A stretch of DNA of 63,388 bases, the filler included, from Stramenopiles sp. TOSAG23-6 (lineage: Eukaryota), in assembly GCA_900128565.1 (NCBI GenBank). It is 51 parts of 51 records of this genome, joined end to end, with 100 filler letters (N's around TTAATTAATTAA, not from the genome) between each part and the next. Parts side by side here need not be neighbours in the genome. Positions count along the whole stretch, not along the records: positions 16,261 to 17,409 come from LT639603.1; 50 more parts are not named here. One strand, written 5' to 3'. Of this stretch, positions 1-63,388 are shown in pieces. The notes under the pieces are model-generated. The model was given only the letters and a program-made list of their open reading frames with translations, was not told the origin of the DNA and ran no database searches. Within the stretch, counting starts at the first letter, position 1; the number at the start of each line of letters is the position of its first letter. The position numbers and the translations under genes are program-made.

Positions 1-181
1 TTTTTTTTTTTTTTTTTTTTTTTTAATTTTTTTTTTTTTTTTTTTTTTGAATATTTCATAACAAAACTTCGTTTTAATTTATACAAATCAAAATATTAGT
101 CTATTCATTTATTATACATATCTAAGAAGTATTACAATAAGCAGCACTGGAGGAAAGAGATCTACAACACTATCAATAAAT

Positions 182-1093
182 TTAAAATTGTTGTTCTGGA
201 AGACCACTGTGAAAATTAAACATAATTACTTTCCCATTATCAACAACTGCCCAAAGCAAAGAAACAGAATCAACAGTTTCTGATGCTGCTAGTGCTGCAT
301 TTATACAATCAGGTGTTGGTGGTGAGGAGGTAAAATCACAGATAAATACACGAAAATTCGGAGGGTAATTCTTATCAATAATGACAGACTCATTAGCATT
401 AGAGTTAGGAACAGACTCATGGCTTACACTTTCTTTTACTTTTGTTTCCATGACGTCATTGTTTATTAAATTTTGAGTTTCTCCAGCCATAGGTTTTGAC
501 ACAATATTTTTCTTCGTACACAAATATTCAGAATTACCATCAACTTCAGTTTGTGAATTCGTACAATGTTGTTGTCTTACTTCGAGACCATACCGTTTAT
601 TAAATCTAGTATTAGGCATCCACACATCAAATGCACACCACTTTTCTAACCATGAAACCGGTGAATTAGCCTTGATAGATACAATTCTAGGCGAAGTTGA
701 GGTTAACTCAAATGCTTTCTTACACTGTAACACAACGGGAGGACTATTTCGATACCGCCTAACCGTGTATCCAGCATTACGTAGATGAGAGTAGACTAAT
801 TGACACTGCATAGACACTGCATATGGAGTCAAAAGGGGACCATATATAAAATGTTCGTATCCCCAACGAACGTCTAACTCTTCTCTTTCTTCATCCATGT
901 TTCCTTCCGCTATGTTAGGTTTAATATATAGTCGGAGTTTTCCAAGATTCATCAGAAAAAGGGCTTCCTCTGGGTATAGGAAATGCAAAGCACTATGATG
1001 GAATCCAAGAGACCGAAGATATCGACCGCGTTGAGTCGTGACCTGTATGGTGTTATTGATTGTATCCCAAGAAGCTTCACATACTTTTACCAT
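182..1093 (-). CDS. tRNA-splicing endonuclease subunit Sen54-like protein (copy 1)
   Basis: 303-aa intronless ORF with G..L.PEEALFL..G.L and VYSHLRNAGYTVRR motifs typical of the Sen54 N-terminal region. Confidence 0.7.
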   Translation of the reverse strand: MVKVCEASWDTINNTIQVTTQRGRYLRSLGFHHSALHFLYPEEALFLMNLGKLRLYIKPNIAEGNMDEEREELDVRWGYEHFIYGPLLTPYAVSMQCQLVYSHLRNAGYTVRRYRNSPPVVLQCKKAFELTSTSPRIVSIKANSPVSWLEKWCAFDVWMPNTRFNKRYGLEVRQQHCTNSQTEVDGNSEYLCTKKNIVSKPMAGETQNLINNDVMETKVKESVSHESVPNSNANESVIIDKNYPPNFRVFICDFTSSPPTPDCINAALAASETVDSVSLLWAVVDNGKVIMFNFHSGLPEQQF

Positions 1094-1152
1094 ATTGATA
1101 TAAAGCAGTGAAACTAAAACTATATAAAGCAGTGAAACTAAAACTATATAAA

Positions 1153-1252
1153 NNNNNNNNNNNNNNNNNNNNNNNNNNNNNNNNNNNNNNNNNNNNTTAA
1201 TTAATTAANNNNNNNNNNNNNNNNNNNNNNNNNNNNNNNNNNNNNNNNNNNN
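1153..1252. other. Artificial contig spacer N44-TTAATTAATTAA-N44 (first of ~50, recurring every ~1.24-1.25 kb)
   Basis: Identical linker with stops in all six frames, flanked by N runs. Contig length shrinks steadily from 1152 to ~1136 nt along the window. Confidence 0.98.
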
Positions 1253-1433
1253 TTTTTTTTTTTTTTTTTTTTTTTTAATTTTTTTTTTTTTTTTTTTTTT
1301 GAATATTTCATAACAAAACTTCGTTTTAATTTATACAAATCAAAATATTAGTCTATTCATTTATTATACATATCTAAGAAGTATTACAATAAGCAGCACT
1401 GGAGGAAAGAGATCTACAACACTATCAATAAAT

Positions 1434-2345
1434 TTAAAATTGTTGTTCTGGAAGACCACTGTGAAAATTAAACATAATTACTTTCCCATTATCAACAACT
1501 GCCCAAAGCAAAGAAACAGAATCAACAGTTTCTGATGCTGCTAGTGCTGCATTTATACAATCAGGTGTTGGTGGTGAGGAGGTAAAATCACAGATAAATA
1601 CACGAAAATTCGGAGGGTAATTCTTATCAATAATGACAGACTCATTAGCATTAGAGTTAGGAACAGACTCATGGCTTACACTTTCTTTTACTTTTGTTTC
1701 CATGACGTCATTGTTTATTAAATTTTGAGTTTCTCCAGCCATAGGTTTTGACACAATATTTTTCTTCGTACACAAATATTCAGAATTACCATCAACTTCA
1801 GTTTGTGAATTCGTACAATGTTGTTGTCTTACTTCGAGACCATACCGTTTATTAAATCTAGTATTAGGCATCCACACATCAAATGCACACCACTTTTCTA
1901 ACCATGAAACCGGTGAATTAGCCTTGATAGATACAATTCTAGGCGAAGTTGAGGTTAACTCAAATGCTTTCTTACACTGTAACACAACGGGAGGACTATT
2001 TCGATACCGCCTAACCGTGTATCCAGCATTACGTAGATGAGAGTAGACTAATTGACACTGCATAGACACTGCATATGGAGTCAAAAGGGGACCATATATA
2101 AAATGTTCGTATCCCCAACGAACGTCTAACTCTTCTCTTTCTTCATCCATGTTTCCTTCCGCTATGTTAGGTTTAATATATAGTCGGAGTTTTCCAAGAT
2201 TCATCAGAAAAAGGGCTTCCTCTGGGTATAGGAAATGCAAAGCACTATGATGGAATCCAAGAGACCGAAGATATCGACCGCGTTGAGTCGTGACCTGTAT
2301 GGTGTTATTGATTGTATCCCAAGAAGCTTCACATACTTTTACCAT
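1434..2345 (-). CDS. Sen54-like protein (identical contig copy 2)
   Basis: Contig 1253-2404 is identical to 1-1152. Confidence 0.7.
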   Translation of the reverse strand: MVKVCEASWDTINNTIQVTTQRGRYLRSLGFHHSALHFLYPEEALFLMNLGKLRLYIKPNIAEGNMDEEREELDVRWGYEHFIYGPLLTPYAVSMQCQLVYSHLRNAGYTVRRYRNSPPVVLQCKKAFELTSTSPRIVSIKANSPVSWLEKWCAFDVWMPNTRFNKRYGLEVRQQHCTNSQTEVDGNSEYLCTKKNIVSKPMAGETQNLINNDVMETKVKESVSHESVPNSNANESVIIDKNYPPNFRVFICDFTSSPPTPDCINAALAASETVDSVSLLWAVVDNGKVIMFNFHSGLPEQQF

Positions 2346-2685
2346 ATTGATATAAAGCAGTGAAACTAAAACTATATAAAGCAGTGAAACTAAAACTATA
2401 TAAANNNNNNNNNNNNNNNNNNNNNNNNNNNNNNNNNNNNNNNNNNNNTTAATTAATTAANNNNNNNNNNNNNNNNNNNNNNNNNNNNNNNNNNNNNNNN
2501 NNNNTTTTTTTTTTTTTTTTTTTTTTTTAATTTTTTTTTTTTTTTTTTTTTTGAATATTTCATAACAAAACTTCGTTTTAATTTATACAAATCAAAATAT
2601 TAGTCTATTCATTTATTATACATATCTAAGAAGTATTACAATAAGCAGCACTGGAGGAAAGAGATCTACAACACTATCAATAAAT

Positions 2686-3597
2686 TTAAAATTGTTGTTC
2701 TGGAAGACCACTGTGAAAATTAAACATAATTACTTTCCCATTATCAACAACTGCCCAAAGCAAAGAAACAGAATCAACAGTTTCTGATGCTGCTAGTGCT
2801 GCATTTATACAATCAGGTGTTGGTGGTGAGGAGGTAAAATCACAGATAAATACACGAAAATTCGGAGGGTAATTCTTATCAATAATGACAGACTCATTAG
2901 CATTAGAGTTAGGAACAGACTCATGGCTTACACTTTCTTTTACTTTTGTTTCCATGACGTCATTGTTTATTAAATTTTGAGTTTCTCCAGCCATAGGTTT
3001 TGACACAATATTTTTCTTCGTACACAAATATTCAGAATTACCATCAACTTCAGTTTGTGAATTCGTACAATGTTGTTGTCTTACTTCGAGACCATACCGT
3101 TTATTAAATCTAGTATTAGGCATCCACACATCAAATGCACACCACTTTTCTAACCATGAAACCGGTGAATTAGCCTTGATAGATACAATTCTAGGCGAAG
3201 TTGAGGTTAACTCAAATGCTTTCTTACACTGTAACACAACGGGAGGACTATTTCGATACCGCCTAACCGTGTATCCAGCATTACGTAGATGAGAGTAGAC
3301 TAATTGACACTGCATAGACACTGCATATGGAGTCAAAAGGGGACCATATATAAAATGTTCGTATCCCCAACGAACGTCTAACTCTTCTCTTTCTTCATCC
3401 ATGTTTCCTTCCGCTATGTTAGGTTTAATATATAGTCGGAGTTTTCCAAGATTCATCAGAAAAAGGGCTTCCTCTGGGTATAGGAAATGCAAAGCACTAT
3501 GATGGAATCCAAGAGACCGAAGATATCGACCGCGTTGAGTCGTGACCTGTATGGTGTTATTGATTGTATCCCAAGAAGCTTCACATACTTTTACCAT
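2686..3597 (-). CDS. Sen54-like protein (identical contig copy 3)
   Basis: Contig 2505-3656 is identical to 1-1152. Confidence 0.7.
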   Translation of the reverse strand: MVKVCEASWDTINNTIQVTTQRGRYLRSLGFHHSALHFLYPEEALFLMNLGKLRLYIKPNIAEGNMDEEREELDVRWGYEHFIYGPLLTPYAVSMQCQLVYSHLRNAGYTVRRYRNSPPVVLQCKKAFELTSTSPRIVSIKANSPVSWLEKWCAFDVWMPNTRFNKRYGLEVRQQHCTNSQTEVDGNSEYLCTKKNIVSKPMAGETQNLINNDVMETKVKESVSHESVPNSNANESVIIDKNYPPNFRVFICDFTSSPPTPDCINAALAASETVDSVSLLWAVVDNGKVIMFNFHSGLPEQQF

Positions 3598-3756
3598 ATT
3601 GATATAAAGCAGTGAAACTAAAACTATATAAAGCAGTGAAACTAAAACTATATAAANNNNNNNNNNNNNNNNNNNNNNNNNNNNNNNNNNNNNNNNNNNN
3701 TTAATTAATTAANNNNNNNNNNNNNNNNNNNNNNNNNNNNNNNNNNNNNNNNNNNN

Positions 3757-4339
3757 AAAGATAGAAAATAAAGGTGCACAGAATTTATTTGAACTTGGTT
3801 ATGCAAAATACAAAGGTAATGACTTTCAGACTATGGATACAGAAAATGGAAAACTAATGATTGGATCTGCAGCTATTGCTGGTTTTCCAATGGCTATTGC
3901 ATTATGTACATATTATGGTTTGAATGGTTATAAAAGGGATGAAGAAAAAGCATTTAAAATGTGTATGGATAATAGTGATGATAGTTATGCTCAATGTCGT
4001 ATTGGTGGTTGTTATTTTCATGGTTATGGTGTTGATAAAGACGAAAAAGAAGCTTTCAAGTGGTATACTAAATCAGCTGATGCAGGAAATAGTCGAGGAC
4101 AATATGAAGTTGGTTGTTGTTATTCTGGTGGTGTTGCTGAAGACAAAAAAGAAGCTATTAAGTGGTATACTAAATCAGCTAATGCAGGTTATAGTAAGGC
4201 ACAATGTGAACTTGGTCAATGTTATTTTTATGGTTTTAGTGTTGATAAAGACAAAAAAGAAGCTAAAAAGTGGTTGACTAAAGCTGCTAATGCTGGTTAT
4301 TCTCAAGCACGAAATATGCTTAATAATTATGACTTTTAA
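3757..4339 (+). CDS. SEL1-like repeat protein, 5' partial
   Basis: Repeated AQ..LG.CY..G.GV.KD..EA.KWY.K.A..G units. Confidence 0.9.
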
Positions 4340-4714
4340 ATGTATTTGTTGTATCTATTTTTTGGTTAAAATATTTTCTGAAAAAACAAAAAAACAAAAA
4401 AAAANGTAAANGAAANTTTTNAANTTTTCAGTGAATGAAAATTTTCCAACACAAAAAAATAGAAATAATATTAATGAAATTGATATAAAACGTAAACAAA
4501 AAAGTAAAAGTCAGCAAAATTTGTTTTGCACAAAAAGATTAAAATTGTAAAAAAAAAAAAATTCTGATTTTTTTCATTTCAATACTCTCAAATTAAAATG
4601 TTTCGTTACCAGGTACCCTTTTTTTTCAAATTTTTCAATTTAATTTTTCGACGAATAAAATAAAATATTCAATATTGTTGTTTCTCTTGCTTATAAAAAA
4701 ATAATCTAGACATA

Positions 4715-4908
4715 ATGCAACAAGAAATACCCGACGATTTACTATGCCCTATTACACGAGAGTTATTCAAAGATCCTGTGTTTGTTGCGGATGGTCACAC
4801 GTATGAACGAACTGCAATTTTGCGCCACTTTCAAACAAAAAGTACGTCGCCTTATACAAATGAAGTGTTGCCGCATTTAAATCTTGTGCCAAACTGTCTT
4901 TGTAAATC
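4715..4908 (+). CDS. U-box domain protein, 3' partial
   Basis: PDDLLCPITRELFKDPV..ADGHTYER.AI...TSP.T...L..LVPN matches the U-box consensus. Confidence 0.92.
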
Positions 4909-5008
4909 NNNNNNNNNNNNNNNNNNNNNNNNNNNNNNNNNNNNNNNNNNNNTTAATTAATTAANNNNNNNNNNNNNNNNNNNNNNNNNNNNNNNNNNNN
5001 NNNNNNNN

Positions 5009-6159
5009 AAATCGTGATCATATTCTCCCTTTTTACAAGTAATCATTTCAGCTGATAAACCTGAACAGTACGTACCTTCTGAACATTGTACACAAGCGGT
5101 AATGCTACTTTTATCATGGTCATATTCTCCAATTTTACAATCAACTTTTACTGCATTATAACCAGCGCAAAATGAACCAACGGGACAAGCAACACAAGGG
5201 GTGTGTGAACTATTATCTGCATCATGGAAACCAGCTTTGCATATCTCTTTGGGTGAATCTGCTCCTTTGCAATAAGTTCCTGCTTCACACACTTTACATT
5301 CACTACTCGGGTCATTGTCATCATCGACATAGCCAACACCGCATTGAATCATTTTATGATGTTTTCCTTGGCAATAATATCCTTTTTGACATGGCTTACA
5401 TGGAGAACCTGGATCAGCTTCTTCATCAAAATACGTACCTGCTGCGCACGCAACACGGTCACTCTTTGTAGATCCAGTTGGGCAGCTATAACCAATGCCA
5501 CAATCGATACATTCAGTGACAGCAGAGTTGTCATCATCATACTGTCCAGCAATACATTTAACTTCTGTTCCAAGTTCATCGGTTACAATATTTGTAGGAC
5601 TACAGTATCCTCCGGCTAAACAATTGACACAAGGAGTTTTTGAAGTTTTGTCATCATCTTTTGTTCCAGCACCACATGCAAGTTTTGGCTTGTCTCCTCC
5701 AGCACAAAAATATCCTGGCGGGCAACTTTGACATGGAGTCTTGGACGATGAGTCATGGTCATATGATCCAGGAGGACAAACAATAAGTTCAGCATCCCCT
5801 CCTTTACAGTACGTTCCCTTTTCACAACTTGAACAGGGTGTTGCCGATGAGTTGTCTTTGTCCCATGTAGCAGGTTCACAAAGCGTTTTTGGAGTAGACC
5901 CACCAGGGCAATAAACGCCCCTCTCTGTACATACAATACAGTCTGTGGATGCAGATAAATCATGGTCCCATGAACCCGGTGGACACTCTTTTGGTAATTT
6001 GTTAGACCCTAAACAGAACGTTCCAAACGCACAGTCATTACATTCAGTGCTGGCACTCATATCATGATCATATGTTCCAATTTTGCATGGTATTCGCTCA
6101 CTACTATTACCAGCGCAGTAGCCACCAGCACTGCACACTTCACATGATGTAGCCGAATT
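5009..6159 (-). CDS. Cys-rich repeat surface protein (ephrin-receptor-like/GCC2-GCC3 repeats), partial
   Basis: Open frame across the contig with repeats C..C..G.YC.G......C..G..D.D. Confidence 0.85.
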
Positions 6160-6312
6160 NNNNNNNNNNNNNNNNNNNNNNNNNNNNNNNNNNNNNNNNN
6201 NNNTTAATTAATTAANNNNNNNNNNNNNNNNNNNNNNNNNNNNNNNNNNNNNNNNNNNNCGTNTTAACCATTTTCTTTTTTTTTTTACCTTTACGTTACT
6301 AAGATACAATAT

Positions 6313-6969
6313 TTATACTACTTCAGTATTTTGACAAGTGAAATCATCGACGACGGTAATCGAAGTATGATTTTTATTCGATTGTACATTATCTTTGATG
6401 ATGGTATTTCTACACACTATATCAAACCCTACAGTCATATTGTTCAACTCAAGACTCGTTTGTTTTTCAAGATTTATTCTTTTAACTCGTCTTCTTTCAT
6501 CTTGAATTTCTTTTTGGGTAGTATTTCTATATGTTGGATTGTTTGATTTTAGTAGAATCGTGTTATTAGGACTATTTTTTCTATTTTCAAAGTTAACTTT
6601 AACTTTCTCTTTTACATTTTCAACGCTTTCAAAATGGCTCAAATTGTAAGAAAATACACGAAATAACCAAAATGAACAAATGGAATCCCACCAAGCATCC
6701 TCTTCCGCAATGGATTTTAAAATAGATGATATATGGAGTTTTGCTATTTTGTGGTCCACTGGTTTTTCACTGCCGTGGACTCTCGACCATATTGTAGGTG
6801 ATTGAGTAGCAAGTGACTGTTTCAATTGTACACTTTTCATTAAGTTTTCTTTGGCAAAAACTTTTGCCTGCCTCGTATTTTCTCCAAGGGCTTTACTTGC
6901 CTTTTTATGTGCCTTTCGACGACGTCGATTTGTATATTTCTGACGTCTTACGGGAAACAACGGCTTCAT
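6313..6969 (-). CDS. Hypothetical Lys-rich protein (probably extends further upstream)
   Basis: 218-aa ORF with no recognised motif. Confidence 0.45.
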   Translation of the reverse strand: MKPLFPVRRQKYTNRRRRKAHKKASKALGENTRQAKVFAKENLMKSVQLKQSLATQSPTIWSRVHGSEKPVDHKIAKLHISSILKSIAEEDAWWDSICSFWLFRVFSYNLSHFESVENVKEKVKVNFENRKNSPNNTILLKSNNPTYRNTTQKEIQDERRRVKRINLEKQTSLELNNMTVGFDIVCRNTIIKDNVQSNKNHTSITVVDDFTCQNTEVV

Positions 6970-7510
6970 TGATGAGTTTGGAACTTTCTGGTGGTTTATT
7001 CTTCTTGTGTCAAAAAATATTTGCTAGTCAAAAAACCTGTAACTGTTTCGGTTTCAGCGATTTCAGCTTGTTACCGGGTAATATCGAAAAAATCTCAAAT
7101 GATTTCAATGATTTCAAAATGAATTTTGAGAGCAGACACAAATAAATATATAAATATAAATGCAACCAGAAGCAGAGAAGCAGAATTGGATACGAAACAA
7201 TTTTTTATTTTTATTTTTATTCTTCAAAGAAAAAGATTTTTTATTCTTCAAACGAGAGCATTTCTTACGCAAAATGTTCTTTCTCCAAATGATCTGTTTT
7301 TTCTGTTTTTTCTGTTTTTTCTGTTTTTTCTGAATCGACAACACGTTTCCCAGCAATGACGACAGCAGGAATTGTAGTCACCCCTGCGCCTGCAACAGCC
7401 AAGGCCATGCNNNNNNNNNNNNNNNNNNNNNNNNNNNNNNNNNNNNNNNNNNNNTTAATTAATTAANNNNNNNNNNNNNNNNNNNNNNNNNNNNNNNNNN
7501 NNNNNNNNNN

Positions 7511-8332
7511 ATCCTGGACAAGATTGGGCACCATTACTTAGTTTAGCTATCCGGAAAGGAATGGCGGGTCACTCTGTCCCAATTGTCAAGCAAGTTCTTA
7601 AGTATATACCATGTTTTGGCTGGGCAATGTATTTCGCCGATGCATTATTTTTTAAGTAGGAAATGGAAGGATGATCAAATTTATATAAAGAAGAAAAGTG
7701 AACAATTTAAAAAAGATGGAATCCCCCTATATGTTTGGCTATTTCCTGAGGGAACAAGATTTACAGAAAAAAAACGTCTCGAGGGAGAGGTTTTTTCTAG
7801 AGCTAGGAAACTTAATTTACCCCCCTTAAAACATTTACTTGTCCCTAGGACAAAGGGATTTATTGCTATTAAAAATGGTATGAGTAAATGTGTTGATTAT
7901 GTGTACTGTATAACAATCGCATATAAAGGATTTGCTTTCAAAAAACACCCATCACCAACTTTTTCGGAGTTAATGTTTTTCCCAGAAAATCNNNNNNNNN
8001 NNNNNNTAGGAAAACAAAAAAGAGGTGTTTATTTACATATTCGTCGTTTTGCTATGAAAGATATTCCCAGCAATGATGACAAAAAACTAGGACAGTGGCT
8101 TTTCGATGTCTTTGCCGAAAAAGATAAAATGTTAAAAAGATTTCATTCCACTGGATCGTTTACGGAAGAATCCTGTCGAGTTTTAACACGAGTTAAATCA
8201 ACCGAAGTGCTTGGATCTGTAGCCATATGGATAGGTCTTGCATGTATATGGCAGGTAGTGCTTTCACAAGTTTTTTCTTTGATTAGTTTGTACCAAATTC
8301 CGTACTTGATGAATTTCGAATTTAAGATCTAG
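7511..8332 (+). CDS. Lysophospholipid acyltransferase (LPAAT/LCLAT-like), partial, with apparent indels
   Basis: FPEGTR and HLLVPRTKGF motifs. Upstream KQVLKYIPCFGWAMYF lies in another frame and is joined by removing one T from the T-run near 7650. Confidence 0.85.
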
Positions 8333-8761
8333 AAGTTTTTTTGTTCTTTATAAAAAGTGTTATAAGTATTTTGTATATATATTTATACGTGTATGGTTNN
8401 NNNNNNNNNNNNNNNNNNNNNNNNNNNNNNNNNNNNNNNNNNNNNNNNNNATAAAATGCATCCCCAGTGGACGCCCAAAGTGTTAAACACAGTCGATAGA
8501 GATGTATCGTGAAAAATATATTTTTTTGGGTAAAAAAATTGGTACAAAATTTTCATACAAAAAAAAAAATTCGAAATTCAACTTTGGAAACGAACACACG
8601 CATAAATGACTACATGCGACACCAATATAGAGACTACTTCTTTTCGTTGTCCAACCAATAANNNNNNNNNNNNNNNNNNNNNNNNNNNNNNNNNNNNNNN
8701 NNNNNTTAATTAATTAANNNNNNNNNNNNNNNNNNNNNNNNNNNNNNNNNNNNNNNNNNNN

Positions 8762-9912
8762 CAAGACTACGTCAAATCATTGTGATGGAAAGGCAACATT
8801 TGAAACGTGTAGTCTTTCCTGTAATAATGGATATAGTGGTGGTGAAATTGCATGTGCAACATCAGGAGTTTTCGTCAAGATATTTTCACTTGGGATAACG
8901 AACACACTAAAAGCTTTTCAAATTGGTGATTTAGTTACTGGCGGTACTAGTGGCGCTACAGGTTATGTGATGTCTATGCCTGATGCTAATACTTTGAATC
9001 TTTGGTATCAAAGTGGTGTATTTCAGACTGGCGAGGCAATCACCGGAAATCCTAGTAATGGTGATGCTAAAGCTAGTTCTAGTATTAGTAACATTAAGTA
9101 TAAGGAATGTTCTGGTGTTGCAGGTTACTGTGATGTAGCTGATGAATCACTTTTAGCTGACAATGCATCTGCTGTAACATCTGATAGTTGTGATGGTACC
9201 GTAACTGATGAAATTTGTGATTTAAGTAGTAAATGTGATGCTGGATATTCAGGACTTCAATTAAAGTGCATCGATGGAGGAATATCTTCGGGTATTTGGA
9301 ACCGAACGGCAAAATGTGAAGCCAGTACTACTACATGTAATGAGTCCGAGCCTGTCGGATTGGCTGCAAAGCACATGGCAACGAAAGTTGCAGATGCTTG
9401 TGATAATACTGCTACTGATGCGAAGTGTGCACATTCTTGTAACGAAGGCTACACTGGTGGAAGCATAACTTGCAAAGGAACAGGTTCATTTGTTGTTGAA
9501 GCATGCACGCCAATTATTGGCCATTGTGATGCTGCAGATGAAAATGCTNNNNNNNNNNNNNNNNNNNNNNNNNNNNNNNNNNNNNNNNNNNNNNNNNNNN
9601 NNNNNNNNNNNNNNNNNNNNNNNNNNNNNNNNNNNNNNNNNNNNNNNNNNNNNNNNNNNNNNNNNNNNNNNNNNNNNNNCATGTACGCCCATTGAAGAAA
9701 ACTGCAAATCTAGAAATTTAGAAAGTACTATTAAAACATCGTCATATCGCTATTCAAGTGTTGATGGTGTGGCTGCTGCGTCTGCTTCCTCGACCACCTG
9801 TGACAATACAGCTGCATTTGGAAAGTGTCCCGTCGTTTGTTTGGCTGGTTATTCGGGTGGTATTATTACTTGTGGTGCTGATGGGAAATTTACCAGATCT
9901 AAGTGTGGCACC
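8762..9912 (+). CDS. Cys-rich repeat extracellular protein, partial, with an inserted Gly/Thr-rich beta module
   Basis: Repeats C..T.....C...C..GYSGG.I.C...G.F....C. The first repeat is interrupted by FQIGDLVTGGTSGATGYV...FQTGEAITG. Confidence 0.75.
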
Positions 9913-10101
9913 NNNNNNNNNNNNNNNNNNNNNNNNNNNNNNNNNNNNNNNNNNNNTTAATTAATTAANNNNNNNNNNNNNNNNNNNNNNNNNNNNNNNN
10001 NNNNNNNNNNNNTTCAAAAAAAAAACTTAAATTCGTTAGGTACAAAATTTCGTATGAAAAATAAATTCGATTTTTTTGTGAAAAAAAATAATAAAACATA
10101 C

Positions 10102-10900
10102 ATGATCTTGGATTATCTCGATGTTTTAATTTCCCAAGTCCTAAAGAAGGCAATGAACTCTGGAATAAACACAATTTACCACATGTATTGTAGAATATAT
10201 ATATATATAAATGATTGTTGTATTGTGTTATTATTGTATTATGTTTGTGTGTGTGTACAGTAAGTACGTCTACATATATTTTTTTTTTTGATTTTTTTAA
10301 TTTTTTAGAAAACAAAAAAAAAACGAAAAAAATGAAAAAAAAATATTTCGTGTAAAAAAAAAAAAAAAAGATATAGACAAGATACCTATATGATGCATTA
10401 CTTGGAATGCGCTCTGAAGTGCAGTTCCCATTACTGTTTCAACCTCACGGCTACCTTCAAACATTGAAGGCAACTGCTGCAATAAAAGATCAATTTGCTT
10501 TCTGGAATCTTTTAAGTTCACTAAGAGATCATCTGGTGCAGGTAAAAAAACATCCGATATCTCAGATACAACCAACATTTGAGGTTGATTTAATTGAGGT
10601 TTTAAATTGTAAAAATGAATGGATGAATCGAAAGTTATAAAACCAACTTGAGTCCTTGGTGAACCTGGTAACTTATCAAGTGATTCTGTTATAGCTTGCA
10701 AAGCGCAACGGAGCATACCAGACACTTGAGCGTTGTACGAAACATCCAAAACATACAAAATTAAAAATATGACAAATCAAGATTTTCTTTTGTAAGTCTT
10801 TAGTTCTTTTGTTTGTATAACAAAAATTAGATACTATATATTTTTTTTTTCTGTGTAAAAAAAAAATCTTTAAAAAAACAAAATCTATGAAAAATCTCTG

Positions 10901-10935
<35 letters not shown>

Positions 10936-11105
10936 TGAAACGTTCATAATAAACATTTTACATACAAACATATACGCAGGAGCTTGAGGAGGGCGGACCA
11001 TATACTCTGCAGGTGCAACAATTTCAACCTGACCACGACGTAATTCAGGCCTTTCTTGTAAATCTGTACGACGTCCTTCTTTTCCAATATGGCAGAAATA
11101 AGCGG
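10102..11105 (-). CDS. SEC24: COPII coat protein Sec24, three internal exons (11105-10966, 10752-10386, 10182-10102)
   Basis: Spliced product reads YFCHIG..GRRTD..ERPEL..G.VE..AP.EYMVRPP.AP.YMF|VLDVS...RTQVGFITFDSSIHFYNL...HHIG|GKLCLFQSSLPSLGLGKL. Confidence 0.93.
10183..10385 (-). other. GT-AT intron (Sec24)
   Basis: AG|GTATCTT...TTCTACAATACAT|GTGGTAAA gives HHIGGKLCLFQ. Confidence 0.8.
10753..10965 (-). other. GT-AT intron (Sec24)
   Basis: TTT|GTATGT...TTTTGTAT|GTTTTGGAT gives YMFVLDVS. Confidence 0.8.
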
Positions 11106-11262
11106 ATGTATTGTGAAAAAATATTTCAAAAAAAAAAAAAAATTGTTAGGTACAAAATTTCGNNNNNNNNNNNNNNNNNNNNNNNNNNNNNNNNNNNNNN
11201 NNNNNNTTAATTAATTAANNNNNNNNNNNNNNNNNNNNNNNNNNNNNNNNNNNNNNNNNNNN

Positions 11263-12412
11263 ACTCCTGACAGACAACATACACGAATTGTGGAAGACGT
11301 TGGAGAATAGGATGGAGATATCTTTTCCCCATGCCTTGAGGGATCGCGTTTTGATGCCATTATGTTTCTTTTCATATTCGAATCACTTGTGTTGCCATTA
11401 TGTAGCTGTGAAGCACTATCTGCACTAGGAATGGTCGCAGCATAATTTTTTGGGGCAAATGCTCCCACGTCACAGACAGGTGTGGACGTATAAATCTTAT
11501 AATAAATGGTAGGTGGAAAGACATATCCACCAAGGCGGAATCGAACATACATTTTACATGCTGGATCCATTAAATTTGCTTCAGATCCATTTATAGAACG
11601 TAAAATTTTTGCTGGGTCACCGGAATTGTGGAAACGAATCAAATCACGATAATATTTATATATCCTTCTATTTGCATGAGACCTCCACTGATTCTGCACC
11701 AAAAGGGCTGCTTTAATTTCTTTATCTTTATATTTTTTGCGACTCATGTATTTTGGAAAAATATTTCAAAATTCTGCTTCTAATCGTTTTGATGCGCGAT
11801 ACACATACTGTATTTCCATTGCTGCTATATGATAAATTGTAAACCTTTGCCATGTAAAATGACGGCGTAATCGCCACATCCAATACGTTGCTTGTATTTT
11901 TGAAGCAGCAAATCCTTCAATTCCTTCCTTTGAATATGTATTTTGGAAAAATATTTCAAAAAAAAATCGTTAGGTACAACATTCCGTACGAAAAAAAAAA
12001 CGAATTTGAAAAAAAATAAAACATACATTCCGAAAGATATTTCATGTACTGCTCCTGAAAAGGTAATGCTCTAATCCATTTGGACTCTACTTTTTCTATC
12101 TTATTAATTCGGGGACCTTCCCAACCTGTCAATAAAACGCGCTTTCGGGCGTAGTGTCCACGAAACTTTGTTTGAATGATTCGCACAGCTAAACTTTGGG
12201 CAGCCATTGGCATTTTCCATGGTTCGCGGATGATATCCAATGTAGTTTTTTTACCCATACGGGCAAATGAGGACATCCATATTTTAGTTAATCCCATTTT
12301 CTGTGGAATGTATCTCCCTTCTTTCTTTAATTTGCGTTCAGCTCGCCTTGCTTTTCGACGTTCTTCTTTTGTAGTCCCGGCATTCAGACGTTTTTTTTTC
12401 TTTTTCTTTGGA
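11263..12412 (-). CDS. IQ-motif protein, C11orf65/MFI-like, multi-exon, partial
   Basis: Several IQ motifs plus YYRDLI.F...GDP..ILRSIN..EA.L.D.A...VRFRLGG..FPP.IYYKI. Confidence 0.8.
11936..12026 (-). other. GT-AT intron, near-consensus copy (91 nt)
   Basis: GAAT|GTATGTTTT...TTCGTACGGAATGTTGTACCTAACG...GAAATATTTTTCCAAAATACAT|ATTC puts the IQ motif AASKIQATYW in frame. Confidence 0.85.
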
Positions 12413-12512
12413 NNNNNNNNNNNNNNNNNNNNNNNNNNNNNNNNNNNNNNNNNNNNTTAATTAATTAANNNNNNNNNNNNNNNNNNNNNNNNNNNNNNNN
12501 NNNNNNNNNNNN

Positions 12513-13536
12513 CTTCTTCCCGTGTTTGATTCAGAGCTTGAAAAAAAGCTGGGTCATTATACGGTTTCAATGTTTTTGTAGTGGGTTCCTGGCTTGCAAG
12601 GCCTTTCTTCACATAAACGACACGATCATACGAAAATTGAGCTGAAAATTTTTCCTTTGATCCTACCGCTACGGACCCATCTCGCGAATGGATGGCAAAA
12701 TTGTTAGGACCCATTTTTTTCTCTCCAAATTGTCCGCGCATGTTGTCCGCGCAGCAGGTCTCGTAAACGCCTGTTGCTGCAAAATCACCTTCTGTTAAGC
12801 CGCTCAGTCCCTCCACAAGCGCTTTGTTTGTTAGTAGAATACCTTTTTCATCAAATGTATCTTTTTTCTTAGGTTTATCTTTTGTTGCTGGTTGGAAACT
12901 TATTGACCCACAAAAAGCTTTCTTTGTTCGAGATGCACAAGCTTCATCTGCTCTTTTCCTATCTCCATTTATATTACACGCTTTCTCAAAATAAGCCTCG
13001 ATGTCTTCTGTAATCGGACAGTTCTTGGGGTCGATCACCATCTGAAGCGTTCCATTACCAATTTTTGTAACTCCGTCTGTCGCGAATGTATCCTGTATAT
13101 CACTGTTGGAATCTCCAATAATAACCAGATCTGTTTGATCAGTATTAACAGCGTCAATTTTTGTCTTCAACTCTTTCATGATGTCATCGAAATTTGCTTG
13201 ATCGTCGACACCACTTGAACCCGCCCCAGCTCCTTTTGGATGAGGAAAGTGAAATGCACCAACCGTATATACCTTTTCGCTGGTATTATCTTTAACATTC
13301 ACAATGATGTATGCTCGATCTCCCTNNNNNNNNNNNNNNNNNNNNNNNNNNNNNNNNNNNNNNNNNNNNNNNNNNNNNNNNNNNNNTACTATACCCATTT
13401 TTGATAAGAAGCGTAAGTCTGTCAGCAGCCTTACACTGTACGGAAACAGGTGTATAAGCTTCAAGAACATCATCTGGCAATGGGTAATCGCGACTCCACA
13501 TTCCGAGGTTGATGAAGTCAGGGTCGTACACTTCAA
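12513..13536 (-). CDS. Possible endonuclease/exonuclease/phosphatase-fold protein, partial
   Basis: HFPH, IIGDSN and YDRV motifs occur in EEP-like order. The ORF has an internal N gap. Confidence 0.45.
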
Positions 13537-14024
13537 GCATTTTACTCAAGTTTTTACTCGCTTGTACACCACATCTTTCTTTAAACGGAGCAAAACACTT
13601 CCAATGCGGTGACCACTGAAAGGCTGTCAGCGGTACTGCTTGTGCTTCAATGTTATGAAACANNNNNNNNNNNNNNNNNNNNNNNNNNNNNNNNNNNNNN
13701 NNNNNNTTAATTAATTAANNNNNNNNNNNNNNNNNNNNNNNNNNNNNNNNNNNNNNNNNNNNAAAACTTAATAAAATCACATACCAATAAAAACCCATCC
13801 CAATACCACCCATCCCATGTAGAAGCAATAAACAGTACTATGCACGAAACCTCAAAAAAACAAATTTTTTTTTTCAAAAAAACAAAACCTTTTTTTTTCC
13901 AATCTTGATTTCAGCACTAAATTACTACACCACTTACCCAAAATAACAATCACATGACACACAAAATTGTTACCATATGATCCATCAAAACTCAAGGAGA
14001 AACTTTTTGAATTATGCCAAAAAC

Positions 14025-14911
14025 TCAGCATTTGCACGTGTTACACAAATCATATCCAACCTGACAAGCTTCAGCCCATTCTCGCCAATTTTCATAATTT
14101 AATGGAACATAGGTTTGAAGATCCTTATTGGCAAGACAAAACTTTTTCAGATGCTCGCTTATGGGTTCCATTTTGGCAAACAATATTTGTTTCATTGCTT
14201 GTGCCTCATCACAACATTGTGCATCTGCCTCATTGTCAAACCATGTACTTTCTTGATAACATGTTGGTGTTTTGTTTAGGTGTTTCCCGATGTCGTTCGT
14301 ATATGGATCACCATCCACAAACTCACCATCCTCATTGACCGTTCTGTTTTTTTTTGAAATTTTATATCGACAATGTTCGTCACCACATTTATCTTTTCGA
14401 TCATAGTTCCAACAATCCATCTGTCCACTACCATAATTATCACAACCTGATACAAGTTTGGAATCTTGACAATTTTTTTCGGCATTTTCAGCGAGCTTTG
14501 CGTATTTATCATCATCTGCATCAATTTTACCAATACCACAACAATGTAGATTCTCCCTACAATTTGCTTTATCACTGTTAGCTGGTGTTTTACAGCTTAA
14601 TGTCATGGTCCAACCTTTGCAATACAGCATTTTTAGTTGTTCACATTTATATCGAAAATCTTCACAAGATGTCAAATTGCTCCATTTTTGTGGCTCTTCA
14701 CATGGATAAGAGGCGTCAGTGCGTTTCAATGATGTACAGTTACAAACACCAACAATAGCTTTTCCTTTGTAATCTGAATTACAATCCACTTTTTTATCAC
14801 CTATCCAATTGTCATACCATTCTTGAGCACCACACTTGTCACATGTTGTTGCATCTGTTAACTTTTCCATTGGTGGAGCAGTTGGTTCGGCTGTTGGCGA
14901 TGCAGTTGGTG
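14025..14911 (-). CDS. Cys-rich hypothetical protein, partial
   Basis: Long open frame with many cysteines. Confidence 0.6.
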
Positions 14912-15011
14912 NNNNNNNNNNNNNNNNNNNNNNNNNNNNNNNNNNNNNNNNNNNNTTAATTAATTAANNNNNNNNNNNNNNNNNNNNNNNNNNNNNNNNN
15001 NNNNNNNNNNN

Positions 15012-15722
15012 ACAGCAAAATCGCTTGGACTTACACAAGAAGAGTTCAATTCAATAAAGTTACCACTTGTTCGAAAATCTCTTAAGTATCAAGTTGGTTG
15101 GTATGAAGGTGAAGACGGGTGTCCGCAAAACCTTCGGAATTGGATCGAAAAATCCGCTGTTTTTTTCCAGGCAGTCCTCAATGTTGGTGTGGCAAATGGG
15201 AAAGCATTCGATCATTGCTTTGCAGTACTAGATGAGATAGATGTTTGCTACAATCATCTATCAAAATCTAAAATGCGTATGGATTTTGATGAAATGTTCA
15301 GTGCAGCCGAAGGACATTGCTCTTGGGCATTTAAGGCACCCAAAAGTCTAACTCTTGATGGAAAACCTTTTGTTGAAATTGATGACTTCGAATGGTCCTA
15401 TACAAGCCGACATGTAAATGTGGCGGTTCATTTGGCGCGTGCAGCTGCGTTGCAGTATAAAAACGGCACTCTCGATGAAGATATTCTTAAGAAAGTCATT
15501 GAGAAATCGGAACGTCGCAATGCTTTCATTTTTTTACAAGGGTATACAGGTAAAGGTAATTCTATTTTATCTAAATCTTCTTGGAAAGAAGGATTTCCAA
15601 AAAAAGAAGGATTTGAATTTGGCAAAGAAGATACTGTATTTGAACCAAAACCAGAATTTATTGCTGCACAAGATTGGACCGCTCTTGAACAGTATGTTTT
15701 CAGAAAAGTAACCACTGCTTAA
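15012..15722 (+). CDS. Hypothetical protein, 5' partial
   Basis: Coding-like frame ending at TAA 15722. Confidence 0.55.
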   Translation, partial: TAKSLGLTQEEFNSIKLPLVRKSLKYQVGWYEGEDGCPQNLRNWIEKSAVFFQAVLNVGVANGKAFDHCFAVLDEIDVCYNHLSKSKMRMDFDEMFSAAEGHCSWAFKAPKSLTLDGKPFVEIDDFEWSYTSRHVNVAVHLARAAALQYKNGTLDEDILKKVIEKSERRNAFIFLQGYTGKGNSILSKSSWKEGFPKKEGFEFGKEDTVFEPKPEFIAAQDWTALEQYVFRKVTTA

Positions 15723-15979
15723 AAGAAGTAGAAAAGTATGTCTTTGTAATCAATATAGAGACTGAAAATTCATATTCCCAAAGTTCTTTATCAAATTGAA
15801 TATTTTACTTCCGTCGTAGTATTGAAAAAATGATACATGGAATATTTTGCTACCATTATAGTTTGGAAAAAAATAATAAATCATGATATTTTTAGGAATT
15901 ATTTATTACATCAATGAAAAAAATAATCAGCTAGAATGTTCGCAACCAACATTCAGAAAACCTATCATAAAAAAAACTT

Positions 15980-16160
15980 ACTATGCAGCTGCTTTGATAA
16001 GTTGTGCAACTACTCCGTCATGACCTTTCATTGAAGCAATAATCAATGGGCACCATTATCAATAAGTAGTCGAACTACTCCCTCATGACCATTTTGTGAA
16101 GCAAAATACAATGGGGTATATCCGTCGATATCTGCCTGATTTACATTTGCACCATTATCA
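15980..16160 (-). CDS. Ankyrin repeat protein C-terminus, apparently disrupted
   Basis: DNGANVNQADIDGYTPLYFASQNGHEGVVRLLI followed by PLIIASMKGHDGVVAQLI in a different frame. Confidence 0.7.
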
Positions 16161-16314
16161 NNNNNNNNNNNNNNNNNNNNNNNNNNNNNNNNNNNNNNNN
16201 NNNNTTAATTAATTAANNNNNNNNNNNNNNNNNNNNNNNNNNNNNNNNNNNNNNNNNNNNCGTACGAAATTTTGTACCTAACGATTTTTTTTTGAAATAT
16301 TTTCCAAAATACAA

Positions 16315-17298
16315 AAACTCTACTAGCTGATAGAATTGCTAGATTTGATGGACATATATTAGCTATGGTTCTTCAAACCCGTTTTAGAGACTTTGCAGTT
16401 GCAATTGCAAAGGGTATTTTGTTCAGGTCTTTCCTCGCTGTATTTGATGCGGGTACAATTTCATGATGAATTTCGAATTTATTTTGTTTTCGTACGAAAT
16501 GTTGTACCTAACGATTTGTTTTAACCAAAAGAAAAATATTTTTTTCACAATTCATGAATTTCTCGACACAAATGGTATCTCAATTTAGAATGGCGAAAAC
16601 GTCTGAGACATTATTTGATGAATTTATATTTTACCACAGACAACTTTTTTGTTATTAAAAATAAGGACTCGAGGATTGATGACCCTCAAAATCGAATTAC
16701 GGAACAAGTAGAGCAACTTTCTATAGTGATAACCGATCTTTGGACATCTTTATTGCGACCGTCATTTGATATTTGTTTCAATTCCTTCATGTACGCTTCA
16801 TTTTCATTTTCATTATAATTTTGTTTTTCATTTTCATTTTCATTATGATTTTTTTTTTTTTTTTTTTTTTTCATTTTCATTTTCATTTTCATTATGATTT
16901 TCATTAATTCGTACCAACAATTTTGTTTTAAAATATTTTTTTCACAATTTATGCTACTTAGAGTATTAGGCACATGTGGAGCAACTTATATTTCAGTGTA
17001 TATGATAGGTGCTGCACTTGTAATGCAAGTATTTGTACCAAATTTTCGTTCTCTTCGAAAGATTGAGTTTGATCTCGAAGGTAAATTTCGTTTTGTACAT
17101 TCTCGATTACTTCAACACACAGAGTCCGTAGCATTTTTTGGTGGTGGTGCCGTTGAAGAACGTATTTGCAATTCTCGTTTTGATGATCTTGCTAATCATA
17201 TCGAAACGTCCCAATTACAAAAATTACGATTTAACATATTCAATAATTTTATAATAAGGCGTACTCCTGATGTTATGGCATTTTATCTTCGTATGTAT
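16315..17298 (+). CDS. Peroxisomal ABCD-family transporter membrane domain, three exons
   Basis: TLLADRIA..., L.WRKRL.HYLM.LYF, IDDPQNRIT, EGKFRFVHSRLLQHTESVAFFGGG (EAA motif). Confidence 0.92.
16453..16555 (+). other. GT-AT intron (ABCD)
   Basis: GCGG|GTACAA...GTTGTACCTAAC...TTTCACAATTCAT|GAATT. In-frame stops on both sides constrain the junction, and the intron contains no AG after its last 25 nt begin. Confidence 0.8.
16791..16952 (+). other. GT-AT intron (ABCD)
   Basis: TTCAT|GTACGC...TTCACAATTTAT|GCTA gives NSFMLLRV. I found no AG dinucleotide in this intron. Confidence 0.85.
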
Positions 17299-17509
17299 GT
17301 ATGTTTTATTTTTTTTTTTTACAAAAGAATCGAATTTATTTTTTTATAAAAATGTTGTACCTAACAAATTTTAGTTTTTTTTTTTTTGAAATATTTTTCC
17401 AAAATACATNNNNNNNNNNNNNNNNNNNNNNNNNNNNNNNNNNNNNNNNNNNNTTAATTAATTAANNNNNNNNNNNNNNNNNNNNNNNNNNNNNNNNNNN
17501 NNNNNNNNN

Positions 17510-18362
17510 TCCAGAATGGAGGAGTCATGTCACGTTTACTGTCCTTGGCGATTACTTGGCTAAAATGGCTTGTACGTTTTCAAAATTGAATTTCAAATTA
17601 TTTATTTTTTATACCAAATGTTGTACCTAACGAATTTCGAACTAGAAATATTTTTTCCCAATATTTGGCTATCTTCCTCTATTGGTTCCAAAGAATATTA
17701 TGTAGGTCTTGATGTTGCAGATAAGGAAGATGCTATGCGCATAATTGGAAAACAGAAAGCAGAACTTGAAACGATGAAAGTGAAACTTGCATATAAATGG
17801 AATATTATTGAGAGCGAAATGATTGATCATTTCATTGAAGATGTTTGGACTAGCAGGGGCTAACACAATAGCACAGAATGCTGTCAAGACTTTTCAGTCG
17901 CCTGCTATGTATTTCCGCGTTCCATTGCATATGCAAACTACGGGTTCGTTCCTGACTTCTTTTGCTACAGATTGGGCTGAGAATAAGTGGGTTGAAGGGT
18001 CAACAATGTTTGCCGGTAAAACGGCATGTGAAAAATTAAGTGAGGATGTTGAGTTGATAAGAGATGTGAGTATTGAATATGATCAATTCGCAAAATTCAC
18101 AGAGGATGAGAAAGAATGGTTATTACATGCGGGTGATATTGCAAGTGTTGACAAGTATGTATACGCATTAACAGGGAAAAAATACAGTGCATTGGAGAAG
18201 ATGGTTAAAAGCGCGGCTAAATATTTTTCAAAAATTGATCATAATAAGTATTACGAGGGTGCTGTAGATGGTTTTATTTTCGATTATTCTGTTGGTGGTG
18301 ATGCAAAACAGTTTATCAAGGACTTCAATGCGGCAAAAGAGGCTGTTGTAGCATGTTTGTAA
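17510..18362 (+). CDS. Hypothetical protein with one intron (donor 17572) and a probable frameshift near 17830-17860
   Basis: Overlapping ORFs 17570-17863 and 17823-18362, with a branch motif at ~17622. Confidence 0.5.
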
Positions 18363-18758
18363 ACTTTAATGCGGCAAAAGAAGCTGTTGTAGCATGTTTG
18401 TAAACTCATCTAGGTGAAAGCCTGGAATATTTTTTTTGATTCAGTAGATCTTTTGATTTTTATTTTTCTACAGATGATAAAATAAAAAAGAAATTCTAAT
18501 AATGAATTGCGAATTATATTATTTCTCCTGTGACTTTTTTTTTTTTTTGTACGAAATTTTGTACCTAACTGCCCCAGCAAATATGTCATACATATTGTAT
18601 TCATTATTTTTGACATCTACAATTTAAAATTGACATCTGAATTTGAATTCAAAAGTTANNNNNNNNNNNNNNNNNNNNNNNNNNNNNNNNNNNNNNNNNN
18701 NNTTAATTAATTAANNNNNNNNNNNNNNNNNNNNNNNNNNNNNNNNNNNNNNNNNNNN

Positions 18759-19829
18759 TTACTCTATGTGCACGACCATCGTCACCTTCAACCAAAACTG
18801 TAGGATTTAGAATATTCGGAAGATGATCACTGTTTAGTATTGTTGCATCGATAGTTGGTGTTTGTTGCGACAGTACTATTGGTTCACTATTTTGTAGGTT
18901 TTCTTTATTTTTGGTAATATCTCTACTTTCTTCTTTCTTATTATTGTCTGGAGTGGGATTTGTACTGTCTATAGTGGAATTATCATTCATGCTTTTAGCA
19001 TTGTTGATACCATTATTGTCTCTGGGTGAAACTTCAGAAATCTCTTTTTTGTCACTGTCGTCTTTTGTATTAGTATCATCTGATATTTTAGGTAATGATG
19101 AAAGTCTGATTGAATCTTCTGACACGTTATCATTTTCATTCTTATAACTTGGAAGAGAAAGCTGTGCTTCGAAAGCAATGGAATTTTTCAACTCTTTACT
19201 CTCTTCAATAGGATCTTCAATTTTTGTTTTTTTAATAACAGGTGTCGGTTCTTCACCAAAATACAATGATCTATGCTCTTGCTTCTCAAGTTCTTCTTTT
19301 GATTCCTTATCCAATGTAGCTGATTCTTCATCTACCCCATCATCTAATTCGTAATTTACTTCCATCTTAACGTCGTCCTTCAATTTTATCACACCTTTTA
19401 GTGCTGAAGTATACTCTTTCGATATTGCTTCGATATTTTCAGGATGCAGTTCGACGTCTGTGTCAAGTTGTATCACTTTCTTTATCAACTCATCAACTTC
19501 TACAAGCATAGTTTTTTTGTTGCTGAATATTGGCACATCTTCTTCATTAAATGTACCAATTAGACTCCAAAATTCATCAGAAAATTTCTTTNNNNNNNNN
19601 NNNNNNNNNNNNNNNNNNNNNNNNNNNNNNNNNNNNNNNNNNNNNCCAACGAGTCGAACGTACTTCTAAAAGATTGTACTGCGGAGTGAAATGCTTTTGT
19701 GTCATCTGCCACAACAGCCTGCTGAAACGACGGCAAAGCAGAAAGTGCCCCCTGAAGTTTCATACGTCCGAGTTTTGCTAATACAAATATATTGCAATGA
19801 AAAAGTAGGAATGATAAAATCAGATTCAT
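18759..19829 (-). CDS. Acidic hypothetical protein with a putative signal peptide, partial
   Basis: MNLILSFLLFHCNIFVLA N-terminus. The frame resumes after the N gap. Confidence 0.55.
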
Positions 19830-20007
19830 TATATATATGTTGTTGTAAGTGTTTTGAGTTATAATGTGGAGAGAGAGAGCGAGAGAGAGCGCGTAACTGT
19901 CGTTACTNNNNNNNNNNNNNNNNNNNNNNNNNNNNNNNNNNNNNNNNNNNNTTAATTAATTAANNNNNNNNNNNNNNNNNNNNNNNNNNNNNNNNNNNNN
20001 NNNNNNN

Positions 20008-21155
20008 GGGACAGTGACAAAGGTGGTTATATTGTAGCAGTAGATGACTCAACTTCAACAGTGACTGAAATATTTAAAGCAATTACTCCACTGTTCTTGC
20101 AACCAAAACTCCGTACTATTTCGGAATCAAAAGAATCAAAAGAATCAAAATGTCGTGGTATTGCAGAACCTATATCTCAAATGCCAGACTGTGCCATTCA
20201 AAAAATGATAACCAATGGAACTAAATTTGATTTTGAACATGTTTTTTCTATTCAAACAAATATGTGTTTCAATAGTGTAAAACATGGTCCAAGTGTAGTG
20301 AATGAAAATGTAAGTAGTCATCGATGTTTTGGTATGCCTGATATTGCTTGGCGTTCGCGTAATGGTATAGATAAACATCCAAATTTGGCTTTAGAATCTG
20401 TGAATAAATGGTTGGTACTAGAAGAAATGCAACCACTCATTGTTGCAGTTTTGGGAGCACCATGTAGTGGGAAAACTACACTTTCAAAACTTATTGCAAA
20501 CACTTTTGAATTGACATATATTTCGGTAAACTCTGTGATCATATCTTTAGTTGAGAAATACATTAATCGTGTTAAAACAGCTCAGGAAGAAGTAAAACAA
20601 AACGTCCTAAAAAAATATTAAAAGTACAGTCAGATAAATTATTGTGTCTTGGAGGAGAATTATATGCTGCATTGTCGAAACAGGAATTCACTAGTGATGT
20701 AAAACTAAATAAGGATGTGAAAAATGTGGAATTTGGAGACATTGAAGAATTAATTAGTGGGTCTTTATTACGAAAAGTAATACAAATCCAATTGGATTCG
20801 ACATCATCTTTTACAGATGAAAACGTTTTATTGGATGAATCGACGAGGCAGCGATGTCGGTATTTGGGTTTTGTTTTGGATTCTCCTTGCTGTAGTATGA
20901 ATACGATGGTTGATGTCTTTGACGATAGTAAAAATTCTGGTGTATGCTTGACACCAAATTGTACTATTTTCTTAAATGTACCTCAGTCTGAGTCACCGGA
21001 GAAACACGAATTTCTGCGAAGTAGTTCAAATTCTGAGAATTCTGTTGAAGGCTTTAATGATCTTGTTGGATTTGAAAAACGTCTGAAATTTTGGAATTCA
21101 TATTTTAATGAGAATACTTGTTCGAGCGAAGGTGTCTCAGGTGATGATGCTGATG
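20008..21155 (+). CDS. Adenylate-kinase-like P-loop protein, partial, frameshift near 20610
   Basis: VAVLGAPCSGKTTLSKLIA, then GFVLD and P...IFLNVP in the following frame. Confidence 0.65.
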
Positions 21156-21255
21156 NNNNNNNNNNNNNNNNNNNNNNNNNNNNNNNNNNNNNNNNNNNNT
21201 TAATTAATTAANNNNNNNNNNNNNNNNNNNNNNNNNNNNNNNNNNNNNNNNNNNN

Positions 21256-22403
21256 TATTGTAATGCTTATGTCCTACACAGTTGGAAATTTTGCTTTTGC
21301 TCTTGCATTTGATTAAACATATTATCCGATAGTTCATCGTTTTCATACATATGCATGACTTTTAGTCCATGTTTGAATTCTTTCCTCGATAAGCTGTGGT
21401 CAGTATCTTCCTCTTCCAATTTTTCAAAACAAATCCATAACTGTGAGAAGTAGAAAATATTTCGCAATAATGCCCGAAATTCAGCTTTACATACTTGAAG
21501 ATATTTTTCACACGTTTCTTCCATTGCCATTACAATAGGTGTTGGGATGCCAATAAGTGGCCAACGATTGATTATATACTGTTTAATGACTGAATATTGA
21601 AGTAATCTTTCAGTAGCATCAGTATTATTAGTGTCATCAGTATTATCTGATTCTACCAGACTATCCCTCTACCTTCGAAAATAGATTTTGCTGTGGCATT
21701 GTAATATGGTGATGAAGTGCCGTAGAAACTCTGCCTTCGGCATCATTAAGATGATTCTTTCCTACTCCAACATGCTCTGTCTTTGTAGAAAAATTAATCG
21801 CATTTGCTTTTGCAACACTACTTGAAGCAATAAATAGTGGCACTTTCTCTTTTATTTCTGGAAACTTTTCCGTCCCATTAAAAATATTCTTTATGCAAGT
21901 ACGAAGATCTGAATTACTCACGGATGTAAACATTGGTATCATTGATGATGCAGACACAATGTGATGAGTAAAATCAATTTCGTTCGATTTTTTTTTTGCT
22001 TCATCTAATGTCATAGGAGCCTTTATAACCCGTTCTTTTGCTTCAAATGGATCTAGCTCTTCAACTGAACCATCCTCGTCATACCTGATAATCAAGCTTG
22101 TAGGAGATACGGCATAGAGTGATGCCATATGCCATGTGTCGTCATACTTTACGTCTAATGGCTGACCAATTACAATAGCATTTTTTACAGGTGAAATAAA
22201 CTCAGCTACATTTTCACTATCAGTATTTGTTTTTAAATGCTTTACGCGTATGATCGCATCTGTAGAACATATGTGCTCCACAGTTTCATCATATTCATAT
22301 TGTACAGTAATAGTGCCACCATTATCTGCGGTAAGTGCACAAACTTTGGCACGATACTCTTCCCCATCATACTCAACGAGTAGCGACCCATTCAAAGCAA
22401 ATC
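21256..22403 (-). CDS. Protein with Tudor-like repeats and an EF-hand-like C-terminal part, disrupted near 21660
   Basis: VEYDGEEYRAKV...VQYEYDETVE occurs twice in variant form. The downstream ORF has DTDHSLSRKEFKHGL. Confidence 0.5.
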
Positions 22404-22503
22404 NNNNNNNNNNNNNNNNNNNNNNNNNNNNNNNNNNNNNNNNNNNNTTAATTAATTAANNNNNNNNNNNNNNNNNNNNNNNNNNNNNNNNNNNNNNNNN
22501 NNN

Positions 22504-23650
22504 TTCTTTCCATACTCAGAAAGTTCCTGATATTGATTTAAAATGGCTCGCTCACGCAGTCACTGATATATTTCCTGATACTGTTAGTCATCCTGCATTG
22601 CAGCAAAAAGTACTGGAGAATATGCATAAATTCACTGCCGCAATTCCAGTGTTTTATGGTTCATTTTCAGACATTATAAAAGTGTATGAGCAAGGTCAGT
22701 TCAGTGAAAAAATCAAAGATAACATTAGTTTATGTGACACTATTACTGTTGGTATGGTCGAATCAGATGCAAAGGGTCAGGTTATGGAAATATATGAACA
22801 TATTTTACATATAATTACTGATGTCGGATTTTCAACAACGTTTCCTCAGTGGGAAATATGTACGTTTTCAATTTCGATTTCAAATTTTTTTTTCATAGTA
22901 AATTTCATACCTAACGATTATTTTTTTGAATATTTTTTCATACTGTATGCCATTCTTCTGATCTATGGAAAGCGATGCAAGAGGCCATCACCAAAAACAT
23001 ATATAACGTTGATTCGTGTACATCTTTATCATTAAAATTAAAAAAAAAAAAATTACGTAGAAAATTTCGTATCTAACAAAAATATCTACAGAAAAATATA
23101 TATATATGTTTTCACAACAAATACTTTATGATAGAAAATGACGAAGGTGCTCGAGATCGCGTGATGCTACAGGAATTTGCATTTTGGTGTCTATCAACAA
23201 TATATGGAATACATGTACTTTTTGATTGCAAATTTTCAATTTTCAATATTTTTGCTTCTACTTCTACTTTAAATTTGAAGATCCATTTGAAATGTAGTTT
23301 TTTTTACAAAGAAAAATTAACATTGTTTTCTACTTTTTTTTCTAATTTTTTCAAACAATAAAGAGTTCCCACTTTGTTGGCTCAGCTGCTCCGGAGTGGA
23401 CATTAACAAAGGCATCTGAAGTTAAGGAAAAACTTCCTAAATTTTGGAGTTTACATGAAGAAACTTCATCAAAAGTGATGGGTGCTCCATCTCTTGCTAC
23501 ATTAAATGCATTAGAGAAACTTCAGGATGGTAAAAATGTTCCAAATGCTACTTGGCCAATTCCTAAGAGAACAGTCATCAAAAGTGAAACACCTCCTCAA
23601 GTCTCCACAAATGGAGGATGTGGTTCTTATTTAGCCTCAGGTGCCTCAAA
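22504..23650 (+). CDS. Hypothetical protein, four exons (introns 22860-22948 GT-AT, 23018-23122 GT-AT, 23215-23363 GT-AG)
   Basis: Splicing at these sites gives one continuous frame: FPQWEI|CHSSDLWKAMQEAI..VDS|YFMIE..QEFAFW..GIH|SSHF..PEWTL. Confidence 0.75.
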
Positions 23651-23750
23651 NNNNNNNNNNNNNNNNNNNNNNNNNNNNNNNNNNNNNNNNNNNNTTAATT
23701 AATTAANNNNNNNNNNNNNNNNNNNNNNNNNNNNNNNNNNNNNNNNNNNN

Positions 23751-24762
23751 AAATTCTGAAAATCCACTCATTATTGAAGATGACGTCATAGCCGGATGTA
23801 AACTTCAAATGAGAGGTGCATTAAAAATGAAAGCTTTCTCACAAAGAGTTGTTCCACAATCTGGTTTAGAAAGTTTAATCTTGACAAAGAAACAAAAAGG
23901 GAAACTAAATGAAATAATAGATTTCGAAAAATCACGATCTGTTTTATTTGGTGGGTGGGGATTTTCAAGATCTCAGCACAAACCTGGTTCTGTTGTATTT
24001 TTTTATGGTCCACCAGGTGTAGGAAAATCGGCCTCAGCTGCAGCTATTGGGTTTGATGTAGGAAGACCTTTAAAAGTTGTTTCCTTTGCTCAATTGTTAC
24101 TTGATATGGGGGAACCAAGTAATATGACAGGACGTAGATCAGATGCTGGTGGTGATGGCAAAGCTCGTAGTGGTGCTGGTGCTATTTTTGACGATGCGAG
24201 GTTAATGGATGCAGTTTTAGTCATTGAAAATATAGATTTACACACATTCAGTACTGATGATATGCATACAAAGACATCTATACAATTACTACTTCATGAA
24301 ATAGAACGATTTCCAGGAATTGTGATTTTAATATGGACGACATCAATAAGCCACGGGGGAATCATTTCTTCTGATATTCCTACTGCATTTAGACGACATT
24401 TACAATTTGTTGTTGAATTTACGATGCCAAAAAAAAATGAGCGTACTTTGTTGTGGGAGCGTATGATTCCTACCGAGGTACCTGGTAAACCAATAAAAAG
24501 CAAGGATAATGAAAAAAGTAGCAATAATCCAGATGAAACCAATATAAAAACAAATACAAAACATAACTTTGATTGGGAAGAATTATCACGTTTTGAATTA
24601 TCGGGTGCACAAATTAGCCAAGCTATTGTACATGCGGCTGCTAAAGCTGCATTACGGCCCAAAGGTAAACAATTTTTAAAACAAAAAGATCTTATTTTTG
24701 CTGCGACAAATGAAAAGAAAAAATGTTCGAATGGTTCTGGTTTAATGCGTATATTTAGTTAA
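23751..24762 (+). CDS. AAA+ ATPase, 5' partial
   Basis: FYGPPGVGKS Walker A, degenerate Walker B (LVIENID), and F.MP...R..LW and ELSGAQI motifs. Confidence 0.88.
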
Positions 24763-24997
24763 TTAGTTTTTAATGCTGCAATTAAACTGTTGTAAAATTT
24801 CTCTGCTGTATTGACAACGATAATAATTTGTATTACTAAAACACTCTAATAATGTATTCTTCTAAGAGTTGCACATCAAATAATATCAAAGGCTCTGNNN
24901 NNNNNNNNNNNNNNNNNNNNNNNNNNNNNNNNNNNNNNNNNTTAATTAATTAANNNNNNNNNNNNNNNNNNNNNNNNNNNNNNNNNNNNNNNNNNNN

Positions 24998-26144
24998 AAC
25001 GACATGCANANCGTNCTGCTATNGTAACAGANTCAATAGATAATCTACAAAAGAGTCTTGAAAGTTTAGAAAATAGTGAAACAAAAAGTAATGTAGTAGT
25101 CGGTAAAATATTGCAAAATCCATGTAGAGTTGCATTTGTATTCACTGGCCAAGGCGCACAATACTCAAATATGGCTTTTCAAATGTACCAGAACAACACT
25201 ATTTTTCGTGATGCAATGGAAGAATGCGACAAGTTCTTCGTTGAGTATATGGAAGTCTCTCTAGTTTCGAAGTTATATAAACAACTTGATACCGATGAAT
25301 CCAGCAATACAAACATATCATTAAATTTAAGTGATCCTACATTCGCACAACCAGCATTATTTGCTGTGGAGTATGCACTTTGTCAAGTCATTCAGAAGCA
25401 ACTCGGTGTTGAACCAATTGCGGTAGTGGGACATAGTCTAGGTGAGTTTGCCGCTATGTGTATAGCAGGTATGTTAACATTATCTGAGGCATGTGCCCTT
25501 GTTGCGGCTCGTGGTAAAGCAATGTCGAAACTTGCACANTCANATAGCACAGAAACTGGAACAATGGCAGCTGTATGGGAATCTGAGGAAAATNTTGAAA
25601 TANTTTTAGCTTCAGCAAATATCANAGATGTCGTTGTAGCAGTTGTCAATGGTCCTAAAAGTGTTGTANTTAGTGGTTCAGTNGAANCAATAAATAANAC
25701 NCTTGTTTTATTACACTCGAAATCAATAAAGGCAAANCGACTTGGTGTNACNAGTGGATTTCANAGTGAATGTGTTGAATCGGCAATNCCTGATATTCGT
25801 TCTGCAGCCTCAANCATTCTTCAAGGACATACCAAGNTTNATAATAATATAAAGTTTGTTTCAACTGTTACNGGTGTAGAGCTTTTATCNANCGAAAACA
25901 AATATCGAAATCCAGAATATTGGGCTTCTCAAGCACGAAATAAAGTAAAATTTGTCACTGCAATGNAAAATGTNCTNGGCGANCTTGAATGTAATGTTAT
26001 CATCGAGATTGGACCTCATCCACANTTATGTNCACANATTGANGCAATAGCNGAATCTATTTCATGTGAAGTACGAGTAATNCCCTCAATNAAGANAGAT
26101 GGAAATGATTGGAAGAATATNTGTAAAACAGCNGCAATGCTTCA
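24998..26144 (+). CDS. Type I PKS/FAS acyltransferase (AT) domain, partial (copy 1)
   Basis: FVFTGQGAQY, AQPALFAVEYAL, GHSLGE, NGP, YW..QAR..V.F and EIGP motifs. Confidence 0.93.
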
Positions 26145-26244
26145 NNNNNNNNNNNNNNNNNNNNNNNNNNNNNNNNNNNNNNNNNNNNTTAATTAATTAA
26201 NNNNNNNNNNNNNNNNNNNNNNNNNNNNNNNNNNNNNNNNNNNN

Positions 26245-27391
26245 AACGACATGCANANCGTNCTGCTATNGTAACAGANTCAATAGATAATCTACAAAAG
26301 AGTCTTGAAAGTTTAGAAAATAGTGAAACAAAAAGTAATGTAGTAGTCGGTAAAATATTGCAAAATCCATGTAGAGTTGCATTTGTATTCACTGGCCAAG
26401 GCGCACAATACTCAAATATGGCTTTTCAAATGTACCAGAACAACACTATTTTTCGTGATGCAATGGAAGAATGCGACAAGTTCTTCGTTGAGTATATGGA
26501 AGTCTCTCTAGTTTCGAAGTTATATAAACAACTTGATACCGATGAATCCAGCAATACAAACATATCATTAAATTTAAGTGATCCTACATTCGCACAACCA
26601 GCATTATTTGCTGTGGAGTATGCACTTTGTCAAGTCATTCAGAAGCAACTCGGTGTTGAACCAATTGCGGTAGTGGGACATAGTCTAGGTGAGTTTGCCG
26701 CTATGTGTATAGCAGGTATGTTAACATTATCTGAGGCATGTGCCCTTGTTGCGGCTCGTGGTAAAGCAATGTCGAAACTTGCACANTCANATAGCACAGA
26801 AACTGGAACAATGGCAGCTGTATGGGAATCTGAGGAAAATNTTGAAATANTTTTAGCTTCAGCAAATATCANAGATGTCGTTGTAGCAGTTGTCAATGGT
26901 CCTAAAAGTGTTGTANTTAGTGGTTCAGTNGAANCAATAAATAANACNCTTGTTTTATTACACTCGAAATCAATAAAGGCAAANCGACTTGGTGTNACNA
27001 GTGGATTTCANAGTGAATGTGTTGAATCGGCAATNCCTGATATTCGTTCTGCAGCCTCAANCATTCTTCAAGGACATACCAAGNTTNATAATAATATAAA
27101 GTTTGTTTCAACTGTTACNGGTGTAGAGCTTTTATCNANCGAAAACAAATATCGAAATCCAGAATATTGGGCTTCTCAAGCACGAAATAAAGTAAAATTT
27201 GTCACTGCAATGNAAAATGTNCTNGGCGANCTTGAATGTAATGTTATCATCGAGATTGGACCTCATCCACANTTATGTNCACANATTGANGCAATAGCNG
27301 AATCTATTTCATGTGAAGTACGAGTAATNCCCTCAATNAAGANAGATGGAAATGATTGGAAGAATATNTGTAAAACAGCNGCAATGCTTCA
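26245..27391 (+). CDS. Type I PKS/FAS AT domain (identical contig copy 2)
   Basis: Same sequence and same N positions as 24998-26144. Confidence 0.93.
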
Positions 27392-27504
27392 NNNNNNNNN
27401 NNNNNNNNNNNNNNNNNNNNNNNNNNNNNNNNNNNTTAATTAATTAANNNNNNNNNNNNNNNNNNNNNNNNNNNNNNNNNNNNNNNNNNNNAAAAAAAAA
27501 TTTT

Positions 27505-27539
<35 letters not shown>

Positions 27540-27718
27540 CCGGTAAAAAAAAAAATCGAATATTTTTTTTTATAGTAAATTTTGTACCTAACAAACAATT
27601 TTAGATTTTTTTTTTTTGAAATTTTTTTCCAAAATATTTATTTCTTTTCATACGAAATGTTGTACCTAACAAACAAATTTAGATTTTTTTTTTTTGAAAT
27701 ATTTTTCCAAAATACATG

Positions 27719-28465
27719 ATCTACAAAGAACAATTGAACGTCATATTACAAATTAAAATATATGATATTTTGGATTCAACAAACTTTCCGTATGACAATC
27801 AAAACAATTCGATTACTATTGATCAACAATTGAGAAAACTTCAAGAGACGAATAGTTTGAATTCATCGTGGTCGAAAGTGGCTGTGTATCATGTATGTGA
27901 ATGATTTTTTTTCATACGAAATTTTGTACCTAACAAAATTTTTAAAAAGTTTTGAACTTTTTTTTTTCATACGAAATTTTGTACCTAACAAATTTTTTAA
28001 AAAGTTTTGAACNTTTTTTTTTCACAATACATTTATTCGATTTAAGTACAAATGGGAACCAAACAATCGGTCTTGCAACTCTTGCCGAACCAAGTTATAA
28101 TGGTTTGTGTACAAAAAGCAATGCCTCTATTACCCGGGTGGTAAAATCAAATCCAAGTTGGGTGACTTTTGCCCATGAAATTGGACATAATCTTGGAGGT
28201 CGTCACGTATGTTTTTACTATTAGGGTTAGGGTTGTTTTATAATTTTTTTTTTTTTTTTTTTTGGTAAAAAAATTTTGTACCTAAGAAAAATATTTTTTT
28301 TTTGAAAATAAATATTTTTCCACAATTTATGTATGGGATATCGGGCCAGGGGAACAAGCTGGTATTGGTGGAATAATGGATTATGGAGATAAATTACAAC
28401 TTGATTATTCATATCAATTTCACCCTTCGAATAAAAAATATGTCTGTGGAGTTTTGAAAAAAAGA
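27719..28465 (+). CDS. M12B/reprolysin-type zinc metalloprotease, three exons (introns 27893-28032 and 28207-28330, both GT-AT)
   Basis: AVYH|LFD...IGLA, TFAHEIGHNLGGRH|VWD...GGIMDY supply the zinc motif and Met-turn. Confidence 0.9.
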
Positions 28466-28830
28466 TTTTTTTTTTTTTTTTTTTTTTTTTTAGTAAATTT
28501 TTTACCTAAAAATTTTTTTTAAAAATTTTGAAAAATTTTTTAAAAAAAAATTTTTTTTTTTTTTTTTTTTTTTTGTAGTAAATTTTGTTCCTAACAATTT
28601 TTTTAGAAAATTTTGAAATATTTTTCAAAAAATATGTNNNNNNNNNNNNNNNNNNNNNNNNNNNNNNNNNNNNNNNNNNNNTTAATTAATTAANNNNNNN
28701 NNNNNNNNNNNNNNNNNNNNNNNNNNNNNNNNNNNNNATTACTTAAACCATTTCTTGACGGTAAAAGTCCAGAATCACCTGAAAATGATTTTTCTAGTAA
28801 ACTACTACTGTCGGTATTATTCGCCATTTA

Positions 28831-29883
28831 TTATGAAAAAAGATGTTTTAGAGAGCTATCAGATGTGTGGAATGAATCATTATTAGATGTTTGTGCATGT
28901 GATTTTCCATATAGATTTTGTGTATTATTTTTAGAATCATTTAAATCCAAAGGGCTGCTAGTAGTAATACTAGACAAACCAGCCACTATTGGTTGCTTTA
29001 ACTTGTATGGTTCTGTACCTAAAGAACTCATTACGCGACTGAGAGACGGAGCTGGTGGAATATTATCATTACTTCTATTTGTATGAACTAATGATCTAAT
29101 TTGACCATGATTAGTAATAGATGAAATACTTGCTGATTTGATCTTACTGTCACCAATTGATGTCGAAAAACTAATTTCATCTTGTATGTTCGATTTAGCT
29201 GCTTGAAATGATGCATTTAACTGCGACGACATTTGAATCGGCTTATCGCTAGACACAGAACTATTCAGCGATACAGGAGGAAGAATATCAGGACTAAGGC
29301 TAACTACACCATCTAAACCAAACGAAGCTATACCTCGAGGGGCTGAGAAAAAGGACTTACAACTTGATCCACTCGGTTTACGATGCAACGCATCAGATAA
29401 ACACGTATCTAGCCAAAGCCAGGGTGTTGGTTCAAAAATTAATTTTTTTGCGTCTTTTTTTTTCATTTTCATTTTCCTTAAACGTTTTTTCACTCTACCT
29501 CTTGACTTTCCATTACTACGGCTGGTGGTTTTACGCACTTTTCTCTTNNNNNNNNNNNNNNGTGTTTTTACGCACTTTTCTCTTCGGTGATATGCACTGT
29601 GAAAGAATATTTGTTTTTGTTGGTGTAATAAAAACGTTAGATACAAAATTTCGAACGAAAAAAAAAATAAATTCGAAATTTAAATGATGAAAACGAACAT
29701 AATTGTTTCACTGTTTTGATCAGTTGGAGATGAAGGAGTCGATACGCTGTTCGCTGGTGTAGATTCGGAAGTGTCATTATCGATTGATTTTGTCGCAACG
29801 TTTTCCTCAGTTGTTATTTTTGTTTCTGTAGTACCTTCATTAATACCATCAGTTTGGTTAGGGTTACCATCTGTTTCGTTTGT
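28831..29883 (-). CDS. Ser-rich hypothetical protein with a GT-AT intron at 29592-29698
   Basis: AT|GTTCGTTTT...TTTTGTATCTAAC...TTCACAGTGCAT|A, followed by a long downstream ORF. Confidence 0.55.
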
Positions 29884-30007
29884 NNNNNNNNNNNNNNNNN
29901 NNNNNNNNNNNNNNNNNNNNNNNNNNNTTAATTAATTAANNNNNNNNNNNNNNNNNNNNNNNNNNNNNNNNNNNNNNNNNNNNTTTTTAAAATTTATCTA
30001 ACTTTTT

Positions 30008-30046
<39 letters not shown>

Positions 30047-30103
30047 TAGATAATTTTGTACCTAACAAATTTCACATTGTTGACCTATTTTTGTACAAAA
30101 TAT

Positions 30104-30633
30104 ATGAAAGAGAAAGATCAAATTTAGCTTGGGATAAAAAACAACAACAACAACAACAACAACAAAATATTCAGCACTATAAAACTAAAACATCCAAACA
30201 TTTTAACCCTAACCCTAACCCTACAACATTTAATAATACTAGTCAAATATCAAAAGGTTCATTTGAACAATCATTTAAAGTACAAAAATCTTCTTCTTTT
30301 GTACATAGTACTACAGAAACTCATTGGAGAAACCCACAAAATATTAAAAATATTAAAAATATGAAAAATATGAAAAATAGTAAAAATATTAAAAATACAC
30401 GAAATATTTATCATGGGTCAGGAAGAATTCCGCCACGTGGCACACCACCAATACGAAGTTTTAATACAAAAAATACATACAGACACAGAAATGATTCTCT
30501 TTCGTCTACTACACGAAATCTTAATATCCTGGAAAATAGAACTTCACATCGTAACCCTAACCCTAATGAAAGAAGGACAACAAGAACATTACGTAGGACA
30601 AAATCATATACAAATGTAAGGTATAAACCCTAA
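30104..30633 (+). CDS. Low-complexity terminal exon (poly-Q, NP and KNI repeats); contig repeated at 31229-32373 and 32474-33618
   Basis: Follows the branch motif at ~30057. Three identical contigs. Confidence 0.55.
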
Positions 30634-31252
30634 CCCTAATGAAAGAAGGACAACAAGAACATTACGTAGGACGAAATCATATACAAATGTGTAAGGTATA
30701 AACCATCATAAGTCTTTTTAAAAATTATGTAGGATTACATTGTATACAAATGTGTAAGGTATAAACCATCATAAGTCTTTAAAAATAAAATAAAAAATAA
30801 ATCATTATACAATCATTTTACGTAGTATGAAACATTTTACTATTAAGAATAACATTACTTATATTCAACGTTTCATACTTTACAACTAGGTAGGTAATAA
30901 CTAGTGCTCTACGTATCTTTAGATTCTGTACCATTTTTTTGTACTTTGTTTTTTAGGTATGAAAAAATGGTACGGAATCCCCTACTTGATTATATTGAGG
31001 AATTAATTAAGTCTACTTTTACAATTTACTTGATGTGAAGATGATTATATTTTATTTGTTATATTTTTATTTTTTTTTTATGTATGGACACAACCACCAT
31101 ACATTCATTTATTTTGTCCCTAGGAAGANNNNNNNNNNNNNNNNNNNNNNNNNNNNNNNNNNNNNNNNNNNNTTAATTAATTAANNNNNNNNNNNNNNNN
31201 NNNNNNNNNNNNNNNNNNNNNNNNNNNNTTTTTAAAATTTATCTAACTTTTT

Positions 31253-31291
<39 letters not shown>

Positions 31292-32497
31292 TAGATAATT
31301 TTGTACCTAACAAATTTCACATTGTTGACCTATTTTTGTACAAAATATATGAAAGAGAAAGATCAAATTTAGCTTGGGATAAAAAACAACAACAACAACA
31401 ACAACAACAAAATATTCAGCACTATAAAACTAAAACATCCAAACATTTTAACCCTAACCCTAACCCTACAACATTTAATAATACTAGTCAAATATCAAAA
31501 GGTTCATTTGAACAATCATTTAAAGTACAAAAATCTTCTTCTTTTGTACATAGTACTACAGAAACTCATTGGAGAAACCCACAAAATATTAAAAATATTA
31601 AAAATATGAAAAATATGAAAAATAGTAAAAATATTAAAAATACACGAAATATTTATCATGGGTCAGGAAGAATTCCGCCACGTGGCACACCACCAATACG
31701 AAGTTTTAATACAAAAAATACATACAGACACAGAAATGATTCTCTTTCGTCTACTACACGAAATCTTAATATCCTGGAAAATAGAACTTCACATCGTAAC
31801 CCTAACCCTAATGAAAGAAGGACAACAAGAACATTACGTAGGACAAAATCATATACAAATGTAAGGTATAAACCCTAACCCTAATGAAAGAAGGACAACA
31901 AGAACATTACGTAGGACGAAATCATATACAAATGTGTAAGGTATAAACCATCATAAGTCTTTTTAAAAATTATGTAGGATTACATTGTATACAAATGTGT
32001 AAGGTATAAACCATCATAAGTCTTTAAAAATAAAATAAAAAATAAATCATTATACAATCATTTTACGTAGTATGAAACATTTTACTATTAAGAATAACAT
32101 TACTTATATTCAACGTTTCATACTTTACAACTAGGTAGGTAATAACTAGTGCTCTACGTATCTTTAGATTCTGTACCATTTTTTTGTACTTTGTTTTTTA
32201 GGTATGAAAAAATGGTACGGAATCCCCTACTTGATTATATTGAGGAATTAATTAAGTCTACTTTTACAATTTACTTGATGTGAAGATGATTATATTTTAT
32301 TTGTTATATTTTTATTTTTTTTTTATGTATGGACACAACCACCATACATTCATTTATTTTGTCCCTAGGAAGANNNNNNNNNNNNNNNNNNNNNNNNNNN
32401 NNNNNNNNNNNNNNNNNTTAATTAATTAANNNNNNNNNNNNNNNNNNNNNNNNNNNNNNNNNNNNNNNNNNNNTTTTTAAAATTTATCTAACTTTTT

Positions 32498-32536
<39 letters not shown>

Positions 32537-33783
32537 TAGATAATTTTGTACCTAACAAATTTCACATTGTTGACCTATTTTTGTACAAAATATATGAAAG
32601 AGAAAGATCAAATTTAGCTTGGGATAAAAAACAACAACAACAACAACAACAACAAAATATTCAGCACTATAAAACTAAAACATCCAAACATTTTAACCCT
32701 AACCCTAACCCTACAACATTTAATAATACTAGTCAAATATCAAAAGGTTCATTTGAACAATCATTTAAAGTACAAAAATCTTCTTCTTTTGTACATAGTA
32801 CTACAGAAACTCATTGGAGAAACCCACAAAATATTAAAAATATTAAAAATATGAAAAATATGAAAAATAGTAAAAATATTAAAAATACACGAAATATTTA
32901 TCATGGGTCAGGAAGAATTCCGCCACGTGGCACACCACCAATACGAAGTTTTAATACAAAAAATACATACAGACACAGAAATGATTCTCTTTCGTCTACT
33001 ACACGAAATCTTAATATCCTGGAAAATAGAACTTCACATCGTAACCCTAACCCTAATGAAAGAAGGACAACAAGAACATTACGTAGGACAAAATCATATA
33101 CAAATGTAAGGTATAAACCCTAACCCTAATGAAAGAAGGACAACAAGAACATTACGTAGGACGAAATCATATACAAATGTGTAAGGTATAAACCATCATA
33201 AGTCTTTTTAAAAATTATGTAGGATTACATTGTATACAAATGTGTAAGGTATAAACCATCATAAGTCTTTAAAAATAAAATAAAAAATAAATCATTATAC
33301 AATCATTTTACGTAGTATGAAACATTTTACTATTAAGAATAACATTACTTATATTCAACGTTTCATACTTTACAACTAGGTAGGTAATAACTAGTGCTCT
33401 ACGTATCTTTAGATTCTGTACCATTTTTTTGTACTTTGTTTTTTAGGTATGAAAAAATGGTACGGAATCCCCTACTTGATTATATTGAGGAATTAATTAA
33501 GTCTACTTTTACAATTTACTTGATGTGAAGATGATTATATTTTATTTGTTATATTTTTATTTTTTTTTTATGTATGGACACAACCACCATACATTCATTT
33601 ATTTTGTCCCTAGGAAGANNNNNNNNNNNNNNNNNNNNNNNNNNNNNNNNNNNNNNNNNNNNTTAATTAATTAANNNNNNNNNNNNNNNNNNNNNNNNNN
33701 NNNNNNNNNNNNNNNNNNTACCTAACAATTTTTTTTTTTTTTTACGGAAAAAAAAAATTTTGAAATATTTTTCCAAAATATAG

Positions 33784-34699
33784 GTGTTGGTACTGGTACA
33801 ATGATGGGTGAAATTGATGTTGAAAAAAATGGCGAATCTCCACAGATTTTTTATAATGATGATGAGGAAGATATTGAAAGCAGACCAAATAGTTCATGGT
33901 CAACACAGTCAAGTTTTCAACAACACCAAAAAGAAAAAAAAGCAAATAAAATACGTCAAATGATTGATCAAAATACAAAACAAAATAATTATGAAAAAAA
34001 ACAAAACCCTAACCCTAATAATGAAAACACTAACCCTAATCCTAATGAAAATCCTAATGATAATCCTAGTCCTACTAATGATGATGATGATGATTCTGAT
34101 GATGACATCATTGCGATACGTAATATGAATGAATCTGGAAATGGTAGTACATTTACAACGACATCATTGGACAGTTTTGTGCGTGTCTGGGACATTGGAC
34201 CTGGAACGTGTACGTTTTCATCATGAATTTATTAATTTAATTTTTTTTTTTTTGGTTTTTTTCGTAAAAAAATTTCGTACCTAACGATATTTTTTTTTTT
34301 GGTAAAATTCGTGTTTTTTCACAATACATGTGTAGCAAAACTCGATGAAGTTCATACAGCCCATGTAACACAATCGTTACTCAATATCGATGGTACAAAA
34401 TTATTTACATCTTCTGAAGATAAAACAATAAAAATTTGGAAAAGAGAATCAAATCAAATGTATGAAACTATACAAACTTTAGTAGGACATAATAAATCGA
34501 TTTCGTGTTTATGCACATGTATGTCAACAACCTTTGATGTTGATGAATTATTTATGGAAGATAAAAATACTAAAAATACTGAAAATAGTAAAAATAGTTT
34601 AAGTGAACACTATTTATTTAGTGGTTCTATTGATACTACAATAAAAATGTGGAGCGTGGGTGGTACCGAAACATCTGGGAAACTCATTCGGACATTAAT
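33784..34699 (+). CDS. WD40 repeat protein, two exons (upstream AG acceptor at 33783; GT-AT intron 34210-34329)
   Basis: SLDSFVRVWDIGPGT|CVAKLDEVH...SSEDKTIKIW...GHNKSI...SGSIDTTIKMW. Confidence 0.9.
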
Positions 34700-35240
34700 G
34701 TATGTTTTATTTTTTTTTTTTTTTAAACCAAAAAAAAAAAAATCGAATTTTTTTTTTTTTTTGGAAAAAAAATTTTTTACCAAAAAATTTTTTTTTTTTT
34801 TTTTTTTCAAAAAAAAAAAAAAAAAATTTGTACCTAACAAAAAAAATTTTGAAATATTTTTNNNNNNNNNNNNNNNNNNNNNNNNNNNNNNNNNNNNNNN
34901 NNNNNTTAATTAATTAANNNNNNNNNNNNNNNNNNNNNNNNNNNNNNNNNNNNNNNNNNNNAATGTATTCAAAATTAATATTGAAAAAAAAAAAAAAAAA
35001 AAAAATCGAAAATTGTTTTTTTCGTGTTTTTCATGGTTTTCTTGATTTTTGTCACAAATGAAACAAAACGAAAAAAAATAATTCTGAACACCCCTAACCC
35101 TAATACACATTCTACTTTTAAAAGTACTTACATGAAAGTGAATATCAATAAAAAGTTTTGTTTTTACAAAAAAAATCGATTTTTTTTTTAAGATTTTAAA
35201 AAGATGATAATATTGTTTTTATTGTTGTATACTAAAATCA

Positions 35241-35274
<34 letters not shown>

Positions 35275-35284
35275 NNNNNNNNNN

Positions 35285-35535
35285 ACCACTAACCCTAACT
35301 AAAACCACCTTGTAACTAAAATCACCTGGTAACAAACAAACACTAACCCTAACTAAAACCACCTTGTAACTAAAATTACCTGGTAACAAACAACCACTAA
35401 CCCTAACTAAAACCACCTTGTAACTAAAATCACCTGGTAACAAACAAACACTAACCCTAACTAAAACCACCTTGTAACTAAAATTACCTGGTAACAAACA
35501 AACACTAACCCTAACTAAAACCACCTTGTAACAAA
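35285..35535. repeat. 54-bp minisatellite, ~4.5 visible copies with alternating variants
   Basis: Unit CACTAACCCTAACTAAAACCACCTTGTAACTAAAATYACCTGGTAACAAACAAM. Confidence 0.95.
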
Positions 35536-36015
35536 CCTCGCCCAAAATCACTTTTTTTTATTTTTTTATTTCTTCTATTTTTTTTTGATGATTTTTTTTC
35601 GTGTTTCTGTGTAAATAATTTTGTTGTATTTGTAGTATATTTTGTATTTGTTGGAATTTTATAAGCTTTTAGAAATGTTTTTGTTTTTCTATTATTTTCA
35701 TCCCATCTTTTCATTTCTGCAATTGTTGTTGTTGATGTAAAAGGTCTATGATTTCGTGTTTGTCTTTTGTATTCTGTAGAATTTTTTGAATATTTTGAAT
35801 TTTTTGAATATTTTGAATTTTTTGAATATTTTGAATTCGTGTTTTGATTATTTTCATATTTTGTAATAAATGGTAATTGTAAATAGTTATTATTAGGGTT
35901 AGGGTTGTGACTATTCGATCTATAGTCATCATCATCATTATCATCATCATTATCATCATAATTATCATAATCATAATCATCATTATTTATACTTGTTGAA
36001 TTGGATTTGATTTCA
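35511..36015 (-). CDS. Low-complexity terminal exon (D/N-rich, NP and SKN repeats)
   Basis: Begins after the acceptor TCCAAAATACAT, with the branch motif at ~36056. Confidence 0.5.
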
Positions 36016-36204
36016 TGTATTTTGGAGAAATATTCCAAAAAAAAAAAAAAAAATGTTAGGTACAAAATTTCGTACGAAAAAAAAAAATTAAAATTTAAAA
36101 AAAANNNNNNNNNNNNNNNNNNNNNNNNNNNNNNNNNNNNNNNNNNNNTTAATTAATTAANNNNNNNNNNNNNNNNNNNNNNNNNNNNNNNNNNNNNNNN
36201 NNNN

Positions 36205-61088: not shown

Positions 61089-62039
61089 GTAGCATCAGAA
61101 AATACAAACTTGGAATCATCTGAATCTACGACGCAATTTGATACTAGACAAAAAGAATATGATACAAATTATGGTACAAACTATGATACGAAAGAGACGG
61201 ATATACACAATGTTACTATAGATAGTAATAATAATGGAAAAGGTTGGTTAACAAAAGCACAAGCAGATTTGTGCCATGGAGGAATTGCACGTACAACAAT
61301 TCGTGTTGGAGATATTCGAAAAGGGAAGAAAATTGCTACAAAAATGGGTAATATTGTATTATTATGTCAATGTGCAAGTATTTTAGAATCTATGAAACAA
61401 TATCAAGATGCGGCTGAATTATATGAAGAAGCACAAAAATTTGAAGATGCAACGGCCTTATATATAAAAACAAAAAATTTCACAAAAGCTGCACCTCTTA
61501 TGTCAAGAATAAAATCGACAAAGCTACATTCTCAATTTGCAAAAGCAAAGGAAGCAATGAAGGATTATGAGGAAGCATCAGTTGCTTATGAACGTGCAAA
61601 TGATATGGATTCTGTAGTACGTTTGTATCTATATAACTTAAATTTACAGCATAAAGCAATATCTATTGTGAGACGGAATCATTCTTCCACAAGTGCTGAT
61701 TTAGTAGCTGCGTATTGTACAAAATCAGGAGATTCTCTTGGTGCAATTGAGTTTCTTCTCATGGCAAAGCGATCCGAAGAAGCATTTGATATAGCCGTTC
61801 AGAGTATTGAGGGTATACAGGTGTATGCTGATGCATTGAAGAATAAAGGTACAGCCGAAGAATTTACAAAAGTAGCTAAATTTTATGAAAAGAAGAAAAT
61901 GTATGCAAAAGCTGGTGAATATTTTTCATGTTCAGGTCAATATAACAAAGCATTAAAGTATTTCTTATTATGTGGCGAAAAACAAATTGATGCAGCTATC
62001 AAATTAGTTGGTGAAGCGAGGTCTGATATGTTGACTCAT
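61089..62039 (+). CDS. WDR19: Intraflagellar transport protein IFT144/WDR19, internal exon
   Basis: GIARTTIR.GD...G, C..ILE, KLH.QFAKAKE, DSVVRLYL, A..VA, AIEFL, AG.YF...GQY.KALK.FL.C. Flanked by a CAATACAT| acceptor and a CAT|GTACGT donor. Confidence 0.92.
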
Positions 62040-62252
62040 GTACGTTTTTTTTTCTTTACATTTCGAATTCACTTTTTTTTTTTTTTTTTTTTTTTTCATA
62101 CGAAATTTTGTACCTAACAAAAAATTTTTACTAAAAAAAAAAAAAAATATTTNNNNNNNNNNNNNNNNNNNNNNNNNNNNNNNNNNNNNNNNNNNNTTAA
62201 TTAATTAANNNNNNNNNNNNNNNNNNNNNNNNNNNNNNNNNNNNNNNNNNNN

Positions 62253-62611
62253 TTTTACTGGCGATTGGCGCTGATATTGATGAGGCTAATATCTCTGGAG
62301 AAACCCCATTGTTTATTGCTTTACGGAATGATCATGTTGAAGTAGCTCAACTACTTATTGATTCTGGTGCTGATGTCAATCAGTCTCCTACAAAAGGGAA
62401 TTTGAGTGGACAATCCCCATTGTATAGGGTTTCACAGGAGGGTCGTGTTGAAGTAGTTGCAAAACTTATTCAAGCAGATGCTGACATCAACAAGCTCAAC
62501 ACGAAACAAAAAAATGCTGCATTGAAATTTGCTCAAGAAAAAAAATATGAAAAAGTAGTTCAAAAACTTAAGTCCAACCTCAATTCTTGGGGGTTTCCAT
62601 CGTGGTGGTAG
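62253..62611 (+). CDS. Ankyrin repeat protein C-terminus
   Basis: GETPLFIA..NDH.EVAQLLIDSGADVN and GQSPLY..SQEG..EVV..LI. Confidence 0.9.
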
Positions 62612-62794
62612 ATCACGTACAAGCAAAAGGGCGGAGCTTCCCTCAATTGGTTATAACAGTAACTATATATTTACTGTAGTACTAAATGAAAATGCCTTTT
62701 TTTTACCAAAAATATAAAAAATATACAAAAAACTTTCTCCTTTTAGTGTCACACGAAATAATTGTTTTTATGTGTTTAACCCTAACCTGAAACC

Positions 62795-63104
62795 TAGTCT
62801 ACGCGGATTTACTCCATTGTGGATTGCTTCAATGAAAGATGCTAATGTTGATACGGCTGATCTCCCCTTGGGAAAGAACCCCATTTGTTGCTGGTGCTAA
62901 AGTCGACGAGGTTTTTCATGTGGTGGATTAACTATATTTGGTGCTAGATTAACTCCATTGTTTGCTTAAACTACTTTTCTTGATAAAGGTGCTAATGTCA
63001 ATCATGTTAATAAAAACGGATTTGCTCCATTCTATATGGCTTCACAGAAAGATCATTCAAGTGTAGTAGTTCAACTACTCAAGAAATTTAAAAAAAATGT
63101 TTGA
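62795..63104 (+). pseudogene. Degenerate ankyrin repeat fragments
   Basis: GFTPLWIASM.. and KGANVNHVNKNGFAPFYMASQ.DH..VV pieces broken by stops and frameshifts. Confidence 0.55.
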
Positions 63105-63388
63105 AAATTGTTTGAAAATAGGAGGCTAGGGTGATGGTTAGGGTTACTGTTATTCAGTACTTATTAGAAAAGTTCAAATCTTATTGAATGGAGTATGAAA
63201 ATAAATAAATAAATGTAATTTTAGTAAAGTATTCTTTATTATTTCCAAAAAGAGCTGAAGCGGGTTTGTAATTTTATGTAGATTAGGGATGATTACGGTT
63301 AGGGTAGATTGATGCCGTGTGGAAATACTAAAGGTTCAAGTACATGTATATTTGCATTTGTTGTTTTACAATTTTGTGAAGTGATTAT

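Follow-up and report, generated by a model that had tools for sequence, protein, structure and literature searches.

The AG that closes an intron is among the most constant signals of eukaryotic genes. In the portions of the literature that were available, larvacean tunicates are the only large-scale escape to AT found in print. In Fritillaria, introns end in AT more often than in anything else (44% in F. pellucida and 34% in F. borealis; PMC13326754, PMC11282704; after Henriet et al. 2019), and YAY often stands before the 5' splice site and as the last three intron bases (PMC13326754, PMC11282704). According to the available parts of the same two papers, the Fritillaria introns have a T-rich tract before the 3' end and TIR- and TSD-like ends that were read as a sign of MITE origin, while their removal was ascribed to the U2-type spliceosome, with duplicated U2AF subunits proposed as readers of the 3' end (PMC13326754, PMC11282704). 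Introners, as described in the available sections of a further paper, keep GT/GC-AG ends; introns whose ends are unfamiliar do not pass the curation pipelines (PMC12130899).

Here we describe AT-rich introns that end in AT, found in a stretch of 63,388 bases (the window, that is, the whole stretch of DNA that was analysed). They are probably U2-type-like spliceosomal introns of a marine protist with an AT 3' splice site. Most of them belong to one sequence family, which appears to have been multiplied in the manner of an introner.

Results

Gene content of the window and affinity of the host

The window consists of 51 length-sorted contigs of 1,136-1,152 nt, separated by N44-TTAATTAATTAA-N44 spacers, and does not represent one locus. 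Forty-five contigs (51,505 nt) are unique and the others occur two or three times. The contig at 58542-59679 forms a perfect inverted repeat, which usually points to a chimera made during amplification. The contigs are only ~1.1 kb long and the source assembly was amplified and is chimera-prone, which counts against the explanation preferred here. The G+C content is ~30% for the window and 18% for the introns of the family. Pfam identified eukaryotic genes of an ordinary kind (ABCD transporter, Sec24, eIF2D, BRCT, RIH_assoc, reprolysin-like, EGF), with further matches to ankyrin, U-box, DUF938 and a TPR region that was identified as WDR19/IFT144. Family introns lie in the ABCD, Sec24 and WDR19 genes and in genes of IP3R-like, reprolysin-like and IQ-motif type, among others. 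Rfam at the gathering threshold gave no match within the window, hence no snRNA.

Judged from sequence comparisons, the host appears to be an uncultured marine protist rather than an animal or tunicate, and it may lie near the stramenopiles, although its placement there is weak. The sequence occurs in small DNA runs of one organism from 2015 and in seawater metagenomes and metatranscriptomes. The ABCD exon matched human ABCD1 at 2e-9 but a chain of 1,337 residues named 'ABC transporter D family member 1' at 4e-30. WDR19 was 41-49% identical to sequences of Rhodelphis, green algae and stramenopiles, and in a FastTree tree (no support values) it was placed beside stramenopile clades with unnamed sequences, far from animals. 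Among named sequences, the DUF938 protein came closest to those of Diplonema, Symbiodinium and Diacronema (44-47%). Sec24 was equidistant (55-56%) from cotton and vertebrate Sec24B, and its nearest relative in the protein library was 61% identical.

A family of introns with an AT 3' end

The 45 unique contigs contained at least 26 complete AT-rich introns and ~16 truncated copies, with the form (C)AT^GTAYGTTTT ... CGTACGAAATTTTGTACCTAAC ... TTTTTYCA(C/A)AATAYAT^, where ^ marks an exon-intron boundary. The introns that are discussed individually are listed in Table 1. The focal intron reads, on the minus strand, ..GGAAT^GTATGTTTTATTTT ... CGTACGGAATGTTGTACCTAAC ... GAAATATTTTTCCAAAATACAT^ATTCAAAGG, with the 3' end also given as ..CCAAAATACAT. 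It had originally been noted that this intron shares internal blocks with introns of unrelated genes, and proposed that such introns are removed from GT to AT; both points were supported. The relatives that had been cited are real, and two of them, 16261-16313 and 57303-57377, are the 3' parts of family introns cut by contig starts.

The consensus was derived from the 26 complete introns together with 8 donors and 8 acceptors cut by contig ends, so that 34 of each were available. The donor bases were G in 34, T in 34, A in 33, Y in 33, G in 28 and T in 32, followed by TTT; on the exon side, C was found at position -3 in 19 cases, A at -2 in 23 and T at -1 in 29. AT closed the exon at 21 of the 34 donors, compared with a background of 10% for the AT dinucleotide. 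This strong preference for (C)AT agrees with the exon-end bias noted originally, and it mirrors the last (C)AT of the intron. The acceptor consensus was TTTTT Y C A (C/A) A A T A (C/T) A T^. The acceptors were set by eye on the conserved motif, with the reading-frame test applied afterwards and four fixed by homology too; on this basis 32 of 34 ended in AT, one in AG (45320-45439) and one, which is ambiguous, in TT (17572-17666). YAY closed 29 of the 34 acceptors and preceded 18 of the 34 donors, as counted on the two lists. Of 33 downstream exons whose start could be read, 20 began with G.

The introns were 63-216 nt long (median ~105-110 nt), and in 22 of them a CTAAC lay 30-67 nt (median ~41) upstream of the 3' end. 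Intron phase could be assigned to 24 introns (12 in phase 1, eight in phase 0 and four in phase 2), which are too few to interpret. The 12-mer TTTGTACCTAAC of the core occurred 32 times exactly (30 times when the triplicated contig was left out), as against 0.00 expected from 100 shuffles, and CGTACGAAAT, CATACGAAAT, CATAGTAAAT and GGTAAAAAAAT were found as variants of the core. A near-palindrome within the core, GTACGAAATTTTGTAC, was considered as a hairpin and rejected, as CATAGTAAAT and GGTAAAAAAAT, like the other two variants, alter one arm with no compensation. Parts of the element were matched at 90% or more by seawater DNA and RNA contigs of other years (X4, 4231; X5, 872; X7, 603). The 20-nt core had no exact match in JGI metagenome contigs and none in IMG/VR viral contigs.

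Table 1. Positions of the introns and associated features discussed individually (coordinates refer to the window; ^, exon-intron boundary).
Feature	Position	Strand	Remarks
Focal intron, IQ-motif gene	11936-12026	-	91 nt; GTATGTTTT .. CGTACGGAATGTTGTACCTAAC .. GAAATATTTTTCCAAAATACAT; frame open, phase 1
Exonic AT before the focal donor, putative target-site copy as originally proposed	12027-12028	-	
Probable short intron	11746-11808	-	63 nt; 3' module GAAATATTTTTCCAAAATACAT alone kept; in-frame TGA; donor may be 6 nt further in
Sec24 intron without GTACCTAAC core	10753-10965	-	GTATGTAAAA .. AATTTTGTAT^
Sec24 intron without core	10183-10385	-	GTATCTTG .. TTCTACAATACAT^
Family intron, 5' part	10013-10101	-	CAT^GTATGTTTTATT..; rest cut by contig end
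Family intron, 3' part	11106-11162	-	..TTTTTTCACAATACAT^; rest cut by contig end
ABCD transporter intron	16453-16555	+	GG^GTACAATTTC .. TTCACAATTCAT^G; phase 1
ABCD transporter intron	16791-16952	+	CAT^GTACGC .. CACAATTTAT^G; homology-fixed
ABCD transporter intron	17299-17409	+	Ends ..CCAAAATACAT at contig end; donor touched by RNA contig
Reprolysin-like gene intron	27893-28032	+	Core plus spacer in tandem duplicate; phase 0
Family intron	28207-28330	+	TTAGGGTTAGGG inside
Family intron	34210-34329	+	GTACGTTTTCATCA .. TTCACAATACAT^; single open frame
Truncated copy	43657-43745	-	GC replacing GT donor; antisense to plus-strand kinase exon; by eye
Family intron, ends unslidable	44197-44292	-	CTC^GTACG .. 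ATACAT^TAC
Family intron, ACAG end	45320-45439	-	Sole AG acceptor among 34
IP3R/RyR-like gene intron (RIH_assoc domain)	48867-49005	-	
Family intron	54870-55013	+	In phase only from donor 54870 (or 54858), not 54910
Family intron, originally cited as a relative of the focal one	60081-60181	+	Complete; CAT^GTATGTTTT .. CCAAAATAAAT^G
Family intron	60586-60688	+	AG 4 nt past AT end, out of frame

Intron boundaries from reading frame, homology and RNA

The boundaries were examined by virtual removal of the introns. With 90-nt flanks, removal from GT to AT at offset 0 kept the frame open in 21 of 23 introns; when the offset was one or two bases to either side, this held for 5-7 of 23. The two failures were 44197-44292, which is in phase and meets a stop ~85 nt downstream, and 54910-55013, which is in phase when a donor 40 nt upstream is used. 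When the flanks were set to 81 nt and one donor was corrected, the frame was open in 25 of 25 introns, 24 of which had a single open frame. In 60586-60688 the frame was open at offset 0 and closed at +4, where the AG lies. Where flanking letters repeat, single introns allow their ends to be moved by one or two bases; GT..AT alone fits all introns.

Four junctions were also fixed by homology, without gaps. At the ABCD junction 16790^16953, residues 894 and 898 of chain 9wfg_A flank the boundary and the residues S, F and M fill positions 895-897 exactly. At the two Sec24 junctions, compared with P0201, the exon-end F of 10966^10752 corresponds to residue 201 and the V of the next exon to 202, and the G before 10386^10182 corresponds to residue 324 and the following G to 325. 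At the IP3R-like junction the Pfam RIH_assoc profile passes from position 39, the last of the upstream exon, to position 40, the first of the downstream exon.

A polyA metatranscriptome contig of 260 nt (X9 record 26) matched the ABCD exon at 17105-17298 and continued with 66 other letters; GTATGTTTT begins at 17299, exactly where this contig departs from the genome. A seawater metagenome DNA contig (X4 record 1) extended to 17304, into the intron. The RNA support thus comes from one contig and concerns one donor. Among the RNA and DNA contigs matched to 16261-17409 none crossed a whole intron, because the exon stretches 16339-16455 and 16573-16611 were uncovered, and the 3' junction was absent from RNA; the joint tables for this region were filled with cross-matches among repeat copies. 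The protein search with the ABCD exon returned relatives of only 43-63% identity, and therefore no transcript-derived protein of the same organism. On the sequence comparisons made here, removal from GT to AT appears well supported, with good support from reading frame and homology and thin support from RNA.

Origin and spread of the family

In the explanation preferred here, four signals are present in every intron: the donor GTAYGTTTT, which is strong, a CTAAC that resembles a branch site and stands 30-67 nt from the intron 3' end, a T-rich tract, and the extended 3' motif CA(C/A)AATAYAT^ that closes the intron. The element family of ~100 nt has further modules that splicing does not require, TCGAATTTATTTTT, CGTACGAAATTTTGTAC and GAAATATTTTT. 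The family appears to have been multiplied through genes in the fashion of introners, an origin that we consider likely, and its spread could have been brought about either by a DNA transposon that makes an AT duplication or by reverse splicing, with (C)AT^G sites as its targets.

For the first of these routes, the original prediction had envisaged an element with inverted termini that inserts with a 2-bp duplication of AT. The termini ATGTAT and ATACAT are indeed present, but they extend over only 6 nt including the exonic AT, and they are broken in the 14 donors of the GTAC type, for which no compensating change was found at the 3' end. The AT copy expected from the duplication stands at the 21 exon ends given above; it is absent from the other 13 of 34, and the agreement does not reach position -3, where exon and intron did not co-vary beyond composition. 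The mismatched flanks that had been pointed out from the start exist as described (AG^ at 10386, GG^ at 16452, AC^ at 28206 and AT^..AG at 45320-45439). The search for a transposase that had been suggested covered 169 ORFs (of 238 listed) that were at least 55 aa long and passed a low-complexity filter, and none of them has a domain of a transposase, reverse transcriptase or integrase; an autonomous element would not fit into contigs of 1.1 kb. Antisense or intergenic copies had likewise been proposed as a check, and the search gave no clear one, with a single doubtful antisense fragment at 43657-43745. The plus-strand kinase exon beside this fragment seems, by eye, to start after ..CTCTAG^. 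A TA-bounded, IES- or mariner-like reading of the element was rejected, as conservation continues through the TA on both sides. A DNA-transposon origin with a 2-bp AT duplication is kept here as a hypothesis; reverse splicing or a protosplice preference for (C)AT^G explains the same bias.

The RNA route is possible, though we rate it as distinctly less probable than the general reading as introner-like spliceosomal introns. According to this alternative, excised introns would reverse-splice into (C)AT^G sites and be copied back to the genome, and the exonic AT would reflect a protosplice preference. It accords with a repeated unit that is the same as the spliced unit, with the shortness of the terminal inverted repeat (at most 6 nt), with the lack of a transposase domain in the ORFs and with the frequent G at the start of the next exon. 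The copies are also nearly all in sense orientation within genes: judged by the longer flanking ORF, 37 of 44 copies lie on the coding strand, five are opposite and two are ties. This bias is weak evidence, as gene-dense contigs of 1.1 kb rarely show intergenic copies. A reverse transcriptase was as little found among the 169 ORFs of the window as a transposase, and introners once ascribed to RNA routes are said to have proved to be DNA transposons, as Huff et al. reportedly found in 2016.

Similarity beyond the splice signals

A reading that we consider unlikely, and less probable than the RNA route, is that these are ordinary old introns with a strict, extended splice-signal consensus, with no mobility now or in the past and with every shared block serving as a functional signal. 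The 5' motif, the 3' motif and CTAAC are common to all introns, every useful copy is in sense orientation and the ORFs hold no transposase domain, as this reading would have it. Linkage between the donor types GTATG/GTACG and the 3' motif types CCAAAAT/CACAAT, which would mark subfamilies, was not significant: T or C at donor position +4 against A or C at 3' position -8 gave 6:5 against 1:10, which is a trend only (Fisher p = 0.063).

Several observations argue against old introns. Genomes with a strict splice consensus are normally poor in introns, and intron density is high here, with four introns in the 1,150-nt Sec24 contig. The similarity extends beyond the splice signals. Copies taken from unrelated genes share 88-100% identity across 55-90 nt: 10018-10103 in Sec24 and 52344-52430 agree in 93% of 87 nt, 10013-10077 and 44898-44962 in 98% of 65 nt, and 28466-28549 and 59035-59118 in 96% of 84 nt. 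Some pairs are 93-100% identical over most of their length, whereas other intron pairs are far more diverged. The core is duplicated in tandem within single introns (27893-28032 and 27504-27716). Both Sec24 introns 10753-10965 and 10183-10385 are without the core and without the GAAATATTTTT module and yet run from GT to AT, so these modules are not needed for removal. Finally, 22 of 90 unique contig ends lie within 110 nt of a core, and the assembly breaks at the element, as expected of a high-copy repeat.

Non-spliceosomal removal and misread boundaries

It is highly improbable that the introns are non-spliceosomal, either as structure-defined introns like those of euglenids and diplonemids or as DNA that is eliminated somatically like ciliate IES. 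Noncanonical introns have been reported in marine diplonemid single-cell genomes, as far as the available part of the report goes (PMC12621601). The ends of the introns described here can pair (AUGUAU with AUACAU), and three of six minimum-energy folds pair both ends; the RNA folds of the six introns are, however, no more stable than those of shuffled sequences (z -0.65 to +0.38). The invariant GT within a GTAYGT consensus, CTAAC with its T-rich tract, and the strand-specific copies also speak against this explanation. For the host itself, neither the WDR19 tree nor the best matches place it in Euglenozoa, the TTAGGG repeats that were seen are not telomere repeats of the ciliate type, and the standard genetic code gives long ORFs.

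U12-type introns have an ATATCC or GTATCC donor box and an TCCTTAAC branch site near the 3' end. That the boundaries were misread, so that AT-AC (U12-type) introns or canonical GT-AG introns with shifted ends lie behind them, is the least probable reading and can practically be set aside. Where the exon ends in AT (for example 60586-60688), an ATGTAT..ATAC reading does yield the same mRNA. However, 13 of 34 donors have no preceding AT, which makes AT-AC impossible there, the donor GTAYGTTTT has no U12 ATATCC box, CTAAC lies further from the end than U12 branch sites do, and no in-frame AG was available at the four homology-fixed junctions.

Discussion

The introns described here may suggest that a free-living marine protist lineage replaced AG with AT genome-wide, through one introner family that brought its own 3' end, and we hold this tentatively, at slightly less than an even chance. 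If it is true, the AT 3' end of the family that overran the genome is possibly the duplicated AT target itself, and the change that occurred in Fritillaria would have happened a second time, independently, in a unicellular eukaryote. Altered readers of the 3' splice site (U2AF-like factors) would then be predicted in the protist. A second lineage that is unrelated, unicellular, abundant in seawater and near-uniform in its GT-AT introns would test whether changes of the splicing machinery recur, and the same protist lineage would test whether an invading element can rewrite the splice code of a genome.

There would also be consequences for annotation. The public gene model P0200, which is 97% identical to the Sec24 exon, reads straight through two family introns, and this suggests that prediction based on GT-AG missed them. 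If AT replaced AG genome-wide, the public gene models of the organism that were built on GT-AG would be largely wrong. Catalogues of genes that draw on single-cell and metagenomic assemblies of this organism are probably corrupted.

A literature search for a GT-AT-dominated protist genome returned no report within the set of papers searched, beyond which others may exist. Among the systems that were compared, as described in the available parts of the papers, the nonconventional introns of euglenids and of hemistasiid and eupelagonemid diplonemids resemble the present ones in being abundant, in not having GT-AG ends, in occurring in marine flagellates and in having ends that can pair (PMC12621601, PMC6221363). 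Those introns are described as having no conserved termini and a stable pairing of G+C-rich ends, whereas the termini found here are conserved, the introns are AT-rich and their folds are unstable. Amoebophrya, as far as the accessible text of two reports shows, is likewise a marine protist with mostly non-canonical, multi-copy introns that have TIR- and TSD-like ends (PMC7789003, PMC11282704). Its intron ends are described as highly variable, its repeats as 3-5 nt long and its U1 as missing, while the ends here are uniformly GT and AT and the donor GTAYGT is of the type read by U1 and U6.

The introners of Micromonas, Aureococcus, dinoflagellates and other organisms are similar in that many alike, short introns occur in unrelated genes of an aquatic protist (PMC12130899, PMC11282704). 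As the available sections of these papers describe, introners also carry their own splice signals, and one splice site could come from the duplicated target. The known introners have canonical ends and the protist introns described here have an AT 3' end. The closest known case is that of the larvacean tunicates Fritillaria borealis and F. pellucida, which are alike in the AT 3' end, in YAY and in the T-rich tract. In F. borealis, according to the parts of the literature that were accessible, AG/AC and AG/AT introns dominate, whereas GT is present in all 34 donors of the protist, within a strong GTAYGT. The present introns further differ from those of Fritillaria in their protist host, in the dominance of a single family with a 20-nt core, and in AT being nearly the sole 3' end (32 of 34).

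Splice sites and gene models

A 215-aa protein in the public library (P0200) was 97% identical to the Sec24 exon of contig 10013-11162 and included translated intron sequence of that contig. To judge by its sequence, P0200 looks like a gene model that was built with GT-AG rules and in which the GT-AT introns were missed. The acceptor was ambiguous in the copy of the introner-like family at 33790-33802, the 3' end of which reads CCAAAATATAG before the junction and GTG after it. As the upstream exon is missing, the acceptor could be either the AG or an AT two bases before it. In the region 43657-44400, a plus-strand kinase exon seems to begin after a canonical-looking acceptor (..TTTTTTTGTTGTACTCTAG) and is antisense to, and overlaps, the last short exon of the minus-strand gene that contains the family intron 44197-44292. 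Upstream of the kinase exon lies a truncated minus-strand copy of the element (43657-43745), in which the GT donor is replaced by GC.

Short telomere-like runs (TTAGGG/CCCTAA) were observed within three introns, in both orientations, and also in a ∼75-nt repeat (30600-30800) of the triplicated contig 29984-31128. In the ABC transporter (ABCD) intron 16791-16952, the usual 5' modules give way to a long run of T and a microsatellite resembling (ATTTTC)n (region 16790-16907); this stretch was masked as a repeat when reads were mapped.

Telomere-like runs in introns and contigs present in several copies
Feature	Position	Strand
Telomere-like run	28225-28237	
Telomere-like run	within 53197-53343	minus
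Telomere-like run	within 52792-53007	minus
Contig in three copies	1-3656	
Contig in three copies	29984-33618	
Contig in two copies	24998-27391	
Contig in two copies	38689-41072	

Composition of the window

The window as a whole forms a pseudomolecule in which 51 contigs, each ∼1.15 kb long, are ordered by length and separated by N44-TTAATTAATTAA-N44 spacers (e.g., 1153-1252). The contig at 58542-59679 is a perfect inverted repeat, with its two ends mutually reverse-complementary, and the element copies 59035-59118 and 59103-59186 within it are mirrored. This form is typical of a whole-genome-amplification chimera.

Follow-up and report, generated by a model that had tools for sequence, protein, structure and literature searches.

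What recognises an intron whose most constant feature is an internal box, GTACCTAAC, and whose 3′ end appears to be AT and not AG? To our knowledge, few rules of eukaryotic gene expression are more strongly conserved than the pairing of the U2 motif GUAGUA with the branch site and the 3′-terminal AG, the GUAGUA motif itself being almost universal. The window (that is, the whole stretch of DNA analysed here, 63,388 bases) consists of 51 contigs of 1,136–1,152 nt, sorted by length and joined by N44-TTAATTAATTAA-N44 (for example, at 1153–1252); seven of the 51 are exact duplicates, and the 44 unique ones hold 50,879 non-N bases. To view it as one locus is wrong, as the contigs are short (~1.15 kb), unrelated pieces of a fragmented, AT-rich eukaryote assembly, with a GC content of 23–34% in 4-kb windows and 18–44% per contig. 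By eye and by search, they carry eukaryotic open reading frames (ORFs) for Sec24, a WDR19/IFT144-like protein, an AAA ATPase and an ABCD-type transporter, together with WD40, ankyrin and Sel1 repeats and Cys-rich repeat proteins, the closest matches in protein collections being 55% identical at best (AAA ATPase ORF; WDR19/IFT144-like exon). Among public runs, sequence words of the window are shared by three small runs of one coded organism and by sea-water metagenomes and metatranscriptomes and, judged from this sharing, the source is a marine protist; the clusters matched in a protein atlas are generic to eukaryotes.

Several contigs have peculiarities of their own. Contig 58542–59679 is identical to its reverse complement and shows the same ORFs on either strand (that is, an inverted chimera of the whole-genome-amplification kind), and contig 24998–26144 (duplicate 26245–27391) carries a polyketide-synthase-like acyltransferase ORF with dozens of single N throughout. 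The Cys-rich, EGF-like ORF at 46139–47279 (−) holds a direct duplication of ~600 nt, so that the same block of ~200 amino acids is read twice. Telomere-like repeats, (CCCTAA)2–3 or (TTAGGG)2, occur within genes in 22 places, many of them in frame and reading NPNPNP.

Conservation of the box

Exact matches to GTACCTAAC on both strands number 40 against 0.13 expected (100 shuffles, largest 2), and 38 copies lie in the unique contigs. One-mismatch matches number 12 against 8.6 expected, and eight of these share the upstream context ...AAATTT(T/C) (G1>A and C4>T twice each, A3>T once and C9>G three times). Counting these eight with the exact copies gives 46 unique boxes, or 48 with duplicates, in agreement with the initial annotation, which had counted roughly 45–50 and whose listed positions were all recovered with an offset of 1–3 nt.

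Two ways of finding introns that do not start from the box lead back to it. On the donor side, the window contains 28 GTAYGTTT sites, of which seven were set aside (four judged not to be donors, namely one exon start, two coding stretches and one antisense site, and three cut by a contig end or N); all 21 evaluable sites lead into a box, with the exact 9-mer in 17 and one mismatch in four, and the donors are of the GTAYGT type that had been proposed. On the acceptor side, there are 17 A[AC]AATACAT sites, 12 of them preceded by an exact box, which lies at 33–55 nt in 11 cases; upstream of the site at 28033 there are two tandem copies, at 98 nt and 43 nt. The remaining five sites comprise two introns without a good box and three chance or antisense occurrences. 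In the 14 single-box introns the distance from the box to the inferred 3′ end is 32–55 nt, and in 13/13 complete introns the box lies on the strand of the flanking ORFs; both the spacing and the orientation with the host gene thus hold as first described.

Within the 21 donor-ascertained introns, the 9-mer departs from its consensus at 4/189 positions (~2%) and the longer segment from −7 to +2 at 22/378, versus 396/1008 (39%) in the surrounding 51 columns (Fisher p about 1e-30). The median pairwise identity of the flanks between box copies is 54% (703 pairs). As the box is far better conserved than its flanks, we consider it to be under selection, and a function is likelier than a mere relic of a transposon. 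These observations support the view that the box behaves as an intron-internal, strand-specific and selectively maintained signal at branch-site distance.

The box also sits in a small palindrome, TTTGT-ACCTA-ACAAA (for example, 48907–48915 (−)), that could form a 5-bp hairpin with an ACCUA loop; the flanking positions of this hairpin are without clear covariation. A variable, donor-like hexamer (C^GTACGA, in which the caret marks the cut here and below, or CATACG/CATAGT) is found 7–13 nt upstream of most boxes (for example, 16261–16270).

Intron anatomy and the 3′ end

The 13 complete box-bearing introns are 91–151 nt long and, like nearly every intron seen in the window, are built on one plan, T^GTAYGTTTT ... 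AAATTTT-GTACCTAAC-RA ... T-run ... TTTCACAATACAT^ (Table 1). Listings of the flanks give the same order at greater resolution: an exon mostly ending in AT, GTAYGTTTT, a T-rich stretch, the box region TTTTTC(A/G)TA(C/G)(G/T)AAATTTT-GTACCTAAC-(A/G)A, a T-run, then GAAATATTTTT(C/T)(C/A)(A/C)AATACAT and the next exon. All 13 begin with GTA(T/C), that is, with GT and a hexamer complementary to U1/U6 (GTRAGT or GTATGT in U2-type introns), as U2-type introns do. A pyrimidine tract, also a property of U2-type introns, is present past the box as a run in which T is the consensus from +4 to +18 (45–76% frequency), and the 3′ box TTTYMCAATACAT^ sits about 40 nt past the branch-like box. Tandem duplication of the box-bearing segment within single introns (27584–27670 and 27926–27989) places two boxes 55–78 nt apart.

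Table 1. Introns, boxes and other features of the window (positions along the whole stretch; a caret marks the cut)
Position	Strand	Feature	Detail
16261–16314	+	Last 54 nt of an intron	5′ part lost at contig start; ...CCAAAATACAA (...ATACAA), then exon AAACTC...
16267–16284	+	Putative extended branch-site box	AAATTTT-GTACCTAAC-GA; 9-mer at 16274–16282
16453–16555	+	Complete 103-nt intron, ABCD-like transporter gene	GTACAA...box...TTCACAATTCAT^; cut in frame
11936–12026	−	Complete 91-nt intron between IQ-motif exons	GTATGT...box (33 nt from end)...AAAATACAT^
17572–17666	+	Complete box intron	In-frame 3′ end ..AATATTT^ or ..AATA^; sole non-AT/AG end of 13
27893–28032	+	140-nt intron	Box-bearing segment tandemly duplicated; boxes at 27926 and 27981
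34210–34329	+	120-nt intron, WD40 gene	acgt^GTACGT...box...ACAATACAT^gtg; junction ...WDIGPGT-C-VAKLDEVH
44197–44292	−	96-nt intron	gctc^GTACGT...box...ACAATACAT^tac; no sliding ambiguity at either end; cut supported by frame only
45320–45439	−	120-nt box intron	..CCATACAG^; sole AG end among 13
45084–45187	−	104-nt intron	GTACGT...box (55 nt from end)...ACAATGTAT^
48867–49005	−	139-nt intron	GTATGT...box...CTACAATACAT^
52525–52675	−	151-nt intron, PDZ/PH-type gene	agct^GTACGT...box...CACAAATTAT^; donor set by hand
55621–55724	+	104-nt intron	GTATCT...box...AAAATGCAT^
60081–60181	+	101-nt intron	GTATGT...box...CAAAATAAAT^
60586–60688	+	103-nt intron	GTATGT...box...CACAATACAT^
10753–10965	−	Sec24 intron without good box (best GTATCTAAT)	GTATGT...TTTGTAT^
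10183–10385	−	Sec24 intron without box	tag^GTATCT...ACAATACAT^gtgg; junction reads I-G-G-K
11746–11808	−	Probable 63-nt intron (by eye)	Usual donor and 3′ box, degenerate middle (..CATCAAAAC..)
52344–52428	−	5′ part of box intron at contig end	Core matched by hundreds of sea-water RNA/DNA contigs
53410–53483	−	3′ part of box intron at contig start	Equally very high depth in public runs
1253–2404, 2505–3656		Duplicate contigs	= 1–1152
26245–27391		Duplicate contig	
31229–32373		Duplicate contig	
32474–33618		Duplicate contig	
39931–41072		Duplicate contig	
30207–30218; 37063–37080; 57610–57627; 28221–28232		Telomere-like repeats (examples)	

Cutting at GT...A(T/G) joins the long flanking ORFs in frame in 12/13 complete box introns (binomial p 1.7e-5 against 1/3), and with the 3′ cut at +1 or +2 the through-ORF was shorter in 12/12; such frame tests fix intron length modulo 3, and the placing of the borders themselves relies on the conserved GTAY and on homology. 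The 3′ ends of the 13 are AT in 11 cases, AG in one and TT/TA in one, so that the AG typical of U2-type introns is found in only 1/13, and both Sec24 introns end in AT as well. Among 35 automatically called 3′ ends 26 are AT, and 14/35 of the introns so called contain an unused internal AG between the box and the 3′ end, the low-scoring calls in both counts being unreliable. Homology bears on the same point: the Sec24 exons that flank 10753–10965 abut at residues 165/166 of human SEC24B with no gap, and those that flank 10183–10385 align to human SEC24A up to residue 285, with a split-codon G at 286, and resume at 287, again with no gap, the resulting junction matching GG 286–287 by coordinates. 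Given that frames are kept in 12/13 introns and that the alignments to human SEC24 run without gaps over two more, the lost 3′ AG of the initial annotation looks real, its replacement being mostly AT (11/13 complete introns and the two Sec24 introns). On the basis of reading frames and homology, then, introns are probably excised as GT...AT in this organism.

The introns without a good box (10753–10965, 10183–10385 and probably 11746–11808) bear on what belongs to the splicing system and what to a repeated element. Removal of 11746–11808 is needed because an in-frame TGA otherwise splits two IQ-motif ORFs, and since excision seems to occur in at least three introns that lack a good box, the box is not strictly required in its exact form. 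As the Sec24 introns end in AT without a good box, the AT end would be a property of the splicing system rather than of the element alone.

The exact position of the cut is ambiguous at many sites. The exon ends in AT, as the intron does, at 18/24 donor sites, and cuts at GT...AT, TG...CA and AT...AC give the same product there. Contig 52344–53483 (one of the 44 unique contigs, searched in four of the nine runs) yielded no splice junctions; three RNA runs cover its repeated intron cores, which proved to be what these runs share with the window, and no exon. Removal at the RNA level by a spliceosome is what we infer from the sequence features.

A different account is that these introns are not spliceosomal and are excised through pairing of their inverted ends, as in euglenids and diplonemids, or eliminated at the DNA level in the manner of ciliates. 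The termini (AT)GTAT...ATAC(AT) are inverted repeats with a direct AT repeat, AG is absent, and the ends pair in a 6-bp stem in the minimum-energy fold of 5/9 introns, all of which would fit such a mechanism; nonconventional introns are reported from marine diplonemid single-cell genomes (PMC6221363 and PMC12621601). With the nonconventional introns of euglenids and diplonemids and the non-canonical introners of Amoebophrya, for both of which a transposon origin is suspected, the present introns share non-GT–AG borders, inverted ends and repeats that resemble target-site duplications. However, the folds are no stabler than those of shuffled sequences (z −2.5 to +0.24; 9/13 introns folded), none of these nine has a stable end-joining fold, and the T/C variation at donor position +4 is without compensatory change in the 3′ box. 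Moreover, GTAYGT, the 3′ box and the internal box are conserved here, whereas nonconventional introns, as described in PMC6221363, lack conserved borders and a U1/U6-type donor and have stably pairing ends; a marine diplonemid as the source was considered and set aside on account of this lack of conserved borders. Intron cores also occur in RNA libraries, one of them poly(A), although DNA can be present in such libraries, and somatic elimination is further opposed by the standard genetic code and by the presence of the introns in the DNA of a second, independent sample from sea water (run X2). We consider excision without a spliceosome very improbable.

Copy number and origin of the intron family

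The intron family appears to be far larger than the window reveals. Of the 38 box copies, 18 are no more than 75 nt away from a contig end (p 3e-7), the assembler having broken at this repeat. When contig 52344–53483 was compared with public runs, 2,531 contigs of run X2 and 511–592 contigs of each of the RNA runs matched it, nearly all of them on its two intron cores, and the summed depth in X2 was 3e4–1.6e5 over these cores versus about 2–4 on single-copy parts. This suggests a family of ~1e4 copies, with the caveat that summed depths are a rough measure to which relatives may contribute. X2 contigs span two intron–exon borders, with 0 differences at one and 2 at the other, and the introns thus exist in the DNA of an independent sample; the cores in the RNA libraries indicate, at most, that intron sequence is present there. 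Among prokaryote genomes the core has one match, in an apparent coding region (by eye) of a Bacteroidales metagenome-assembled genome, which we regard as a chance match.

Some public contigs join the box, or the 3′ end of an intron, directly to AT+GTATGTTTT (52344–52430 and 53408–53483); most come from the DNA-like X2 and one or two from RNA runs, and one such joint leads from 52430 back 69 nt to 52362 (four contigs). Such joints, whose matching sides are short, may stem from nested or tandem copies, from circles or from cDNA of lariats. As the sides of the joints on contig 52344–53483 measure 18–31 nt and lie in repeats, no inference was drawn from them.

Similar introns recur in unrelated genes (46 box copies in 44 unique contigs, with a flank identity of only 54%), and their termini are short inverted repeats, GTAT...ATAC, of about 4–6 nt flanked by AT/AT (AT precedes the donor at 18/24 sites and ends most introns), a pattern that may just as well belong to the splice signals. 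Cores and flanks of the copies at 10043 and 44928 are 98% identical even though they lie in unrelated genes, a pair whose sequence is indicative of recent spread. An introner-like origin of the intron family is therefore likely from its sequence. Introner features are described in PMC4540971, bioRxiv 10.1101/2022.06.06.494994, PMC12130899 and PMC11282704. Like the introners of Micromonas, Aureococcus, dinoflagellates and fungi, the present introns share sequence across many unrelated genes and have splice signals of their own, an aquatic habitat and what may be inverted ends with a short flanking direct repeat. In contrast to introners, a single family seems to make up almost all the introns seen (46 box-bearing versus at least three without), most copies have diverged outside the boxes, and the end is AT, whereas the accepted 3′ sites listed in PMC12130899 are AG and AC.

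Given such an origin, the box might be no more than the best-kept stretch of a transposon recently amplified in introns, with no role in splicing. The initial annotation had named a transposon-internal relic as the alternative to a branch site, and part of that alternative stands, in that the introns look very high-copy and introner-like: the family resemblance extends over the whole intron, including the inverted ends and AT/AT flanks, near-identical copies exist, the copy number in public runs is huge and the assembly breaks at the element. The part that is probably wrong is the absence of a function, as the box has diverged far less than the remainder of the element (2% against 39% in the donor-ascertained introns), complete copies are in sense orientation in 13/13 cases, and the distance from the box to the 3′ end is confined to a fixed window. 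A pure relic is, in our judgement, improbable.

Recognition of the box

We estimate a probability of about 0.7 that GTACCTAAC with its conserved flanks (AAATTTT-GTACCTAAC-RA) is the branch-site box of spliceosomal-type, introner-derived introns. In the mechanism that we propose, the donor would be read by U1/U6 and the box by the U2 snRNP and/or a branch-binding protein, the branch nucleotide would be the second A of TAAC in the box, and the second step would use the AT end of the 3′ box and not an AG. The introns would descend from a very high-copy, MITE-like introner family (inverted ends GTAT...ATAC, AT/AT flanks), and selection may have preserved their internal signals, since a copy in a gene survives only if it is spliceable and sense-oriented.

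Budding-yeast-type U2 introns have the form GTATGT ... TACTAAC ... YAG. The present introns resemble them in a near-invariant GTAYGT donor, a near-invariant branch box with TA-CTAAC, their shortness and a distance from branch to 3′ end of tens of nucleotides, and differ in the extra C of the box (TACCTAAC), in about nine more conserved flanking positions, and in the use of AT in a conserved 3′ box where yeast uses the first YAG. Canonical U2 reads GUAGUAUC, and the branch site of U2-type introns, YNYURAY or UACUAAC, pairs with its GUAGUA with one bulged A. The box contains CUAAC, and its extra C would force a second bulge when paired with the canonical U2 motif, for which the duplex estimate is −3.0 kcal/mol versus −5.2 for a box one C shorter.

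The initial annotation had drawn from this the prediction that U2 itself has changed, that is, that the box is read by a U2 with a co-varied branch-recognition sequence (GUAGGUAC; GUAGGUA(C) in place of GUAGUA) and that the longer helix offsets the missing AG. The CC of the box is invariant in 21/21 donor-ascertained introns, the window contains no GTACTAAC version of the box, and C would be the partner of the G found at the first position of the box (90%), all of which agree with such a change. A nearest-neighbour estimate likewise favours the hypothetical motif (−9.3 versus −3.0 kcal/mol for the canonical one), a model value that restates the idea and is no evidence for an altered U2. On the other hand, the eight one-mismatch variants are just as compatible with a bulged C and a canonical U2, and AAATTTT and the box could be protein sites (SF1/BBP, SF3b) or a founder-effect sequence kept by selection. 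A search of the window with Rfam models returned nothing at the gathering threshold and, at E<=5, no snRNA, be it of the major type or U11, U12, U4atac or U6atac. A scan of JGI metagenomes with a 20-nt pattern of the U2 5′ region carrying GUAGGUA returned one contig, which has no Rfam match or U2-like continuation and was set aside as a chance match, so that the sole match to the pattern is no U2. An altered U2 is a possibility to which we give tentative and less than even credence.

The long conserved boxes and odd 3′ ends might instead indicate a transformed minor spliceosome, with U12-like introns read by an expanded U12-type machinery. The U12 branch box is TCCTTAAC, located ~10–20 nt before the 3′ end, and the donor is RTATCCTT. 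Like U12-type introns, the present ones have long donor and branch boxes of near-invariant sequence, tolerate non-AG 3′ ends and carry in the box a CCT-AAC that resembles TCCTTAAC. Unlike in U12-type introns, the donor is GTAYGTTTT and lacks ATCC, the box GTACCTAAC lies 32–55 nt from the end, far beyond the U12 distance, and a T-run follows it. According to PMC11282704, the 5′ and branch sequences of U12 introns are longer and better conserved and a distinct polypyrimidine tract is absent; the paper also cites the expansion in Physarum, a precedent in favour of this reading. We find this derivation hardly probable.

The spliceosomal, branch-site reading can also be set beside introns with comparably rigid signals. 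Introns of Trichomonas and Giardia have a GTATGT donor and extended, near-invariant signals, with the branch motif fused to an AG a few bases away; the present introns share the long, nearly invariant signals and the GTATGT donor, and differ in that the box lies about 40 nt from a non-AG end. By analogy, the introns would be closest to the yeast-type U2 intron in function, to introners in origin and to U12-type introns in their odd 3′ ends. In the openly accessible literature searched, neither a TACCTAAC branch box, nor UACCUAAC, nor genome-wide GT–AT introns are described. The box is a probable branch-site box in an apparently new variant of introner-type spliceosomal introns. The boldest form of this interpretation, in which the major splicing code of a free-living marine protist would have been remodelled throughout the genome (~1e4 introner-derived GT...AT introns, an 18-nt box with a UACCUAAC core, a co-evolved U2 with GUAGGUA and a conserved 3′ box in place of the recognition of AG by U2AF and second-step factors), seems to us unlikely when taken as a whole.

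In summary, the shared GTACCTAAC box and the apparent AT ends of introns of ~100 bases suggest a retuned splicing system. If this is true, a lineage with a longer branch box and AT ends in almost all of its introns would be a natural experiment, showing the co-evolution of intron signals and spliceosome and a transposon family that imposes its own splice code on a genome. Gene finders that assume GT–AG would consequently mis-annotate essentially every gene here and in relatives within marine metagenomes.
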